A stretch of DNA of 64,000 nt from the sequence record OR062527; one strand, written 5' to 3'. The notes under the pieces are model-generated. The model worked only from the letters and a program-made list of their open reading frames with translations. It made no database searches and was not told the origin of the DNA. The stretch is from Escherichia phage vB_EcoM_11B_SA_NWU. Numbering within the stretch: the stretch's first letter is position 1; the number at the start of each line of letters is the position of its first letter. Position numbers and translations under genes: made by a program. Below, piece after piece: positions 1 to 64,000 of this stretch.

Positions 1-864
1 CTTCAGGAAGGTTTCAACGGTTCTACCGATAACCCATGGAATGAAATGGGCTTCCGTATCGATAAACAAGTTATCGAAGCTAAATCTCGTCAGCTGAAAG
101 CTGCTTACTCTATCGAATTAGCACAAGACCTCCGCGCTGTTCACGGTATGGATGCTGATGCTGAACTGTCTGGTATTCTGGCTACCGAAATCATGCTGGA
201 AATCAACCGTGAAGTTGTTGATTGGATTAACTACTCAGCTCAGGTTGGTAAATCTGGTATGACCCTGACTCCGGGTTCTAAAGCTGGTGTATTTGACTTC
301 CAGGATCCGATTGATATTCGTGGTGCTCGCTGGGCAGGTGAATCCTTTAAAGCTCTGTTGTTCCAGATTGACAAAGAAGCAGTTGAAATTGCTCGTCAAA
401 CCGGTCGTGGTGAAGGTAACTTCATTATCGCTTCCCGTAACGTAGTTAACGTTCTGGCTTCAGTTGATACTGGCATTTCTTATGCTGCACAGGGTCTGGC
501 TACTGGATTTAACACTGATACTACCAAGTCAGTATTTGCTGGTGTTCTGGGTGGTAAATACCGTGTATATATCGACCAGTATGCTAAACAGGATTATTTC
601 ACTGTAGGTTATAAAGGTCCGAACGAAATGGATGCTGGTATTTACTATGCTCCATATGTAGCTTTGACTCCGCTGCGTGGTTCTGATCCGAAGAACTTCC
701 AACCAGTAATGGGATTCAAAACTCGTTACGGTATCGGTATCAACCCATTTGCAGAATCCGCTGCTCAGGCTCCGGCTTCTCGCATCCAGAGCGGTATGCC
801 TTCTATTCTGAATAGCCTTGGTAAAAACGCTTACTTTAGACGTGTATATGTTAAAGGTATCTAA
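1..864 (+). CDS. 23: Major capsid protein gp23, C-terminal part (5' end lies outside window)
   Basis: Frame is open from nt 1 (LQEGFNGSTDNPWNEMGFRIDKQ...); sequence matches T4 gp23 C-terminal region from memory; stop at 862-864. Confidence 0.95.
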   Translation, partial: LQEGFNGSTDNPWNEMGFRIDKQVIEAKSRQLKAAYSIELAQDLRAVHGMDADAELSGILATEIMLEINREVVDWINYSAQVGKSGMTLTPGSKAGVFDFQDPIDIRGARWAGESFKALLFQIDKEAVEIARQTGRGEGNFIIASRNVVNVLASVDTGISYAAQGLATGFNTDTTKSVFAGVLGGKYRVYIDQYAKQDYFTVGYKGPNEMDAGIYYAPYVALTPLRGSDPKNFQPVMGFKTRYGIGINPFAESAAQAPASRIQSGMPSILNSLGKNAYFRRVYVKGI

Positions 865-878
865 TCTTTGACGATTTA

Positions 879-910
879 AGGGACCTTCGGGTCCCTTTAG
901 TTGTTTTTAT
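879..910 (+). terminator. Stem-loop (agggacc-ttcg-ggtccct) followed by T-rich run, downstream of gene 23
   Basis: Perfect inverted repeat with UUCG-type loop then ttagttgttttt. Confidence 0.6.
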
Positions 911-912
911 GG

Positions 913-920
913 TATAAATA
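913..920 (+). promoter_or_regulatory. T4-type late promoter TATAAATA upstream of gene 24
   Basis: Exact TATAAATA about 28 nt upstream of the gene 24 ATG. Confidence 0.6.
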
Positions 921-947
921 AATCATATAAACCAAAAGGAAAGCGCA

Positions 948-2231
948 ATGGCTAAAATCAACGAACTTCTGCGCGAATCAACCACAACGAATAGCAACTC
1001 AATCGGTCGCCCAAATCTCGTTGCTTTGACTCGCGCTACCACTAAATTAATATATTCTGACATTGTAGCAACGCAAAGAACTAATCAACCTGTTGCTGCT
1101 TTTTATGGTATCAAATACCTTAACCCAGACAACGAATTTACATTTAAAACTGGTGCTACTTACGCTGGCGAAGCTGGATATGTAGACCGAGAAAAAATCA
1201 CAGAATTAACAGAAGAGTCTAAATTAACTCTCAATAAAGGCGATTTATTCAAATATAATAATATCGTTTATAAAGTATTAGAAGATACACCATTTGCTGA
1301 TATTGAAGAAAGCGATTTAGAATTAGCTCTTCAGATTGCAATTGTTCTTTTAAAGGTTCGTCTATTTTCTGACGCAGCGTCAACAAGCAAATTTGAAAGC
1401 TCTGATAGTGAAATTGCGGATGCTAGATTCCAGATTAATAAATGGCAAACCGCAGTTAAATCTCGCAAACTTAAAACTGGTATCACAGTTGAATTAGCAC
1501 AAGATTTAGAAGCAAACGGATTCGATGCTCCTAATTTCTTAGAAGATTTGCTTGCAACCGAAATGGCAGATGAAATCAATAAAGATATTCTGCAGTCTTT
1601 GATTACAGTATCAAAACGTTATAAAGTTACAGGAATTACTGATACTGGATTCATTGATTTGAGTTATGCATCTGCACCTGAAGCTGGTCGTTCATTATAC
1701 CGAATGGTATGTGAAATGGTTTCGCATATCCAAAAAGAATCAACTTATACAGCAACGTTCTGTGTTGCTTCTGCTCGTGCCGCTGCGATTCTTGCTGCAT
1801 CAGGTTGGTTAAAACATAAACCAGAAGATGACAAGTATCTTTCACAAAATGCCTACGGGTTCTTAGCTAATGGTTTACCGCTTTATTGCGATACTAACAG
1901 CCCATTAGATTATGTAATCGTTGGCGTAGTAGAAAATATCGGTGAAAAAGAAATTGTTGGATCAATTTTCTATGCTCCGTATACAGAAGGTCTCGACTTA
2001 GATGACCCTGAACATGTAGGTGCATTTAAAGTTGTTGTTGATCCAGAAAGCTTGCAACCGTCTATCGGTTTATTAGTTAGATATGCTTTATCTGCAAATC
2101 CTTACACCGTAGCAAAAGATGAAAAAGAAGCAAGAGTAATTGATGGTGGAGACATGGATAAAATGGCGGGTCGTTCAGATTTGTCCGTTTTATTAGGTGT
2201 TAAGCTACCAAAAATTATCATTGATGAATAA
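948..2231 (+). CDS. 24: Head vertex protein gp24
   Basis: 427 aa, follows gene 23, capsid-like fold paralog; matches T4 gp24 from memory. Confidence 0.93.
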   Translation: MAKINELLRESTTTNSNSIGRPNLVALTRATTKLIYSDIVATQRTNQPVAAFYGIKYLNPDNEFTFKTGATYAGEAGYVDREKITELTEESKLTLNKGDLFKYNNIVYKVLEDTPFADIEESDLELALQIAIVLLKVRLFSDAASTSKFESSDSEIADARFQINKWQTAVKSRKLKTGITVELAQDLEANGFDAPNFLEDLLATEMADEINKDILQSLITVSKRYKVTGITDTGFIDLSYASAPEAGRSLYRMVCEMVSHIQKESTYTATFCVASARAAAILAASGWLKHKPEDDKYLSQNAYGFLANGLPLYCDTNSPLDYVIVGVVENIGEKEIVGSIFYAPYTEGLDLDDPEHVGAFKVVVDPESLQPSIGLLVRYALSANPYTVAKDEKEARVIDGGDMDKMAGRSDLSVLLGVKLPKIIIDE

Positions 2232-2237
2232 ATCAAA

Positions 2238-2258
2238 GGGACCGAAAGGTCCCTTTTT
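2238..2258. terminator. Stem-loop gggacc-gaaa-ggtccc with T-run, between convergent genes 24 and rnlB
   Basis: Perfect 6-bp GC stem, GAAA loop, followed by ttttt on + strand. Confidence 0.55.
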
Positions 2259-2260
2259 AT

Positions 2261-3265
2261 TTAGCTCACCAACTCAATCCAAGCCGGACGAAGTACATCT
2301 TGTACCATTTTAACTAATTCCTTTTTAACCAAAGAAGGATTATCCGCTTGAGTTAGAGTAATACCTTCACGAGAAGTTTCTTCCAAAATATCTTGAACAG
2401 TTAGTCCCATCACCTTTCCAAAATCTTTAGGACCAATTTCGCCAATTTTAGAAATAACATTATTTACTCGGTTCAGTGTAACATAACAAGCTAAAATTCC
2501 CATCAGCTTATTATCAGCTTCTGATAGTTCAACTTTAGCTTTAATAGGCTTATCAGACTTTTTCTTTTCACTAAATTTGGAATTCTTACATTTAATTGCT
2601 ACACGATTTCCATTATGAAGCCAAGAAGGATAACAAGGTTTCAATACATATCCTTCAGCGGTAAACACTTCACCTTTTGCTTCGGCATTCCAAACGCATT
2701 TATTTGCATCAACTAATCCAGCATGGTCTACTGTAAAATTATAATCTTGGACGACAGAATCTAAATCATTTGGCAATTTAATAAGCTCTTCAAATTTACC
2801 GCGACCTAAAAGTGGAGCCATTTTAAATTTGAATGTATTACAGAATGATTCCATCATATAATCATCGACATAAGTCACATCACCACTTTCTGTAGTGACA
2901 ATAATGTCAAATACATAAAAATCTTTATCACCATAATCAACATTCTTCTGAATGCCAGGTCCAGCGAATTCGCCAAAGACTTGATAAGATACAACCGCTG
3001 AAGTTTCCATAATATCTTGTACTGCTTTAATGGAATCAGCGTAATTCTTTAGAATAATTTCATACCCAAAGAAATCTTCAGCAGGAAGAATAGGACCAGT
3101 ACGTTTAGCGCAAGTTACTTTATCACGCTCAATAATCAATGAGAAATTTGTGCCGTGAATCTTTTCACGAGCTACCCATTCGCCGCCAGTCAATCCTAAG
3201 CTATAAAGTTTTTCAATAAATTTAGAGTTGTAATGATTTTCAAGACTGCTATACTTTTTAAACAT
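2261..3265 (-). CDS. rnlB: RNA ligase 2 (Rnl2)
   Basis: 334 aa; nucleotidyltransferase lysine motif KIHGTN; matches T4 Rnl2 (gene 24.1) from memory. Confidence 0.93.
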
Positions 3266-3274
3266 AATTAATCC

Positions 3275-3553
3275 TCAAAATGTAATTTCTAACCAATCAC
3301 CATCACGCTGATCACTATTAACTTTAAAGCTGAATCCTTCTTTTCTCAACCAATCACCAATTTCTTCAGTAATCAATTTATCGCGAGCAGTACAATAATA
3401 ACTAAAATATGTTTTACCTTGTTCAGCTGCTTTATTAGCAAGTTCCGAAAAATCTTTAATAAAACACTCTAGTTTAAACTGTTTGCTTTTTAATGCTTTT
3501 TCGCGTAATTGATTAGCAAAAGATTCATTTTCATAAAGATCATACTGTTCCAT
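3275..3553 (-). CDS. Hypothetical small protein (position of T4 24.2)
   Basis: 92-aa ORF in operon with rnlB, start overlaps upstream ORF. Confidence 0.6.
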   Translation of the reverse strand: MEQYDLYENESFANQLREKALKSKQFKLECFIKDFSELANKAAEQGKTYFSYYCTARDKLITEEIGDWLRKEGFSFKVNSDQRDGDWLEITF

Positions 3554-3755
3554 TTTTCACCTTTTTATTAATATGTCTTTTTCTATAGACAACTTTTTCT
3601 CGAGTTTCAAATTTATTCTTAGCAGTCATAGCTCGAGCCCATAATACAGCCACTTCTTTCGCCTGTAAGTTTAATTCACGAGCAATTTCAATGAATGACT
3701 TTCCAGACTCATGAAGAGTAAACACCACAACCTCAGTTCTCATAATCAATCTCAT
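3540..3755 (-). CDS. Hypothetical small protein with putative helix-turn-helix (position of T4 24.3)
   Basis: 71-aa ORF; segment GKSFIEIARELNLQAKEVAVLW resembles an HTH. Confidence 0.5.
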   Translation of the reverse strand: MRLIMRTEVVVFTLHESGKSFIEIARELNLQAKEVAVLWARAMTAKNKFETREKVVYRKRHINKKVKNGTV

Positions 3756-3807
3756 GTTATCGAGTTGGTGCCATTATATACATCGTTTTCTGACTATGTT
3801 TTGTGTG

Positions 3808-3839
3808 CTTTCAAAATGAAGAAAGGGGCCGAAGCCCCT
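3808..3839 (-). terminator. Stem-loop aggggc-cgaa-gcccct with downstream T-rich run on minus strand, after hoc
   Basis: Inverted repeat; minus-strand transcript reads hairpin then uuucuucauuuu. Confidence 0.55.
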
Positions 3840-3844
3840 TACGA

Positions 3845-5263
3845 TTATGGATAGGTATAGATGATACCAGTTTCTAAAGCAGTTTTATGAATGATGTATC
3901 CATTACGTGATTCTTGAACATCAACTTCTGGATAGTCTTTCATCATCTTCTGAAGAGTGTAACGATGCAAGTAGTACTTACTATCTGGATCGTCAGTTTT
4001 CCAATCTTTACCTTCTTCAGTCATTTTTTGGATTTCATCCATAACCCACCAACCGCACCAGATGTAAGCTGAAGTACGGTGTGGAAGAGGATGAACATAA
4101 GGCAATTCACCTTCTGGTTCCGGAGCAACTTTATCAGTCACTTGAACTTGACCTGTTGTTTTAACTGTTTTGCTATCATAATCAGTTGCTGCAACGACAG
4201 CAGTAACTTCAATAGTTTGACTTCCAACAGATGAGGTATCGACAGTATATACGTTAGTTGACCCTTCTACAGGAGAAGAATCTTTCTTCCACGAGTAAGT
4301 AATTTGTGCTTCTTCTGGAGCATCCGTAACATTAGCCGTAAATGTAGCCGAAGCATCTTGCTGAACGTTAATAGAAGGAGGAGTCAATGTAACCTGTGGA
4401 TTCATTGTCTTCTTATTAACCGTTAATGATACTTCATTCGAAGTAACTTCCTTTTCATTGTAATTTTCAGCAGTTACTTGGGCTACGCATTTAATTCTTT
4501 TTACTCCACTTGTAGTTGGAGTATAGCTAAATGTAGAGTTAGTTTCTCCACCAACTTGTGAATCATCTACATACCACTGATACGTAGCAGATGCTCCATC
4601 AGGTTGAGAAGCTAAGGCAGCAGTAAATTGAACTGGGGTTCCAATTACTCCAGCTGAAGGACTATCGGGAGTTACTGCCAAAGTAGTTGTCTGTGTCTTT
4701 TTATTAACAGTCAGTGACACTTCATTAGAAGTAACTTCTTTTGCATCATAATCTGTCGCGGTTACTTGAGCTACACACTTAATTGTTTTAACTCCACTTG
4801 TGTCAGGAGTGTAATTGAATGTAGCGCTAGTCGCTTCGCTCACAGGAGAACTGTCAACGTACCATTGATACGTAGCAGATGCGCCTGATGGCTGCGAAGC
4901 CAAAGCAGCGGTAAATTTAACAGCTGTTCCAATCACTCCAGCCGCAGGACTAGCAGGAGTTACGGCTAAGGTAGTCGTCTGTGTCTTATTTTTAACTGTG
5001 ATAGTTGTTGTCGCTTCAGCCGTTTCCGGGCCTCCTTCAGAAAGTGTATTTGTTGCAACTACTTTAATAGTCTTTTGACCAGCAGGACCTTTTAATACAT
5101 AATCAAAAGTTGCTTCAGACCCATCTTGTGGAGCATTATCTACACTCCAAGCATAAGTAATAGTTCCACCTCCAGTTTCACCACTGGGTGCAGCAGTAAA
5201 CTGCTTGGTTTCATCAATAACTCCTGACGGTGTTTTAGGAGTTATATCAACTGTAAAAGCCAT
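3845..5263 (-). CDS. hoc: Highly immunogenic outer capsid protein Hoc, 472 aa, with one extra Ig-like domain relative to the 376-aa T4 Hoc
   Basis: N- and C-terminal regions match T4 Hoc from memory; contains two adjacent ~96-aa repeats beginning NKKTQTTTLAVTP. Confidence 0.9.
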   Translation of the reverse strand: MAFTVDITPKTPSGVIDETKQFTAAPSGETGGGTITYAWSVDNAPQDGSEATFDYVLKGPAGQKTIKVVATNTLSEGGPETAEATTTITVKNKTQTTTLAVTPASPAAGVIGTAVKFTAALASQPSGASATYQWYVDSSPVSEATSATFNYTPDTSGVKTIKCVAQVTATDYDAKEVTSNEVSLTVNKKTQTTTLAVTPDSPSAGVIGTPVQFTAALASQPDGASATYQWYVDDSQVGGETNSTFSYTPTTSGVKRIKCVAQVTAENYNEKEVTSNEVSLTVNKKTMNPQVTLTPPSINVQQDASATFTANVTDAPEEAQITYSWKKDSSPVEGSTNVYTVDTSSVGSQTIEVTAVVAATDYDSKTVKTTGQVQVTDKVAPEPEGELPYVHPLPHRTSAYIWCGWWVMDEIQKMTEEGKDWKTDDPDSKYYLHRYTLQKMMKDYPEVDVQESRNGYIIHKTALETGIIYTYP

Positions 5264-5272
5264 AAGTTATCC

Positions 5273-5953
5273 TTATTTTAATGTTACGAAAGAAGAATTG
5301 CGTGTTTCACGAATTAGAACTGATCCGTCGCGATTAATGTAATAAATTAAGCTAAACAGAGTTTGGTGTGCTGACGCGTGTTCAAAACTAGTTGGATGAG
5401 ATTTCCAATCAGGAGTTTCAGCGATCCATTGATAAATCCACCAAGGAACCGTACAGAATCCTGGATTTTTCCCCAATAATTGAAGATTCGGGCTAAAGTT
5501 TTCCGGAAGAGTAAATACAGACGGCTTTTCAGATTCAATAATCTCAGCTACAGCTTGTTCAAACTTTTCTTCAACAAAAGGAGTGTCTTCAATCAAAACA
5601 TCAGTATTTTCAGGAATTTTATCCGTTTCTACCACTTCAATTTTAATATCAGATTTAACTGGAGAATCAATCAGAAGTGCTGCTTCTGGATTAACTTCTT
5701 CATCGTCATATTTTAATCCCTCTGCAGCATCAGCAGCATCAATTAAGTCTTTAATAGATAACCCATCAGTCTCTGGCATAGGTTCACTAGCGAGCTTCTG
5801 GAGGGCTTCTTCAATATCAACAACAATATTATCAAAAGATTTATTCTTTTTGACCTTTATACCAAACTGTTCAGCATATTCAGCTAATTTAGCTTTAGCT
5901 TCTTTATTATCATCAAGAGCCTTCAGCTCTGCAATATAATCTTTATCTATCAT
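5273..5953 (-). CDS. inh: Inhibitor of prohead protease (Inh)
   Basis: 226-aa acidic protein directly upstream of hoc as in T4; assignment by position and size. Confidence 0.7.
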   Translation of the reverse strand: MIDKDYIAELKALDDNKEAKAKLAEYAEQFGIKVKKNKSFDNIVVDIEEALQKLASEPMPETDGLSIKDLIDAADAAEGLKYDDEEVNPEAALLIDSPVKSDIKIEVVETDKIPENTDVLIEDTPFVEEKFEQAVAEIIESEKPSVFTLPENFSPNLQLLGKNPGFCTVPWWIYQWIAETPDWKSHPTSFEHASAHQTLFSLIYYINRDGSVLIRETRNSSFVTLK

Positions 5954-5966
5954 AATATTTCCTCAG

Positions 5967-5974
5967 TATAAATA
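5967..5974 (+). promoter_or_regulatory. Late promoter TATAAATA upstream of uvsW
   Basis: Exact TATAAATA about 30 nt upstream of uvsW ATG. Confidence 0.55.
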
Positions 5975-6003
5975 TAGATATATTTATTACATGGTATTTA
6001 GAC

Positions 6004-7515
6004 ATGACTGACATTAAAGTACATTTTTATGATTTTAGTCACGTGAGAATTGATTGTGAAGAAAGTACATTTCATGAACTCCGTGATTTCTTTAGCTTTG
6101 AAGCTGATGGGTATCGTTTTAATCCGAAATACAAATATGGCCACTGGGATGGACGAATCCGTCTTTTAGATTATAATCGCCTTCTTCCATTCGGCTTAGT
6201 CGGGCAAATTAAAAAGTTCTGTGATAACTTTGGCTATAAAGCCTGGATTGACCCACAAATTAACGAAAAAGAAGAATTATCAAGAAAAGATTTTGATGAA
6301 TGGCTTTCTAAATTAGAAATCTATTCAGGAAATAAAAGAATTGAACCACACTGGTATCAAAAAGATGCAGTGTTCGAAGGATTAGTTAATCGTCGTAGAA
6401 TTCTTAATCTTCCAACTTCGGCTGGTAAATCTTTAATTCAAGCTTTGCTTGCACGTTATTATTTGGAAAATTATGAAGGTAAAATTCTTATCATTGTTCC
6501 AACAACTGCTCTGACAACTCAGATGGCTGATGACTTTGTTGACTATCGTTTATTCAGTCATGCAATGATAAAGAAAATTGGTGGCGGAGCATCAAAAGAT
6601 GATAAATATAAAAATGATGCACCAGTCGTTGTTGGTACATGGCAAACTGTAGTAAAACAACCAAAAGAATGGTTCTCACAGTTTGGAATGATGATGAATG
6701 ATGAATGCCATCTTGCTACAGGAAAAAGTATTTCATCTATCATATCAGGTTTAAATAACTGTATGTTCAAATTTGGTCTATCTGGTTCATTACGTGACGG
6801 CAAAGCCAATATCATGCAGTATGTTGGAATGTTTGGCGAAATATTTAAGCCAGTAACGACTTCTAAGTTAATGGAAGATGGACAAGTAACTGAGCTAAAA
6901 ATTAATAGTATTTTTCTTCGTTATCCTGATGAGTTCACTACTAAATTAAAGGGAAAAACTTACCAAGAAGAAATAAAAATTATTACGGGGCTTAGTAAAA
7001 GAAATAAATGGATCGCTAAATTAGCTATTAAGCTTGCGCAAAAAGATGAAAACGCTTTTGTCATGTTTAAACATGTATCGCACGGTAAAGCTATTTTCGA
7101 TTTAATTAAAAATGAATACGATAAAGTTTATTACGTATCAGGGGAAGTTGATACCGAAACACGCAATATAATGAAAACCTTAGCTGAAAATGGTAAAGGA
7201 ATAATTATAGTAGCTAGTTATGGTGTATTTTCTACTGGTATTTCAGTTAAAAATCTGCATCACGTTGTTTTAGCGCACGGTGTTAAATCAAAAATCATTG
7301 TATTACAAACAATCGGTCGTGTATTACGTAAGCATGGTTCTAAGACAATAGCAACAGTCTGGGACCTCATAGATGATTGCGGTGTTAAGCCAAAATCTGC
7401 TAATACGAAAAAGAAATATGTTCATTTGAACTATCTTTTAAAACACGGCATTGATCGTATTCAGCGCTACGCGGATGAAAAATTTAATTACGTAATGAAA
7501 ACAGTTAATTTATAA
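6004..7515 (+). CDS. uvsW: UvsW DNA/RNA helicase (SF2)
   Basis: 503 aa; Walker A PTSAGKS, DECH box; matches T4 UvsW from memory. Confidence 0.95.
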   Translation: MTDIKVHFYDFSHVRIDCEESTFHELRDFFSFEADGYRFNPKYKYGHWDGRIRLLDYNRLLPFGLVGQIKKFCDNFGYKAWIDPQINEKEELSRKDFDEWLSKLEIYSGNKRIEPHWYQKDAVFEGLVNRRRILNLPTSAGKSLIQALLARYYLENYEGKILIIVPTTALTTQMADDFVDYRLFSHAMIKKIGGGASKDDKYKNDAPVVVGTWQTVVKQPKEWFSQFGMMMNDECHLATGKSISSIISGLNNCMFKFGLSGSLRDGKANIMQYVGMFGEIFKPVTTSKLMEDGQVTELKINSIFLRYPDEFTTKLKGKTYQEEIKIITGLSKRNKWIAKLAIKLAQKDENAFVMFKHVSHGKAIFDLIKNEYDKVYYVSGEVDTETRNIMKTLAENGKGIIIVASYGVFSTGISVKNLHHVVLAHGVKSKIIVLQTIGRVLRKHGSKTIATVWDLIDDCGVKPKSANTKKKYVHLNYLLKHGIDRIQRYADEKFNYVMKTVNL

Positions 7516-7528
7516 GGGCTTCGGCCCT

Positions 7529-7771
7529 TTGGAGAAAAAGATGTTACTAGAATTTAAACAATTTCTTTATGAAGCTTCTATTGATGAATTTATGGGTAAA
7601 ATTGCCTCTTGTCAAACATTAGAAGGTTTAGAAGAACTTGAAGCTTATTATAAGAAAAGAGTTAAAGAAACTGAATTAAAAGATACTGATGACATCTCAG
7701 TCAGAGATGCTTTGGCAGGAAAAAGAGCTGAATTAGAAGATTCAGACGATGAAGTAGAAGAAAGCTTTTAA
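7529..7771 (+). CDS. Small acidic protein downstream of uvsW (UvsW.1-like)
   Basis: 80-aa ORF 14 nt after uvsW stop; a gggc-ttcg-gccc stem-loop lies in the junction. Confidence 0.65.
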   Translation: MEKKMLLEFKQFLYEASIDEFMGKIASCQTLEGLEELEAYYKKRVKETELKDTDDISVRDALAGKRAELEDSDDEVEESF

Positions 7772-7826
7772 ATTAAAAAAGGCCCAACCAAAAAGGAAGG
7801 GCCAAAACTATAGACTAAAGGTCACA

Positions 7827-7994
7827 CTATAGCAAAAGTTGTGTTTCATTTAATTGTTCTTCCGAACTTTCTGAAACTGGTAGTTCTTTAATGTAATTAT
7901 AACAAGGCCCAGGATGTACAGGACCTTTGTCTGTTTCAACAACCAATGCAGAATCGATTGGAGTTTTACAGACAACACAAATCTTATCTGACAT
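7827..7994 (-). CDS. Small Cys-rich protein (probable zinc ribbon); likely start at internal Met of ORF 7827..8057
   Basis: SD aaggag precedes ATG at 7992-7994; CVVCK...C motif. Confidence 0.5.
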   Translation of the reverse strand: MSDKICVVCKTPIDSALVVETDKGPVHPGPCYNYIKELPVSESSEEQLNETQLLL

Positions 7995-8019
7995 GATTGT
8001 CTCCTTTTGAATATAGTAA

Positions 8020-8027
8020 TATTTATA
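8020..8027 (-). promoter_or_regulatory. Late promoter (TATAAATA on minus strand)
   Basis: Forward tatttata = minus-strand TATAAATA about 25 nt upstream of the small ORF start. Confidence 0.45.
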
Positions 8028-8117
8028 AACCCATTTTAATCCGCATTTCTTGTACACGGATTAAGCAAGCTTCCATCTCTGCTAATAGTCGAAATACTTC
8101 TTTATAATCTGTCATAT

Positions 8118-8345
8118 TTACCCCATATCTCTCATATGCATATCAATGCCCATATCTTTAGAATAAAAATATTCATCAAGATATCCGGCAAATTTTCCTT
8201 TAATATAAAGGACATCTTCACCACATGGGTGGTCGGCCAGGATACGAATATCCTGACGCTTAAGATTATGCTTTTTCATTAAGAATTGAATTTCCGTTTC
8301 AAATTCTTCTTCATAATTAAAAGCATCATCAATGCTATATCTCAT
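8118..8345 (-). CDS. Hypothetical protein between uvsW.1 and uvsY
   Basis: 75-aa ORF, stop/start overlap with uvsY. Confidence 0.55.
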   Translation of the reverse strand: MRYSIDDAFNYEEEFETEIQFLMKKHNLKRQDIRILADHPCGEDVLYIKGKFAGYLDEYFYSKDMGIDMHMRDMG

Positions 8346-8758
8346 TATTTTCCAGCCTCAAATGCTCGCATGTCTTGAATATGCTTAATAGCAAATCCAC
8401 GTGATTTAATAGCATCAAGAGCTCCGCTACAGAAATCTAATAAAATCCCCCAATACTGTAACGAGGTATCAACCTTTAAAACATCCTTATCAGCTGATAG
8501 AACTGTTTTCATTTCTGATTTCTCGTAACGATCCATACTAAATTCATCACCATCTCCTCGTCCCGAGTAGTAATCTAATTTAGCTTTAAGAGCAACTTTT
8601 TTCTGTGCTTCAATTCTAAGCATTTCCTTTTTAATACTTGAATGCTTATTAAGCCATTTACTATATAACATCACATTGTTAGCTGCTTCATACTGTAATT
8701 TAGTCGAATCTATAAACACATCTTTCTTCAATTCTTCTTGAAGATCTTCTAATCTCAT
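8345..8758 (-). CDS. uvsY: UvsY recombination mediator
   Basis: 137 aa, matches T4 UvsY length and sequence from memory. Confidence 0.9.
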   Translation of the reverse strand: MRLEDLQEELKKDVFIDSTKLQYEAANNVMLYSKWLNKHSSIKKEMLRIEAQKKVALKAKLDYYSGRGDGDEFSMDRYEKSEMKTVLSADKDVLKVDTSLQYWGILLDFCSGALDAIKSRGFAIKHIQDMRAFEAGK

Positions 8759-8824
8759 ATTGTTCTCTATTCAATTGTTATTGGATGGACTTAGATTCAT
8801 TATACCACGTTTATACGTGAAGCA

Positions 8825-9223
8825 TTATACTCTATTACTGGAAGCTAGTTGTAGTTTTATCTGCTCAATATCATCAGGGTTATCAATGACCGAAAAGCGT
8901 ATTTCTACTATCAGAGTATAATCATCATAAACTGGTATAACATTAACTGCTAATTTATCAATACGCGGCTCATAGTTTCTTACTGCGCTTTCGATATTAC
9001 GCTCAACCGTGTCAGCAGTAAGAGGAGTCATATTCTCAAAAAGTTGGTCAGATAAATCACATCCAAATTCAGGGTCAAACGGTCTTGAACCTTTTCTTGT
9101 TGTAATAATTCCTAAAAGACTATTTTTAATTGACCTTAATCCAAGTGATCTTGAAACGTCTTTGTTCCAATCCATTTTCATCTCTGGGTCAATATCAGAA
9201 TAAAGCTTATTAATATTTGCCAT
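8825..9223 (-). CDS. 25: Baseplate wedge protein gp25
   Basis: 132 aa; matches T4 gp25 from memory. Confidence 0.93.
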   Translation of the reverse strand: MANINKLYSDIDPEMKMDWNKDVSRSLGLRSIKNSLLGIITTRKGSRPFDPEFGCDLSDQLFENMTPLTADTVERNIESAVRNYEPRIDKLAVNVIPVYDDYTLIVEIRFSVIDNPDDIEQIKLQLASSNRV

Positions 9224-9849
9224 TACAATAGCTCAAAGAATTCTTTGAGTCCTCTTATTACATGAGCGTGAGTTTTTCCACACTCTGGACATTTAATTGG
9301 AACAGCCAAATACACAGTAGGCTTTAAAAGCATATCTTTTATAGCTACAATATCTGACTCTGTGATGATAGAATATAAATCTTCCAATTCTTTTTCATTT
9401 AAGTCTTCAACTGGAATGCTTTCCCCGTTAGCATGAATCGTTTCTATACATGATACTATCATATGGGCTATATTTTTATCATCAAAAATTTTAGGGTAAT
9501 GGAATTTAATTTTAATGTCACCCAGTGTATACCAGAGGTCTTCTGGTGCATCTATTTGTGTATGTAATAGATTTATATGGGTTGGTATTTCAGTTCCACA
9601 GGTGCACTTCCAGGAGTTTTCGTGATTAACTTCTCCAAGAGAATGCGCCCATAAATGAATCAGTAATAGTTCTGATTCTTGGCGGTTTAAATCTTTTGCA
9701 TTTGTACAGTCTTTGATTAGCTTTTTAACAATTACTTCTACGGAACCATTATTTTTGGCAGTAATAAGTTCTAGATATTCTTTAAGAGTAAATGCGCGAC
9801 AGTTGATTATTTTAGAACCAACTCTCACATCAAATTTGTATTCATACAT
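9223..9849 (-). CDS. 26: Baseplate hub protein gp26
   Basis: 208 aa; position and size as in T4. Confidence 0.85.
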
Positions 9850-9870
9850 ATTTAGCTCCTTTATTTATCA

Positions 9871-9882
9871 TATTTATAAATA
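9871..9882. promoter_or_regulatory. Overlapping divergent late promoters (TATAAATA on both strands) between genes 26 and 51
   Basis: tatttataaata reads TATAAATA on + (9875-9882) and on - (9871-9878). Confidence 0.55.
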
Positions 9883-9899
9883 GAATAAAAGGAGCATCT

Positions 9900-10652
9900 A
9901 TGGCAAACATTATTCGTTGTAAATTACCAGATGGTGTTCATCGTTTTAAACCATTTACGGTAGAAGATTATCGAGATTTTTTGTTAGTTCGAAACGATAT
10001 AGAACATCGGTCACCACAAGAACAAAAAGAAGTAATTGCTGATTTAATTGCTGATTATTTTGGAGACTATCCAAAGACTTGGCAACCATTTATATTTTTG
10101 CAGGTATTTGTAGGTTCAATAGGTAAAACTAAAGTACCAGTCACATTTGTATGTCCAAAATGTAAAAAAGAAAAGACAGTTCCATTTGAAATATATCAAA
10201 AAGAATTAAAGGAACCTATTTTTGATGTAGCTAATGTTAAAATTAAATTAAATTTTCCTTCTGAGTTTTATGAAAATAAAGCAAAGATGATTACTGAAAA
10301 TATTCATTCTGTTCAAGTAGATGAAATGTGGTATGATTGGAAGGAAATTAGTGAATCAAGTCAAATAGAACTTGTTGACGCCATCGAGATAGAAACATTA
10401 GAAAAAATTCTCGATGCAATGAATCCTATTAATTTAACATTGCACATGTCGTGTTGTGATAAGTACATTAAAAAATACACTGATATAGTAGATGTGTTTA
10501 AGCTATTAGTTAATCCAGATGAGATATTTACTTTTTATCAAATTAATCACACGCTTGTAAAAAGTAATTATAGCTTAAATTCAATAATGAAAATGATTCC
10601 TGCCGAGCGCGGATTCGTATTAAAACTGATTGAGAAGGATAAACATCAATGA
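9900..10652 (+). CDS. 51: Baseplate hub assembly protein gp51
   Basis: 250 aa; position between 26 and 27. Confidence 0.85.
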
Positions 10653-11821
10653 GTATGTTACAACGTCCTGGATATCCAAATCTCAGCGTTAAATTATTTG
10701 AGAGTTATGACGCTTGGAGTAATAATAGATTTGTTGAATTAGCTGCTACTATTACCACATTAACTATGCGTGACTCTCTTTATGGTCGAAATGAAGGAAT
10801 GCTACAATTTTATGATTCTAAAAACATTCATACAAAAATGGATGGAAATGAAATAATTCAGATTTCTGTAGCTAATGCAAACGATATTAATAATGTTAAA
10901 ACACGAATTTATGGATGCAAGCATTTTTCCGTGTCAGTAGATTCAAAAGGCGATAACATCATTGCTATTGAATTGGGAACTATTCATTCTATAGAAAATC
11001 TTAAATTTGGTAGACCATTTTTCCCTGATGCCGGTGAATCTATAAAGGAAATGCTTGGCGTAATTTATCAAGATCGTACATTATTAACTCCAGCGATAAA
11101 TGCTATTAATGCTTATGTTCCTGATATTCCATGGACTAGCACATTTGAAAACTATTTGTCATATGTAAGAGAAGTTGCTCTAGCGGTAGGAAGCGATAAG
11201 TTCGTATTTGTATGGCAAGACATCATGGGAGTTAACATGATGGACTATGATATGATGATAAATCAAGAACCGTATCCAATGATTGTAGGTGAGCCAACTT
11301 TAATAGGTCAATTCGTCCAAGAATTGAAATATCCATTAGCATATGATTTTGTTTGGTTGACTAAATCAAACCCGCATAAACGTGATCCAATGAAAAATGC
11401 TACTATCTATGCTCATTCATTTTTAGATTCTTCATTACCAATGATTACTACAGGAAAGGGTGAAAACTCTATTGTAGTGTCAAGGTCAGGTGCTTATTCT
11501 GAAATGACTTATAGAAATGGATATGAAGAAGCTATTCGTCTTCAGACTATGGCGCAGTATGATGGTTACGCTAAATGTTCTACTGTCGGTAATTTTAACT
11601 TGACTCCTGGCGTTAAAATTATTTTTAATGATAGTAAAAACCAATTTAAAACAGAATTTTACGTTGATGAAGTTATTCACGAATTATCAAATAATAATTC
11701 CGTAACTCATCTTTATATGTTCACTAATGCAACGAAACTGGAAACAATCGACCCAGTTAAGGTTAAAAATGAATTTAAAACTGATACTACCACTGAAGAA
11801 AGTAGTTCTTCCGATAAGTAA
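10649..11821 (+). CDS. 27: Baseplate hub protein gp27
   Basis: 390 aa; matches T4 gp27. Confidence 0.9.
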
Positions 11822-12302
11822 TAAAGAAGTTTCTATTCCTAAGATGGGTCTTAAACATTATAACATTTTAAAAGATGTTAAAGGTCCTGATGAAAATTTA
11901 AAGCTTCTTATTGATTCTATTTGTCCAAATTTATCACCGCCAGAAGTTGATTTCGTTTCTATTCATTTGCTAGAATTTAATGGAAAGATTAAATCTCGTA
12001 AAGAAATAGATGGTTATACTTATGACATTAATGATGTTTATGTATGCCAAAGATTGGAATTTCAATACCAAGGAAATACATTTTATTTTAGACCTCCTGG
12101 AAAATTTGAACAATTTTTAACTGTAAGCGATATGTTATCCAAATGCTTGCTTAAGGTCAATGATGAAGTTAAAGAAATTAATTTTCTTGAGATGCCAGCA
12201 TTTGTTTTAAAATGGGCAAATGATATTTCTACAACTTTAGCAATTCCTGGCCCTAATGGTCCAATAACCGGAATTGGCAATATTATTGGATTATTTGAAT
12301 GA
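11769..12302 (+). CDS. 28: Baseplate hub distal subunit gp28 (start at internal Met of ORF 11727..12302)
   Basis: 177 aa from Met at 11769, matching T4 gp28 length; overlaps gp27 3' end. Confidence 0.8.
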
Positions 12303-14071
12303 AAAAGCCACAAGAAATGCAAACGATGCGTAGAAAAATTATTTCAGATAATAAACCAACACAGGAAGCGGCTAAATCCGCTTCTAACACTTTATCTGGA
12401 CTTAATGACATATCTACGAAATTGGATGATGCTCAAGCTGCCTCTGAATTAATAGCTCAAACTGTCGAAGAAAAATCGAATGAAATAGTTGGAGCAATTG
12501 ATAACGTTGAAAGCGCAGTAAGTGATACTACTGCCGGTTCTGAGTTAATTGCTGAAACTGTTGAAATTGGCAACAATATTAATAAAGAAATCGGTGAATC
12601 GCTCGGAAGCAAATTAGATAAATTAACAAGTTTACTGGAACAAAAAATTCAGACAGCTGGAATTCAGCAAACTGGAACGAGTTTAGCAGTAGTCGAAAAT
12701 GCTATTCCTGTTAAAGTCGTCGAGGATGATACAGCTGAATCTGTGGGTCCTTTATTACCGGCTCCTGAAGCAGTTAATAATGATCCTGATGCTGATTTTT
12801 TCCCTACTCCTCAGCCAATTGAACCAAAACAAGAGTCTCCAGAAGAGAAGCAAAAAAGAGACGCATTTAACTTAAAAATATCTAATGCATTAGATAAATT
12901 AACAAAGACAGTTGATTTCGGATTTAAGAAATCTATTTCAATTACTGATAAAATATCTAGCATGCTATTTAAGTATACCGTCAGTGCTGCTATTGAAGCT
13001 GCTAAAATGGTTGCATTGATAATGGCTGTTGTTATTGGAATAGACCTGCTGATGGTTCATTTTAAATACTGGTCAGATAAATTTTCAAAAGCCTGGGATT
13101 TATTTGGTACTAATTTTACTAAATTCTCTAACGAAACTGGAACATGGGGTCCTTTATTACAGAGCATCTTTGATTCTATTGATAAAATTAAACAACTTTG
13201 GGAAGCTGGAGATTGGGGCGGATTAACAGCAGCTATTGTTGAAGGGCTTGGAAGTGTTCTTTATAATTTAGGAGAGCTTATTCAATTAGGTATGGCTAAA
13301 TTATCTGCTGCAATTCTTCGAGTCATTCCTGGCATGAAGGATACTGCTGATGAAGTAGAAGGAAGAGCATTAGAAAATTTCCAAAATTCTACTGGAGCGT
13401 CTCTTAATAAAGAAGACCAAGAAAAAGTAGCAAATTATCAAGATAAACGAATGAATGACGATCTTGGCCCAATAGCAAAAGGATTAGACAAAATTGCGAA
13501 CTGGAAAACTCGTGCATCTAACTGGATTCGTGGTGTAGATAATAAAGAAGCATTGACTACTGACGAAGAACGTGCAGCAGAAGAAGAAAAATTAAAGCAA
13601 CTTTCACCGGAAGAAAGAAAAAATGCTTTAATGAAAGCTAATGAAGCTCGTGCTGCGATGATTCGTTTTGAAAAATACGCTGATTCAGCTGATATGAGCA
13701 AAGACTCGACAGTTAAATCAATTGAAGCTGCTCATGAAGACCTTAAAAAACGAATGAATGATCCGGATTTAAATAACTCACCAGCGGTTAAAAAAGAACT
13801 TGCTTCTAGATTTGCTAAAATTAATGCCACTTATCAAGAGCTCAAGAAAAATCAACCTGAAGCAAAACCTGAAACTTCTGCTAAATCACCAGAAGCAAAA
13901 CAGGTCCAGGTGATTGAAAAGAACAAAGCACAACAAGCTCCTGTTCAACAAGCATCTCCTTCAATCAATAATACTAATAATGTTATTAAGAAAAATACTG
14001 TCGTTCATAACATGACACCTGTCACAAGCACAACTGCTCCTGGTGTATTTGGCGCGACGGGAGTTAATTAA
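12299..14071 (+). CDS. 29: Tail tube length determinator / baseplate hub protein gp29
   Basis: 590 aa as in T4 gp29; ATGA overlap with gene 28. Confidence 0.9.
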   Translation: MKKPQEMQTMRRKIISDNKPTQEAAKSASNTLSGLNDISTKLDDAQAASELIAQTVEEKSNEIVGAIDNVESAVSDTTAGSELIAETVEIGNNINKEIGESLGSKLDKLTSLLEQKIQTAGIQQTGTSLAVVENAIPVKVVEDDTAESVGPLLPAPEAVNNDPDADFFPTPQPIEPKQESPEEKQKRDAFNLKISNALDKLTKTVDFGFKKSISITDKISSMLFKYTVSAAIEAAKMVALIMAVVIGIDLLMVHFKYWSDKFSKAWDLFGTNFTKFSNETGTWGPLLQSIFDSIDKIKQLWEAGDWGGLTAAIVEGLGSVLYNLGELIQLGMAKLSAAILRVIPGMKDTADEVEGRALENFQNSTGASLNKEDQEKVANYQDKRMNDDLGPIAKGLDKIANWKTRASNWIRGVDNKEALTTDEERAAEEEKLKQLSPEERKNALMKANEARAAMIRFEKYADSADMSKDSTVKSIEAAHEDLKKRMNDPDLNNSPAVKKELASRFAKINATYQELKKNQPEAKPETSAKSPEAKQVQVIEKNKAQQAPVQQASPSINNTNNVIKKNTVVHNMTPVTSTTAPGVFGATGVN

Positions 14072-14079
14072 GGAATAAT

Positions 14080-15174
14080 ATGGCAATTGTTAAAGAAATA
14101 ACTGCTGATTTAATTAAAAAGTCCGGTGAAACAATTTCAGCCGGACAGAGTACTAAATCAGAAGTAGGAACTAAAACATACACAGCCCAGTTTCCAACTG
14201 GGCGTGCTAGTGGTAATGACACTACAGGGGACTTCCAGGTAACAGATCTATATAAGAATGGATTATTATTTACTGCATACAATATGTCATCTAGGGATTC
14301 TGGAAGTCTTAGAACGATGAGATCTAACTACTCTTCTTCATCTTCGAGTATTTTACGTACAGCCAGAAACACTATCAGTAATACAGTATCAAAACTATCA
14401 AATGGACTAATATCAGATAATAATTCAGGAACAATAAGTAAAGTTCCTGTTGCAAATATTCTTTTACCTAGATCTAAATCTGACGTCGATACGTCATCAC
14501 ATAGATTTAATGATGTTCAAGATAGTCTTATTACAAAAGGCGGAGGTACTGCTACTGGTGTGCTAAGCAATATGGCTTCAACCGCAGTATTTGGAGCGTT
14601 GGAAAGTATAACACAAGGTATAATGGCTGATAATAATGAACAGATCTATACAACAGCCAGAAGCATGTACGGCGGTGCTGAAAATAGAACTAAAGTGTTC
14701 ACTTGGGATTTAACTCCGCGCTCAACAGAAGATTTAATGGCTATTATTAATATCTATCAGTATTTTAACTATTTTTCTTATGGTGAAACTGGTAAATCTC
14801 AATATGCTGCTGAAATAAAAGGATATTTAGATGAGTGGTATCGTTCTACATTTATTGAACCATTAACGCCAGAAGACGCGATTAAAAACAAGACGTTATT
14901 TGAAAAAATGACATCGAGTTTAACGAACGTTCTTGTAGTTTCAAACCCGACAATTTGGATGGTGAAAAACTTTGGTGCAACTTCTAAATTTGATGGAAAG
15001 ACTGAAGTATTCGGTCCATGCCAAATACAGAGTATTAGATTTGATAAAACACCAAATGGTAACTTTAATGGATTAGCTATTGCTCCTAACCTTCCAAGTT
15101 CTTTTACACTCGAGATTACTATGAGAGAGATTATTACGTTAAACCGTGCTTCTTTATATACGGGGACTTTCTAA
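14080..15174 (+). CDS. 48: Baseplate tail-tube junction protein gp48
   Basis: 364 aa, position and size. Confidence 0.88.
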   Translation: MAIVKEITADLIKKSGETISAGQSTKSEVGTKTYTAQFPTGRASGNDTTGDFQVTDLYKNGLLFTAYNMSSRDSGSLRTMRSNYSSSSSSILRTARNTISNTVSKLSNGLISDNNSGTISKVPVANILLPRSKSDVDTSSHRFNDVQDSLITKGGGTATGVLSNMASTAVFGALESITQGIMADNNEQIYTTARSMYGGAENRTKVFTWDLTPRSTEDLMAIINIYQYFNYFSYGETGKSQYAAEIKGYLDEWYRSTFIEPLTPEDAIKNKTLFEKMTSSLTNVLVVSNPTIWMVKNFGATSKFDGKTEVFGPCQIQSIRFDKTPNGNFNGLAIAPNLPSSFTLEITMREIITLNRASLYTGTF

Positions 15175-16139
15175 TGTATTCTTTAGAGGAATTTAATAAT
15201 CAAGCAATAAACGCAGACTTCCAACGTAATAATATGTTCAGCTGTGTTTTTGCTACAACTCCATCAACTAAAAGCTCATCGTTAATAAGCTCAATTAGTA
15301 ACTTTGCTTATAATAACTTGGGTCTAAATTCAGATTGGTTGGGATTAACTCAAGGTGATATTAATCAGGGAATTACCACGCTAATTACCGCTGGCACACA
15401 AAAACTAATAAGAAAATCGGGAGTCAGTAAATATCTTATTGGAGCTATGAGTCAGCGTACTGTTCAGAGTTTATTAGGCTCATTTACAGTTGGTACATAT
15501 TTAATTGACTTCTTTAACATGGCATATAACTCATCTGGATTGATGATATACTCTGTAAAAATGCCAGAGAATAGATTATCCTATGAAACTGACTGGAACT
15601 ATAATTCTCCTAATATTCGTATAACTGGAAGAGAATTAGACCCTTTGGTTATTTCATTCAGAATGGATTCAGAAGCTTGTAACTATCGTGCAATGCAAGA
15701 CTGGGTTAACGCTGTTCAAGACCCAGTAACTGGATTGCGTGCTTTGCCGCAAGATGTCGAGGCAGATATTCAGGTTAATCTTCATTCTCGCAATGGATTA
15801 CCACATACTGCGGTGATGTTCACTGGATGCATTCCAATATCAGTGAGCGCTCCTGAGTTATCATATGATGGAGATAACCAAATAACTACATTTGACGTTA
15901 CTTTTGCGTATAGAGTGATGCAGGCTGGAGCAGTTGATAGACAAGCTGCCCTTGAATGGCTTGAATCTGCTACTATAAATGGTATTCAAAGCGTTCTCGG
16001 AAATAGTGGAGGTGTTACTGGACTATCTAATTCGCTTTCACGACTTAGTAGATTAGGGGGAACTGCAGGAAGCATTTCAAATATTAATACTATGACAGGA
16101 ATTGTCAATTCGCAAAGTAAAATATTAGGAGCAATATAA
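15174..16139 (+). CDS. 54: Baseplate tail-tube initiator gp54
   Basis: 321 aa; ATGA-type overlap with gene 48. Confidence 0.88.
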   Translation: MYSLEEFNNQAINADFQRNNMFSCVFATTPSTKSSSLISSISNFAYNNLGLNSDWLGLTQGDINQGITTLITAGTQKLIRKSGVSKYLIGAMSQRTVQSLLGSFTVGTYLIDFFNMAYNSSGLMIYSVKMPENRLSYETDWNYNSPNIRITGRELDPLVISFRMDSEACNYRAMQDWVNAVQDPVTGLRALPQDVEADIQVNLHSRNGLPHTAVMFTGCIPISVSAPELSYDGDNQITTFDVTFAYRVMQAGAVDRQAALEWLESATINGIQSVLGNSGGVTGLSNSLSRLSRLGGTAGSISNINTMTGIVNSQSKILGAI

Positions 16140-16142
16140 CAA

Positions 16143-16170
16143 TGGGGACCGAAAGGTCCCCATATTTTTA
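16143..16170 (+). terminator. Stem-loop tggggacc-gaaa-ggtcccca + T-run after gene 54
   Basis: 8-bp stem, GAAA loop, followed by tattttta. Confidence 0.6.
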
Positions 16171-16458
16171 TTTACGGAATGAAATAAAAGCAGCAACTGA
16201 AGCAACAGAGGTTTCTTCAATATAAACCTCAATTTTTACCGGAGCTTCTGACTCAAATTTACCTGTTACTACACCTTGGAAAATACTTTCAGTCTGTTCT
16301 GGCTTTGAAAAATTTTCAGAAGGAAAAATTCCAAACTTTTTATCGGTTCCGAAAATTTTAATAAATTCATCATAAACTGCTTCATTGAAAGCGTTATCAG
16401 CGGGAATAACGCCTTCAACGACGAGTTCTTGACCTAAAAAGCGCAAAGAAGATTTCAT
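16168..16458 (-). CDS. Hypothetical protein (alt-54 intergenic position)
   Basis: 96-aa ORF with SD and promoter upstream. Confidence 0.55.
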   Translation of the reverse strand: MKSSLRFLGQELVVEGVIPADNAFNEAVYDEFIKIFGTDKKFGIFPSENFSKPEQTESIFQGVVTGKFESEAPVKIEVYIEETSVASVAAFISFRK

Positions 16459-16485
16459 TTTGTGTTCCTCATGTTATGTCAGTAA

Positions 16486-16520
16486 AACTACTATAACACA
16501 ATACGAGGGACTTGTAAACT
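16486..16520 (-). promoter_or_regulatory. Early (sigma70-type) promoter: GTTTACA-17nt-TATAGT on minus strand
   Basis: Reverse complement gtttacaagtccctcgtattgtgttatagt; near-identical copy at 31790..31822. Confidence 0.5.
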
Positions 16521-18576
16521 ACATTTTGAACTTTTTAGACATTCTGTTGATGTTAACCAAAGAAGCTAAGATTTGAGAAACTTCGCTTTCCTCTTCTTTT
16601 GATTCTTCTACAAGGAATTGATTAAATCCAGCCATTGGACGAACTTCACCAGTTTCCATTAGATGGTCACCATCATATACCGATTCCTCTAATTGTTCAG
16701 AAGGAGGAACAATCGTGCCTTCAATTAGATACTTATTATAAGCGGTTTCTTTCATCATGTACGTACTTACTTTATTAATCTTCAGTAAAATTCCACGCGG
16801 CAAAATAACTTCAGCTTCGGATGGAAATCCTGATAAATGACCCGGAACGATAACTTTAACTCGTTCAGCTCCTTTAATTACCATACCTACATTAGTTTCA
16901 GCGTCTTCATTCGCATATGTAGAATGACTACCCATATGCATTAAATCTTCAGCATCAACTGAACCTTCTCCTTCACCAGAAAATACTGTTCCAGCGTCAT
17001 CTAAAGCCATATAATTTTTACCATATTCACCGAAGATATTTGGCTTGAGTGAAGTAGATACAAAGTTCTTGAAATAGAACATTTTATTTTCTATATTATG
17101 ACGTAAAGTTTTAAAAGTAACTTCTTGGCCACGGTAAAGTGTAGTTCCCGGAGGAAGAACTGAACCTTTAGCAAATGCAGAATCCAACGTCTCAATGTGC
17201 TTAATAGCACGTTCCATATATTCTTCACGTGTAGAATCAGGTTTACCTAAAAGGAACGAGTTCATTTCAACATATGAATCTGCGCAATAATCTTCAATTA
17301 CATCAGACTCAGCCTGAGTTAATCCTTTTGGAGTTACTTCAGTGCTTGCATATTCATATGCCTGAGCAGCAGATTCATCAATTAATTTATAAATTCCATT
17401 CATTACAAATTGAATAATAGCTGTCTTTTCATCTGGTGTAGCTTTAGAACCTTTAACTAAATCATTGACAATTTTCTTAATAACATCAAAGCTATTAGAA
17501 ATATTAATGTCAGCAAGATCGCTTAAAATTTTATCAGTTTTATAATCAAAGAATTCTTTATTCTTTAAATATTCTTGAGAACCTTGATATGTTATATCGC
17601 TCTGCAGCTTGATAGATGGATCGCGTAAACGTGCATGGGCCAATGCAATATGATTTCGGAAGCTTTCGAGTTCATAATCACTAGATTTAAAACGAGAAGC
17701 ACTTCTCATACCACCGATAGCTCCTTTGCTAAAGTTTGAACCAACCTGAATAACGCCAGAGTTCATTGGTCCTTCTGCTTTATATACCGGAACTTTAGAT
17801 TCAAACTCTTGATATTTCTTAGCAGCGAAGCTATCACCCTGAAGTGAAGCATCAACAGTAGAATATTGAGCTTGTGCTGCTAATCGACGACTAATTTTAG
17901 TTTTCTGAATAACAGCTTGATCCGTGCGCTTATCATTTTCTAAAGCAATAGAAGCAGCAACAGCAACAGCTTTAGGAACAGCATTACCTGTTTTAACGTC
18001 TACATAAACATCACCAACCTTTGATTCAACTTTTGTGAATAACTCGGTTGAAATAGGAGGTACACCTGGAATGTCTTCTAAATTGGCATTTTTACGGTAA
18101 ACCATAATATATGCGTACTTTTTATCATAATCCCAGATTTCCTTTAAAAGAACATATCGACCTGCTCCTTTAGTACGTACTAAACGGTCAGCAATAACTT
18201 GCATTTGACGAGCTGCGCCATTTGTTTTACTTTTTAGTACGCGGAATAGGCATGCATCAATTTTATACTGCTTCATTGTTTGAAGAGCAGTATCAAAAAC
18301 AGCATTAATGACGCCAATTGGATTTCCACCCAAGTTTTTAAGCTTAACTAATGATAGTTTCTCATTAACACCTATCATTACGATATGCATCATTTTGTCG
18401 CCTGGCTTAACGTTTTTATTCGTATCACCGCCAGAGGTGTATGTACAAAATCTAAATCCAGGAAGCACGCTTTCTTCACCTGCTTGAATAGCAAAAATTT
18501 GAGGTATTTTATGCTTAGGATTTAAGTTAACAACCGGCGCCGAAGCGCCGTCAAATAATTCTGTAATAAGTTCCAT
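16519..18576 (-). CDS. Alt-family ADP-ribosyltransferase paralog (685 aa)
   Basis: N-terminal MELITELFD... capsid-targeting-like region shared with Alt; C-terminal R-S-E ART motifs (LYRGQ, STSL, EAEVILPRG). Confidence 0.8.
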   Translation of the reverse strand: MELITELFDGASAPVVNLNPKHKIPQIFAIQAGEESVLPGFRFCTYTSGGDTNKNVKPGDKMMHIVMIGVNEKLSLVKLKNLGGNPIGVINAVFDTALQTMKQYKIDACLFRVLKSKTNGAARQMQVIADRLVRTKGAGRYVLLKEIWDYDKKYAYIMVYRKNANLEDIPGVPPISTELFTKVESKVGDVYVDVKTGNAVPKAVAVAASIALENDKRTDQAVIQKTKISRRLAAQAQYSTVDASLQGDSFAAKKYQEFESKVPVYKAEGPMNSGVIQVGSNFSKGAIGGMRSASRFKSSDYELESFRNHIALAHARLRDPSIKLQSDITYQGSQEYLKNKEFFDYKTDKILSDLADINISNSFDVIKKIVNDLVKGSKATPDEKTAIIQFVMNGIYKLIDESAAQAYEYASTEVTPKGLTQAESDVIEDYCADSYVEMNSFLLGKPDSTREEYMERAIKHIETLDSAFAKGSVLPPGTTLYRGQEVTFKTLRHNIENKMFYFKNFVSTSLKPNIFGEYGKNYMALDDAGTVFSGEGEGSVDAEDLMHMGSHSTYANEDAETNVGMVIKGAERVKVIVPGHLSGFPSEAEVILPRGILLKINKVSTYMMKETAYNKYLIEGTIVPPSEQLEESVYDGDHLMETGEVRPMAGFNQFLVEESKEEESEVSQILASLVNINRMSKKFKM

Positions 18577-18579
18577 GAT

Positions 18580-20673
18580 TTATCCTTGAACGAACTTGTA
18601 AGGCATGTTTGTAATATCTATGCAAGACGCAATAATTCCAAGAGATGATTCTACTTTCTGTTTAATATTTGATGAAACAAATGATGCAAAGTCAACTCTG
18701 TCTTCTATTTCAATATCACCTGTCATTGCAACCAATTCACCAGTTTCCATTAAATGGTCTCCGTCATAGATTACCGATTCGGTGAGCTCTTCTGTGGTCA
18801 TAACTTCAGCTTGAATGAGTTTTGTATTATTAGATGTTGTTCCGTCATTATTAGAAGCATCAGTTATTTTATTAACCTTGACCATCAATCCGCGTGGTAG
18901 AATAACTTCAGCTTCTGTTGCTATTCCGAGACTTCCTGGATATACAACATTAACTTTATGAGCTCCATCAATTGCCCATCCTATTTGAACTTTAACATAT
19001 TCAGGATTTTCTTTATACGCTCTTATTTCGTTTGGATTAATAGTTATTCCTTCTTCATTTTTATCAACTGTTAATTCATTGCGAGCTTCTGGTTCTAAAA
19101 GACCAATACCAGCATGTGTGATTCCAAAACGTCCAAAAATGATAGGAGTTAAAGAAGTAGATACAAAATTTCTGAAGTAGAACACTTTATTTTTAACTAA
19201 CGCTTCATATATAGGAGCAGTCATACTTTGAGCACGATAAACTGTAATGCCTTCTGGTATACGGTCACCATTTTCAAAAGCTGAATCTAAGTTATTTATA
19301 GCAGATTCAATTTCTTTTTCACTCATTACATCGTATCGTTCTGGATTGTAACGACCTAAAAGAAGATTATTGATGTCAGTATATCCTGAACCGCAATATT
19401 CTCTAATGCCACGCTTTTGTGATGGAGTATATTTAGAACCATCGCGTGCAATAGTAATATCAATCATTGGACCAGCACCAATTCCAGAAAAACTGTAAAT
19501 CATTCGTTTGAGGAATTTAGTTTTTGTTGCGTTCCAGGAATTTTTAGTTATTTCTTCCCAGACTTCATCTGATTGTCCTTTACGATTTTTATTATGATTA
19601 GCAAGCCATTTATCTTTATAATCTTCAAAGAATTGATTTACAGCTGCTGCGTATTTCTCTAAACATTTTATTGAAGTAGTTGGTTCATTTTTAATTGCAT
19701 TAAAAATTACTTCTTTAATTTTTTCTGAAACTTCACCGACTTGACTCATTGGAAAGAATTTATAATCATAGTGAAGTTCATCTGCCGTTCCTTCGGCAAT
19801 AATTTTTGCTGCCTTTGTTTTAGAAGCTAATGAATTAATTCCAATTTTCATTTCTTCTGCTTCGGGAATTAAAGGTGCAGTAGCTGGTTTATTAAAATTG
19901 GCTGCTGTAGATTCATACTTCTGGAATAATTCACTTTCAAATCTAGAAGATTCCAATGACTGACTTTGTGCAATTGCTCTACGGGAAATTTTAACTTTAA
20001 CGATTACAGCTTGGTCAGAACGTTTATCATTTTCTTGTGCAATAGATGCTGCAATTGCCTCATTTTTAGTTACTTGAGCACCAGTATCTTTATTGATATA
20101 AACATCACCGACCTTCGATTCAACTTTAGTAAAGAGCTCTGTACTAATTTCCGGAACTCCTGGAATGTCTTCTAGTGATACATTTTTGCGATGTATAAGA
20201 ATATATGCATACTTTTTATCGTAATCCCAGAGTTCCTTAAGAAGGACGTATCTGCCACCTGAACGACTGCGGATGAGTCTATCAGCAATAAGTTGAATTT
20301 GTCGAGCTTGACCGGCGGTTTTAGACTTAAGAATACGAAGCATACAGGCATCAATTTTATATTGACGCATTGTTTGCATTGCAACAGTAAAAACAGAATT
20401 GATATAATTAATCGGGCTTGGACCAAGACCTTTTAATTTAGCAATTGAACCTTTAGCAGTTAATGTAAAAGGAACAATATGCATCATTTTGTCGCCCATC
20501 TTTAAATCACGATTAGTATCACCTCCAGATGTATAGGTACATAAACGAAAGCCTGGTTGTTCAATTGCATCATCAACATGAACTGAAAAAATTTGTGGTA
20601 TTTTCTTCTTTGGATTTAAGTTTGTAATCGGAAGAGTAGTATCTTCGTCAAATAATTCTGTAATAAGTTCCAT
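18580..20673 (-). CDS. alt: Alt, packaged ADP-ribosyltransferase (697 aa)
   Basis: Matches T4 Alt N- and C-termini from memory; ART motifs VYRAQ, STSL, EAEVILPRG. Confidence 0.85.
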   Translation of the reverse strand: MELITELFDEDTTLPITNLNPKKKIPQIFSVHVDDAIEQPGFRLCTYTSGGDTNRDLKMGDKMMHIVPFTLTAKGSIAKLKGLGPSPINYINSVFTVAMQTMRQYKIDACMLRILKSKTAGQARQIQLIADRLIRSRSGGRYVLLKELWDYDKKYAYILIHRKNVSLEDIPGVPEISTELFTKVESKVGDVYINKDTGAQVTKNEAIAASIAQENDKRSDQAVIVKVKISRRAIAQSQSLESSRFESELFQKYESTAANFNKPATAPLIPEAEEMKIGINSLASKTKAAKIIAEGTADELHYDYKFFPMSQVGEVSEKIKEVIFNAIKNEPTTSIKCLEKYAAAVNQFFEDYKDKWLANHNKNRKGQSDEVWEEITKNSWNATKTKFLKRMIYSFSGIGAGPMIDITIARDGSKYTPSQKRGIREYCGSGYTDINNLLLGRYNPERYDVMSEKEIESAINNLDSAFENGDRIPEGITVYRAQSMTAPIYEALVKNKVFYFRNFVSTSLTPIIFGRFGITHAGIGLLEPEARNELTVDKNEEGITINPNEIRAYKENPEYVKVQIGWAIDGAHKVNVVYPGSLGIATEAEVILPRGLMVKVNKITDASNNDGTTSNNTKLIQAEVMTTEELTESVIYDGDHLMETGELVAMTGDIEIEDRVDFASFVSSNIKQKVESSLGIIASCIDITNMPYKFVQG

Positions 20674-20710
20674 GTTATCCTCTCTAGTGTTTATTCTATT
20701 TATAAAATTA

Positions 20711-20728
20711 AAGGCCCGAAGGCCTTTA
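20711..20728. other. Stem-loop aaaggccc-gaa-gggccttt between alt and upstream ORF
   Basis: Perfect inverted repeat in 56-nt intergenic gap. Confidence 0.45.
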
Positions 20729-20729
20729 A

Positions 20730-20915
20730 TTAATAGAGAGCTAAAAGAGTACGATATACTTCAAACTTTGGACCTTTTTCATATGGATCAAATCTTTCCG
20801 TGAATTCATCATATGCTAGTTTATCTGGGAATTCAAGAATAACCTGCGATACCGCAGTGGAAACATCTCCACCTTCTTTTTGAGCCACGACAATTGTTTC
20901 TAAGTAAGCTTTCAT
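20730..20915 (-). CDS. Hypothetical small protein between gene 30 and alt
   Basis: 61-aa ORF, overlaps ligase stop (ATGA). Confidence 0.5.
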   Translation of the reverse strand: MKAYLETIVVAQKEGGDVSTAVSQVILEFPDKLAYDEFTERFDPYEKGPKFEVYRTLLALY

Positions 20916-22375
20916 AAACCAGTTACCTCATGAAAATCGCCAAATACATCTTCGAACGTATTAGCTTTAGTTTTATCTTCACGTAAACGAATTGCAATTG
21001 GAAGAAATAGCTTAACGTAATCAGTACGTCCATCTAATTTTACCCAGCCGTTGCATTCGCACTCTAGAATTTTTCCAATATAATAATTTTGGTTTTCCAT
21101 AATGCGAGTACGGTCAAGTTCATGCGATTTTACGCCGGCTTTATCTTTTAAGCCTGAACCAGCATTTACTTTAATTTTTCCACACTCTGATTCAAGAATG
21201 AAACCACCTGCTTTAGTAGGGTCTTTACGGTGAGGATAAATTCCTACAATTTTTAAATCAACATCAATTACTTCTTTAAATTTATAAAGATTTTTTGAAC
21301 GAGCATTTTCCCATAATCCATCGATATTTTTGAGAATAATACCTTCAAGACCTTGGTCAATATACTTTTTGTAAATTACCTTAGCTTCATCTAGGTTATT
21401 TACTACTTGGTTTTCAATTAAAATTACTTTATCATAGCCTGATGTCATTTGTTCTAGTTTAGAAAAACGTACATCATATTTTAAACGAAACGCCGGAAGA
21501 CCGTATATTTCTACCAACGGAACATAATCCCAGACCTGAAACTTCATGCATTGAGCTTCTTTTTCTGAAATAGTTCCCTTTAAAGATTTATTAGCGATTC
21601 CATTAGAAGTAGTACGTGATTCAGCTACTTCGGCGAATTCTTTAGCTTTACTAATTTCAGGATAAGCATCAAAAAGAAAATCTAGGCCTTCTGGCTCCTT
21701 TTCAACTTGCTCATGGTATACCAATTCGCCATCAATTAACACACCTTCTGGATGAATCTGGCGAGCTTCTGCAGTCATTTTGATTAACTCTTCTTTGAGA
21801 AGATCTAATCCTAGATATTCATTACCAGCTCGTGATAAAAGACGAACATCATCTAATTCATCACCTCTGACTTCAGCAAAGCACCGAGCTCCATCAGCTT
21901 TTAATTGGGCAAAGGCTGGAAATTTGATATTCTTATTAATGCCTTTTTCATCATAAGAACTTGCCAGCATTTGAGGTTGTTCAGGAATTAAACCTGGCCA
22001 AACTTTATTTGCAATAGATACAGAAGCACCACATTCAAGGTCTCGCATCATTACTCGACGTAATACTTCAACATCATCTTTTTTACCATCGGTGATATAT
22101 CCGATTAATTCCTCAATTGCCGCATTTCCAGTCAATTTCCGAGTAGCTAACGTGAATTCAATGAAGTCAAGCATATCGGTAAGAGTCAACATTCCAAAAC
22201 TCTGGGTAGTAATACCCGGTTTAGGCCATTTCTTGATATAATACTGTAACCCACGAGAATAAGTCAGACGATATACTCGTTTAAGCAATTCATTATCTTT
22301 ATTCTTTTCAAGAATTGCTTGCTTCTGCTTAGTTGAACCAATAGATGCTATTTCGTTCAGAATTTTAAGAATCAT
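20912..22375 (-). CDS. 30: ATP-dependent DNA ligase gp30
   Basis: 487 aa; KADGAR adenylation motif; matches T4 DNA ligase from memory. Confidence 0.95.
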   Translation of the reverse strand: MILKILNEIASIGSTKQKQAILEKNKDNELLKRVYRLTYSRGLQYYIKKWPKPGITTQSFGMLTLTDMLDFIEFTLATRKLTGNAAIEELIGYITDGKKDDVEVLRRVMMRDLECGASVSIANKVWPGLIPEQPQMLASSYDEKGINKNIKFPAFAQLKADGARCFAEVRGDELDDVRLLSRAGNEYLGLDLLKEELIKMTAEARQIHPEGVLIDGELVYHEQVEKEPEGLDFLFDAYPEISKAKEFAEVAESRTTSNGIANKSLKGTISEKEAQCMKFQVWDYVPLVEIYGLPAFRLKYDVRFSKLEQMTSGYDKVILIENQVVNNLDEAKVIYKKYIDQGLEGIILKNIDGLWENARSKNLYKFKEVIDVDLKIVGIYPHRKDPTKAGGFILESECGKIKVNAGSGLKDKAGVKSHELDRTRIMENQNYYIGKILECECNGWVKLDGRTDYVKLFLPIAIRLREDKTKANTFEDVFGDFHEVTGL

Positions 22376-22641
22376 TGTTCATCCTTTAGAGTTTGGTTTA
22401 CAGCTCTATTATAAATCAATTCATCATTAAGCTCAGTCAAAGACCTGTGGTACGTGGTTCTAACTTTATTTCCTTGCATCCAGTGCTTGACGTAAATGAA
22501 ACCTTGCTCTACACATTTTTTAAAAATTCGTTCGTCTTTTTGAGCTCGGAATTCTGGATTGCATCTAAAAAATTGATTTACGTGACCGTAATCACGTGTA
22601 GTATTACCTTCATTTTCATAAATAGTGTGAACAACAAACAT
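22372..22641 (-). CDS. Hypothetical protein (30.1 position)
   Basis: 89-aa ORF, overlapping start/stop with neighbours. Confidence 0.6.
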   Translation of the reverse strand: MFVVHTIYENEGNTTRDYGHVNQFFRCNPEFRAQKDERIFKKCVEQGFIYVKHWMQGNKVRTTYHRSLTELNDELIYNRAVNQTLKDEQ

Positions 22642-23477
22642 CAGAATGCTCCTTGGAAAATATTATCACCACTAGTAGGTCTATTATACAAATACTCTAT
22701 GCCACCGGGTTTAATATAGTTCCATGTCTGAAACGGATGCGTCTGATATGGATGATATAGATTATAAGGATTAAATCCAGGAGTTCTCCAGGTAGTGTTC
22801 CAAGGAAAAGAATCATTTTTAATCATCTTTTCAATTACATCTTTTATAGCTTTTTCACTATCAAAACTTTCTTTATTTTCATTCGATGGAAAAAGCTTAT
22901 TCTCTACATCATTCCATGTATAAACTCGCTGTGCAGTTTTTGGAATACTGTCACGCTCCCCTCGAGCCATCCAATAAACAGGAACATTTAATATTTCACT
23001 CGCATGATCGCAGTGGTGAGCGAGATCGTCAATATAACAAATTACGTTATATTTCTCTTTTGCCTTTTTGAACAACTCTTCTTTTGAAGAATCATGACCA
23101 CACATCAATACTTCTGAGAAGGCACCAGGAAAAAGAGCATTCAAATTAAATTGACGATTCAGCAGAGCGTCAATAGAATCACCCAGTGCTGTAACAGCTA
23201 CAAAATTATAATCTTCTTTTAATTTGTTAATTACACACAGGGCATCTTTATATGGAGACAAGTAACGAATAAAATCTGAACGATTGTATTTTTCAATTAA
23301 CTTGACACCAAGTTCTTCATCACAATTAAAAAGTTTACCAGGTGAAATAAATTTTTCGTCCTGAATCATTTTTAAAATATGTTCTAATGGAAGATTATAT
23401 TTTTGGGCAAAATAAGGAAGGCCTGATTGCCAGCTTAAACATACTCCATCAATATCAGTTAAAATAGTAGGCTTCAT
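22641..23477 (-). CDS. HAD-superfamily hydrolase-like protein (30.2 position)
   Basis: 278 aa; N-terminal LTDIDGV resembles HAD motif I (DxDG). Confidence 0.6.
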   Translation of the reverse strand: MKPTILTDIDGVCLSWQSGLPYFAQKYNLPLEHILKMIQDEKFISPGKLFNCDEELGVKLIEKYNRSDFIRYLSPYKDALCVINKLKEDYNFVAVTALGDSIDALLNRQFNLNALFPGAFSEVLMCGHDSSKEELFKKAKEKYNVICYIDDLAHHCDHASEILNVPVYWMARGERDSIPKTAQRVYTWNDVENKLFPSNENKESFDSEKAIKDVIEKMIKNDSFPWNTTWRTPGFNPYNLYHPYQTHPFQTWNYIKPGGIEYLYNRPTSGDNIFQGAF

Positions 23478-23938
23478 AGAGAGTCTCTTAATAGGTTTAA
23501 CACATCAATAAATTCAGCTTCGGTTAGTATTGTATCATCTTTTGTTAGACCACTAGCCATGCTGTGCTTCAAAACTTTTCCTTTCGAGGCTTGTAATGCA
23601 TCACGAAACCCCTTGTTTTGAATCGCTGCTTCAAAATATGCATTTGTATACAATTCTTTCCACGCTGGGGAGTATCTTGAAAATGGAACTCCGAGCCAGA
23701 AGAGGGTCCCACGGTCCGCAGCTCTTGCATAAGACCTTCCAGCTTGTTGGGCGGCAAGCCCGGATAACCCAAATATACGTCTTTGCTGCTCAACATTTTT
23801 CACCTTGCATCCTTGGAGGAATCCTTCAAGACCTCCGAATTGAATACCATCCATGACGAAAGGCCATTGGGCGAAATTACTTAATGCGCATGATGGCCAT
23901 CTAAAATTGCTTCTAATCTCTAACTCAGACATTTTCAA
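23474..23938 (-). CDS. NADAR/YbiA-like (DUF1768) protein (30.3 position)
   Basis: 154 aa; motif LSNFAQWPFVMDG resembles the YbiA/NADAR signature FSNFAAWP..DG. Confidence 0.55.
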   Translation of the reverse strand: MKMSELEIRSNFRWPSCALSNFAQWPFVMDGIQFGGLEGFLQGCKVKNVEQQRRIFGLSGLAAQQAGRSYARAADRGTLFWLGVPFSRYSPAWKELYTNAYFEAAIQNKGFRDALQASKGKVLKHSMASGLTKDDTILTEAEFIDVLNLLRDSL

Positions 23939-24131
23939 TACTTATAATTTCAACATCAGCCCAATGACCATAGCAAGGAAGACGAAATTCAACTGGCCAG
24001 TTAGGGTCCTTTTCTAATATAATAGACTTAACTTGTGGTTCTTCATGTTCATCAGTATATGGATTTTTATCTGTTACTTTATATGTGACCTTAATGTATT
24101 GAATTCCAAAAATCTTATTAATTATATTCAT
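23925..24131 (-). CDS. Hypothetical small protein
   Basis: 68-aa ORF in 30.x operon. Confidence 0.5.
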   Translation of the reverse strand: MNIINKIFGIQYIKVTYKVTDKNPYTDEHEEPQVKSIILEKDPNWPVEFRLPCYGHWADVEIISIENV

Positions 24132-24325
24132 ACTAATTCCTTTAATCCGTAAATAGGAGACAATTCATCACCCATACGAAGGTCTTCATTTCCATCTACC
24201 CAGGAAACAATATAAGCCTCTTTTATTTGAACACCACTCCATTTAAATGGAGGTAGAACCTTAGAAATTAATCCAGGTATACCAACTCCCTTTAATTCAA
24301 CAGTTTGACCTAAAAAGAATTTCAT
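24128..24325 (-). CDS. Hypothetical small protein
   Basis: 65-aa ORF, ATGA overlap. Confidence 0.5.
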   Translation of the reverse strand: MKFFLGQTVELKGVGIPGLISKVLPPFKWSGVQIKEAYIVSWVDGNEDLRMGDELSPIYGLKELV

Positions 24326-24612
24326 TAGAACCTCATCTGAAAACCATGCGATTTAACATTACCGCCGCCAATATCAGAAATATTAATTTCACGCGCAATC
24401 GAAGGATCGATGTCAATTTCACGATTAAGTTTAGCGATAGCTAAAGTATCACGCCCATTTACAGTACGGAACTCTAAAGGACAAACCACATCAACGTAAT
24501 TTTTAATCGATTCACTAGTAGGCTGCAAATGAGCAGGAAGGTCTTTAGGCGCCTTTGAGAAAACCACTTCACAAAAATTTTTGCGGGTGTCAAAATAAGT
24601 AGTCATAAACAT
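24325..24612 (-). CDS. Hypothetical small protein
   Basis: 95-aa ORF; GC hairpin at 24629-24644 upstream. Confidence 0.5.
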   Translation of the reverse strand: MFMTTYFDTRKNFCEVVFSKAPKDLPAHLQPTSESIKNYVDVVCPLEFRTVNGRDTLAIAKLNREIDIDPSIAREINISDIGGGNVKSHGFQMRF

Positions 24613-24653
24613 AATATTTTCCTCAGTAAGGGGCCAAAGCCCCTCATTTTATT

Positions 24654-25019
24654 TTAAATATCAAATTCATTAAGAACTACATCAAAGATTGCTTCAAGAT
24701 GCTCAGGTTTAGCTCTGTTACTCAGAATATGACGAATCCAAGTTTTAACCAAAAGCTTGCGATTAGCACCATTCCAGCAAGGATGAGTCCCTAAATCGCG
24801 TTGACGAAAATCATCATCCAGAGCGATTTTAAAGTTGGAACCTTCCATTGTGATTGAAACCGTGATGCCATTTTCAAATCGCATATAAACGTAGTTAGGA
24901 GTCATATACTGTTCAATTTCGCATACTGATCCATTTTGATGTTTCCAAAGGCAAATAGTATCAATAGAACCTGCAATACCATTAGAAACATATTTACGTT
25001 CAAAGTTGATGTAGTTCAT
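24654..25019 (-). CDS. Hypothetical protein
   Basis: 121-aa ORF with promoter motif upstream. Confidence 0.55.
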   Translation of the reverse strand: MNYINFERKYVSNGIAGSIDTICLWKHQNGSVCEIEQYMTPNYVYMRFENGITVSITMEGSNFKIALDDDFRQRDLGTHPCWNGANRKLLVKTWIRHILSNRAKPEHLEAIFDVVLNEFDI

Positions 25020-25054
25020 TTTTATTCTCCGAGATGTTTAATTGCGGTACAGGT

Positions 25055-25086
25055 ATATAATATCATATCCTGTACCAAAGTAAACA
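25055..25086 (-). promoter_or_regulatory. Early promoter GTTTAC-17-TATTAT (minus strand)
   Basis: Reverse complement gtttactttggtacaggatatgatattat. Confidence 0.5.
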
Positions 25087-25087
25087 A

Positions 25088-25420
25088 TTATTTTACTACT
25101 TTCCAGTGTTGCATGTCAAGTTTACCGACTTTTTTCATCTTCTCAATTAAGCGTTCGGCACGTTGGCGAGCTGTAACATAATGCCATTCGCCTAATTCAT
25201 TTTGTTCAATTTTTCCAACGATTACTGTATTCAATTCATAAATCCAACCAGTAAAGAAATTATGAACTTGAATTGTAAAGGTGAAATCTGTTCCCATACC
25301 TTCTGTTGTTTCTACTTCAATAATATCACCTTCAACTGCCATTAAGAACCACATAGTTTCGTTATATTCACCATTGAAGCATTTAGCTTTAACTGCAGCG
25401 TTCAGATTAATCGTTTTCAT
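25088..25420 (-). CDS. Hypothetical protein
   Basis: 110-aa ORF. Confidence 0.55.
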   Translation of the reverse strand: MKTINLNAAVKAKCFNGEYNETMWFLMAVEGDIIEVETTEGMGTDFTFTIQVHNFFTGWIYELNTVIVGKIEQNELGEWHYVTARQRAERLIEKMKKVGKLDMQHWKVVK

Positions 25421-25444
25421 TTTATTCTCCTTTGTTTGTGTAAA

Positions 25445-25478
25445 ATAATACTATCACAAAGGAACCATACTGTAAACA
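25445..25478 (-). promoter_or_regulatory. Early promoter GTTTACA-17-TAGTAT (minus strand)
   Basis: Reverse complement gtttacagtatggttcctttgtgatagtat. Confidence 0.5.
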
Positions 25479-25500
25479 ACTTTGTGCAATCTTTGGAAAA

Positions 25501-25530
25501 TAAAAAAGGACTCCCGAAGGAGTCCTCAAC
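25501..25530 (-). terminator. Intrinsic terminator: aggactcc-ttcg-ggagtcct then U-run (minus strand)
   Basis: Perfect hairpin 25508-25527 followed on minus strand by ttttttat. Confidence 0.65.
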
Positions 25531-25707
25531 TTATGCTTTCTGCTTACCAAAACGAGAAGCATCATCTCGAAGAACCGCACGTGCTCGGCGCATGATCTTC
25601 TCAACAGTTTGATTGATACGAGAGTTCGACCCACGCTTGTAGCCAGCGCGTTTAGAATCACCAACTTTCTTTTCAACTGCTTTCTTTGCTTTAACTTGTT
25701 TTGCCAT
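25531..25707 (-). CDS. Small basic protein (start at internal Met of ORF 25531..25749)
   Basis: MAKQVKAKKAVEKK... lysine-rich 58 aa. Confidence 0.45.
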   Translation of the reverse strand: MAKQVKAKKAVEKKVGDSKRAGYKRGSNSRINQTVEKIMRRARAVLRDDASRFGKQKA

Positions 25708-25952
25708 TATAAATTCTCTTTTAAATGAAAATGCAGGACTTATTGGCATTGCCTGCGCAAGCCCTCAAGGGGAACATAGGTTTTTGGGTATTTAACGACC
25801 AGGATAACCATAAACCCGTCATCATTCACATTCAAGAGGTACACCATAAAACTGCCGGGGTCTTAAAACTATAATGATTCGCAAATCATTAATCAGACAG
25901 TTCGATGGCTCCTCGATTTTAGCTCACACTAAGGCAGTGAATCTCCAATAAA

Positions 25953-26201
25953 TTACTTCAATGTTACCACAAAGTGACGAACTGCTTTTCGCGCAGCAGA
26001 AGCCAGAGGCTTAGCATACTTAAGTTCATCTTTTTCCTGAAGCTCAGCAGCTAATGCAGTTTGAGCAGGATTCAAATGTTTGAAATAACGCAGGATTTCA
26101 AGAGCTTCGGCTTCAACATCAATAGATGCGCCATAGTTTTCGTGACCATTATTCCATGCGTTTCGTTGCAGTTCAAGAGCGTGTTGTAATTGTTTAATCA
26201 T
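25953..26201 (-). CDS. rIII: rIII lysis inhibition accessory protein
   Basis: 82 aa, matches T4 RIII from memory. Confidence 0.85.
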   Translation of the reverse strand: MIKQLQHALELQRNAWNNGHENYGASIDVEAEALEILRYFKHLNPAQTALAAELQEKDELKYAKPLASAARKAVRHFVVTLK

Positions 26202-26348
26202 TTAAAAATTCTCGTTAGAGATTAAAACTCGGTAGTCACGTTCTTCTGAATTTCATCTTCTTTCGACAGATCTCTCAGTTGTAGACTACCACGTAGAATT
26301 GTTCGGTTAACTTATTATTCCGACACCCAATTCATATTATTATTTATA

Positions 26349-26684
26349 TCACTTATAAAGACACGGAATAGCTTTATAGTGACAAGTAACGAATTTTTGT
26401 TTAATTTCTTTTGGCTGCTTAAGACCCAGAGCTACAAAAGGATGCGGAACATTTCGAATTTGACCAACTGGAAGAGAAGTCAAATCACCGACTTCGCAGA
26501 AACCTTCAGGAACATCAGGACCAACAGAGTGAACTACACACAGTTCAGGAACTTCACCTTGGACACGTTTACCAATAATAAGTCCTGATTCTGTAACTTC
26601 TTCATCACCGGCTTGCGCAGGTTCAGAAACTAAAATAACATATTCACCGACAGCACGAATTGGTAGCTGTTGTACTTCAGACAT
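26349..26684 (-). CDS. 31: gp31 co-chaperonin (GroES analogue)
   Basis: 111 aa, matches T4 gp31. Confidence 0.92.
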
Positions 26685-26740
26685 CGTTTTTCCTTTTTGT
26701 TAACAGATGAATTAATAATAACAAATAATTCTTAAAGCAT

Positions 26741-27049
26741 TTATTTACCAATAAATTGAAGTAAATGCTCAACTTTCATACCATTAACAGAAATCAATTT
26801 GTCAATAGAAAAACCTCGCCATGCACCGAGTTCAACATCAAATATCGGAATCATATCAGTAGATTCTTTCCGAGTAGATTCAGTCAATTTACCGGTTTGC
26901 ATAGTTGGCATAAAGTCAGCATCACGAGTGCCTTTCATAGTACGAATAGTACCATCAGACTTTTCAAAAACCACGTTTGAAATACCCATGGACAATTTAG
27001 TTTTCAAAATTTCACGAATTGCTACTTTCTGTTCAGTTGTCAATTTCAT
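26741..27049 (-). CDS. Hypothetical protein (31.1 position)
   Basis: 102-aa ORF. Confidence 0.55.
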   Translation of the reverse strand: MKLTTEQKVAIREILKTKLSMGISNVVFEKSDGTIRTMKGTRDADFMPTMQTGKLTESTRKESTDMIPIFDVELGAWRGFSIDKLISVNGMKVEHLLQFIGK

Positions 27050-27286
27050 TTATTTACCTATTACAGTTTTAATATGGGTTGTTCCACGTTCTTTAAGAGT
27101 GGAAAGCAATTTTTGGCATTTTTCTAAATCAGATTTCCAACTATACGGTCTATCAATACAAACCCATTCTGACTTATAATACTGCTTCCATTTAGAGAAA
27201 AAATATTTCTTATACTCTACAGCAAATGAAATGTTCTCGTTAGAATAAGAACTAATTGCTGTGAGCTGTACCAAACGAAATTTCAT
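27050..27286 (-). CDS. Hypothetical protein (31.2 position)
   Basis: 78-aa ORF abutting cd. Confidence 0.5.
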   Translation of the reverse strand: MKFRLVQLTAISSYSNENISFAVEYKKYFFSKWKQYYKSEWVCIDRPYSWKSDLEKCQKLLSTLKERGTTHIKTVIGK

Positions 27287-27867
27287 TATTCACCACAGAA
27301 TTCGTTGATATTTTCCCAATTTAACTTATTTAAGTTTTTCTTAGGAACATTAAACACTTCAATACCCGCATTTCGCAGAATATCATCCCAGCCAGGTTTA
27401 TTTTTATCGTATGTTTCGCAATAAACCAACTTTTTAATTCCAGATTGAGCTATCGCTTTTGCACAATCTGGGCAAGGAGAAAGTGTTACATACATAGTAG
27501 CACCTTCAATTGAAGAACCATTTCGCGCAGCAAACAAAATCGCATTTAGTTCAGCATGAATTTCATTTTTAGACGACCATTCAGAGTGAGCGCTACGGTG
27601 TTCTTTCGCCAAGACAAAGCGATCAGTTGAACCAAATGATACGCATTCAGGCTTATGGCCTTGAATGATAGTGTGTTTAGGCTTATTCAACAACCAACCT
27701 TGCTCAGCAGCATAATCACAACAGTTCACACCTCCTGCGGGTGAACCATTATATCCGGTAGAAATAATACGTCCATTCTTTTCAATTACTGCTCCTACCT
27801 TCCAGGAGCAACATTTTGATTCTTGTGATACTAAATATGCAATTTGAAGTACTGTACTCGCTTTCAT
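27286..27867 (-). CDS. cd: dCMP deaminase
   Basis: 193 aa; zinc-binding HAELNA and SPCPDC motifs. Confidence 0.93.
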   Translation of the reverse strand: MKASTVLQIAYLVSQESKCCSWKVGAVIEKNGRIISTGYNGSPAGGVNCCDYAAEQGWLLNKPKHTIIQGHKPECVSFGSTDRFVLAKEHRSAHSEWSSKNEIHAELNAILFAARNGSSIEGATMYVTLSPCPDCAKAIAQSGIKKLVYCETYDKNKPGWDDILRNAGIEVFNVPKKNLNKLNWENINEFCGE

Positions 27868-28202
27868 TTCATAATCACCAGATAAGCAGATTTAGCAGTT
27901 TCAACACGATAAATTTCGTGACGAAGTTTAGTTATACTTTTAATAACAGAACTAATTATATTCTGCCCATCTTTAAAGCGGTTTTTCTTGTCAATAAAAA
28001 TTGCGCCAACCATCTTTTTGTGAAGCTCAACTGGATACTTCGTCACAATAATAGCATCATATACAGAAGGATGAATACTATTTACTAGAGTGTCATTCAT
28101 TAAAGTTATTCTAATGAACTGAGCTGTTTCAGAATCAAGCGCTCTATGATCGCCAGTATCATTTTCAAGACAATTATCAATTATATCAGTTAAATTCATC
28201 AT
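27864..28202 (-). CDS. Hypothetical protein (cd.1 position)
   Basis: 112-aa ORF. Confidence 0.5.
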   Translation of the reverse strand: MMNLTDIIDNCLENDTGDHRALDSETAQFIRITLMNDTLVNSIHPSVYDAIIVTKYPVELHKKMVGAIFIDKKNRFKDGQNIISSVIKSITKLRHEIYRVETAKSAYLVIMK

Positions 28203-28438
28203 AGTACGCCATACACCCTTTGTGCTTCAACTAATCCATCAAAATCCAATTTGAGATGTGTTATTTGATCACCATCACCTGGATTCACAATTACTAATAC
28301 TGAACGAGGAGTTTCGGTAATAACACGAACCGATGTTTCAGGAAATCGTTCAGAAACCTTATTTACCAATTCCTGTGCAAATATCTTAACTTTTTCTTGG
28401 AATTCTTTAACAGTAATCGGTTTTTCACTTAGCAGCAT
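28199..28438 (-). CDS. Hypothetical protein (cd.2 position; start at internal Met with SD gaggaaaa)
   Basis: Promoter motif lies inside the longer ORF-track call, so downstream Met preferred. Confidence 0.45.
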   Translation of the reverse strand: MLLSEKPITVKEFQEKVKIFAQELVNKVSERFPETSVRVITETPRSVLVIVNPGDGDQITHLKLDFDGLVEAQRVYGVL

Positions 28439-28465
28439 TTTGTTTTCCTCATTTGTTTGGTAGAG

Positions 28466-28498
28466 CCATAATATCACAACTCTACCAAAAAGTAAACT
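28466..28498 (-). promoter_or_regulatory. Early promoter-like GTTTAC-17-ATATTAT (minus strand)
   Basis: Reverse complement gtttactttttggtagagttgtgatattat. Confidence 0.4.
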
Positions 28499-28499
28499 A

Positions 28500-28781
28500 T
28501 TAAATTGCCTTGAATTCTGATGTCTGTGATTCAAAGCGAATATCGCCTTTGATGACTAGCTCAGCATCAAGACCAAATACGACAATGATATGCGCGGAAC
28601 CCGGATACAGCGTAATTGCAATAGAATCCACCTGGTCTGGAAGCAAAGTATTCAATACATGAGTCACTTGAGCATGAATTCGAAGCTCGGCTGCGTTATC
28701 AAGCTTTTCAAACATATTATTAGCGATAATTTGACTAAACACTACTTCTACGATTTTAGAATAAGTCGGAAACATATTCAC
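28500..28781 (-). CDS. Hypothetical protein (cd.3 position)
   Basis: 93-aa ORF. Confidence 0.5.
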   Translation of the reverse strand: MNMFPTYSKIVEVVFSQIIANNMFEKLDNAAELRIHAQVTHVLNTLLPDQVDSIAITLYPGSAHIIVVFGLDAELVIKGDIRFESQTSEFKAI

Positions 28782-28970
28782 CTCACATAATTTTCTTCAA
28801 GCCAATTAATAACATCCAACGCATTATCAAAAGTTGAACCATCTACTATTTCTTCTGTTTCATAATCAAGAATATCTAAGTCTACTCTTCCATCAACAAT
28901 AGGCCATAAACAAAATAGATATTTCTTTTCTTTTTCAATTTTATCACAAAGTTGATAAATCTTTTCTATG

Positions 28971-28978
<8 letters not shown>
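28778..28978 (-). CDS. Hypothetical protein (cd.4 position)
   Basis: 66-aa ORF. Confidence 0.5.
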
Positions 28979-30389
<1,411 letters not shown>

Positions 30390-30393
<4 letters not shown>

Positions 30394-30620
30394 TTATTTT
30401 TCTCAACTAATGATTGAATATAATCATGCAGATCTTTAGACGCCTTAGCCCAATTATTTTGATATTCATTTTTAAGATTAGCACGTGATTGAGCTAATAA
30501 AACATCATTAGTTGGAGGTAAAGATTCTAACCGCTGAATCTGGCGTCCGTAAATCATTGCAGCCATCTCGGATTCATAAATCAATCCTTTGAGATGTTCA
30601 AATTGATGCCATGAAATCAT
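30390..30620 (-). CDS. Hypothetical protein
   Basis: 76-aa ORF. Confidence 0.5.
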
Positions 30621-30916
30621 TTACATTTATCCTCTTTTAACTCTTGACGATAATAACATATCATAGTTTTTTGATCATGTACATATCGTTTTACATCATT
30701 AAGCCAAATACGAAATTCCTGGGAATCTTCAAATGGCATACCGACCCAAGCTTTACCATCAATAACTTTAACTTGCCAAGATAGTTTAGCTTCGTCATAT
30801 GACTTTATTTGTACAGGCCAATTAGGATGAACTGTTTCTTTCTTTACTTCTAGAGGCTTTGTCGAACAACCAACTAGAAGACCAATAGATAATATTACTG
30901 CTGATAGTTTAATCAT
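30617..30916 (-). CDS. Outer-membrane spanin (o-spanin) lipoprotein
   Basis: Lipobox LLVGC at N-terminus, overlaps upstream i-spanin by 4 nt. Confidence 0.7.
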   Translation of the reverse strand: MIKLSAVILSIGLLVGCSTKPLEVKKETVHPNWPVQIKSYDEAKLSWQVKVIDGKAWVGMPFEDSQEFRIWLNDVKRYVHDQKTMICYYRQELKEDKCK

Positions 30917-31266
30917 TTAGAAAGGTCCTGGATGTCTTCTGCGAACTTGTTGAAGGAGTTGTTGATTTGTTTTTCAACCAATCCTGGCTTACGAGCCACC
31001 ACATCCGCCTTCTTTGCGTCTTTGCGCAGCTTTTCATTTTCACGCTCAATAGCAGCAATTGCCTCACGATTTTTATTATTCATCGCGTCAATATAATTAT
31101 ACTGAATTCGCAAATTATTTAATGCTAAGGCGTTTTCATTGGCCGTTTTTGTAATTTCAGTAACTGATGTTTCTAATCTTTCTACCTTATTTTTTAAAAT
31201 AATAGATGTTCCGCCTAATGCTATTACAATTAATAGCAAACCTGCTGTAGTATTACTTAATTGCAT
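30913..31266 (-). CDS. Inner-membrane spanin (i-spanin)
   Basis: N-terminal TM helix then coiled-coil-like region; precedes lipoprotein gene. Confidence 0.65.
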   Translation of the reverse strand: MQLSNTTAGLLLIVIALGGTSIILKNKVERLETSVTEITKTANENALALNNLRIQYNYIDAMNNKNREAIAAIERENEKLRKDAKKADVVARKPGLVEKQINNSFNKFAEDIQDLSK

Positions 31267-31760
31267 AAAGTTTTAATAACCTCTACAATATCATCTTGAG
31301 AAAGACCGTTAATTAAAATATGATGTTCAGCCGGAGATTTAGAAATTTTAAAGCATGCCTCAACATCTTCTGCCATATCCGATGCACTACGATTTGGATT
31401 ACTAATTCCAAGACGATGCTTTCCAGTCAAAGGATTAACGATGATATAGCATTTACAGCTATTGATATGAACATTGGGCTGAGTCTGATTAATGAACACT
31501 TCGCACTCATACTTAGCGAGTTGATTTTCTAAAAAGACTTTCATCTCTTCAACCGCATCAGGAAGCATATCGCGGGCTTGCTCAAGACGACGATTTCGAT
31601 ATTCTTTAATGGTAGTTTTCCGCTTGACTTGCTTAGCTAAATCTTTCTTAAGATCGGTGATATATCCAACTCGACGATTTCCTTTGAATACAGAAATCCC
31701 ATCTGTAGTATCACCGTATGCTTCAACGACCATCTCAGTAGTAATAAGCTGCAAATCCAT
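31257..31760 (-). CDS. alc: Alc, host transcription elongation inhibitor
   Basis: 167 aa, matches T4 Alc from memory. Confidence 0.9.
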   Translation of the reverse strand: MDLQLITTEMVVEAYGDTTDGISVFKGNRRVGYITDLKKDLAKQVKRKTTIKEYRNRRLEQARDMLPDAVEEMKVFLENQLAKYECEVFINQTQPNVHINSCKCYIIVNPLTGKHRLGISNPNRSASDMAEDVEACFKISKSPAEHHILINGLSQDDIVEVIKTLCN

Positions 31761-31789
31761 TATAAAGTCCTCATGTTATGTCAGTAAGA

Positions 31790-31822
31790 TTATTATAACA
31801 CAACACGAGGGACTTGTAAACA
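31790..31822 (-). promoter_or_regulatory. Early promoter TTTACA-17-TATAAT (minus strand) upstream of alc
   Basis: Reverse complement gtttacaagtccctcgtgttgtgttataat; near-duplicate of 16486..16520. Confidence 0.55.
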
Positions 31823-31824
31823 GC

Positions 31825-33412
<1,588 letters not shown>

Positions 33413-33439
33413 AATAAAATGGGCCTTGCGGCCCACTCC

Positions 33440-34618
33440 TTAAAAATATTTTTTAAAACTCATCATAACTTTATCATCAACATCATTATCAATCTGTGCT
33501 ACAAGGTAAGATGACAGTTCTACTTCTTGCGGCGCGGATTGAACATTATCAGAATTAAGGTATTCACGAATCCAAGGATATGGATGTTTAACCGGAGCAT
33601 CGGTAATTGGGCATGGAAGACCGCACTGTTTCATACGAGATACAGTTAAGTAATCAATAAAGCTCCACATGCTATTTGTATTTAATCCAGGAACATCGCC
33701 ATCTTTAAATAAATGAACTGCCCAGTCTTTTTCTTGGCGGTTAACTTCCATGAAAATATCAACTGCTTCTTGTTCACACTCTTGAGCAATTTTAACCCAT
33801 TCATCGCCATCAGTACCGGATTGAAGCTGACGAATAATATATTGGGTGCCTTTAAGGTGAAGCTGCTCATCACGTGCAATGAACTTCATAATCTTGGCAT
33901 TACCTTCCATGATTTCCATGTTCTTATGGAAGTTAAAGGTACATGCGAAAGATACATAAAAACGAATAGCTTCCAGGGCATTGATAACATGAAGGCAGAG
34001 ATAAAGCGACTTCATCAATGCATATTTACATTCTTCCACATGCATAAGACTATTTGAATATGCATCTAAATCATATTCATTTTCGGAAAAACATTTAAAA
34101 ATTTCTTTTGCATTTTCCCATTCGCGCGTCTTAACCAGAACATCATCATAATAACGACCAATAGATTCAGCACGTTTCATGATAGCTTTATCTAATACAA
34201 TCTCATCAAATACCTTTGACGGATCAGTATAAAGATTTCGCATAATATGAGTGTATGAACGACTGTGAATAGTTTCACTAAAAGTCCATGTAGCAACCCA
34301 TGTATCAAGACTTGGGTCTGAAATTAACGACATAAGTACAGCAGACGGTGCACGACCCTGAATGCTATCTAGAAGTGATTGATACTTCAGGTTATTAGTA
34401 AAAATATCTTGCTGATATTGAGGAAGCTTGTTAAATTGCGCAGCATCCATCATTAAGTTTACTTCTTCAGGACGCCAGAAAAATGACAACTGCTTTTCGG
34501 TTAAATCTTCAAAAACTTTATGGCGTTGAATATCATAACGCGCAATACCAAGACCTGAACCGAAGAACATAGGTTCTTTTAAAACATCAACTGGATTTGT
34601 ATTAAAAACTGTGCTCAT
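33440..34618 (-). CDS. nrdB: Ribonucleotide reductase small subunit, uninterrupted
   Basis: 392-aa contiguous ORF with di-iron ferritin-like sequence; no intron. Confidence 0.92.
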   Translation of the reverse strand: MSTVFNTNPVDVLKEPMFFGSGLGIARYDIQRHKVFEDLTEKQLSFFWRPEEVNLMMDAAQFNKLPQYQQDIFTNNLKYQSLLDSIQGRAPSAVLMSLISDPSLDTWVATWTFSETIHSRSYTHIMRNLYTDPSKVFDEIVLDKAIMKRAESIGRYYDDVLVKTREWENAKEIFKCFSENEYDLDAYSNSLMHVEECKYALMKSLYLCLHVINALEAIRFYVSFACTFNFHKNMEIMEGNAKIMKFIARDEQLHLKGTQYIIRQLQSGTDGDEWVKIAQECEQEAVDIFMEVNRQEKDWAVHLFKDGDVPGLNTNSMWSFIDYLTVSRMKQCGLPCPITDAPVKHPYPWIREYLNSDNVQSAPQEVELSSYLVAQIDNDVDDKVMMSFKKYF

Positions 34619-34669
34619 AAATTTTCCACTTAGTTAATAGATAGTGACTCGTCCGTGAGTCAAATTATA

Positions 34670-36934
34670 TCATAATTTACAGGATGAACAATCTTCAGCT
34701 TTTGGAGTTTCTATTTCATAATCATCAGTACCAGAACCATCACGGGTATTATGATAATAGAAATTTTTTCCGCCAAAATACCAAAAATACAAAAGGTCAT
34801 CAATCATTATTGACATTGGAACCTTTCCTTTTGGAAAAATCTGCGGGTCATAATATGTATTCGCTGAAGCTGATTGACATACCCATTTCAGCATAATAGC
34901 TACCTGCGTAAGATAAGGTTTATTACCTTTCTTAGCTAATTTCCATGTATAATCATAGAGGTCTATGTTATGCTCAATATTGGGCACGACTTGATTAAAG
35001 GAACCCTCTTTTGATTCTTTAACAGAGACTGGTCCACGTGGAGGCTCGATGCCGTTTGTACTGTTAGAAACTTGGGAAGATGACTCACATGGCATAAGTG
35101 CTGATAATGTGCTATTACGGATGCCAAAGAGCTTAAGGTCTTCCCGCAGCGCCGACCAGTCACAAACGTATTTTGGAGCTGCGATTTGGTCAATCTTTTT
35201 ATTGTACCAGTCGATAGGTAATTCGCCTCGAGACCAACGAGTGTCTGAATAATATTCGCAAGGTCCTTTTTCTTTGGCGAGCTTAATGGATGCTTTAATG
35301 AGTCCATACTGTAATCTCTCAAATAGTTCATGTGTTAAATCGTTAGCATCTTCATAAGAAGCAAAGTTACTTGCCAGCCAAGCTGCATAGTTAGTAACAC
35401 CTACACCAAGGTTTCGACGCTTTTTAGCTTTTTCTGCTTCAGGAACTGGATATCCTTGGTAATCCAAAAGATTATCAAGAGCACGAACTTGAACTTCTGC
35501 TAATTCATTAATTTTATCTTGGTCTTGCCAATCGAAGTTATCCAGCACAAATGCAGATAACGTGCACAATCCAATTTCAGCATCAGGGCTATTCACATCA
35601 TTTGTTGGAATAGCAATTTCACAGCACAAGTTACTCTGACGAATAGGTGCCTTTTCACGAATAAACGGAGTATAGTTATTCGTATTATCAATGAACTGTA
35701 CATAAATCCTTGCTGTTCCTGAGCGTTCAGTCATGAGCAATTCAAATAGTTCACGAGCTTTAATACGTTTTTTACGAATATTAGGGTCTTTTTCTGCGGC
35801 TTCATACAATTCACGGAAACGGTCTTGGTCTTTAAAATAAGAATAATAAAGCTCGCCACCCATTTCATGCGGACTGAACAAAGTAATGTAGTCGTTCTTT
35901 CCAAAACGTTCCATCATTAGGTCATTCAGCTGGACGCCATAATCCATATGACGGATACGGTTTTCTTCTACGCCTTTGTTATTTTTCAAAACGAGAAGAT
36001 TTTCAACTTCCAAATGCCAAATAGGATAATAAGCAGTAGCAGCGCCGCCACGAATTCCACCCTGTGAACATGATTTAACTGCAGTCTGAAAATGTTTCCA
36101 AAAAGGAATAACACCGGTATGGCGTACTTCACCCATGCCAATCTTAGAACCTTCGGCACGAATCATACCAACGTTAATACCAATTCCAGCACGTTTAGAG
36201 ATATATTCAACAATTGAAGCGGAAGCCTTATTGATAGACTTCAGCGAATCACCTGCCTCAATAACAACACATGAACTAAACTGTCGAGTCGGAGTACGAC
36301 AACCAGCCATAATAGGAGTTGGCAGTGAAATCTGTCGAGTAGATACTGCTTCATAAAAACGGATAACGTGTTTTAGTCTATCAACAGGTTCATCTTGATG
36401 CAATGCCATTCCAATAGTCATAAATGCAAACTGAGGAGTTTCATAAATTTGACCAGTGGTTTTATCTTTAACTAGATATTTTTCTTTTAATTGCATCGCC
36501 CCGGAATAAGTAAATTCCATATCCCGCTCGTGCTTAATTTTTGATTCTAAAAATGTAATTTCTTCTGCTGAATATTTTGACAATAATTCAGGGTCATATT
36601 TACCTGCATTTACACAATAAGAAATATGGTCAATAAATGAACGCGGTTCATATTGTCCGTAAACATGCTTACGAAGAGCAAACATTAAACAACGTGCAGC
36701 TACATATTGGTAATCAGGCTCTTCAACCGAAATAGAATTCGCAGCGGCCTTAATGACAATAGTCTGAATATCATCAGTTGTCATTCCATCACGGAGATAA
36801 GATTTAATATTTTCATATAATTCATAAGGATCTACTGATGTTCCCTCAGCTGCCCAAGATAAAACTTTAATAATTTTTTGTGGGTCAAAGCTCTGAGAAA
36901 CACCACTACTTTTGATAACATTAATTAATTGCAT
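34670..36934 (-). CDS. nrdA: Ribonucleotide reductase large subunit
   Basis: 754 aa; ATP-cone N-terminus and class I RNR core. Confidence 0.95.
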   Translation of the reverse strand: MQLINVIKSSGVSQSFDPQKIIKVLSWAAEGTSVDPYELYENIKSYLRDGMTTDDIQTIVIKAAANSISVEEPDYQYVAARCLMFALRKHVYGQYEPRSFIDHISYCVNAGKYDPELLSKYSAEEITFLESKIKHERDMEFTYSGAMQLKEKYLVKDKTTGQIYETPQFAFMTIGMALHQDEPVDRLKHVIRFYEAVSTRQISLPTPIMAGCRTPTRQFSSCVVIEAGDSLKSINKASASIVEYISKRAGIGINVGMIRAEGSKIGMGEVRHTGVIPFWKHFQTAVKSCSQGGIRGGAATAYYPIWHLEVENLLVLKNNKGVEENRIRHMDYGVQLNDLMMERFGKNDYITLFSPHEMGGELYYSYFKDQDRFRELYEAAEKDPNIRKKRIKARELFELLMTERSGTARIYVQFIDNTNNYTPFIREKAPIRQSNLCCEIAIPTNDVNSPDAEIGLCTLSAFVLDNFDWQDQDKINELAEVQVRALDNLLDYQGYPVPEAEKAKKRRNLGVGVTNYAAWLASNFASYEDANDLTHELFERLQYGLIKASIKLAKEKGPCEYYSDTRWSRGELPIDWYNKKIDQIAAPKYVCDWSALREDLKLFGIRNSTLSALMPCESSSQVSNSTNGIEPPRGPVSVKESKEGSFNQVVPNIEHNIDLYDYTWKLAKKGNKPYLTQVAIMLKWVCQSASANTYYDPQIFPKGKVPMSIMIDDLLYFWYFGGKNFYYHNTRDGSGTDDYEIETPKAEDCSSCKL

Positions 36935-37251
36935 AAGTCCTCAACTTGAAAATCGTCTTTAAACAATCGGTTAACTATATGAGCTATTATATCACCATGA
37001 CACGGCTTTGGTTTACATGTGCATCCTAGCCTCATTCCACGTAAAGGCTCTAAATGTGCTTTAGTTATTTCTCCGGATTTAATTCGACGTATAAAATCTT
37101 TTTTGAATAATTCAATGGCAGCCTCCCGGCTGCCAGCATCTTTACCGACGTAATTTCCCCAAAATGTACCACGGTGAATATTAACATCAAAGTCGGATTT
37201 GTATTTATTCACTACCCGGCATAGACGGCCCGGTTGGTAATAATTCTTCAT
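36925..37251 (-). CDS. Hypothetical protein (nrdA.1 position)
   Basis: 108-aa ORF. Confidence 0.55.
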
Positions 37252-37468
37252 ATTGTTTTTCCGTTAAAACAGTAATATCGTAGTAACAGTCAGAAGAAGT
37301 TTTAACTGTGGAAATTTTATTATCAAAATACTCACGAGTCATTTTATGAGTATAATATTTTTTGCCATAAATGATAATAGGCTGATTTGGTCCTGGAACT
37401 TCTAACTCACTTGGATTAGGAAGTGTAAAAAGAACTACACCAGAAGTATCTTTAAATCGTAAAATCAT
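37205..37468 (-). CDS. Hypothetical protein (nrdA.2 position)
   Basis: 87-aa ORF. Confidence 0.5.
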
Positions 37469-37488
37469 ATATCCTCACAATAATAAAA

Positions 37489-38349
37489 TTACACCGCCAT
37501 CTTTCCTTTAATAGGAGGATGTGATTCATAGTTGTTAAGAACAAAATTATGAGGCTTTGCAAATTGACTCAACCAAAATACCTGCGATTCTGTGTCCCAT
37601 TCATCAAATTCATCTGGAAATTTTAATTGTAATTCGCATAAATCCATAGGTTCACGACATAAAATTTCTTTACATTGTTCTACGTGATTCATATAGATAT
37701 GAGTATTACCACCAGAAAATATCAAATCTCCCGGAATAAGATTACACATCTTAGCTACAATATGAACTAACGTAGCATATGATGCAATATTAAATGGAAG
37801 ACCGAGGAAAACATCTACCGAACGTTGATACCACTGCAAATCCAAATAGCCATTACGCACATTAAACTGATAGAACATATGACAAGGCGGTAATGCCATA
37901 TATTTAAGTTCAGCTGGATTCCATGCAGAAACAATTTGACGCCTATCATTTGGCAGTTTTTTAATACGATCAATAACTTCTATAATTTGATCTACACCGC
38001 CAAAATCACGCCACTGTTTTCCATAAATTGGACCAAGTTCACCGCTATGGTATCCTAAATCTTTTGCTTGATTTTCGTAATTTTCATCCCAGACGGTTTT
38101 GCCTTGAATTAATGAATCATGTTGAATTAATCGCAAATCATTGACATTTGTGCTTCCTGATAAAAACCATATCAGCTCAGCAATGCATGCATTCCAGGCG
38201 AGCTTTTTAGTTGTTACTGCAGGAAAGCCTTTAGTTAAATCCCAACGCAATTTAGTACCGAACAGAGCAATTGTTCCTGTGCCCGTTCGGTCATCGGTTT
38301 CATAGCCATTTTCAAAAATGTCTTTAATTAAATCTTGGTATTGTTTCAT
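37489..38349 (-). CDS. td: Thymidylate synthase, uninterrupted
   Basis: 286-aa contiguous ORF equal to spliced T4 TS length; no intron. Confidence 0.93.
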   Translation of the reverse strand: MKQYQDLIKDIFENGYETDDRTGTGTIALFGTKLRWDLTKGFPAVTTKKLAWNACIAELIWFLSGSTNVNDLRLIQHDSLIQGKTVWDENYENQAKDLGYHSGELGPIYGKQWRDFGGVDQIIEVIDRIKKLPNDRRQIVSAWNPAELKYMALPPCHMFYQFNVRNGYLDLQWYQRSVDVFLGLPFNIASYATLVHIVAKMCNLIPGDLIFSGGNTHIYMNHVEQCKEILCREPMDLCELQLKFPDEFDEWDTESQVFWLSQFAKPHNFVLNNYESHPPIKGKMAV

Positions 38350-38394
38350 TTAGTACCTTATATAAATTATAATACATTTTATGAAGCTAAATAA

Positions 38395-38742
38395 TCAATA
38401 CGGTTTAGCATCAAATTTTCTCTCAATTTCAGGCGTGAAATATAATTCTTTACCGCGTTTGGAAAAGCGACCAATAATATGATAATTATTCTCATCAAAC
38501 GTGATATTACCAATATCCATAGCTTTCAACCAAATATCGATATTTCTATCCAGCTTTATGTCAAAATTCCAATATGGAGAACTATTACCGAAAATACTGC
38601 AAGCGGATTCAGTGAAACAACTGCTATAAATCTTGTCTTTAGGAACTACTAATTGATAGACACCTTTAATAAACTGAGGACCCTGCCACTTTGGCTGTTT
38701 CTCGTCTTTTTCTAATAGAATAGGGTAATAATTAAAATTCAT
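38395..38742 (-). CDS. Hypothetical protein inserted between frd and td
   Basis: 115-aa ORF with no recognisable motif, tightly packed between frd stop and td start. Confidence 0.55.
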   Translation of the reverse strand: MNFNYYPILLEKDEKQPKWQGPQFIKGVYQLVVPKDKIYSSCFTESACSIFGNSSPYWNFDIKLDRNIDIWLKAMDIGNITFDENNYHIIGRFSKRGKELYFTPEIERKFDAKPY

Positions 38743-38761
38743 ATTTCCGCCACGCGTTATT

Positions 38762-39591
<830 letters not shown>

Positions 39592-39602
39592 TTTATCTCC
39601 TA

Positions 39603-39935
39603 TTAAAAAGGATCAGGAACATATCCACTAGCTTTAATCATTTTAATTAACGTTAACATTCCTTTATTAACTGCTCGTGAGATTTCATCAAAAACTTCAT
39701 CACTAAAAAGTTCTAACACGCCCTTCTGAACTTTTAATTTACAGCCAACAATTTCTTCATCGCCTATAGTAAATTCATTACCACCAATTCCACCGAAAAA
39801 CTTAATTACACCAGTTAACTGTCTTCCACGAGAATATGGGTCGTGTGATAAAGTAATATGAGTCACCCCGGGTACAGTTTTAAATTGGCAGCGAATATTT
39901 ACTTGTGAAATTCCAGTTACATGAATATCAGACAT
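39603..39935 (-). CDS. Hypothetical protein (frd.2 position)
   Basis: 110-aa ORF. Confidence 0.5.
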   Translation of the reverse strand: MSDIHVTGISQVNIRCQFKTVPGVTHITLSHDPYSRGRQLTGVIKFFGGIGGNEFTIGDEEIVGCKLKVQKGVLELFSDEVFDEISRAVNKGMLTLIKMIKASGYVPDPF

Positions 39936-39945
39936 AATATTTTCC

Positions 39946-40188
39946 TCAAATAGACTTTTTCACAATTTTCCAATCAGCTTTAAACTGTTCAACGTCAGAA
40001 TGATAAATCCAGAATCCTGCGCTTTCTCCATCCTCATAAAGAGGGCATCCATCACATTCATCTTCCCATCCCATATCACGTAAAAGATGTTCAGCTTTTT
40101 CAACAAGTTCAGAATCTTTACCAATGATATTAAAATACCATTTACCTCTAACTTCTGAATCTTTGATGCTCTGGCGTTGTAATCTCAT
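39946..40188 (-). CDS. Hypothetical protein (frd.3 position)
   Basis: 80-aa ORF with promoter upstream. Confidence 0.5.
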   Translation of the reverse strand: MRLQRQSIKDSEVRGKWYFNIIGKDSELVEKAEHLLRDMGWEDECDGCPLYEDGESAGFWIYHSDVEQFKADWKIVKKSI

Positions 40189-40204
40189 TTTATTCTCCTT
40201 AGTT

Positions 40205-40245
40205 GATAGGGTAATAGTATCACACTACTACCCTTCTGTAAACTA
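40205..40245 (-). promoter_or_regulatory. Early promoter GTTTACA-17-TACTAT with conserved downstream motif
   Basis: Reverse complement gtttacagaagggtagtagtgtgatactattaccctatcaact. Confidence 0.5.
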
Positions 40246-40629
40246 CTTTTTGAAAGTTTTTCGCAAAAGTTCAATGATTTCATCTACATTGTTTTCGTCA
40301 ACAATGCAGTGAATTTTTGTTACGCCAGAAATCTTGTCTTCGACTTCATCTTCTTCAGAAGTCGGTTCTTTATACTCACGAAAACAATAAAACTCTTCTT
40401 CACTAAGTTCAAAATAATCATCACCCATACCATCATCATTATAGATTTCGCCATTAGCACAAATGATTTCGGTTACATAATCACAGCCATCTAATCTTGA
40501 TATTGATTTAACTTCAAACCAACCACCATTTTCTTGAATGATGCCGACCATATTAGAATTTGATGAACTAATATCAATAAAAGATTTAATACGATGTGGA
40601 TTTAACTCATATTTTTTGCCGATTTCCAT
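40243..40629 (-). CDS. Hypothetical acidic protein (start at internal Met with SD gaggaaaa)
   Basis: 128 aa; Asp/Glu-rich. Confidence 0.5.
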   Translation of the reverse strand: MEIGKKYELNPHRIKSFIDISSSNSNMVGIIQENGGWFEVKSISRLDGCDYVTEIICANGEIYNDDGMGDDYFELSEEEFYCFREYKEPTSEEDEVEDKISGVTKIHCIVDENNVDEIIELLRKTFKK

Positions 40630-40674
40630 TTTGATTTTCCTCATTTTAATAGGGGCTATCAAGCCCCTTGATAA

Positions 40675-40905
40675 TTATTGTTCAATCAGTCCCATATAAA
40701 ATTCTGCGTCTTCAGAATCCATGCCGTCACAATATTCATTAGCCATAAAGCGGGTGAGGTCTTCAAGAGGACCTTCAATGACAATAGAAAAATTGCAATA
40801 ATTGGGATCATCATGAATACTTGTGATACTAAGTTCAGGATAACGATTACGAACAATTTCTTCAATGTATTCAAAATCAACGATGTCAATATCAACTTTA
40901 GCCAT
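40675..40905 (-). CDS. Hypothetical acidic protein immediately downstream of gene 32 (start at internal Met MAKVDID)
   Basis: 76 aa; SD agaggaaaa; followed by hairpin aggggct-atca-agcccct. Confidence 0.5.
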
Positions 40906-40918
40906 ATCATTTTCCTCT

Positions 40919-41851
40919 TTAATTATCAGCAATATTGCCGATAGTTGTATAGTACCATGGAAGAACAGGGAGGTCCGTGTCATCAGCACTAGATGAACTG
41001 CCAGAGCTTGAGCTCATAAAATCATCTTCAGTTTTTGTATTGAAGTCATCAACATTGAATGCATCCAAATCATCAGCAACTTTATCAGCTTTCTTAGCGG
41101 CAGTCGCTGCGGCACCACCCATAGCAGCAGTTCCCATAACTTGACTGAACTTAGTGCTCAGTTCTTCAAACGATTTGAATTTATCTTTAGAAGTCATTTC
41201 AGAAAGGTCAACCATTTGTTCGAACAGTTCTTTCTGGAAAGATTCATCATCAATGTTTGGAATCGCAGATTGATTCAGGAATTTAGATTCGTCGTAGTTA
41301 CTAAAACCAGAAACTTGTTTAACTTTCAGTACAAAGTTAGCACCTTCCCACGGACAAGTTACATCAACTGGAGTTTCACCCATTTCAACATCAACTGCAA
41401 TCATTGCATTGATTTTATCCCAGATTTTCTTACCGAAGCGGTATTTAAATACTTTACCTTCATTTTCTGGAGCAGCTGGGTCTTTTACTACAAGAATGTT
41501 AGCCCAGTAAGAAGTTTTACGTTTAACAAGACCGTACTCTTTATTGTCAGTATTGTACAAATCATTTTTACTGATGTACTGACATACTGGACAAGAATCG
41601 TAATCACCGTGAGTAGATGAACATGTTTCAATATACCATTTACCATTTTTCTTGAAACCGTGATTTACAAGAATTGCGAATGGTGCTTGTTCATCATTTT
41701 TAGACGGAAGAAAACGAATTACTGCTTGACCGTTACCCGCATTATCGAGTTTCAGTTTCCACTCGCCTTTATCTTCAGAAGAAAAACCTTTATTGCCATT
41801 CAGTTTAGCCATTTGTGCAGCAAGTTCAGCAGTAGATTTACGTTTAAACAT
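40919..41851 (-). CDS. 32: ssDNA-binding protein gp32 with variant C-terminal tail
   Basis: 310 aa; matches T4 gp32 through ..[10 protein letters not shown], then ends [16 protein letters not shown]. Confidence 0.9.
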
Positions 41852-41904
41852 TTTATTTCCTTTTTAATTTATTTAATTAACAGTTGGTGCTATGACACTT
41901 TACC

Positions 41905-42534
41905 TCATAGCTGGCATAATTTACAATACTCTGGGTCTTCGAGAGGTATCCAACCTGAGTTGAAATACTTTACCATCGATTTAGCAGTTGTATCGGTTAT
42001 ATTTATATTACCTTTAACTCTTCGCCATCCAGGAGTTTTACCATACAGATTAGAAGATAATAACACATAATTCTCGTAAGCAATATGAGATAATTTCCAA
42101 GACTCTATATTAGCTCGTGATGTTTTCCAAGGTCTGAAATCGTCACGGTTCATATAATTAGCCAATCTCATATGCTCTCTAACTTCCGGGTCTTTAGCTG
42201 GATGAGTTTCACCACTCACACCAAATCCACCGCCAGCATATACCAGATTAAAATAGTCTGGATTATCTCTGGCATTTACTTCAAGTTGGTATTTTCGCTC
42301 TGCTTCAATAACATTCAAGTCATCATCAATTTGAATTATTTTAACGTTCGGTTTTTGAAGCATTACCGCATTCAAAAATCTTTTTTGTTTACATGAGCTC
42401 CAGTATTCCTTTCCGGAAGAGTCATATATTATTCCGTTCTCAAATGAGCAATTTAATTTACTACCGATATAGTAGTATGGCGGAGTCTTATTTTTGACAC
42501 GGTCTTCAAATGTAAACCAATATACTATATTCAT
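41905..42534 (-). CDS. GIY-YIG homing-type endonuclease (Seg-like, position of T4 segG/32.1)
   Basis: 209 aa; IVYWFTF..(11)..YYIGSK and ERKYQLEVN resemble the GIY-YIG catalytic core. Confidence 0.65.
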   Translation of the reverse strand: MNIVYWFTFEDRVKNKTPPYYYIGSKLNCSFENGIIYDSSGKEYWSSCKQKRFLNAVMLQKPNVKIIQIDDDLNVIEAERKYQLEVNARDNPDYFNLVYAGGGFGVSGETHPAKDPEVREHMRLANYMNRDDFRPWKTSRANIESWKLSHIAYENYVLLSSNLYGKTPGWRRVKGNINITDTTAKSMVKYFNSGWIPLEDPEYCKLCQL

Positions 42535-42535
42535 A

Positions 42536-43189
42536 TTAATACTTGCAAGATTTCACAGTTTCAATAAAAACACTTTTAGCTTTCTGTGAATCGATATTTA
42601 AAATTTTTCTATAAGCTTTTAACTTTATAGAATAATTGTTCCAGACTAAATTATCAGTCTGTTCATCATGTTTATCAATTATATTTAAAAACGAATCAAG
42701 CAAGATAAACGTCTCAAACGAAATTATATTCGATTGAAGTAGTTTAAAAATATAACTTGATTGAACTTTTGGATTATACTCAAAGATTTCTTTAAAAGCA
42801 GAAACTTCAACTTTTTTACTAAAATAATAAATGTTGCGAATATCTTCTTCAAACTTAAATTTAATTTGCTTTAAGCGTCCGATATATTCACGATAAAACA
42901 CAAGTGCATCAGCGTCAGAGATGTCACCAATCCAAGCATCTTGGTTAGCAACCAGATTGCTTATAAAGATTAAAGCAAGTTCCTTTAATTTATATTTTTC
43001 TGATAACTTCTGGAAAAAATACTTATCCCTTCGCTTTTGATAAGCGGCATCAGACACCCGCATGCACCAATTATACTTAATTACATCATACTTTCCATTC
43101 ATATGTTGTTTTATCATTAAGTATAATTTATAAACTGATTTACCATCAATGTATCTTTCACCACCAGCAGGCATGCGGAGTTTAATCAT
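42536..43189 (-). CDS. 59: Helicase loader gp59
   Basis: 217 aa; matches T4 gp59. Confidence 0.92.
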   Translation of the reverse strand: MIKLRMPAGGERYIDGKSVYKLYLMIKQHMNGKYDVIKYNWCMRVSDAAYQKRRDKYFFQKLSEKYKLKELALIFISNLVANQDAWIGDISDADALVFYREYIGRLKQIKFKFEEDIRNIYYFSKKVEVSAFKEIFEYNPKVQSSYIFKLLQSNIISFETFILLDSFLNIIDKHDEQTDNLVWNNYSIKLKAYRKILNIDSQKAKSVFIETVKSCKY

Positions 43190-43533
43190 AGTAGAAAATC
43201 TAATGTATTAGTTTTTTCACAACGAACAACAGAAGGACGTAAAAGATTTTCGTCAATAGCTTCTGACTGAATTTTTTCAATTATACCCGAAGGAATAAAT
43301 TTAGCAAATTGAGTTTCAGGAATAGAATTTTCTTCCAAGAATGCTGTTGTAGCTTCAAGATAACTCATTCCAAACTCTTCTACCATTTTTTCAATAATAA
43401 ATCCATTTTCTTGGCGGTCAAGAAGTTTTGCTATTTCATCCTTTTCTTTCTTAATTGAAAGTTCTTTTTCTGAAAGACCGGTCTCATCGACCGGACGAAT
43501 ATCATTTAGAGAAAACTGTGTCATAAAGTTCAA
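43186..43533 (-). CDS. 33: Late transcription co-activator gp33 (true start may be an internal Met)
   Basis: 115-aa ORF containing the ~112-aa gp33 sequence. Confidence 0.85.
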   Translation of the reverse strand: MNFMTQFSLNDIRPVDETGLSEKELSIKKEKDEIAKLLDRQENGFIIEKMVEEFGMSYLEATTAFLEENSIPETQFAKFIPSGIIEKIQSEAIDENLLRPSVVRCEKTNTLDFLL

Positions 43534-43771
43534 CTACCTCTTCAATTTCAGCTTCAAACACATCACGGTTATCTTTATGATACAAAGCTAATAGACGATT
43601 AAACATCTTACCATCAACGCCAAGTTCATCTTTGGCACGAATTCGAATGTCTTTAATCAATTCATTATAACCGGAAATTTTCAGTTTATGATCAGATGCT
43701 TCTTTAATAAATTTAGCCAAGTCTTCGCCATGAATAGCTTCATCAAATTCAACCATTTCTTTTTTAGCCAT
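43502..43771 (-). CDS. dsbA: dsDNA-binding protein DsbA
   Basis: 89 aa as in T4. Confidence 0.8.
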   Translation of the reverse strand: MAKKEMVEFDEAIHGEDLAKFIKEASDHKLKISGYNELIKDIRIRAKDELGVDGKMFNRLLALYHKDNRDVFEAEIEEVVELYDTVFSK

Positions 43772-43779
43772 TATTCACC

Positions 43780-44697
43780 TCAAAATTCATTAATGCTATT
43801 AGTTAATTTAGAAAGACCCGCTTTTACAAAATATGAATAAATTTTGCCACGCGGTGGTAATTTATATGAATTATAGTAATTCACAATGTTTGAAGCAATA
43901 TTATCAGGAATATAATCAAAATCAATTAGAACTAAATTTTCTTTATATCGATTATATTCAGATTCAGTGAGAAGCACCTTAGCTTGCTCACGGTCATTAG
44001 CAATAGCTTCAACAATAGAGGTTTTCATTGAAGGAGTTCGTTCACCTTCAACTCTGGTAAACCAAAAGTCAGATCGTACTTTAACTGAAGCAACGTTATC
44101 CTTTTTGTCGCCTTTAAGGATTTTAGTCATACAGTCAATTTCAGCAGAACCGCTTTTAATTTTAACCCATTTCTTGTGCATCGGTGACCATTGCTTAACA
44201 TTTGGATATTTGTGAAGTTGAGTAAAGTCACCATCCGATGAAATGATTAAAATCTTATGTCCTTCTAAAGAGAACTTTTTAACAAGAACAGCAATATGGT
44301 CATCTGCTTCATACTTATCAATATCCATAACGATGTATGGCATATAAGCTTTCAATTCATCTATAACTTTATGGCTGGATTCAAAATAACCTTCCCAATC
44401 CCAAGTAGATTCTTCTCGTGCTTTTCCACGGTTTTTCTTATAATAATAAGCAAAATCACGACGCCAGTATCCAGATTTCGCGTTATCAATACACAGTACA
44501 ATTTTAGTGTATCCAAGAGTTTTTGCTTTTTTGACATTAAACTTAATTGAGTTCAATATCAAATGACGAACCATTGATAAATTAATTTTTTCTTTATCTG
44601 GGAAGTTTACCAAAGCAGTTGAAAGCGCAATTTGACTAAAGTCAATTAAGCAGATTCCTTCTTTGTAATCTTCATCCAGCATCATTTCTAAATCCAT
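43780..44697 (-). CDS. rnh: RNase H (5'-3' exonuclease/FEN)
   Basis: 305 aa from MDLEMML; matches T4 RNase H. Confidence 0.9.
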   Translation of the reverse strand: MDLEMMLDEDYKEGICLIDFSQIALSTALVNFPDKEKINLSMVRHLILNSIKFNVKKAKTLGYTKIVLCIDNAKSGYWRRDFAYYYKKNRGKAREESTWDWEGYFESSHKVIDELKAYMPYIVMDIDKYEADDHIAVLVKKFSLEGHKILIISSDGDFTQLHKYPNVKQWSPMHKKWVKIKSGSAEIDCMTKILKGDKKDNVASVKVRSDFWFTRVEGERTPSMKTSIVEAIANDREQAKVLLTESEYNRYKENLVLIDFDYIPDNIASNIVNYYNSYKLPPRGKIYSYFVKAGLSKLTNSINEF

Positions 44698-44759
44698 ATG
44701 AACCTCGTTCAATTAGTGAGATTTCTATTATATACCATCCGAATCTTAAAGTAAACAAG

Positions 44760-44767
44760 TATAAATA
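44760..44767 (+). promoter_or_regulatory. Late promoter TATAAATA upstream of gene 34
   Basis: Exact TATAAATA 35 nt upstream of ATG. Confidence 0.6.
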
Positions 44768-44801
44768 CTTATTATTGAAAACACAATAGGAGCCCGGGAG
44801 A

Positions 44802-47800
44802 ATGGCCGAGATTAAAAGAAAGTTCAGAGCAGAAGATGGTCTGGACGCAGGTGGCGATAAAATAATCAACGTAGCTTTAGCTGATCGTGCCGTAGGAACT
44901 GACGGTGTTAACGTTGATTACCTAATTCAAGAAAACACAGTTCAACAATACGATCCAACTCGTGGATATTTAAAAGATTTTGTAATCATTTATGATAACC
45001 GCTTTTGGGCTGCTATAAATGATATTCCAAAACCGGCAGGAGCTTTTAATAGCGGACGCTGGAGAGCATTACGTACCGATGCTAACTGGATTACAGTCTC
45101 ATCTGGTTCATATCAATTAAAATCTGGTGAAGCTATTTCGGTTAACACTGCAGCTGGTAATGATATTACATTTACTTTGCCATCTACCCCAATTGATGGT
45201 GATACTATCGTTCTCCAAGACATTGGAGGAAAACCTGGAGTTAACCAAGTTTTAATTGTAGCTCCAGTGCAAAGTATTGTAAACTTCAGAGGCGAGCAAG
45301 TACGTTCAGTACTAATGACTCATCCAAAGTCACAGTTAGTTTTAATTTTTAGTAATCGTCTGTGGCAAATGTATGTAGCTGATTATAGTAGAGAAGCTGT
45401 AGTTGTAACACCAGCGAATACGTATCAGGCGCAGTCTAACGATTTTATCGTACGTAGATTTACTTCTGCTGCACCAATTAATGTTAAGCTTCCGAGATTT
45501 GCTAATCATGGCGATATTATTAATTTCGTTGATTTAGATAAATTAAATCCTCTTTATCATACAATTGTTACGACATATGATGAAACGACTTCAGTACAAG
45601 AAGTTGGAACTCATTCTATTGAAGGCCGTACATCGATAGATGGTTTCTTGATGTTTGATGATAATGAGAAACTGTGGAGATTGTTTGATGGCGATAGCAA
45701 AGCACGTTTACGTATTATAACAACTAATTCAAATATTCGTCCAAATGAAGAAGTTATGGTATTTGGAGCGAATAACGGAACAACTCAAACAATTGAGCTT
45801 CAGCTTCCAACTAATATTTCTGTTGGTGATACTGTTAAAATTTCCATGAATTACATGAGAAAAGGGCAAACAGTTAAAATCAAAGCTGCCGGTGAAGATA
45901 AAATTGCTTCTTCAGTTCAATTGCTGCAATTCCCAAAACGTTCAGAATATCCACCTGAAGCTGAATGGGTGACTGTTCAAGAATTAGTTTTTAACGGTGA
46001 AACTAATTATGTTCCAGTTTTACAACTTGCTTATATAGAAGATTCTGACGGAAAATACTGGGTTGTACAACAAAACGTTCCAACCGTAGAAAGAGTTGAT
46101 TCTTTAAACGATTCTACTAGAGCAAGATTAGGCGTAATTGCTTTAGCTACACAAGCGCAAGCTAATGTCGATTTAGAAAATTCTCCGCAAAAAGAATTAG
46201 CAATTACTCCAGAAACATTAGCTAACCGTACTGCTACAGAAACTCGTAGAGGTATCGCAAGAATAGCAACTACTGCTCAAGTGAATCAGAACACCACATT
46301 CTCTTTTGCTGATGATATTATCATTACACCTAAAAAGCTGAATGAAAGAACTGCTACAGAAACTCGTAGAGGTGTTGCTGAAATTGCTACGCAACAGGAA
46401 ACTAATGCAGGTACTGATGATACTACAATCATCACTCCTAAAAAGCTTCAAGCTCGACAAGGTTCTGAATCATTATCTGGTATTGTAACCTTTGTATCTA
46501 CCGCAGGAGCTACTCCAGCTTCTAGTCGTGAATTAAATGGTACAAACGTTTATAATAAAAACACTAATAATTTAGTTGTTTCGCCTAAAGCTTTGGATCA
46601 GTATAAAGCTACTCCAACACAACAAGGTGCAGTAATTTTAGCAGTTGAAAGTGAAGTAATTGCTGGACAGAGTCAAGAAGGATGGGCAAATGCGGTTGTA
46701 ACGCCAGAAACGTTACATAAAAAGACATCAACTGATGGAAGAATTGGTTTAATTGAAATTGCTACGCAAAGTGAAGTTAATACAGGAACTGATTATACTC
46801 GCGCAGTCACTCCTAAAACTTTAAATGATCGTAAAGCAACTGAAAGTTTAAGTGGTATAGCTGAAATTGCTACGCAAGTTGAATTCGACGCAGGCGTCGA
46901 CGATACTCGTATCTCTACACCATTAAAAATTAAAACTAGATTTGATAGTACTGATCGTACTTCTGTTGTTGCTCTATCTGGATTAGTTGAATCAGGAACT
47001 CTCTGGGACCATTATACCCTTAATATTCTTGAAGCAAATGAGACACAACGTGGTACACTTCGTGTGGCTACACAAGTTGAAGCTGCTGCTGGAAAATTAG
47101 ATAATGTTTTAATAACTCCTAAAAAGCTTTTAGGTACTAAATCTACTGAAGCACAAGAAGGTGTTATTAAAGTTGCAACTCAGTCTGAAACTGTGACTGG
47201 AACGTCAGCAAATACTGCTGTATCTCCAAAAAATTTAAAATGGATTGTGCAGAGTGAACCTACCTGGGCAGCTACTACTACAGTAAGAGGCTTTGTTAAA
47301 ACTTCATCTGGTTCAATTACATTCGTTGGTAATGATACAGTTGGTTCAACACAGTCGTTAGAATTATACGAGAAAAATAGCTATGCAGTATCACCATATG
47401 AATTAAACCGTGTATTAGCAAATTATTTGCCGTTAAAAGCAAAAGCCGCTGACACAAATTTATTAGATGGTCTAGATTCATCTCAATTCATTCGTAGGGA
47501 TATTGCACAGACGGTTAATGGTTCACTAACCTTAACCCAACAAACGAATCTGAGTGCCCCTCTTGTATCATCTAGTACTGCTACGTTTGGCGGATCAGTT
47601 TCGGCAAACAGCACATTAACTATTTCTAATACTGGAACGGCAACTCGTCTGATTTTTGAGAAAGGACCTCAAACTGGAACTAACCCAGTACAGACGATGA
47701 CTATCAGAGTTTGGGGAAATCAGTTTGGTGGCGGTTCAGATACAACACGTTCTACTGTATTTGAAGTTGGTGATGAAACGTCTAATCACTTTTATTCTCA

Positions 47801-48671
47801 ACGCAATAAAGCTGGGAATATAACGTTTAGTATCAATGGTACTGTAATGCCAATAAATGTTAATGCTTCGGGTTCTTTGAATGCGAACGGCGTTGCAACA
47901 TTTGGTAGTTCAGTTACAGCCAATGGTGAATTCATCAGCAAGTCTGCAAATGCTTTCAGAGCAATAAATGGTGATTATGGATTCTTTATTCGCAATGATG
48001 CTGCTAACACCTATTTCATGCTTACTGCATCGGGTGATCAGACTGGCGGATTTAATGGATTACGTCCTTTAGCTATTAACAATGCATCCGGTCAAGTAAC
48101 GATTGGTGAAAGCTTAATCATTGCCAAAGGTGCTACTATAAATTCAGGTGGTTTAACTGTTAACTCGAGAATTCGTTCTCAGGGCACTAAAACATCTGAC
48201 TTATATACCCGTGCGCCAACATCTGATACTGTAGGATTCTGGTCAATTGACATTAATGATTCAGCTACTTATAACCAGTTCCCAGGTTATTTTAAAATGG
48301 TTGAAAAAACTAATGAAGTGACTGGACTTCCATACTTAGAACGTGGTGAAGAAGTTAAATCTCCTGGTACATTGACTCAATTTGGTAACACACTTGATTC
48401 GCTTTACCAAGATTGGATTACTTATCCAACGACTCCAGAAGCACGTACCACTCGCTGGACCCGTACATGGCAGAAAACCAAAAACTCTTGGTCGAGTTTT
48501 GTTCAGGTATTTGATGGAGGTAACCCTCCTCAGCCGTCTGATATCGGTGCTTTACCATCTGATAATGCTACAATGGGGAATCTTACTATTCGTGATTTCT
48601 TACGAATTGGTAATGTTCGCATTATTCCTGACCCAGTGAATAAATCTGTTAAATTTGAATGGATTGAATAA
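44802..48671 (+). CDS. 34: Long tail fibre proximal subunit gp34
   Basis: 1289 aa as T4 gp34; internal repeats. Confidence 0.93.
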   Translation: MAEIKRKFRAEDGLDAGGDKIINVALADRAVGTDGVNVDYLIQENTVQQYDPTRGYLKDFVIIYDNRFWAAINDIPKPAGAFNSGRWRALRTDANWITVSSGSYQLKSGEAISVNTAAGNDITFTLPSTPIDGDTIVLQDIGGKPGVNQVLIVAPVQSIVNFRGEQVRSVLMTHPKSQLVLIFSNRLWQMYVADYSREAVVVTPANTYQAQSNDFIVRRFTSAAPINVKLPRFANHGDIINFVDLDKLNPLYHTIVTTYDETTSVQEVGTHSIEGRTSIDGFLMFDDNEKLWRLFDGDSKARLRIITTNSNIRPNEEVMVFGANNGTTQTIELQLPTNISVGDTVKISMNYMRKGQTVKIKAAGEDKIASSVQLLQFPKRSEYPPEAEWVTVQELVFNGETNYVPVLQLAYIEDSDGKYWVVQQNVPTVERVDSLNDSTRARLGVIALATQAQANVDLENSPQKELAITPETLANRTATETRRGIARIATTAQVNQNTTFSFADDIIITPKKLNERTATETRRGVAEIATQQETNAGTDDTTIITPKKLQARQGSESLSGIVTFVSTAGATPASSRELNGTNVYNKNTNNLVVSPKALDQYKATPTQQGAVILAVESEVIAGQSQEGWANAVVTPETLHKKTSTDGRIGLIEIATQSEVNTGTDYTRAVTPKTLNDRKATESLSGIAEIATQVEFDAGVDDTRISTPLKIKTRFDSTDRTSVVALSGLVESGTLWDHYTLNILEANETQRGTLRVATQVEAAAGKLDNVLITPKKLLGTKSTEAQEGVIKVATQSETVTGTSANTAVSPKNLKWIVQSEPTWAATTTVRGFVKTSSGSITFVGNDTVGSTQSLELYEKNSYAVSPYELNRVLANYLPLKAKAADTNLLDGLDSSQFIRRDIAQTVNGSLTLTQQTNLSAPLVSSSTATFGGSVSANSTLTISNTGTATRLIFEKGPQTGTNPVQTMTIRVWGNQFGGGSDTTRSTVFEVGDETSNHFYSQRNKAGNITFSINGTVMPINVNASGSLNANGVATFGSSVTANGEFISKSANAFRAINGDYGFFIRNDAANTYFMLTASGDQTGGFNGLRPLAINNASGQVTIGESLIIAKGATINSGGLTVNSRIRSQGTKTSDLYTRAPTSDTVGFWSIDINDSATYNQFPGYFKMVEKTNEVTGLPYLERGEEVKSPGTLTQFGNTLDSLYQDWITYPTTPEARTTRWTRTWQKTKNSWSSFVQVFDGGNPPQPSDIGALPSDNATMGNLTIRDFLRIGNVRIIPDPVNKSVKFEWIE

Positions 48672-48679
48672 GAGGTATT

Positions 48680-49795
48680 ATGGAAAAATTTATGGCAGAG
48701 TTTGGACAAGGATATGTCCAAACGCCATTTTTATCGGAAAGTAATTCAGTAAGATATAAAATAAGTATAGCGGGTTCTTGCCCGCTTTCTACGGCAGGAC
48801 CATACGTTAAATTTCAGGATAATCCTGTTGGAAGTCAAACATTTAGCGCAGGTCTTCATCTAAGAGTTTTTGACCCTTCCACCGGAGCATTAGTTGATAG
48901 TAAGTCATATGCTTTTTCTACTTCAAATGATACTACATCAGCTGCTTTTGTTAGTTTCATGAATTCTTTGACGAATAACAAACTTGTTGCTATATTAACT
49001 AGCGGAAAGGTTAATTTTCCTCCTGAAGTAGTATCTTGGTTGAGAACCGCAGGAACGTCTGCTTTTCCATCTGATTCTATATTGTCAAGATTTGACGTAT
49101 CATATGCTGCTTTTTACACTTCTTCTAAAAGAGCTATTGCATTAGAGCATGTTAAACTGAGCAACAGAAAAAGCACAGATGATTATCAAACTATTTTAGA
49201 TGTGGTGTTTGACAGTTTAGAAGACGTCGGAGCTACCGGGTTTCCAAAAAGAACGTACGAAAGCGTTGAGCAATTTATGTCAGCGGTTGGTGGAACTAAT
49301 AACGAAATTGCACGTCTACCGACTTCGGCTGCTATAAGTAAATTATCTGACTATAATTTAATCCCTGGCGATGTTCTTTATCTTAAAGCACAGCTATATG
49401 CTGATGCTGATTTACTTGCTCTTGGAACTACAAATATATCTATCCGTTTTTATAATGCATCAAATGGATATATTTCTTCAACACAAGCTGAATTTACTGG
49501 GCAAGCTGGGTCATGGGAATTAAAGGAAGATTATGTAGTTGTTCCAGAAAACGCTGTAGGATTTACGATATATGCACAAAGAACTGCACAAGCGGGTCAA
49601 GGCGGTATGAGAAATTTAAGCTTTTCTGAAGTGTCAAGAAATGGCGGCATTTCAAAACCTGCTGAATTTGGTGTTAATGGTATTCGTGTTAATTATATCT
49701 GCGAATCTGCTTCACCTCCAGATATAATGGTACTTCCTACGCAAGCATCGTCTAAAACTGGTAAAGTGTTTGGGCAAGAATTTAGAGAAGTATAA
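48680..49795 (+). CDS. 35: Long tail fibre hinge protein gp35
   Basis: 371 aa; position. Confidence 0.88.
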   Translation: MEKFMAEFGQGYVQTPFLSESNSVRYKISIAGSCPLSTAGPYVKFQDNPVGSQTFSAGLHLRVFDPSTGALVDSKSYAFSTSNDTTSAAFVSFMNSLTNNKLVAILTSGKVNFPPEVVSWLRTAGTSAFPSDSILSRFDVSYAAFYTSSKRAIALEHVKLSNRKSTDDYQTILDVVFDSLEDVGATGFPKRTYESVEQFMSAVGGTNNEIARLPTSAAISKLSDYNLIPGDVLYLKAQLYADADLLALGTTNISIRFYNASNGYISSTQAEFTGQAGSWELKEDYVVVPENAVGFTIYAQRTAQAGQGGMRNLSFSEVSRNGGISKPAEFGVNGIRVNYICESASPPDIMVLPTQASSKTGKVFGQEFREV

Positions 49796-49800
49796 ATTGA

Positions 49801-49826
49801 GGGAGCCTTCGGGTTCCCTTTTTCTT
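49801..49826 (+). terminator. Stem-loop gggagcc-ttcg-ggttccc + T-run after gene 35
   Basis: Hairpin with one G-U pair followed by tttttcttt. Confidence 0.55.
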
Positions 49827-49834
49827 TATAAATA
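49827..49834 (+). promoter_or_regulatory. Late promoter TATAAATA upstream of gene 36
   Basis: Exact TATAAATA 23 nt upstream of ATG. Confidence 0.6.
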
Positions 49835-49857
49835 CTATTAAAATAAAGGGGCATACA

Positions 49858-50514
49858 ATGGCTGATTTAAAAGTAGGTTCAACAACTGGAGGCTCTGTCA
49901 TTTGGCATCAAGGAAATTTTCCATTGAATCCAGCCGGTGACGATGTACTCTATAAATCATTTAAAATATATTCAGAATATAATAAACCACAAGCTGCTGA
50001 TAACGATTTCGTTTCTAAAGCTAATGGTGGTACATATTTAAATAAAGTAATTTTTAATAAAGGAATGACTGTTCCTGGTGCTGGGTCAGGTGACAACGGT
50101 ATTTTTGCCGGTCCTGGTGATAATGCCACATATGATACTACAAATATGGATATTGTTTCATGGTATGGTATCGGCTTTAAATCATCACAAGGGGCAGCAG
50201 GTAGAACTGTAGTAATTAACACACGAAACGGAGATATTAGCTCAAAGGGTGTAATTGAAGCATCACAAATACGCGCAACTTCGTTATCACCAGTAAATAA
50301 TTATGACCTTACGAGAAAAGATTATGTTGATGGAGCAATAAATATTGTTACAACAAATGCAAACTCTAGAGTATTACGCTCTGGAGACACTATGACAGGA
50401 AATTTAACTGCGCCAAACCTTTTTTCACAGAATCCTGCATCTCAACCCTCGCATGTTCCGCGATTTGACCAAATCGTAATTAAGGATTCTGTTCAAGATT
50501 TCGGCTATTATTAA
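49858..50514 (+). CDS. 36: Long tail fibre distal connector gp36
   Basis: 218 aa; position. Confidence 0.88.
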   Translation: MADLKVGSTTGGSVIWHQGNFPLNPAGDDVLYKSFKIYSEYNKPQAADNDFVSKANGGTYLNKVIFNKGMTVPGAGSGDNGIFAGPGDNATYDTTNMDIVSWYGIGFKSSQGAAGRTVVINTRNGDISSKGVIEASQIRATSLSPVNNYDLTRKDYVDGAINIVTTNANSRVLRSGDTMTGNLTAPNLFSQNPASQPSHVPRFDQIVIKDSVQDFGYY

Positions 50515-50522
50515 GAGGACTT

Positions 50523-54645
<4,123 letters not shown>

Positions 54646-54677
54646 TTTTTGAATAAATATCCTTAAAAGGAGGGTCT

Positions 54678-55334
54678 ATGGCAGCACCTAGAATATCATT
54701 TTCGCCCTCTGATATTCTATTTGGTGTTCTAGATCGCTTGTTCAAAGATAACGCTACCGGGAAAGTTCTTGCTTCCCGGGTAGCTGTCGTAATTCTTTTG
54801 TTTATGATGGCGATTGTTTGGTATAGGGGAGATAGTTTCTTTGAGTACTATAAGCAATCAAAGTATGAAACATACAGTGAAATTATTGAAAAGGAAAGAA
54901 ATGCACGCTTTGAATCTGTCGCCCTGGAACAACTCCAGATAGTTCACATATCATCTGAGGCAGACTTTAGTGCGGTGTATTCTTTCCGCCCTAAAAACTT
55001 AAACTATTTTGTCGATATTATAGCATATGAAGGAAAATTACCTTCAACAATAAGTGAAAAATCACTTGGAGGATATCCTGTTGATAAAACTATGGATGAA
55101 TATGCAGTTCATTTAAATGGACGTCATTATTATTCCAACTCAAAATTTGCTTTTTTACCAACTAAAAAGCCTACTCCCGAAATAAACTACATGTACAGTT
55201 GTCCATATTTTAATTTGGATAATATCTATGCTGGAACGATAACCATGTACTGGTATAGAAATGATCATATAAGTAATGACCGCCTTGAATCAATATGCGC
55301 CCAGGCGGCCAGAATATTAGGAAGGGCTAAATAA
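54678..55334 (+). CDS. t: Holin T
   Basis: 218 aa, single TM segment; matches T4 holin. Confidence 0.93.
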   Translation: MAAPRISFSPSDILFGVLDRLFKDNATGKVLASRVAVVILLFMMAIVWYRGDSFFEYYKQSKYETYSEIIEKERNARFESVALEQLQIVHISSEADFSAVYSFRPKNLNYFVDIIAYEGKLPSTISEKSLGGYPVDKTMDEYAVHLNGRHYYSNSKFAFLPTKKPTPEINYMYSCPYFNLDNIYAGTITMYWYRNDHISNDRLESICAQAARILGRAK

Positions 55335-55607
55335 TTATTTGTTCGTATACATCTCTAGATATCGATATACACCCTCAAAACCCTCGTTGAATTCGTCGAT
55401 GAGGGTTTTCTTATCTTCTTGAGTTAATTCAGAAACAATTTTACGGAATGAATTCTGATTTAATTTTCTACCTTCATGCGTTACTCCAATCTCATTCAGA
55501 AATGCAATAAAATTAGCACGATTTTCAACAATATCTTCTCTGGAAAATTTAATCAAAATAGACGCAACAGTAATAATTTCACGAACTGTATCAATATTTT
55601 TATTCAT
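55335..55607 (-). CDS. asiA: Anti-sigma70 factor AsiA
   Basis: 90 aa; matches T4 AsiA. Confidence 0.92.
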   Translation of the reverse strand: MNKNIDTVREIITVASILIKFSREDIVENRANFIAFLNEIGVTHEGRKLNQNSFRKIVSELTQEDKKTLIDEFNEGFEGVYRYLEMYTNK

Positions 55608-55619
55608 TAACTATACCAC

Positions 55620-55772
55620 TCAATTAGTTGACTTTGTTATAATATCATCAGACGCTTGATTTGTAAACTGGTCTGTGTTATTTTCTTCAAAAATTTTTTC
55701 TACGAATTCCTTGAACGACTTACGTTCCTGAGCTACATTATGCTCGATTACTTTTTCAAGATTATGACTCAT
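55620..55772 (-). CDS. Small ORF (50 aa) between asiA and arn, not in ORF track
   Basis: Hand translation MSHNLEKVIEHNVAQERKSF...; ATGA overlap with upstream gene stop. Confidence 0.4.
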   Translation of the reverse strand: MSHNLEKVIEHNVAQERKSFKEFVEKIFEENNTDQFTNQASDDIITKSTN

Positions 55773-56047
55773 TCGAAATAATCTTCAATTTCATAATCAT
55801 GGACATAAATCATTATAGTTTTTAATACATCATCAATACTTTTTCCTGGAGCTGGAATTACGTAAAAATATCCTGCTTTTGAAAGGTCTTTATAAGTTCC
55901 AATCAAGAAATCATTATTCTCGAGATGTAGTTCTTCAACTAATTCATTAACAATTGAGTGGTATAAATTTGGTAGAAACTTATATAGCTTTTCTAGAATA
56001 TCAATTTTGATTGTGTATTGAACCACAGACTGAGAATCAATAATCAT
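55769..56047 (-). CDS. arn: Probable Arn (anti-restriction, DNA-mimic) protein
   Basis: 92-aa acidic protein at the arn position after asiA. Confidence 0.6.
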   Translation of the reverse strand: MIIDSQSVVQYTIKIDILEKLYKFLPNLYHSIVNELVEELHLENNDFLIGTYKDLSKAGYFYVIPAPGKSIDDVLKTIMIYVHDYEIEDYFE

Positions 56048-56124
56048 AGACCTTCCCCTTATGTTTCTGTTTGCGATTAGATTCTTTAAACGCTTTCTTC
56101 TTATCTTTATGAACAGAAGCTTTA

Positions 56125-56349
56125 TTAAAATTGTGCTTTGCGACTAAATTGTTCATAGTGCTGAATTACCTCTCTTAAACATTTGCATGTGAATGAGAAC
56201 TTTTTAGCTACACCACACTCAAATATATGTTCTCTTAAATCACGTGTATCAGTATATCCCATCTCAACGATAAAATGCCGTATTAGATTTTTATCTTTAT
56301 CATTGAGAGAATTAAAATAATCGGATTTTGAATTAATTTCCCTGGCCAA
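56125..56349 (-). CDS. Hypothetical protein (arn.x cluster)
   Basis: 74-aa ORF. Confidence 0.5.
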   Translation of the reverse strand: MAREINSKSDYFNSLNDKDKNLIRHFIVEMGYTDTRDLREHIFECGVAKKFSFTCKCLREVIQHYEQFSRKAQF

Positions 56350-56629
56350 ATTGAATCACCTTCAGTTGACGCTTTAGTTCTTTTATCATTTCTTCGTTCA
56401 TCGCAATATAAAGATCGCGTAAAGCAGGTTTTAACATTCCATTTACCGGAGAACTAAATGGGCATACATAATCTTTTCCTACAAGCTTTTTGGTAAATTC
56501 CATATCACAGAACTGAAATGCTGGCTCATTCGCATAAATTCCCCAATTAGTTGACATCATTTTATTGGCATATTCCAGCGCATTAATTTGATTCATAATT
56601 CCATCAATTTGAAACTTTTTAATATTCAT
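56333..56629 (-). CDS. Hypothetical protein (arn.x cluster)
   Basis: 98-aa ORF. Confidence 0.5.
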   Translation of the reverse strand: MNIKKFQIDGIMNQINALEYANKMMSTNWGIYANEPAFQFCDMEFTKKLVGKDYVCPFSSPVNGMLKPALRDLYIAMNEEMIKELKRQLKVIQFGQGN

Positions 56630-57090
56630 TAGTAAAGGTCCTCAGAGTAAAGTTCTTTTTCACTACCACCACGTTCAATACGCACCTGCCCAGCATAAGT
56701 TGCAATAATCATTGCTTCTTCACGTGTCCAATAATTACTATATTGGTCAATAAACCCTTGGTCATCATCACAAACTTGTTGAGTAACTAATTGAGGTTTA
56801 ACTACATCTAAAACTTCTGCCATATCTTTAGAATAATGACGAGCACCTGGAATAACGAGAGTTCGTCCATCTTTTAATTTAAAACGATTAGCTGCACAGA
56901 CAATTCGTCGTTGATACTTTTGGTTTTCATCCCAGTATGCAGGCTGCCAACATATTTCAGGAACTTCATCTAAAACATTTTGTTCTGTATATTCACCGCC
57001 GTAAGAAGCTAATTTAGCAGCCAGACTTTCCGGAGTCTCACGTAACAAAGCTTTATCTAACAGAGCTAAACGTTCTTTAAAAGTTTTCAT
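56629..57090 (-). CDS. Hypothetical protein (arn.x cluster)
   Basis: 153-aa ORF. Confidence 0.55.
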
Positions 57091-57416
57091 TTAAACCATC
57101 CTTTAATACGTTGCCACAAAGTTTTCTGTTGAGCTTTGTTAACACCAATTGAGCGAATAACCGGTTGAGATTCCTGGAATTCTTTATAATCAGCAAGATA
57201 AATTTCGTAAGCTGCATCTGTAAAGGAACTTATCGCTGCCATAAAATTATTACGAATACCTACTGGAGCATCTTTACTTTCACGAATAATCATGTATTTA
57301 CCAGTCTTAATCTTTACGATAGTTCCAAGATAAGCTCCATGATACCAGATGTCCCAACCCTCTTGAGTAGGTTCTGCACAACGACGAAGTTCATTGACAA
57401 TTTCTAACTTGTTCAT
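57087..57416 (-). CDS. Hypothetical protein (arn.x cluster)
   Basis: 109-aa ORF. Confidence 0.5.
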
Positions 57417-57426
57417 TATTTATTCC

Positions 57427-58062
57427 TCACAGTTCAGATGCTACAGTTATTACTGCTTCAATGTTTTCTGCCGAGCGTTTAATGTCAAGATACACATTAC
57501 CGTTTTTAGCGATTTTACATGACATTCCGATGTCAGTAAATTTCTGAATATGATGTTCCATCATTTTGTATCCAAAAATTCGCATGTTTCCATTATTGTT
57601 AATTTCAAAATTGCGAATTCCGTGAGTGCGTTTTTCTAAAATAGCAAGATAGTTACTGCGGTAAGTTTCAACCTTTTTAAGAACAAATCCATTTTCATCT
57701 AGCAGTTTTAACATGAGGTCTTTATCTTCTTCCATATCAGAAGTAATCTCACGAGCTTTACGAGTTGCTCGTTTTTTCAGAAGTTCTGGAGCATTTTCCT
57801 GCGCATATAAAGTTGCTGCGTTTGAAATAATATCTTGCGCTTCGCCTGTGATGATTAATCCATCACCTGATTTCTCTACCAGGCCTTTTTTAATCAATAC
57901 CCCAATATTACTATTAACTACTGCGTTACCTAAATCTGGATGCACCTCACGAACTTCTGCAGCTGTAATGAAATCTTTCTTAGCAATAGTAATTAAAATC
58001 GCAGCGGTTTTTTCATTCAGAACATCGTTAGAAGCTTTGATGATGTAAGTTACTTTAGACAT
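57427..58062 (-). CDS. motA: MotA middle-transcription activator
   Basis: 211 aa; matches T4 MotA. Confidence 0.92.
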   Translation of the reverse strand: MSKVTYIIKASNDVLNEKTAAILITIAKKDFITAAEVREVHPDLGNAVVNSNIGVLIKKGLVEKSGDGLIITGEAQDIISNAATLYAQENAPELLKKRATRKAREITSDMEEDKDLMLKLLDENGFVLKKVETYRSNYLAILEKRTHGIRNFEINNNGNMRIFGYKMMEHHIQKFTDIGMSCKIAKNGNVYLDIKRSAENIEAVITVASEL

Positions 58063-58094
58063 TTTCTAATCTCCGTAATTCTGTATCAGTAGTT

Positions 58095-58135
58095 GATAGT
58101 TGTATAGTACCACAGTATGCTTTGGTTGTAAACCG
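58095..58135 (-). promoter_or_regulatory. Early promoter GTTTACA-17-TGgTACTAT upstream of motA
   Basis: Reverse complement gtttacaaccaaagcatactgtggtactatacaactatcaact. Confidence 0.55.
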
Positions 58136-58159
58136 TTTTGTGAAAAAAAAAAATTTTAA

Positions 58160-58190
58160 AATAAAAAAAGGGAGAGCCGAGGCTCTCCCT
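58160..58190 (-). terminator. Intrinsic terminator (gggagagc-cgag-gctctccc + U-run) on minus strand
   Basis: Perfect 8-bp stem followed on minus strand by ttttttt. Confidence 0.65.
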
Positions 58191-58194
58191 AAAA

Positions 58195-58344
58195 TTACTG
58201 CATGACTGTGATAACTGTCATGATAACACGTTGAATGCCGAACGCAAGAAGACCTCCTGCTACGGCTGGAACAACACCTACCCCCGCTAGTAAAATGCCG
58301 CCAGATACTAATGCTGCGCTTGTAATACCTATAAATGGACTCAT
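58195..58344 (-). CDS. Small hydrophobic protein (49 aa), not in ORF track
   Basis: Hand translation MSPFIGITSAALVSGGILLAGVGVV...; start overlaps gene 52 stop. Confidence 0.45.
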   Translation of the reverse strand: MSPFIGITSAALVSGGILLAGVGVVPAVAGGLLAFGIQRVIMTVITVMQ

Positions 58345-59669
58345 TTGATTTCCTCTAAATCTTTGGTGTATTCTGTAACTACATCAGTAGTTTTCCAGTA
58401 TTCGTTTTCTTCTTTTTTAGCTTTAGCTTCTTCAGCAAGTTTCTTTGCTTCATCAGAAGTCATATGAAAAATATTCATTCCAACCAGTTTATCAACATAA
58501 GAAGAATACATATCAATTTTAGAAAGTTCTTCGGTCAGTTCTTTGCGAGTTTTACCTTGCACAACAATTTCACCTGAAATTACTTTCTTAATGAAATGTG
58601 CCTTGGCAAAAGCTAAACGAAAAGCTGATTCAGTTTCTTTGATTTTGTTATCAATTCGTTTTTGGACATAAGTTTTACGAACTTCAACGAAGTCTTTGAT
58701 TAAATCAACTACGTTATCGTAAACTTGTAGTTTTCCTTTCTCATTAATAACCGTAATATTCTGAGAACGACGCTCAATCAACCCGAAGTCTTTCATAATT
58801 TTTGCGTGGCGTTCTTCTTCATTATCGCTCAAAGAATATTCTTTACGGAATTTAACTTTAAAGCCAAAACCATGCTCACCACAAGCATCATCCCATGTAA
58901 TGAAGCCTTTATCTTCAAGTGGGTCTAAGATTTTACTCACATAAGTTTCACGATCATACTTATACGGAATCTCAGTGATATGCATTTGAGTTCGTGAAGT
59001 AAACTTATATGTTCCACGAATTTCATATTGCCCATCAATTTCAACGACTTCACCACGAAATTCTGGGAATTCTACCTTCGGTTTAGTTACTTTCTTTCCT
59101 TGAAGAGCTTGTAATACAGCTTTCTTGACAGAAGAAACGCTATGAGGAAGAATGTAAGTTGCATAACCAGTTGCAATACCGGAAACACCATTAAGAAGAA
59201 CAGTAGGAATAATAGGCAAATAGAAAGCAGGCGGAATGTGTTCTTTATCTTGATGTACCGGAGCATATTCAGTATCTTTATATACGTTATAGAAATTTTT
59301 ACTTACACGAGCAAAAATATAACGACTTGCCGCTGCTTTTTGAACGGTACGAGAACCAAAGTTTCCTTGACCATCTAACAGAGGAAAGTTATTGTTCCAA
59401 GTATTCGCCATCAAAGCACCTGCATCTTGTGCAGAGTTTTCGCCATGATGATATCCAAGGTCCGCTACACCACCTGCAATAGAAGCGAGTTTGTGAAACT
59501 TATCTTTATTTCCTCGCGCCAAATCAAGAGCTCGAGCAATAACAAATCGTTGAACTGGCTTAAATCCATCAATCATATTTGGAATGGCACGATTTTCAAC
59601 CGTGTACATAGCATAAGCCAATGCTTCATTATCAATGATACTTTTTAAATCACGATTATTCAGTTGCAT
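58341..59669 (-). CDS. 52: Topoisomerase II medium subunit gp52
   Basis: 442 aa; matches T4 gp52. Confidence 0.93.
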   Translation of the reverse strand: MQLNNRDLKSIIDNEALAYAMYTVENRAIPNMIDGFKPVQRFVIARALDLARGNKDKFHKLASIAGGVADLGYHHGENSAQDAGALMANTWNNNFPLLDGQGNFGSRTVQKAAASRYIFARVSKNFYNVYKDTEYAPVHQDKEHIPPAFYLPIIPTVLLNGVSGIATGYATYILPHSVSSVKKAVLQALQGKKVTKPKVEFPEFRGEVVEIDGQYEIRGTYKFTSRTQMHITEIPYKYDRETYVSKILDPLEDKGFITWDDACGEHGFGFKVKFRKEYSLSDNEEERHAKIMKDFGLIERRSQNITVINEKGKLQVYDNVVDLIKDFVEVRKTYVQKRIDNKIKETESAFRLAFAKAHFIKKVISGEIVVQGKTRKELTEELSKIDMYSSYVDKLVGMNIFHMTSDEAKKLAEEAKAKKEENEYWKTTDVVTEYTKDLEEIK

Positions 59670-59673
59670 AAAT

Positions 59674-59814
59674 TTACCATACTAGTGAATGTAGTGCCAT
59701 AATAACATCAGAAATGAAAAGCACGACTTGAATTAATCCGAACATTATTCCGTAATATAATGCTACTAATAAAGTAGCAAGGGCTAATGAATAGCCCAAG
59801 ATTTTCTTAATCAT
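59674..59814 (-). CDS. Small membrane protein (46 aa), not in ORF track
   Basis: Hand translation MIKKILGYSLALATLLVALYYG...; ends 4 nt before gene 52 ATG. Confidence 0.4.
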   Translation of the reverse strand: MIKKILGYSLALATLLVALYYGIMFGLIQVVLFISDVIMALHSLVW

Positions 59815-59965
59815 TAGTAGATAACAACACAAATGTTAAATATGCACACATACCCTGGGCTAAAGCTTGTGAAAACACACTGCTAGCATCGATACAGATA
59901 GTTAAAACACATGCTACTATCCAACAAATAAATGAAATAACTCCTAATAATTTTGCGATATTCAT
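59807..59965 (-). CDS. Ac-like small membrane protein (52 aa)
   Basis: Start MNIAKLL preceded by SD gaggag; paralogous to adjacent 51-aa ORF. Confidence 0.55.
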   Translation of the reverse strand: MNIAKLLGVISFICWIVACVLTICIDASSVFSQALAQGMCAYLTFVLLSTND

Positions 59966-59975
59966 AATATTCTCC

Positions 59976-60131
59976 TCAACTATTTTTAGAACCAATGTAC
60001 GCGAATAATGATAAAATCGCTAATACGCCCTGAGCTGATGCTTGCAAAAATACTGAAGTTTCTCCAGTTATTACTGTTCCGATGCATAAAAAGAACCAAC
60101 AGAAAAAGGCTATACCGTGAACAAATTTCAT
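59976..60131 (-). CDS. Ac-like small membrane protein (51 aa), not in ORF track
   Basis: Hand translation MKFVHGIAFFCWFFLCIGTV...; shares F-CW..SVF.QA.AQG pattern with neighbour. Confidence 0.5.
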   Translation of the reverse strand: MKFVHGIAFFCWFFLCIGTVITGETSVFLQASAQGVLAILSLFAYIGSKNS

Positions 60132-60138
60132 ATTTTCC

Positions 60139-60219
60139 TCACTGGCGTCCGAAGACGCCTTTGGTTTTAAGATTGTTACGATAGAACTGCATCACATGTT
60201 CGTTATGGAAATTACTCAT
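60139..60219 (-). CDS. stp: Stp peptide (26 aa)
   Basis: Hand translation [26 protein letters not shown] matches T4 Stp from memory; TAATG overlap with ndd. Confidence 0.8.
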
Positions 60220-60674
60220 TAATATGCCTGCAAAACAAATTTAAAGTTATCAGCCAACATACGGTTCATTTCTTCAAGTGTTTGATACTCAGAATGATGA
60301 TTACGAGTAAACGCTAAAGCTAACTGACCCTTTCCAAATCCCGTCGTCAGAGGTTTCATCTTAGAAGCAGGCAGATAAAACACCGTGTATGGAACATTGT
60401 TATTTGCAATAGTACGCGCAAGCTGAGACCGACGCTGGCGAATATGACTTAGAACTGCACTGAATCCTTGTTTAGAACGCTGATTACCTACATAAAATCG
60501 TGCAGATACACACGGACTATCAAATGGACCACCAAATTTGCTCACTAAAAAGTAAAATCCAGGGTTAGACAAAATGTCTTTATGCGGAGTTCCAAAAACC
60601 CATTCACCACCCTTGATTGTACCAATAACAGTAGCGCCCGCATTATTCAGATCAGTAACAGTCATATATTTCAT
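60219..60674 (-). CDS. ndd: Ndd nucleoid disruption protein (start at internal Met MKYMTVTDL)
   Basis: 151 aa; matches T4 Ndd. Confidence 0.88.
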
Positions 60675-60734
60675 ATTAATTTCCTCTAAATTATTTTCTA
60701 CTCCAAGGCCGCATGAATACACGCGGCCATTAAA

Positions 60735-60950
60735 TTAATCGTCGCAGTCGACGCTCAATTCCCAAAACTCTTCTACAGTATAAGTTTCAGTATCATTTTC
60801 AATACAGAAACGTTCATTACTGTTATTTGCTAAAGTAGCATTAACTGTCAGTTTCTCGCTAGTGCTCTTAAGAGGTGAAATACGAATTAACTGATCACCA
60901 TTATCTAAACAGAAAATTTCACCAACTTTTACATCTTTAAAACTTTTCAT
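60735..60950 (-). CDS. Hypothetical protein (ndd.x cluster)
   Basis: 71-aa ORF. Confidence 0.5.
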   Translation of the reverse strand: MKSFKDVKVGEIFCLDNGDQLIRISPLKSTSEKLTVNATLANNSNERFCIENDTETYTVEEFWELSVDCDD

Positions 60951-61065
60951 AATTCACCTCAAGGAGTATAAAATCCGAATGCAGTTGTTGACCATCCCAT
61001 CCAGTATGGAAAATTTGCACCGATGTAGAACATAAAAATATAAAACCAACCGCTCAACAAATTCA

Positions 61066-61284
61066 TCATTTTACACCATTCCAAATTGTTTCAACTACGG
61101 ATTTTAAACCATTTTGATGAATATCCATTCCGACTACCGCCATCAAATAAATTCCAACTACAACTGAACCCAAAGCGAAAATCAGCATGAAAATGAATAA
61201 AGCCGGAAAAATATTATCGAAAAACCATTCAATAAATGTAAAAGCACTGCGTTTACGCTTCATATTTTCCTCACATAAATCCAA
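61066..61284 (-). CDS. Small membrane protein (ndd.x cluster)
   Basis: 72 aa with hydrophobic core. Confidence 0.5.
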   Translation of the reverse strand: MDLCEENMKRKRSAFTFIEWFFDNIFPALFIFMLIFALGSVVVGIYLMAVVGMDIHQNGLKSVVETIWNGVK

Positions 61285-61480
61285 AGTAAGCGTTTAATAC
61301 ATCAATCATTAAAACGATTGGGAATATACTCAAAACTATTAGTATTATAACTACATTCCATATAGCTTTAATAATCTTTTTCATTTTCTGTTCCTCCGTA
61401 GTTGATAGAGTAATAATACCACAGAGGAACAGTCTTGTAAACAACTTTTTAAAAATATTCGTAATAAATGTGAATACCAA
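61271..61480 (-). CDS. Small membrane protein (ndd.x cluster)
   Basis: 69 aa, two hydrophobic segments. Confidence 0.5.
   Translation of the reverse strand: MVFTFITNIFKKLFTRLFLCGIITLSTTEEQKMKKIIKAIWNVVIILIVLSIFPIVLMIDVLNAYFGFM
61405..61445 (-). promoter_or_regulatory. Early promoter GTTTACA-17-TATTAT
   Basis: Reverse complement gtttacaagactgttcctctgtggtattattactctatcaactac. Confidence 0.5.
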
Positions 61481-61626
61481 TCACTACTGCCGAAACTTGT
61501 GCAACCCACCACGCACAAGCAATAAGTACAGAATTCAAAATTTTCATAATAACCTCATTACAAAAGTAAATGTTAAACAAATTACCGGAATACTAATTAA
61601 CCAAACAAAACACCACCATAACGAAC

Positions 61627-61899
61627 TCATAGTTCAATCTCAGCGATTTTCATTTCATTACTATTAATAGCCGCTTTAAGACTATCTGAAAGAACTACAT
61701 TCCAGTGGTCATTCATATGACCATTAACTAAGCGTGTAATTTCTTCAGGAGTTGAAAAATAAGGCTGATCAGACTCCCAGTGTGATAATCCTAAGCGAGT
61801 ATAAATCATACCTTCATCATCGCTAGAATATTCAACTGACACAAACTCATCAGTTATTTTATGTTTAGCGTAATAAAATTTAAATTTCATTTTATTCAA
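61627..61899 (-). CDS. Hypothetical protein (ndd.x cluster)
   Basis: 90-aa ORF. Confidence 0.5.
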   Translation of the reverse strand: MNKMKFKFYYAKHKITDEFVSVEYSSDDEGMIYTRLGLSHWESDQPYFSTPEEITRLVNGHMNDHWNVVLSDSLKAAINSNEMKIAEIEL

Positions 61900-62201
61900 T
61901 AATCCACTAAAAGATCGACGATTGCATCACGAAGACATTTATTCGCAATACGTTTAAGAGCAATTTCAGTTTCAGGCGCATTTCGAATAATCATTGAATT
62001 CAATTCAGCTTCGGCAAACTGAAGTTCTTTAACTAATTCAGCTTTATATTTTCCTTGACCTTTCTTAGCTTTTGCTCGTTTTAATTCAGCTGTAGTAAAC
62101 ATTTTGTTCTCCAAATCCGTATCAGTTGATAGTTGTATAGTACCACAGTCCTTGTGGTATGTAAACCATTTTGTGAAAATTTTTAAATGGAAAGATACCA
62201 T
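61896..62201 (-). CDS. Hypothetical protein (ndd.x cluster)
   Basis: 101-aa ORF. Confidence 0.5.
   Translation of the reverse strand: MVSFHLKIFTKWFTYHKDCGTIQLSTDTDLENKMFTTAELKRAKAKKGQGKYKAELVKELQFAEAELNSMIIRNAPETEIALKRIANKCLRDAIVDLLVDY
62128..62168 (-). promoter_or_regulatory. Early promoter GTTTACA-17-TGgTACTAT
   Basis: Reverse complement gtttacataccacaaggactgtggtactatacaactatcaact. Confidence 0.55.
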
Positions 62202-62740
62202 CCGTTGTAGTTACTTTTTCTTACAACCTTACGAAGGTCTTCTCTATCACCGATGAACTTCGGAGTGTACTGGATGACACCTGGATGAATTTCTTTAGTG
62301 TTGAATATAATTATACAGTCTGCGACCTGATGATTTAGAATGGGCCCTAGATTTATTCCAGAACCGTACGGATACTCTCCGCTGCATCCTGTTGTTACCG
62401 AAATCCAACGAGAGTCAGTTTGATGTGTTTTGACTTCTACACGAAGCCCACAGTATTTTGGATGCGCCAATACATCCCATGCGTATGTATACGGGTCATT
62501 AACATCCTCTTGGCCTTTGTTAACATACCCGCTTAGCCAATCTGCTACAAAAAACTCTGCGTACACAGCGATACGACATCTTTCAATAACTTCTGCTTTA
62601 TCCTGGTTCGGGTTTTGTTTTAGAGAGTATCTTGCTGTATCAGCAATTTTGACCTTCATTTCACTAGTCAAGTCACTGTTCGATAGGGTAAATGTCGGAA
62701 TCTGAAATAGTCTCTGTAAACCTGGATTCGTTTTCTGCAT
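62183..62740 (-). CDS. denB: Endonuclease IV
   Basis: 185 aa; matches T4 EndoIV. Confidence 0.9.
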   Translation of the reverse strand: MQKTNPGLQRLFQIPTFTLSNSDLTSEMKVKIADTARYSLKQNPNQDKAEVIERCRIAVYAEFFVADWLSGYVNKGQEDVNDPYTYAWDVLAHPKYCGLRVEVKTHQTDSRWISVTTGCSGEYPYGSGINLGPILNHQVADCIIIFNTKEIHPGVIQYTPKFIGDREDLRKVVRKSNYNGWYLSI

Positions 62741-62804
62741 TAAACTTTCCTTTTATGTCGGAATCACCGATATTCATACAGTAAATCATAATTTTTCCTT
62801 AAAA

Positions 62805-62826
62805 CAAAAGGGCCGAAGCCCCTTAT
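62805..62826. terminator. Stem-loop gggc-cgaa-gccc flanked by A-run and T-run
   Basis: aaaagggccgaagccccttatttta; could terminate either direction. Confidence 0.45.
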
Positions 62827-62827
62827 T

Positions 62828-63022
62828 TTATTTGAATTGTGCAATTCTTTTTTCTAAACAATCTGCGTAAGATTTCATTGAGATGAACTGTGAAAGCAGT
62901 AATTCTTGCTCAACTTCATTAATCGTTAGAAACTTTGTGCTTTCTAAAAATTTGCTCAGTGCATTAATTTTGAGCATTAATTGATCGTATTCTTCTTTTA
63001 CTCGTGCTTGATAACCTAACAT
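62828..63022 (-). CDS. Hypothetical protein (denB.1 position)
   Basis: 64-aa ORF. Confidence 0.5.
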   Translation of the reverse strand: MLGYQARVKEEYDQLMLKINALSKFLESTKFLTINEVEQELLLSQFISMKSYADCLEKRIAQFK

Positions 63023-63050
63023 AATTTTCCTTAGTTAAGGGCCGAAGCCC

Positions 63051-63989
63051 TTATTTAAATTGTTCAGTAACGTCTTCAATTACTTCGTATTGGCAGGTAC
63101 GCATTTTAGCATCGTTGTAATCAATCGGAATTGATACTACATCGCGAGGATGTACTTTAACTTTTACAACTCGGCTGGTTGAACTGCCAAAGTGCCGAAT
63201 ATAAGATTTAGAACACACATGCAGACCACGAGAACAAGTTTGTGTATCATCGTCATTCACACGAGTACGTGGCATTTTAACTACTTTACCAGGACTGTTA
63301 TCAAAAGTATTTGAATGGCAGTCAAAGTAATTACTGCGAACTACTTTCCAAGCATAGAAGTAACCGTCTTCTGTAATTTCAATATCGTTTGCTACCAAGA
63401 AATCAAAGAGTCGAGATACCGCTTTTTGGCTCGGGTTTTCCAACAGATTTTCCAAGAACGGAAAATAAAATTCAAAGTTTTCGCCTTTTTCCATCGAATC
63501 GAGAATACGATCAACTAAACCAGATCGCAATTCAATATTTTGATAGAACAAGCTTCCACCTTCAATTCGAACATCACCGGAAATATATTTTTCAACAGCG
63601 CGACGAACGTTAATTTTTTGTGCTGCTTCTTCCAATTTATCTGCAACAAGCAGGTTAAGAATTTCCTGGAAGTTTGAATGAGTATTAGGAGTTGCGTTAT
63701 AAGTTACGCCGTCAACAGTAATTGAAATGAATTTTTTAGATGCATTCCAAATAATGTCAGATTTAGCAACTGGAGCAATAGCTACATCGCTCTTAACTTC
63801 AACTGTAATGTCACCGCTAATAGTAACTTTGGAGCGTTTAGCTTCTTCAGCATTTTTCAAAACACGACGGATGGTGTCAACCGATACATCTTTCCAATAA
63901 GCCAATTCCTGTTGGGTATAATTACCGCTTGAATACAGTTTAACAATTTCAGCTTGTTCGTTTTTGGTCAGGCATTTAATATTGTACAT
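63051..63989 (-). CDS. rIIB: rIIB
   Basis: 312 aa; matches T4 rIIB. Confidence 0.93.
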   Translation of the reverse strand: MYNIKCLTKNEQAEIVKLYSSGNYTQQELAYWKDVSVDTIRRVLKNAEEAKRSKVTISGDITVEVKSDVAIAPVAKSDIIWNASKKFISITVDGVTYNATPNTHSNFQEILNLLVADKLEEAAQKINVRRAVEKYISGDVRIEGGSLFYQNIELRSGLVDRILDSMEKGENFEFYFPFLENLLENPSQKAVSRLFDFLVANDIEITEDGYFYAWKVVRSNYFDCHSNTFDNSPGKVVKMPRTRVNDDDTQTCSRGLHVCSKSYIRHFGSSTSRVVKVKVHPRDVVSIPIDYNDAKMRTCQYEVIEDVTEQFK

Positions 63990-64000
63990 AATTTTCCTTA

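Follow-up and report, generated by a model that had tools for sequence, protein, structure and literature searches.

The window, by which we mean the whole 64,000-nucleotide stretch of DNA analyzed here (Escherichia phage vB_EcoM_11B_SA_NWU, OR062527), carries a gene for the outer capsid decoration protein Hoc in which one immunoglobulin (Ig)-like unit, D2, is present as two tandem copies, A and B, so that the protein has four Ig-like domains. In the explanation that we consider very probably correct, this is a Tequatrovirus hoc gene with a polymorphic 288-bp module, whose A and B copies are old paralogues, whose copy number has changed by unequal recombination, and whose product would form a longer fibre displaying two D2 surfaces. 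The four-Ig allele itself is long known and common, and its finding here adds nothing new.

Identification and Genomic Setting of hoc

The coding sequence is an intact minus-strand frame of 472 aa plus stop codon at 3845..5263 of the window, and its product matches T4 Hoc (PDB 5vf3_Z, 376 aa) with E = 1.6e-222 in a phmmer search. At the nucleotide level it is 98.8% identical to hoc of phage vB-Eco-KMB42 and 93.3% identical to hoc of RB30. Judged by its sequence, this gene is hoc, because its C-terminal 94 aa are 98.9% identical to residues 283-376 of T4 Hoc (dN/dS 0.02) and because it occupies the T4-type genomic position. The source of the window is a Tequatrovirus (T4-like coliphage); over its first 25 kb, Escherichia phages ECP52 and vB-Eco-KMB42 match it at 98.6-98.7% identity. 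The gene lies downstream of inh, upstream of small open reading frames and RNA ligase 2, and opposite uvsW, as is conserved in T4-type genomes, and phage Ec_O157kw has the identical gene order around hoc with the names annotated there. The region contains the following features:

6004-7515, divergent: uvsW-like open reading frame, beyond inh (open reading frame list)
5273-5953: inh-like open reading frame, on one flank of hoc (open reading frame list)
3845..5263, minus strand: hoc coding sequence, four-Ig (RB30-type) allele of the T4-type outer capsid decoration protein (open reading frame list, phmmer, nucleotide identity)
3813..3840, minus strand: intrinsic-terminator-like hairpin AAGGGGCTTCGGCCCCTT, then a T-rich tail (terminator scan and sequence)
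2261-3265: RNA-ligase-2-like open reading frame (rnlB), preceded by two small open reading frames, on the other flank of hoc (open reading frame list)

The GC-rich hairpin begins 4 nt past the hoc stop codon, and the T4 record X14869 has a putative terminator annotated at the equivalent place; T4 Hoc (376 aa; PDB 5vf3 and 8t1x; X14869) shares with the window both the genomic position of its gene and the place of the terminator. No exact match to the T4 late promoter motif TATAAATA occurs on the minus strand from hoc to the start of inh, and genome-wide this motif is not enriched relative to shuffled sequences. As a whole protein, window Hoc is acidic (pI 4.64), as are other Hoc proteins (PMC10385173).

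Domain Architecture and the Tandem D2 Repeat

We divided the protein into five regions, listed here from the N-terminus:

4991..5263, minus strand: Ig-like domain D1, aa 1-91 (unit HMM and AlphaFold2 model boundaries)
4703..4990, minus strand: D2 copy A, aa 92-187, first tandem unit, with central patch SSPVSEATSATF (repeats; A-type at 13 of 14 near-fixed sites)
4415..4702, minus strand: D2 copy B, aa 188-283, second tandem unit, with central patch DSQVGGETNSTF (repeats; B-type at 14 of 14 diagnostic sites)
4130..4414, minus strand: Ig-like domain D3, aa 284-378 (Pfam Ig_3/I-set at residues 289-356; AlphaFold2 strands 290-376)
3848..4129, minus strand: C-terminal capsid-binding domain, aa 379-472 (identity to T4 Hoc residues 283-376)

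In Tandem Repeats Finder the array spans 4406-4996 with a period of 288, 2.1 copies, 78% matches and a score of 707, and a repeat search likewise returns two 288-nt copies of 76% identity spaced 288 nt apart. The units at 4703-4990 and 4415-4702 are in frame and agree at 220 of 288 nt, an agreement with a chance probability of ~7e-72 under a binomial model with local base composition; at the protein level, 76 of 96 residues are identical (79%). A 472-aa protein with an in-frame intragenic repeat of 2 x 288 nt over the D2 region is the RB30-type form. An earlier note on this DNA, made from its letters alone, had described a Hoc with a tandemly duplicated Ig-like unit, and the repeat is found at exactly the coordinates it gave, as two in-frame units of ~288 bp and ~96 aa each. 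The motifs that it named are present in both copies (NKTQTTTLAVTP / KKTQTTTLAVTP, ATYQWYVD, IKCVAQVTA and EVTSNEVSLTV). Its comparison of 472 aa with 376 aa in T4 also holds, the T4 length being confirmed by PDB 5vf3_Z and GenBank X14869, and in alignment T4 Hoc matches residues 1-113 and 201-472 and is one 96-aa unit short.

Assemblies are well known to go wrong at tandem repeats, and the array could in principle have been collapsed or expanded in assembly. This is vanishingly improbable: 68 of the 288 positions differ between the units, so that reads can be placed unambiguously, the hoc frame is intact, and the same architecture recurs in many phages that were sequenced independently, RB30 among them with a GenBank record of the single gene. 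The same three observations rule out a chance repeat.

A profile built from both D2 copies scores ~190 bits on each copy and only ~35 bits on D1 and D3, and because of this difference we treat the two copies as a distinct D2 type; D3 is only about 40% identical to either. In Pfam searches of window Hoc, PKD, Ig_2 and BiPBP_C exceed their curated cut-offs, and Ig_3, at 26.6 bits, falls short of its cut-off of 30. With 32 homologues as input, AlphaFold2 gives a model (mean pLDDT 83.7) that contains four beta-sandwich domains, at residues 1-91, 92-187, 188-283 and 284-378, with block pLDDT values of ~80-96 over residues 1-380, followed by a C-terminal region of low pLDDT, as expected of a domain that becomes ordered on the capsid. 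The model supports a predicted arrangement of four Ig-like domains and a C-terminal capsid-binding region, the architecture for which the earlier note had proposed structure prediction as a check. Foldseek searches of the PDB return four-Ig proteins as top matches (Sidekick-2 and Dscam1, E ~1e-14); TM-scores are low because inter-domain geometry differs, and the match carries no functional information.

D2 Copy Number among Relatives

Hoc homologues carry 1-10 Ig domains upon a conserved C-terminal anchor (PMC10385173). We determined the architecture of hoc in 60 evenly spaced records out of the 658 phage records that match the window gene:

Three Ig (T4 length), ~1131-1137 bp: 32/60 records, the commonest architecture
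Four Ig, 1419-1425 bp in a single piece: 19/60 records
Two Ig, ~850 bp: 3/60 records
Five Ig, 1707 bp (T4_ev151, 568 aa): 1/60 records
Unclear form, 1161-bp span, 82% covered: 1/60 records
C-terminal domain only: 4/60 records

The best 120 protein clusters fall into the length classes of 365-378 aa (81 clusters), 468-472 aa (30 clusters) and 567-570 aa (9 clusters), in which exactly one, two and three D2-type units, respectively, score above 100 bits. The 376, 472 and 568 aa forms are separated by in-frame steps of 96 aa. Copy number of the D2-type unit, from one to three in proteins of three to five Ig domains, is a widespread polymorphism of Tequatrovirus.

A close known counterpart is Hoc of RB30 (AY101183, AAM52483.1), which like window Hoc has 472 aa and two 288-nt repeats in A-then-B order; the two differ as alleles ordinarily do, copy A being 94% and copy B 93% identical between the two phages, with a few switches of A/B state near the 3' end of the units. 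GenBank AY101183 already annotates five domain regions and a repeat_region in this gene, and states that the repeat yields an additional immunoglobulin-like domain. Within the library that was searched we found no paper explicitly on the four-Ig RB30-type Hoc, and the prior record of this form is the RB30 annotation together with general statements on variation in Ig number. The duplication reported in the earlier note is therefore real but not distinctive, since about one third of relatives are four-Ig, five-Ig forms exist and RB30 was already annotated. The condition under which the note itself would have called the duplication non-distinctive, four Ig domains in all relatives, thus holds in part.

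Five-Ig Hoc proteins of Tequatrovirus (567-570 aa; T4_ev151, UGKSEcP1/2) resemble window Hoc in D1, D3, the C-terminus and the 96-aa D2-type unit, but have three such units (A, B and a further diverged, B-like one) with 77-81% nucleotide identity between units. One example is the hoc of phage T4_ev151 (L039 31-1737, LR597660.1), and proteins P0001-P0008 are also of this form. Two-Ig Hoc proteins (283 aa; BYEP01, KIT06, phiPNJ-9) share D1, one D2-type unit and the C-terminal domain with window Hoc, but lack D3 entirely and have a single D2 unit; the 283-aa variant without D3 has been published for phiPNJ-9 (PMC11853027). In BYEP01 (L004 301-1152, OR757453.1) D2 is mosaic and D3 is deleted exactly at the domain boundaries, and KIT06 (H94) and F2 (H96) are further two-Ig cases.

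Hoc of Klebsiella phage Marfa (471 aa) has four Ig modules, two of them adjacent near-duplicates, and a homologous C-terminal anchor, as window Hoc does, but is only ~50% identical to it, and its duplicated module is of the D3 type, not D2. The neighbouring D3-type copies are identical at 75 of 94 aa in Marfa (L010 601-2016, MN044033.1) and at 55 of 94 aa in a relative (L009). Because the duplicated unit is of the D3 type, this duplication is independent of the D2 event. The Klebsiella T4-like group to which Marfa belongs (with L009, L011 and L015) also includes three-Ig and two-Ig relatives. PTE-Eco15 Hoc (L040 661-2076, PQ352352.2) likewise has 471 aa and four Ig domains, which are just 30-40% identical to one another, on a C-terminal domain with 97.5% DNA identity to that of the window. 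In PTE-Eco15, ES19 (H98) and ESh27 (H99), the last ~276 nt of hoc are 95-97.5% identical to the window gene and the Ig region is too diverged for megablast, a pattern suggesting that the capsid anchor stays in place while the Ig region is swapped as a cassette. Phage vB_EcoM_PhAPEC2 (L037, KF562341.1), classed as Mosigvirus, has a Tequatrovirus-type hoc with ~87% nucleotide identity to the window gene and a multi-switch D2 unit, consistent with exchange of hoc across genera.

Several database entries for these genes have odd labels. Phage Hoc sequence is filed under bacterial assemblies (proteins P0014, P0019, P0008 and others), one four-Ig cluster being labelled "endonuclease [Shigella sonnei]" and several clusters "PKD domain-containing protein [Escherichia coli]"; the taxonomy line of record NC_041919.1, from the T4-like phage HP3, reads Rosemountvirus. 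In phages vB_EcoM-UFV05, 06, 09, 10 and 11 the hoc region matches the window gene at 95% identity from end to end but is annotated as two to four separate coding sequences, a sign of frameshifts within the repeat region or of annotation splits there.

Age of the Copies and the A/B Pattern

Copies A and B of the window differ by dS = 1.23 with dN/dS = 0.10, and those of RB30 by dS 1.05 with dN/dS 0.13, whereas orthologous hoc segments differ between phages by dS 0.07-0.24. Because of this difference in synonymous divergence we regard A and B as old paralogues. Judged by these values, the split between A and B goes back several times further than that among the sampled alleles, and purifying selection acts on each copy.

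That window Hoc is 96 aa longer than the reference T4 Hoc might suggest a recent, lineage-specific duplication that makes it unusual among T4 relatives. We consider this extremely unlikely. DNA identity between the copies is no more than 76%, and their near-saturated synonymous divergence (dS = 1.23) rules out a recent origin; the A-then-B order is also found in RB30, JoYop, PP01, Mizar, sb1, HP3, U115 and an IMG/VR contig; and the four-Ig form occurs in 19 of 60 sampled records and was annotated earlier in RB30.

We compared A and B site by site in nine four-Ig genes (the window and the eight just named) and thirteen single-copy genes. A precedes B in 9/9 four-Ig genes. Near-fixed nucleotide differences between the copies number 14, all within nt 99-248 of the unit, and the unit ends (the first ~98 and last ~40 nt) have none, the polymorphisms there being shared by both copies. 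Amino-acid differences between A and B cluster at unit positions 49-56 (SPVSEATSA versus SQVGGETNS), and many other variable positions of the unit are polymorphic in both copies. The confinement of the A/B contrast to the central 150 nt might stem from recombination or gene conversion acting on the ends, or from selection for distinct centres.

Painted with these sites, the 13 single-copy alleles show every pattern: pure A (2/13; teqdroes, L008), pure B (2/13; RB9, L006), A-to-B (3/13; Ec_O157kw, teqhad, TadeuszReichstein), B-to-A (2/13; T4, L007) and multi-switch mosaics (4/13; BYEP01, EO1, ESh18, PhAPEC2). T4 Hoc, which unlike window Hoc has a single D2 unit, is copy-A-like in the first ~57 nt of that unit when set against the two window copies; of the near-fixed sites, the ten in nt 99-195 are B-type and the four in nt 236-248 A-type. 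Copy B is the window copy closest to it (91.3% nucleotide identity). Over 25 kb, Ec_O157kw matches the window at 98.2% identity, yet it is three-Ig with a single chimeric D2 unit, which indicates that copy number changes between close relatives.

Mechanism and Direction of Change

Unequal homologous recombination between the in-frame units is the likely mechanism of these changes in copy number, because forms differ in unit-length, in-frame steps, because copy number differs between near-identical genomes, and because single-copy alleles are mosaic. The 376, 472 and 568 aa variants differ by whole units with the frame kept, and Ec_O157kw, otherwise nearly identical to the window, has one unit fewer. 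The heavy recombination of mixed T-even infections would provide the setting in which such crossovers most likely arise. A-to-B chimeras, the form that one crossover in an A-B tandem should leave, make up 3/13 single-copy alleles; with the B-to-A and multi-switch alleles among the others, further allelic recombination or gene conversion is needed, and ordinary events of this kind would have added to the unequal crossovers. In the preferred explanation, A and B would be old paralogues that were both retained under purifying selection. In the window gene, A and B share no exact in-register match longer than 17 nt. Efficient homologous recombination would want a longer stretch, so this allele may seldom collapse today, and changes in copy number may be rare or may proceed through other alleles.

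The earlier note spoke of an extra module. That hoc carries tandem D2-type modules stands; the word "extra", by contrast, presumes that the T4 form is ancestral, while the copies are old (dS ~1.2) and the T4 D2 unit is itself a B/A mosaic. The window lineage may have gained a module or T4 may have lost one, and both fit the sequence data. An outgroup search of IMG/VR, covering 21 loci, returned distant loci (~50% identity, Klebsiella-phage type) that have no orthologous A/B pair and show the independent D3-type duplication, and which leave the D2 event unpolarized.

One possibility, which we think somewhat doubtful, is that the tandem was born diverged, an unequal crossover in a mixed infection having joined an A-type and a B-type single-copy allele, with the three-Ig form ancestral. 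Single-copy alleles of pure A type (teqdroes, L008) and of pure B type (RB9, L006) are both known, three Ig is the commonest architecture, and B-to-A mosaics such as that of T4 do not arise from one unequal A-B crossover and would form easily between single-copy alleles. However, D2 alone would then have to hold two allelic classes at dS ~1.2, against dS <=0.24 for the D1, D3 and C-terminal segments around it, and a crossover in the first ~98 or last ~40 nt of the unit, the stretches in which the copies have no near-fixed differences, can also turn an A-B tandem into a pure A or pure B single.

We would offer the opposite direction only as an unlikely conjecture: the three-Ig T4 Hoc would have arisen secondarily, as a collapsed and mosaic derivative of an older A-B gene, selection would keep the A-then-B order and the differences in nt 99-248, and copy number would be a standing polymorphism. 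Adjacent domains in natural multidomain proteins are usually less than ~40% identical; the neighbouring D2 copies of window Hoc are 79% identical. If this conjecture were true, it would mean selection for two distinct D2 surfaces, or selection against misfolding of adjacent near-identical Ig domains.

Predicted Consequences for the Hoc Fibre and Mucin Binding

T4 Hoc, a dispensable protein, occupies the centres of gp23 hexamers as a monomer, with 155 copies per capsid. Because the C-terminal anchor of window Hoc is essentially identical to that of T4, we infer that its attachment at the gp23 hexamer centre should be unchanged. T4 Hoc is a 180 Å fibre (PMC10385173), and it is plausible that the window fibre is one Ig module longer, by an expected ~4-4.5 nm or about a quarter of that length. 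Under the preferred explanation of two retained D2 paralogues, D1 would project roughly one Ig module beyond its reach in T4, and the D2 surface would be presented twice, including two EVSLTVN tails. That the additional module alters binding, as the earlier note had supposed, is plausible.

The sequence EVSLTVN, which contains a reported mucin-binding motif, occurs twice in window Hoc, at residues 181-187 and 277-283. In the two-Ig Hoc of phiPNJ-9, binding to MUC2 maps to D2 residues S183-L184-T185 (PMC11853027). The second D2 copy might on these grounds, and given purifying selection on both copies, serve mainly as a second ligand site that raises avidity for fucosylated mucin glycans, not as a spacer. 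We regard this as improbable, though worth stating. The D2 unit of the three-Ig phiPNJ-6 Hoc contains the same SLT, yet isolated D2 does not bind MUC2, and binding in that protein maps to E29 and G33 of D1 (PMC11150434), both of which are present in D1 of window Hoc. In the AlphaFold2 model, moreover, SLT forms the conserved final beta-strand, so that its conservation is explicable with no role in binding.

Hoc is a scaffold for phage display and vaccines, and the "bacteriophage adherence to mucus" model is built on it; for this reason the number of Ig modules matters, fibre length and module number bearing on display geometry and on mucus binding. If T4 Hoc were indeed a collapsed form of an older A-B gene, which we doubt, module copy number in Tequatrovirus would be a standing polymorphism that tunes the reach of the fibre and its avidity in mucus.

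Follow-up and report, generated by a model that had tools for sequence, protein, structure and literature searches.

The alt locus of a T4-type Escherichia phage carries two Alt-family ADP-ribosyltransferase genes with diverged catalytic domains

The biochemistry of the ADP-ribosylation of host proteins, such as RNA polymerase alpha, is known for T4 Alt only. This protein is cut at ITE-6 and LTE-619, with the loss of six N-terminal residues and a C-terminal propeptide of 63 residues, leaving a product of 68.2 kDa (PMC5694885); the mass calculated for residues 7-619 is likewise 68.2 kDa, and, since only six residues are trimmed at the N-terminus, the 240-residue N-domain remains in the mature protein. 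ModA and ModB of T4 fall in the same R-S-E clade of ADP-ribosyltransferases (ARTs) (PMC5512222) but, unlike the Alt pair considered here, they are small, are synthesized early after infection, have no Alt N-domain and do not enter the virion. The literature found describes T4 Alt alone, with no report of virion presence or injection for a second copy, and the T4 reading frames alt.-1 and alt.-2 (NP_049810, NP_049809) are described in RefSeq as 'an old duplication of the first part of gene alt'.

The window analyzed here, a stretch of 64,000 nucleotides from Escherichia phage vB_EcoM_11B_SA_NWU (OR062527), has the same gene order as T4, with the alt genes located between gene 30/alt.1 and alt.-3/gene 54, and both open reading frames that a preliminary description had placed there are present, each with an ATG start (Table 1). 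The two-gene arrangement is common and already annotated, and therefore not new: the whole locus is at least 80% covered in 368 phage records, almost the entire Alt2-specific stretch of DNA is found in 401 (92-99% identity), T2 and T6 possess both genes (697 and 685 aa), and alt_1/alt_2 pairs are annotated in Tequatrovirus T2, T6, RB32, RB51, RB68, wV7, AR1, UFV-AREG1 and others, under the record names 'Alt-like RNA polymerase ADP-ribosyltransferase (x2)' or 'alt.-2'. Upstream of Alt1, TATAAATA conforms to the established T4 late-promoter consensus, and the terminator-like hairpin AAAGGCCTTCGGGCCTTT sets the alt genes apart from the upstream gene 30/alt.1 unit. The end of Alt1 contains the Shine-Dalgarno sequence of Alt2, and only 3 nt separate stop and start, so that both genes are read as one operon; no terminator-like hairpin was found between them on the minus (coding) strand. 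These signals fit a late operon in which Alt2 is translationally linked.

Table 1. Positions in the window of the two alt genes, their segments and the associated sequence elements
Feature	Position	Strand	Remarks
Alt1	18580..20673	minus	697 aa, ATG start, open reading frame; position of T4 alt, adjoining alt.1 and gene 30
Alt1 N-domain	19960-20673
Alt1 helical middle	19429-19959
Alt1 ART domain	18778-19428
Alt1 predicted C-propeptide	18583-18777
Alt1 catalytic core, core of the exchanged cassette	18778..19317	minus	aa ~453-632; low synonymous divergence vs MX01 gene 196
Alt2	16519..18576	minus	685 aa, ATG start, open reading frame; second Alt-family ADP-ribosyltransferase
Alt2 N-domain	17863-18576
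Alt2 helical middle	17332-17862
Alt2 ART domain	16684-17331
Alt2 predicted C-propeptide	16522-16683
TATAAATA, T4 late-promoter box	20697..20704	minus	from sequence; 23 nt upstream of Alt1 ATG
GAGAGG, Shine-Dalgarno of Alt1	20679-20684	minus	from sequence; downstream of TATAAATA
AAAGGCCTTCGGGCCTTT, G+C-rich hairpin, terminator-like	20710..20727	minus	directly past alt.1 stop
AAGGATAAATCATG, Alt1/Alt2 junction	18574..18587	minus	Alt2 Shine-Dalgarno within Alt1 end; stop-start gap 3 nt
CTAAAAAGT, 9-bp direct repeat, copy 1	18229..18237	minus	Alt2 codons ~114-116; left end of T4 deletion
CTAAAAAGT, copy 2	16530..16538	minus	9 nt before Alt2 stop codon; right end of T4 deletion
AATAAAAACGTTAAG	18406..18420	minus	A run; T4 one A shorter

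The proposal that both genes encode Alt-family ARTs is borne out by end-to-end matches to PHROG 802 (E 2.5e-272 for Alt1 and 3.2e-256 for Alt2) and by matches to Pfam PF03496 (ADPrib_exo_Tox) well above its gathering threshold of 23.4 bits (129.8 bits, E 1.1e-37, and 72.2 bits, E 4.6e-20, respectively); homologues carry precomputed PF26846 (Tevenvirinae_ADPRT) and PF03496 assignments, and T4 Alt aligns with both proteins. The motifs read as first quoted, with VYRAQ at 478 and FVSTS at 503 in Alt1, LYRGQ at 480 and FVSTS at 505 in Alt2, and EAEVILPRG at 587 in both; the catalytic residues are R480, S505-T-S507 and E587-A-E589 in Alt1, and R482, S507-T-S509 and E587-A-E589 in Alt2. A loss of the Arg/Ser/Glu triad in one copy, looked for in a proper alignment, is not seen in either; R482, S507, S509, E587 and E589 (Alt2 numbering) are invariant among 20 aligned sequences, and the catalytic Arg and E-x-E of the CDTa and iota toxins line up with the Alt residues. 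For Alt2, an AlphaFold model (pLDDT 75.5, low only at 1-10, 516-519, 630-675 and 678-685) confidently predicts the ART fold; a Foldseek search with this model, carried out for Alt2 alone, retrieved Vis, Certhrax, CDTa, C3, VIP2 and Ia (E 6e-7 to 1e-3, probability 1.00), and the PDB structures of Vis, C3, CDTa, VIP2 and Ia superpose on it. Arginine-specific R-S-E ADP-ribosyltransferases typically have the E-x-E form, and both Alt1 and Alt2 would be expected to share this specificity. At ARTT position 3 before the E-x-E, as read from the alignment, Alt2 has Phe (GFPSEAE), Alt1 Ile (GIATEAE) and T4 Alt Pro; CDTa and Ia have Tyr (GYAGEYE) where Alt2 has Phe, the reasoning about this position coming from the clostridial toxins and not from Alt.

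Alt1 and Alt2 are 41% identical over 719 columns (BLASTP), a homology far beyond chance at E = 9e-162. Identity is 68% in the N-domain (residues 1-238; 55-75% per 40-residue block), ~15% in the middle (residues 239-415; 15-28% per block), 34% in the catalytic domain and 43% in the C-terminal tail. The first ~250 residues, described earlier as shared, are clearly homologous over 1-238 but not identical, and the divergence noted for the central and catalytic regions holds. The dS of 1.1-1.5 between the copies indicates an old split. In neighbor-joining trees of 16 sequences, the N-domain tracks the phage genus and the ART domain tracks the type, types A, B and C each being recovered at 100% bootstrap; the Alt2-type domain clusters with those of Dhakavirus MX01_194, Klebsiella K65 and Acinetobacter Ac42 alt.-1 (100% bootstrap), separately from all the Alt1/T4-type domains. 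On this divergence, with middle domains that are unrelated to each other, distinct host targets for Alt1 and Alt2 are plausible. Alt2 could instead be a redundant copy that modifies RNA polymerase alpha and whatever else Alt1 modifies, raising the injected dose, in line with the architecture and the catalytic and processing motifs common to both, with the single late operon that holds them and with the success of T4 with a single copy. Such redundancy is unlikely, given catalytic and middle domains of such low identity, the age of the split, the separate ART cluster and the different residue at ARTT turn 1; moreover, a copy kept for dosage alone should have been homogenized or lost, whereas the two remain distinct in 401 genomes.

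Sites homologous to the gp21 prohead-protease sites of T4 Alt are found at ITE-6 and LTE-632 in Alt1 and at ITE-6 and LEE-631 in Alt2, and an alignment of 20 homologues shows no variation at the P1 glutamates E6 and E631. Because the L/I-x-E motif is short, with 11 such triplets in Alt1 and 7 in Alt2, its presence alone says little, and the argument for cleavage is drawn from positional homology and invariance; the low-confidence ends of the Alt2 model (1-10 and 630 onward) fall outside the predicted mature protein. The two conserved motifs support the packaging and processing of both copies, as we infer from their positions, and by analogy with T4 Alt both proteins probably enter the host with the phage DNA and modify host proteins. 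An active but unpackaged Alt2 could have a late role inside the producing cell, which the late expression would fit equally well, or its packaging could be too poor to matter at injection. Either reading appears quite improbable: Alt2 keeps the MELITE propeptide, the entire N-domain and the L-x-E at 631 of T4 Alt, none of which varies among homologues, the termini past the cleavage sites are modelled as disordered, as propeptides should be, and the N-domain follows the phage genus, as would be expected if it binds phage structures.

Whether T4 itself has the second copy, a question raised by the preliminary description, is answered by alt.-1 and alt.-2, which align with Alt2 and not with Alt1 (2e-40 and 3e-38 on Alt2 vs 1e-21 and 2e-19 on Alt1, for PHROGs 23015 and 15247): T4 keeps only a deleted remnant. 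This remnant comprises the first ~118 codons of Alt2, its DNA being 96% identical to that of the window. Aligned with the window by blastn, the T4 region lacks 1 nt and, between the two 9-bp CTAAAAAGT repeats, a further 1,699 bp; the missing nucleotide, an A of the AATAAAAACGTTAAG run, causes the frameshift that splits the remnant into alt.-1 and alt.-2, and the junction of the large deletion is common to 91 records, T4 included. Contrary to the RefSeq note, this comparison of the DNA shows a whole-gene paralogue, truncated at a later stage. Since T4 lives although it lacks Alt2, and its alt gene is non-essential as well, any role of Alt2 would be conditional. Elsewhere the 685-aa frame is intact (window, T2, T6 and UFV-AREG1), and a dN/dS of 0.04-0.05 against T2, T6 and UFV-AREG1 (0.03-0.04 for the ART domain against T2 and T6) reveals strong purifying selection (~0.04), so that Alt2 is a working gene. 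The notion of a decaying or catalytically dead Alt2, a pseudo-enzyme or purely structural internal protein, to which the absence of most of the gene from T4 and 90 other records and the lower Pfam score (72 vs 130 bits for Alt1) might point, is largely refuted and highly improbable in view of this selection, the intact frame, the nearly full-length Alt2-specific DNA in 401 records, the invariance of all catalytic residues and the confidently predicted fold.

The explanation we favor, with a probability of about 0.75, is that the window carries the full common alt locus, with two co-transcribed ADP-ribosyltransferases that are packaged and injected and bear different effector cassettes. This full Tequatrovirus (T2/T6/T4-type) form would comprise two late genes, each for an Alt-type arginine-specific mono-ADP-ribosyltransferase of ~76-78 kDa made up of a short N-terminal propeptide (MELITE), predicted to be cut after Glu6, an alpha/beta N-domain of ~230 residues that is phage-genus-specific, a helical middle domain with a C3/VIP2/iota-type R-S-ExE catalytic domain, and an acidic C-terminal propeptide of 54-65 residues, predicted to be cut after the L-x-E at ~631. 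By analogy with T4 Alt, both proteins would be incorporated in the prohead core, cut by the gp21 protease near either terminus to leave ~70.1 kDa (Alt1) and 69.1 kDa (Alt2), and injected with the DNA, and host proteins would be ADP-ribosylated ahead of any phage gene expression. The catalytic modules come from different old lineages, type A in Alt1 and type C in Alt2, and most likely act on different host substrates. The alt locus acts as a modular effector locus, in which a genus-specific N-terminal module is combined with exchangeable effector cassettes in one to three copies, T4 having a type-B cassette at position 1 and having lost Alt2 by deletion.

Among the closest known systems, the annotated Tequatrovirus pairs are the same two genes (92-99% DNA identity), the window being one more case with no substantive difference; within this genus all four combinations are found, namely A+C (window, T2, T6), non-A+C (AR1, phiC600P9), A alone (slur14) and B alone (T4, RB55, RB59). 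T4 Alt (NP_049811) shares the locus, the four-part architecture, the R-S-ExE motifs and the gp21 sites with the window's pair, and matches Alt1 closely over the N-domain (99% identity) and the C-propeptide (95%), but far less over the middle (31%) and the ART domain (67%), with synonymous sites close to saturated (37% ART-domain identity to Alt2); pS between Alt1 and T4 Alt is 0.00-0.31, mostly ~0.1, outside aa 241-615, and 0.46-0.95 inside. By this sequence comparison, T4 Alt and Alt1 bear different catalytic cassettes and, since the effector parts differ, target results for T4 Alt are not simply transferable to Alt1 or Alt2. In other Straboviridae, tandem Alt paralogues occupy the same locus in one to three copies per genus (three in Dhakavirus MX01 and two in FB, three in Aeromonas phages), with genus-specific N-domains 42-47% identical to those of the window; the multi-copy alt loci include 44RR ORF187c (Nolan et al. 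2006), and the Acinetobacter Ac42 record is annotated 'alt gene duplication'. ART types A, B and C are common to the window's genus and Dhakavirus, whereas copy number and type combinations differ. N-domain identity between Alt1 and Dhakavirus MX01_196 is 47%, against 95% for the ART domain, with dS of 0.57 over aa 416-632 vs at least 1.39 or saturation in the flanks, gp54, gp48, gp29 and alt.-3; pS is 0.18-0.50 in the core and 0.53-0.97 in most flanking blocks, two being lower (0.43 and 0.30). With synonymous divergence of the core far below that of the flanks, the exchange is real; this dS case is clear for type A only, types B and C being near saturation.

The R-S-E toxins of PF03496 (C3, VIP2, iota-Ia, CDTa and Vis) share the catalytic fold and motifs with the Alt pair, and the polymorphic toxins and polyvalent phage proteins (Aravind group) share the combination of a conserved delivery module with variable, horizontally exchanged effector modules. 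Unlike polymorphic toxins, the Alt locus has one effector per polypeptide and no evident immunity gene: no open reading frame lies in the 3-nt gap between Alt1 and Alt2, where a cognate immunity gene beside the cassettes was sought, and the downstream alt.-3 is present regardless of cassette type. For want of such a gene the locus is not classed as a polymorphic toxin, and the likeness is one of modular logic only.

A six-frame ORF list returned the two long reading frames on the minus strand at exactly the positions of the preliminary description (see the table), and their assignment to the Alt family of ADP-ribosyltransferases is borne out by matches to Pfam ADPrib_exo_Tox (PF03496; 129.8 bits for Alt1 and 72.2 bits for Alt2, with a cut-off of 23.4 bits) and by end-to-end matches of both proteins to PHROG 802 ('Alt-like RNA polymerase ADP-ribosyltransferase'). 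No NCBIfam model matched either protein, and the PDB sequence search found no solved Alt structure, its hits on CDTa, iota and BECa all being weak (E about 4e-4). Alt1 and Alt2 are 41% identical over 719 columns (BLASTP, E = 9e-162), and the shared N-terminus and diverged central and catalytic regions noticed at first reading were recovered by pairwise alignment, identity being 68% over residues 1-238 (55-75% per 40-residue block), about 15% over residues 239-415 (15-28% per block), 34% in the catalytic (ART) domain and 43% in the C-terminal tail. The motifs quoted there are likewise present, namely VYRAQ at 478 in Alt1, LYRGQ at 480 in Alt2, FVSTS at 503 and 505, respectively, and EAEVILPRG at 587 in both.

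Coordinates of the features, in the window unless a comparison locus (L-number) is named
Feature	Coordinates	Strand	Remarks
Alt1	18580-20673	-	697 aa
Alt1 helical middle domain	19429-19959	-	residues 239-415
Alt2	16519-18576	-	685 aa
gp29, gp48, gp54		+	neighbours of the alt locus
alt.-3 (DUF5498), Alt2, Alt1, alt.1 (Phage_blade), DNA ligase gene 30, 30.1, 30.2		-	in that order
G+C hairpin	20710-20727	-	after the alt.1 stop
Predicted late-promoter box TATAAATA	20697-20704	-	T4 consensus; next after the hairpin
GAGAGG Shine-Dalgarno		-	before the Alt1 ATG
Second TATAAATA	19293-19300	-	near codon 458 of the Alt1 gene; some 720 nt upstream of the Alt2 gene
alt.-3	16168-16458	-	96 aa; DUF5498; PHROG 1739; downstream of Alt2
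Early-type promoter-like site	16490-16518	-	TTTACA-17-TATAGT with TG; begins right past the Alt2 stop
A-run	18406-18420	-	one A fewer in T4 (1-nt frameshift; T4 vs window DNA)
9-bp repeat CTAAAAAGT, two copies	18229-18237 and 16530-16538	-	1,699 bp between copies missing in T4
G+C bump	23500-23999		G+C 0.43
Gene 30.3 homologue	23474-23938	-	
T4 stub	L001 5066-5451; NC_000866 123065-123450		
Dhakavirus MX01 alt genes	L005 864-7124		three full tandem genes, 694, 681 and 707 aa
Aeromonas phage GomatiRiver_11 alt genes	L012 1881-6920		three Alt-like genes, one short
Hybrid single alt, metagenome contig	L013 4001-6055		crossover about aa 183
Hybrid single alt, metagenome contig	L014 4001-6061		crossover about aa 220
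Hybrid single alt, metagenome contig	L015 4001-6061		crossover about aa 50

The neighbours of the pair are T4 genes in T4 order, and the 99.2% identity of the alt region to Escherichia phages ECP52 and HEMP5 places the window in Tequatrovirus. Because of the hairpin, the TATAAATA element beside it, which we take to be the T4 late-promoter box, the Shine-Dalgarno sequences (the second, AAGGA, sits within the 3' end of Alt1) and the gap of only 3 nt between the Alt1 stop and the Alt2 start, the two genes are read as one putative late operon, which would fit proteins needed during head assembly. The second TATAAATA was rejected as a promoter, since about 0.5 matches per strand would arise by chance in so AT-rich a stretch, and it is probably meaningless. 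The early-type promoter-like site past the Alt2 stop appears to serve alt.-3; in T4, mutants with a C-terminally extended Alt.-3 evade the CmdTAC defence system (PMC11618068). Between 12 and 25 kb G+C is otherwise 0.32-0.39, and its bump coincides with the gene 30.3 homologue.

As a genome feature the tandem pair is nothing unusual and was known before: the original observation was real and correctly interpreted, and the pair is annotated in hundreds of records as 'alt_1/alt_2', 'Alt-like RNA polymerase ADP-ribosyltransferase (x2)' or, in RB32, 'alt.-2', while alt paralogues in T4, RB49 and 44RR were listed by Nolan et al. 2006 (PMC1524935) and the Ac42 record speaks of 'alt gene duplication'. 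Alt homologues occur in 1,222 phage records (tblastn); both genes are complete in T2 and T6 (697 and 685 aa), nearly all of the Alt2-specific DNA is found in 401 phage-collection records at 92-99% identity, and about four fifths of the sequenced Tequatrovirus genomes that match the locus encode the second enzyme. Copy number at the locus ranges from one (Mosigvirus, Karamvirus, a Klebsiella phage), or one plus a truncated copy (Krischvirus), through two (Ac42, Dhakavirus FB), to the three copies of Dhakavirus MX01 and the Aeromonas phage in the table. Proteomic or functional work on the second copy, covering its presence in virions or its targets, was not found in the literature searched, which was limited in extent.

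In T4 itself the full Alt2 is missing and the second copy persists solely as a stub, the record listing alt followed by alt.-1 (61 aa) and alt.-2 (67 aa), which the RefSeq note explains as an 'old duplication of the first part of gene alt'. This explanation is misleading and was rejected, as the DNA of the stub matches the 5' end of the full-length Alt2 of relatives at 96% identity; both small proteins align with Alt2 and not with Alt1, and their PHROG families score much better on Alt2. Since the stub differs from Alt2 by two events, the frameshift in the A-run and the 1,699-bp deletion, T4 has lost a full-length gene by deletion between short repeats, and the T4-type junction is present in 91 records of the phage collection.

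The idea that Alt2 is a pseudo-enzyme was rejected on its low dN/dS together with its invariant catalytic residues. The Arg/Ser/Glu triad, whose loss from one copy had been named as a refuting result, is kept: R482, S507, S509, E587 and E589 of Alt2 do not vary among 20 aligned sequences (Alt2, Alt1 and homologues with as little as 42% identity), and in alignment they correspond to the catalytic Arg and E-x-E in CDTa and iota toxin. The AlphaFold model of Alt2 (mean pLDDT 75.5) has an alpha/beta N-domain, a helical middle and a C-terminal domain, and it matches Vis, Certhrax, CDTa, C3, VIP2 and Ia (Foldseek probability 1.00), in agreement with an ART fold. For the whole of Alt2, dN/dS is 0.04-0.05 (window vs T2, T6 and UFV-AREG1), and for its catalytic domain 0.03-0.04 vs T2 and T6, with dS up to 0.5. 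Judged from their sequences, both genes are in working order, catalytic sites included. Among close relatives the helical middle domain is the fastest-evolving part of Alt1, being 85-88% identical to that of T2 and T6 with a dN/dS of 0.15-0.18, against 0.01-0.03 for the N-domain and about 0 for the ART domain.

Published mass spectrometry shows that T4 Alt loses its first six residues by cleavage at ITE-6 and its last 63 by cleavage at LTE-619 (motifs of the gp21 prohead protease, numbered by the P1 Glu), leaving a mature protein of 68.2 kDa (PMC5694885; review PMC9026906), and our calculation for residues 7-619 gives the published 68.2 kDa. The homologous motifs are ITE-6 and LTE-632 in Alt1 and ITE-6 and LEE-631 in Alt2, both P1 glutamates being invariant among homologues; predicted mature sizes are 70.1 and 69.1 kDa, respectively, and the predicted C-propeptides are acidic (pI 4.2-4.75). 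The Alt2 model has low confidence at residues 1-10, 630-675 and 678-685, and elsewhere solely at 516-519. The proposal that the conserved N-terminus directs packaging and prohead-protease processing is supported to the extent that the protease motifs are kept in both copies, but the 240-residue N-domain is not removed and stays in the mature enzyme, and a C-terminal propeptide comes in addition. A T4 head contains about 40 copies of Alt. Alt2 is a strongly conserved enzyme, probably injected with the DNA, which the model phage T4 lacks.

The N-domain and the catalytic domain give conflicting trees when each is analysed by itself (neighbour-joining, 16 sequences). N-domains cluster by genus, with window Alt1, Alt2 and T4 Alt forming one group (97%) and every Dhakavirus copy falling in another (100%), and catalytic domains cluster by type across genera, at 100% bootstrap each: type A unites window Alt1 with the Dhakavirus proteins MX01_196 and FB_199, type B unites T4 Alt with FB_198, and type C unites window Alt2 with MX01_194, joined by Klebsiella K65 and Ac42 alt.-1. 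The ART domain of MX01_195 falls outside all three, so this protein may represent a fourth type. Alt1 and MX01_196 are 47% identical in the N-domain, 65% in the middle, 95% in the ART domain and 51% in the C-tail; that exchange, beyond mere constraint, lies behind this is shown by synonymous divergence, which is low in the ART domain (dS 0.57; pS 0.18-0.50 in 30-codon blocks at aa 453 to 632), whereas the remaining gene and gp54, gp48, gp29 and alt.-3 are saturated or nearly so (pS 0.63-0.81). The pattern is reversed in the comparison of Alt1 with T4 Alt (N-domain 99%, middle 31%, ART 67%, C-tail 95%), pS being 0.00-0.31, mostly about 0.1, at aa 1-240 and from aa 616 onward, and 0.46-0.95 at aa 241-615; neighbouring genes, with dS of 0.16-0.30 between window and T4, resemble the two ends. 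The same N-domain is thus joined to one effector cassette in T4 Alt and to another in the 'Alt' of T2, T6 and the window. Every combination is represented in Tequatrovirus: A and C are combined in the window, T2 and T6, a non-A type accompanies C in AR1 and phiC600P9, A stands alone in slur14, and B alone in T4, RB55 and RB59. Synonymous sites of types B and C are near saturation, so the timing of their movement cannot be inferred.

Three metagenome contigs (L013-L015; samples SRR24155011, SRR19633722 and ERZ27282683) carry, between alt.1 and alt.-3, a single alt that is a clean hybrid of an Alt1 N-terminal part and an Alt2 body. These may be unequal crossovers between tandem copies or assembly chimeras, the latter being conceivable because T2 has identical runs of 30 and 27 nt at two of the crossover points, near assembler k-mer size. 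When isolate genomes were searched for hybrid single-copy loci, the top matches all consisted of two pieces corresponding to two genes, the tool bridging the 2-kb gap.

To the reading that the alt locus is a modular arsenal of injected effectors, with Alt2 injected and acting on a host target of its own and the N-domain fold perhaps carrying other effectors elsewhere, we tentatively assign a probability of about 0.4. In this view an N-terminal domain for head delivery, specific to the genus, would be paired by recombination with at least three or four ancient ART cassettes (A, B, C and others), which would move both inside a genus and from one genus to another and whose tandem copies would come and go; the type C enzyme might act on a defence or stress protein, and would have been overlooked because the model phage T4 deleted the gene. 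A search of BFVD predicted viral structures with the N-domain model (mfd9463e1813a, Alt2 residues 1-240) gave strong matches to other Alt proteins and weaker ones (E 1e-9 to 1e-4, TM about 0.5) to large uncharacterised myovirus proteins of Dickeya, Erwinia, Vibrio, Shigella and Agrobacterium phages, some of them annotated with Zeta-toxin, cytidine-deaminase or ParB/sulfiredoxin domains. Since the fold recurs and its evolution is genus-specific, the N-domain could be a docking or ejection module for varied effectors, a lead under which the fold in other myoviruses may bear Zeta-toxin, deaminase or ParB-like domains.

To our knowledge, almost everything understood about injected phage ADP-ribosyltransferases comes from T4, a phage that is atypical twice, as it is without Alt2 and its cassette at the alt position is unlike that of T2, T6 and the window; on sequence comparison, the catalytic cassette of T4 Alt differs from that of most relatives. 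The targets of Alt2 would reveal what else these phages must disable in the first seconds of infection, and a test is now within easy reach, since the gene is present in T2 and T6.

Several features point in favour of different targets for the two enzymes. Their split is old (dS 1.1-1.5 between the copies, a value on which a recent duplication was rejected), their middle domains are unrelated, their ART domains are only 34% identical, and type C has been kept across genera. The E-x-E, associated in this toxin family with an arginine acceptor, is kept in both Alt1 and Alt2, and in the alignments the ARTT position three residues ahead of it is Ile in Alt1, Pro in T4 Alt and Phe in Alt2, the last resembling the Tyr found at the same position in CDTa and Ia.

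Follow-up and report, generated by a model that had tools for sequence, protein, structure and literature searches.

The gene 32 protein (gp32) serves as the textbook example of a phage SSB; the acidic end of the protein has usually been treated as a generic disordered tail. T4 gp32 is 301 residues long and ends in ADDTDLDDLLNDL. It contains a basic N-terminal cooperativity motif, KRKST (PMC5892887), and a segment comprising residues 248-270 that has been shown structurally to bind Dda (PMC11551737). Two forms of the protein that are slightly altered at the very end of the acidic C-terminus have been described, the deltaPR201 protein of a T4 mutant strain, which is missing residues 292-296, and the engineered gp32(1-295) (Pant et al., 2018; PMC5892887). 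Both are intermediate in their DNA binding, with Kss ~3x that of the wild type, Kds raised 1.5-2x and ka ~4-6x (PMC5892887). In gp32-A, or *I (residues 1-253/254), the entire C-domain is removed, and the loss of C-terminal function lowers self-inhibition of the protein.

The DNA that follows gene 32 in T4 belongs to the early frd region, of which frd.2 is a non-essential early gene encoding a protein with a predicted LSm-like fold (PMC12152347). Early promoters of T4 and PST follow the consensus TTTACW-N17-TAYWAT (PMC4122927) and can be part of PeSL cassettes, units composed of a stem-loop, an early promoter and a Shine-Dalgarno sequence (Arbiol 2010; Comeau 2014). PeSL-type units mark rearrangement-prone sites in T4-like phages (PMC2839356, PMC4122927).

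The window analysed here is a 64,000-nucleotide stretch of DNA from Escherichia phage vB_EcoM_11B_SA_NWU (record OR062527), a T4-like phage of the genus Tequatrovirus. Sequence comparison argues, with a probability of about 90%, that its gene 32/frd.3 boundary is a 105-bp deletion allele that has removed the end of gene 32 together with the terminator behind it and the upstream half of the promoter ahead of frd.3 (Table 1).

Table 1. Features of the gene 32/frd.3 region, with coordinates in the window.
Feature	Position	Strand	Basis and remarks
Deletion junction ...ACGGACC/TCCCTG...	40971..40972	-	Alignments and Python extraction; 105 bp missing versus intact relatives
Gene 32, native part	40970..41851	-	Codons 1-294; ORF list, Pfam, alignments to T-even genomes
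Neo-tail, codons 295-310 (16 residues)	40922..40969	-	Translation of former frd.3 promoter spacer, -10 box and 5' leader
New gene 32 stop codon TAA	40919..40921	-	Sequence reading; adjoins frd.3 Shine-Dalgarno TAAAGAGG
frd.3 early promoter remnant	40949..40971	-	Alignment with intact promoters at 58095 and 62128 and with the annotated fPS-65 promoter
Exact 18-nt copy of -10/downstream block TGGTACTATACAACTATC	40940..40957	-	Three exact copies in the window
frd.3, 76 aa, acidic	40675..40905	-	Pfam Phage_FRD3 PF05798, E = 1.3e-37; T4 frd.3 position
Hairpin GGGGCT-TGAT-AGCCCC after frd.3, GC-rich, no U-tract	40652..40667	-	RNA fold; not called by terminator scan
frd.2, 128 aa, acidic	40243..40629	-	Pfam FRD2 PF03197, E = 2.1e-38
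Intact early promoter (TTTACA-17-TACTAT with TG) upstream of frd.1	40214..40242	-	Promoter scan and alignment
segG homing-endonuclease gene between genes 59 and 32	41905..42534	-	98% identity to T4 SegG; context, outside the deletion

The Gene 32/frd.3 Boundary

Like wild-type T4, the window has gp32 residues 1-294 with the Zn/OB-fold core and helix 248-270, the 5' leader, the frd.3-frd.2-frd.1-frd gene order and, upstream, segG. Alignment to fPS-65, F25, T4, KIT06 and EP01 opens a single clean 105-bp gap between identical flanks, and this gap takes away the final seven codons of gene 32 (295-301, encoding DDLLNDL) with its stop codon, its intrinsic terminator (GGGGACC...GGTCCCC and then a T-run) and, from the early promoter resident ahead of frd.3, the -35 box (GTTTACA) with the A/T-rich sequence upstream of it; 16 non-native residues stand in place of the lost ones. 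The record of fPS-65 annotates a terminator in the DNA that is missing here and an early promoter that spans the missing and the remaining DNA, and the deleted segment folds as RNA into an 8-bp GC stem followed by U7. The junction fuses gene 32 codon 294 (CTC, Leu), which straddles it, to the first base past the -35 hexamer of the frd.3 early promoter. The deleted tail, terminator and motif sequences were not found anywhere else in the window.

The initial annotation had instead proposed that gene 32 received a promoter-bearing cassette at its 3' end by recombination. Taken as the arrival of a mobile cassette, with or without the two small acidic genes, this explanation is refuted by the alignments. 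The tail DNA does include a perfect copy of an early-promoter block that recurs in the window, cassettes of a terminator and an early promoter are known to recombine in T4-like phages (PMC2839356, PMC4122927), and identical promoters do occur at different loci, as the motA promoter described below illustrates. However, alignment of the T-even genomes places the promoter -10 box and leader, along with frd.3 and frd.2, at this very position in T4, F25, fPS-65, KIT06 and ~480 other relatives, and the window contains no DNA at this site that its relatives lack, the net difference being -105 bp. Nor did the promoter come in as a functional unit, since what is present is a truncated remnant, and a cassette would be incomplete without the -35 box and stem-loop that the promoter lacks here. 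Joined, the lost and surviving DNA do correspond to a PeSL, but PeSL events are exchanges between two such units, whereas here one endpoint falls inside the coding sequence of a core gene and no repeat is present.

The Promoter Remnant and the Downstream frd Genes

The remnant of the frd.3 promoter comprises a 17-nt spacer at 40955-40971 (TCCCTGTTCTTCCATGG), which includes the TG of an extended -10 element (40956-40957), and the -10 hexamer TACTAT (40949-40954), followed by GAGG and the frd.3 ATG, and so corresponds to the -10 half of a T4-type promoter or PeSL. At the -35 position, the TTTACW element and its A/T-rich upstream region have given way to CGGACC, which is gene 32 coding sequence, and the GGGGACC...GGTCCCC hairpin that would form the upstream terminator stem-loop of a PeSL is missing. 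Two candidates for a replacement -35 box were rejected: CGGACC, created by the fusion, has only 3/6 matches at the proper spacing, and ATGACA, a better match, is located 23 nt from the -10 box and is too distant.

The -10/downstream block (reverse complement of gatagttgtatagtacca) is present in three exact copies, all on the minus strand (40940-40957, 58095-58112 and 62128-62145), against a chance expectation of ~0.05 copies in the window. The copies at 58095 and 62128 belong to complete T4-type early promoters, each consisting of TTTTCACAAAAnnGTTTACA, a 17-nt spacer and TGGTACTAT. An earlier suggestion that the motif is shared with early promoters at 58095, 62128 and 40205 is exact for the first two positions, while the site near 40205 is a complete but diverged promoter. 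Elsewhere in the window, the motA promoter shares an identical 54-nt stretch, spacer included, with the KIT06 frd.3 promoter.

The two small acidic ORFs downstream, each credited by the initial annotation with its own Shine-Dalgarno sequence, are real, but they are ancestral genes and not the cargo of a cassette. Frd.3 (pI 4.05, net charge -15; GAGG at 40914-40917) matches PF05798 with 128.5 bits (cut-off 28.1), Frd.2 (pI 4.37, net charge -16; likewise preceded by GAGG) matches PF03197 with 131.3 bits (cut-off 29), and frd.3, frd.2 and frd.1 follow gene 32 in the T4 gene order. Because frd.1 has an intact early promoter of its own, early promoter loss is confined to frd.3 and frd.2. The hairpin after frd.3 is the first structured 3' element for any gene 32 transcript that reads through. 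A separate 84-bp deletion is located at 40203/40202, where a CTAA.GGAGAA repeat is found, unlike at the gene 32 junction.

A gp32 With an Altered C-terminus

The gene 32 ORF (40919..41851, minus strand) encodes a 310-residue protein that matches T4 gp32 up to Leu294 and then continues with 16 other residues, encoded by DNA that is non-coding in fPS-65, F25 and T4. Since the stop codon of gene 32 is deleted, translation runs on through the promoter spacer, the -10 box and the frd.3 leader, adding these unrelated residues before a new TAA is reached 13 nt upstream of the frd.3 ATG. The initial annotation had correctly described a tail that departs from T4 after a T4-like body and is encoded by promoter-like DNA, and the length and ending that it gave for the T4 protein (301 aa, ...DLDDLLNDL) are correct.

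The Zn-containing OB-fold core is recognized by Pfam (gp32, PF08804, E = 4.4e-66, residues 39-239) and modelled by AlphaFold2 with high confidence, the KRKST motif is kept in the translation, and the amphipathic Dda-binding helix, residues 248-270, has the same sequence as the T4 peptide in the Dda crystal structure, in a region where AlphaFold2 predicts a helix at 245-267. Residues 268-310 are predicted to be disordered (pLDDT ~35), and no terminal helix is predicted in the window gp32; for the wild-type protein AlphaFold2 predicts a helix at 293-301, with modest confidence (pLDDT ~57) and without information on a docking site.

The extreme C-terminus contains the most conserved motif of the gp32 acidic domain. 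The pattern L-D-(D/E)-L-L-x-x-L, or in fuller form L-D-(D/E)-L-L-(N/A)-(G/D)-L, closes the protein in 114 of 114 gp32 representatives, which extend down to 58% identity and come from many host genera; the linker preceding the motif drifts freely, while the last eight residues are invariant in pattern. Just the first Leu of this motif (L294) is left in the window gp32. It had been suggested that the end of the partner-recruiting acidic domain is changed, and this applies to the extreme end, where the most conserved motif is replaced, but not to the Dda-binding segment 248-270, which is intact. The motif is nowhere singled out in the gp32 literature surveyed, and it is shown in no solved structure. 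The same census bears on the reverse polarity, according to which the short tail would be ancestral and the DDLLNDL tail and terminator would have been inserted in T4 and its relatives. Several phages do have the short form, but with the motif universal among the representatives and the short form limited to 9 of ~495 T-even records, a PVLPWYY-type tail as the ancestral T-even layout is rejected.

Distribution of the Short Allele

Both flanks of the deletion are present in 495 phage records, and the missing 104-nt segment is present at a coverage of at least 80% in 482; 9 records of the resulting shortfall of ~13 have the exact deletion. The deletion was found in seven GenBank phages. Two independently isolated plaque-forming phages, EO1 (gp32 WDS52270.1, 310 aa) and SP21535 (gp32 311 aa), speak for the viability of the allele, since they share the junction of the window in the same frame; they also, together with the window, have the type A spacer TCCCTGTTCTTCCA; they differ from it by SNPs in this spacer, and in addition SP21535 has a different frd.3 allele and no segG, while EO1 has a divergent frd.2. 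Gene 32 is unannotated in the SP21535 record.

A sister junction, likewise found in plaque-forming phages, occurs in five more genomes, with the left endpoint unchanged and the right one either at the end of the -35 hexamer or 1 nt past it. TB004 (gp32 311 aa) has the same endpoints as the window on the type B spacer ACCAAAGCATACTG, while GEP001, CrRp10, vB_Eco-B1.1 (B1.1) and phiC600P9 carry a 106-bp version, which shifts the frame so that gp32 continues into Frd.3 as a gp32::Frd.3 fusion of 392 aa. TB004 and the fusion phages have lost the same tail, terminator and -35 box as the window, but on a different promoter spacer. Several GenBank records mislabel Frd.3 as an ssDNA-binding protein, apparently because of the fusion.

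The type A and type B spacers cannot be aligned with each other, and each also occurs in intact phages. The junction is found on four flanking haplotypes in carriers isolated in China, France, Poland, Malaysia and elsewhere, which have differing frd.2/frd.3 alleles and several of which are missing segG. Exact-protein look-up returned one contig each for the gp32 variants of EO1, TB004 and CrRp10 and no record for that of the window, and no carrier was found of the junction predicted on a T4-type spacer. The junction had no match in IMG/VR and JGI metagenomes, a null result without power because IMG/VR has just one wild-type contig.

An assembly or consensus artefact, such as a reference-guided consensus that carried over the deletion of its reference, is improbable. 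Identical, homology-free endpoints in genomes from different laboratories are the pattern expected of a propagated reference gap, and the missing gene 32 annotation of SP21535 also fits this explanation, but the four haplotypes, the two unrelated spacers, the existence of 105- and 106-bp versions, and the variety of genomic contexts and countries count against it, as does the fact that a type B reference cannot yield the type A spacer from mapped reads.

Origin and Possible Recurrence of the Deletion

Microhomology at the junction amounts to 1 nt in type A and 0 nt in type B, and the breakpoints have no multi-nt direct repeat; slippage driven by repeats or microhomology is thus unsupported. 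Joining of the breakpoints by a hairpin or other secondary structure is likewise unsupported, as the endpoints do not come together in the folded ssDNA. SegG, whose cleavage site lies near the 5' part of gene 32, is also an unlikely cause, segG being missing in most carriers.

The chances appear even that the allele reflects a recurrent, site-specific illegitimate deletion, with at least two independent origins at the same nucleotides, rather than one old allele spread by recombination; this reading extends the deletion explanation and does not compete with it. Joining mediated by topoisomerase II, or the cleavage of stalled recombination intermediates, may have taken place at the edge of the conserved promoter block, and the deletion may also be selected for. 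Recurrence is suggested by endpoints after ...ACGGACC and after ...GTTTACA that are shared by two unalignable spacers, by the use of sites with 0-1 nt of microhomology out of 4180 possible breakpoint pairs, some of which offer up to 6 nt but are unused, and by the number of exact-deletion records within the shortfall. On the other hand, the three type A haplotypes fit one origin followed by exchange up to the heterology boundary, the GenBank carriers number a mere seven, ssDNA folding supplies no joining of the endpoints, and a path from a single origin to type B, through repair synthesis and then end joining, is conceivable, if contrived.

A broader proposal, which is speculative and on present evidence unlikely, is that the boundary is a deletion hot spot, precise to the nucleotide and independent of homology, where the event has occurred in nature at least twice, that loss of the LDDLLxxL motif of gp32 is tolerated or even favoured, for example through retuned self-inhibition or evasion of an SSB-sensing host defence, and that the gp32::Frd.3 fusions then point to a functional link between Frd.3 and gp32. 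In the defence literature, AbpAB is triggered by ssDNA-bound gp32, and other systems respond to SSBs; nothing in that literature on defence escape implicates the C-terminal motif of gp32.

Expected Consequences and Significance

The protein encoded in the window would keep the ssDNA-binding core, the cooperativity motif and the Dda helix 248-270 but have lost the terminal L-D-D-L-L-x-x-L helix, and because of this loss it is expected to resemble gp32(1-295) and the T4 deltaPR201 protein. Judging from these engineered and mutant proteins, self-inhibition by the C-domain would be partly relieved, with ssDNA affinity raised about threefold, and whichever partner reads the terminal motif would presumably no longer bind gp32. 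The lesions are alike in that they are small, lie at the extreme acidic C-terminus and leave the remaining C-domain intact. Those of deltaPR201 and gp32(1-295), however, stay within coding sequence and leave terminator and promoter untouched; moreover, deltaPR201 retains LLNDL and gp32(1-295) gains no residues, whereas the window allele adds a hydrophobic/aromatic 16-mer and rewires transcription. The neo-tail might act by itself, beyond what a clean 1-295 truncation models. With *I, the window gp32 would share lowered self-inhibition, but *I loses the entire partner-binding domain, while residues 254-294, including the Dda helix, are retained here.

With the terminator lost, gene 32 transcripts would be expected to read into frd.3 and frd.2. 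These two genes would be left without their normal early transcription, having at most a weak extended -10 promoter, and would depend on transcription of gene 32, and since the new gene 32 stop adjoins the frd.3 Shine-Dalgarno sequence, translation may be coupled to that of gene 32. The TGn-TACTAT remnant could nevertheless have more activity than is assumed here. Early transcription of frd.1 and frd would continue from their own promoter.

Identical homology-free endpoints on unrelated promoter backgrounds pose a small puzzle in T4 illegitimate recombination. For gp32 itself, the conservation of the terminal motif among 114 diverse representatives could be useful in marking the acidic C-terminus as more than a generic disordered tail. 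The deletion carriers, some of which fuse gp32 to Frd.3, would serve as natural, plaque-forming mutants for the function of this motif, whether in binding a partner, in self-inhibition or in recognition by host defences.

Structure and Gene Context of the Altered Gene 32

The window, which shares ~95–96% identity with numerous phages of Escherichia, Shigella, and Yersinia, derives from a T4-like phage of the genus Tequatrovirus, and its gene order segG-32-frd.3-frd.2-frd.1 is the same as that of T4. The gene 32 ORF encodes 310 aa and, as the initial annotation had stated, ends unlike T4 gp32, whose tail (301 aa, ending ...ADDTDLDDLLNDL) is also as given there. The two downstream ORFs, described there as strongly acidic, have pI values of 4.05 (frd.3) and 4.37 (frd.2). 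The promoter-like repeat noticed in the DNA encoding the tail is likewise borne out, since the 18-mer TGGTACTATACAACTATC occurs as three exact copies in the window versus 0.05 expected by chance. What the initial annotation observed is thus upheld on every point.

Features of the gene 32 region in the window
Feature	Position	Strand	Remarks
segG	41905..42534	minus	98% identity to T4 SegG; homing endonuclease, between genes 59 and 32; product without Pfam match at E <= 0.001
gene 32	40919..41851	minus	Pfam gp32
deletion junction	40972|40971	minus	GGACC|TCCCTG
frd.3	40675..40905	minus	Pfam Phage_FRD3
GC-rich hairpin directly 3' of frd.3	40652-40667	minus	No U-tract; stem kept, loop and flanks vary among phages (alignment A2)
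frd.2	40243..40629	minus	Pfam FRD2
frd.1	39946..40188	minus	Pfam DUF5417

The proposal that a promoter-bearing cassette had recombined into gene 32 did not survive alignment to fPS-65, F25, T4, KIT06, and EP01, in which the window shows only a single clean 105-bp gap with identical flanks. The missing DNA, TGGATGACCTTTTGAATGACCTTTAA, comprises the remainder of codon 294, codons 295–301, and the stop codon. Lost with them are an intrinsic terminator, which folds as RNA into an 8-bp GC stem with U7 behind it and is annotated as a terminator in the fPS-65 record, and part of the early promoter that the same record places ahead of frd.3, namely its -35 box (...TTTTCACAAAACTGTTTACA) and A/T-rich upstream region. 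The 17-nt spacer, extended -10 box TGGTACTAT, and leader found 3' of the junction all come from the resident frd.3 promoter; their translation yields the neo-tail (40922-40969), the 16 non-native residues that follow codon 294, which terminates at a TAA abutting the frd.3 Shine-Dalgarno. When aligned with the intact motA promoter at 58095 and the intact promoter at 62128, the gene 32 copy of the 18-mer has coding DNA in place of the upstream region and -35 box; the fragment has neither the -35 box of a T4 early promoter nor the stem-loop of PeSL, the T4-like stem-loop and early promoter cassette. Insertion of a mobile cassette was rejected, as the window is only short of 105 bp that its relatives have. 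Judged from these alignments, nothing has been inserted: the supposed cassette is the resident frd.3 promoter, shortened by a deletion, and this simple deletion supplants the insertion reading.

Two further observations concern the early promoters of the window. The motA early promoter (58095-58148, minus strand) is identical over 54 nt to the KIT06 and EP01 frd.3 promoter (records L011 and L012), even across the 14-nt spacer that normally varies; this suggests ectopic exchange among early promoters of different loci. A second deletion (junction 40202-40203; compare records L003:3470-3600 and L005) has removed 84 bp from the stretch that separates the early promoter of frd.1 from its Shine-Dalgarno, taking out an unannotated hydrophobic mini-ORF of 22 codons (MFAPYIMAAVMLVCLYLLIKAC) that is kept in T4, F25, and fPS-65. 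This event has a clear flanking direct repeat, CTAA.GGAGAA, unlike the 105-bp deletion.

Loss of a Conserved C-Terminal Motif

The window protein is a genuine gp32 that lacks the terminal motif, a feature shared by the whole family. Each of the 114 gp32 cluster representatives (P0002-P0120; 280–320 aa, 58–99% identical to window gp32) terminates in L-D-(D/E)-L-L-(N/A)-(G/D)-L, and mean pairwise identity is 77% for the terminal motif plus the residue before it (6 aa) versus 28% for the 20 residues upstream. AlphaFold2 models of wild-type gp32 (66-sequence alignment) place a short helix at residues 293–301, with pLDDT ~57 versus ~30 in the linker; in window gp32, residues 268–310 all score below 50 and form no helix. 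The terminal region is resolved in no PDB entry of gp32, and in the gp32-Dda-ssDNA structure, where the Dda-binding helix spans residues 248–270, residues past ~270 are invisible (PMC11551737). The initial annotation's view that the partner-recruiting domain is altered therefore holds in part: the conserved terminal motif is lost, but the sole structurally defined partner site, the Dda helix, is identical.

The T4 mutant gp32 deltaPR201, without residues 292–296, and the engineered truncation gp32(1-295) show ssDNA affinity raised approximately threefold, dsDNA affinity raised 1.5–2-fold, and faster association, values intermediate between those of wild type and *I, the full C-terminal truncation (PMC5892887). 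By analogy, window gp32 would show a similar partial loss of self-inhibition, and would also lose whatever reads the terminal motif.

Predicted Effects on Expression

With the terminator gone, the minus strand showed no further terminator-like site for a long way downstream. Because the terminator is lost, gene 32 transcripts would read through into frd.3 and frd.2; the hairpin after frd.3 may serve as an RNA 3' stabilizer or processing site. The frd.3 promoter, its -35 box and upstream region gone, has CGGACC at the -35 position (3/6 consensus bases), and residual activity is possible because the TGn-TACTAT extended -10 box stays. With the new stop codon placed right at the frd.3 Shine-Dalgarno, 13 nt upstream of the ATG, translation of frd.3 could become coupled to that of gene 32, which is very heavily translated. 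An intact early promoter of their own (40214-40242) is retained by frd.1 and frd, and altered timing of frd.2 should be tolerated, since this T4 early gene is non-essential (PMC12152347).

Distribution and Proposed Recurrence of the Deletion

A 131-nt query across both flanks matched 495 phage records at ≥80% coverage and the 104-nt missing segment 482, a shortfall of ~13 records, 9 of which are deletion carriers (9 records from 7 phages, ~2% of T-even records). A 40-nt junction query matched only Shigella phage SP21535 and Escherichia phage EO1, so the allele itself is already in GenBank. The 310-aa protein of EO1 carries an SSB annotation; gene 32 of SP21535 (L001:1657-2592) is unannotated though its 311-aa ORF is intact with the neo-tail. 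Protein searches found a 392-aa "SSB" with both gp32 and Frd.3 Pfam domains, and from there a second class of junction was identified in phiC600P9, GEP001, CrRp10, vB_Eco-B1.1 (B1.1), and TB004. Searches for the junction in IMG/VR and metagenomes returned no match, a result that is uninformative because IMG/VR holds the wild-type sequence on only one contig. The segG gene, carried by EO1 and missing in SP21535 and every second-class carrier, is uncorrelated with the deletion.

The intact second-class relatives KIT06 and EP01 have the promoter spacer ACCAAAGCATACTG where the first class has TCCCTGTTCTTCCA, and the two are completely different. Even so, the same 105 bp are gone in TB004 (GGACC|ACCAAAGC), beginning immediately 3' of ...ACGGACC and running through ...GTTTACA; in GEP001, CrRp10, and B1.1 (GGACC|CCAAAGC) the loss is 106 bp, and phiC600P9 reads GGACC|TCAAAGC. 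The one-base longer deletion shifts the frame so that gp32 is read into Frd.3.

The three first-class carriers differ in spacer SNPs, and each haplotype also occurs in intact phages (that of SP21535 in 13 intact records). These differences could stem from a single origin and later exchange reaching the heterology boundary, a route that cannot explain the two unalignable spacers. An assembly artefact spread from a reference across the carriers is unlikely, given that the junction stands on four haplotypes and two spacers and that the deletion comes in two lengths, in differing gene contexts and from different continents; an artefact in the window record itself is possible. With moderate confidence, the junction sequences point to at least two independent events at identical nucleotides. 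Breakpoint microhomology is 1 nt in the first class and 0 nt in the second, among 4180 possible breakpoint pairs that delete the stop codon; unused pairs among these offer as much as 6 nt. Folding of ssDNA did not bring the endpoints together, and a search for carriers of the junction that the T4-type spacer would give found none. The candidate mechanisms, both speculative, are topoisomerase-mediated illegitimate joining and cleavage of intermediates that stall at the border of the conserved promoter block.

Fusion Proteins and Significance

The 106-bp version produces an in-frame 392-aa gp32::Frd.3 fusion in four GenBank phages, phiC600P9 (L006:2501-3679), GEP001 (L007:1637-2815), CrRp10 (L008:1637-2815), and vB_Eco-B1.1 (L009:1637-2815), with the internal frd.3 Shine-Dalgarno and ATG kept. 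The CrRp10 fusion is a UniRef cluster representative. Several records (for example Kelasse, JLBYU22, IsaacDaniel, HZ_ZJUN4, and Phaginator) label Frd.3 "ssDNA binding protein," a mislabel probably propagated from the long fusion.

Phage SSBs, including ssDNA-bound T4 gp32, trigger AbpAB and other defense systems (PMC10732053), and such triggering is a conceivable selective context for the deletion; the literature yielded no link between the terminal motif and defense sensing, nor any published discussion of the allele, the motif, or the fusions. Three points are worth specialist attention: the conserved motif at the gp32 terminus, the natural phages without it together with the gp32::Frd.3 fusions, and the recurrence of the deletion at identical, homology-free endpoints.
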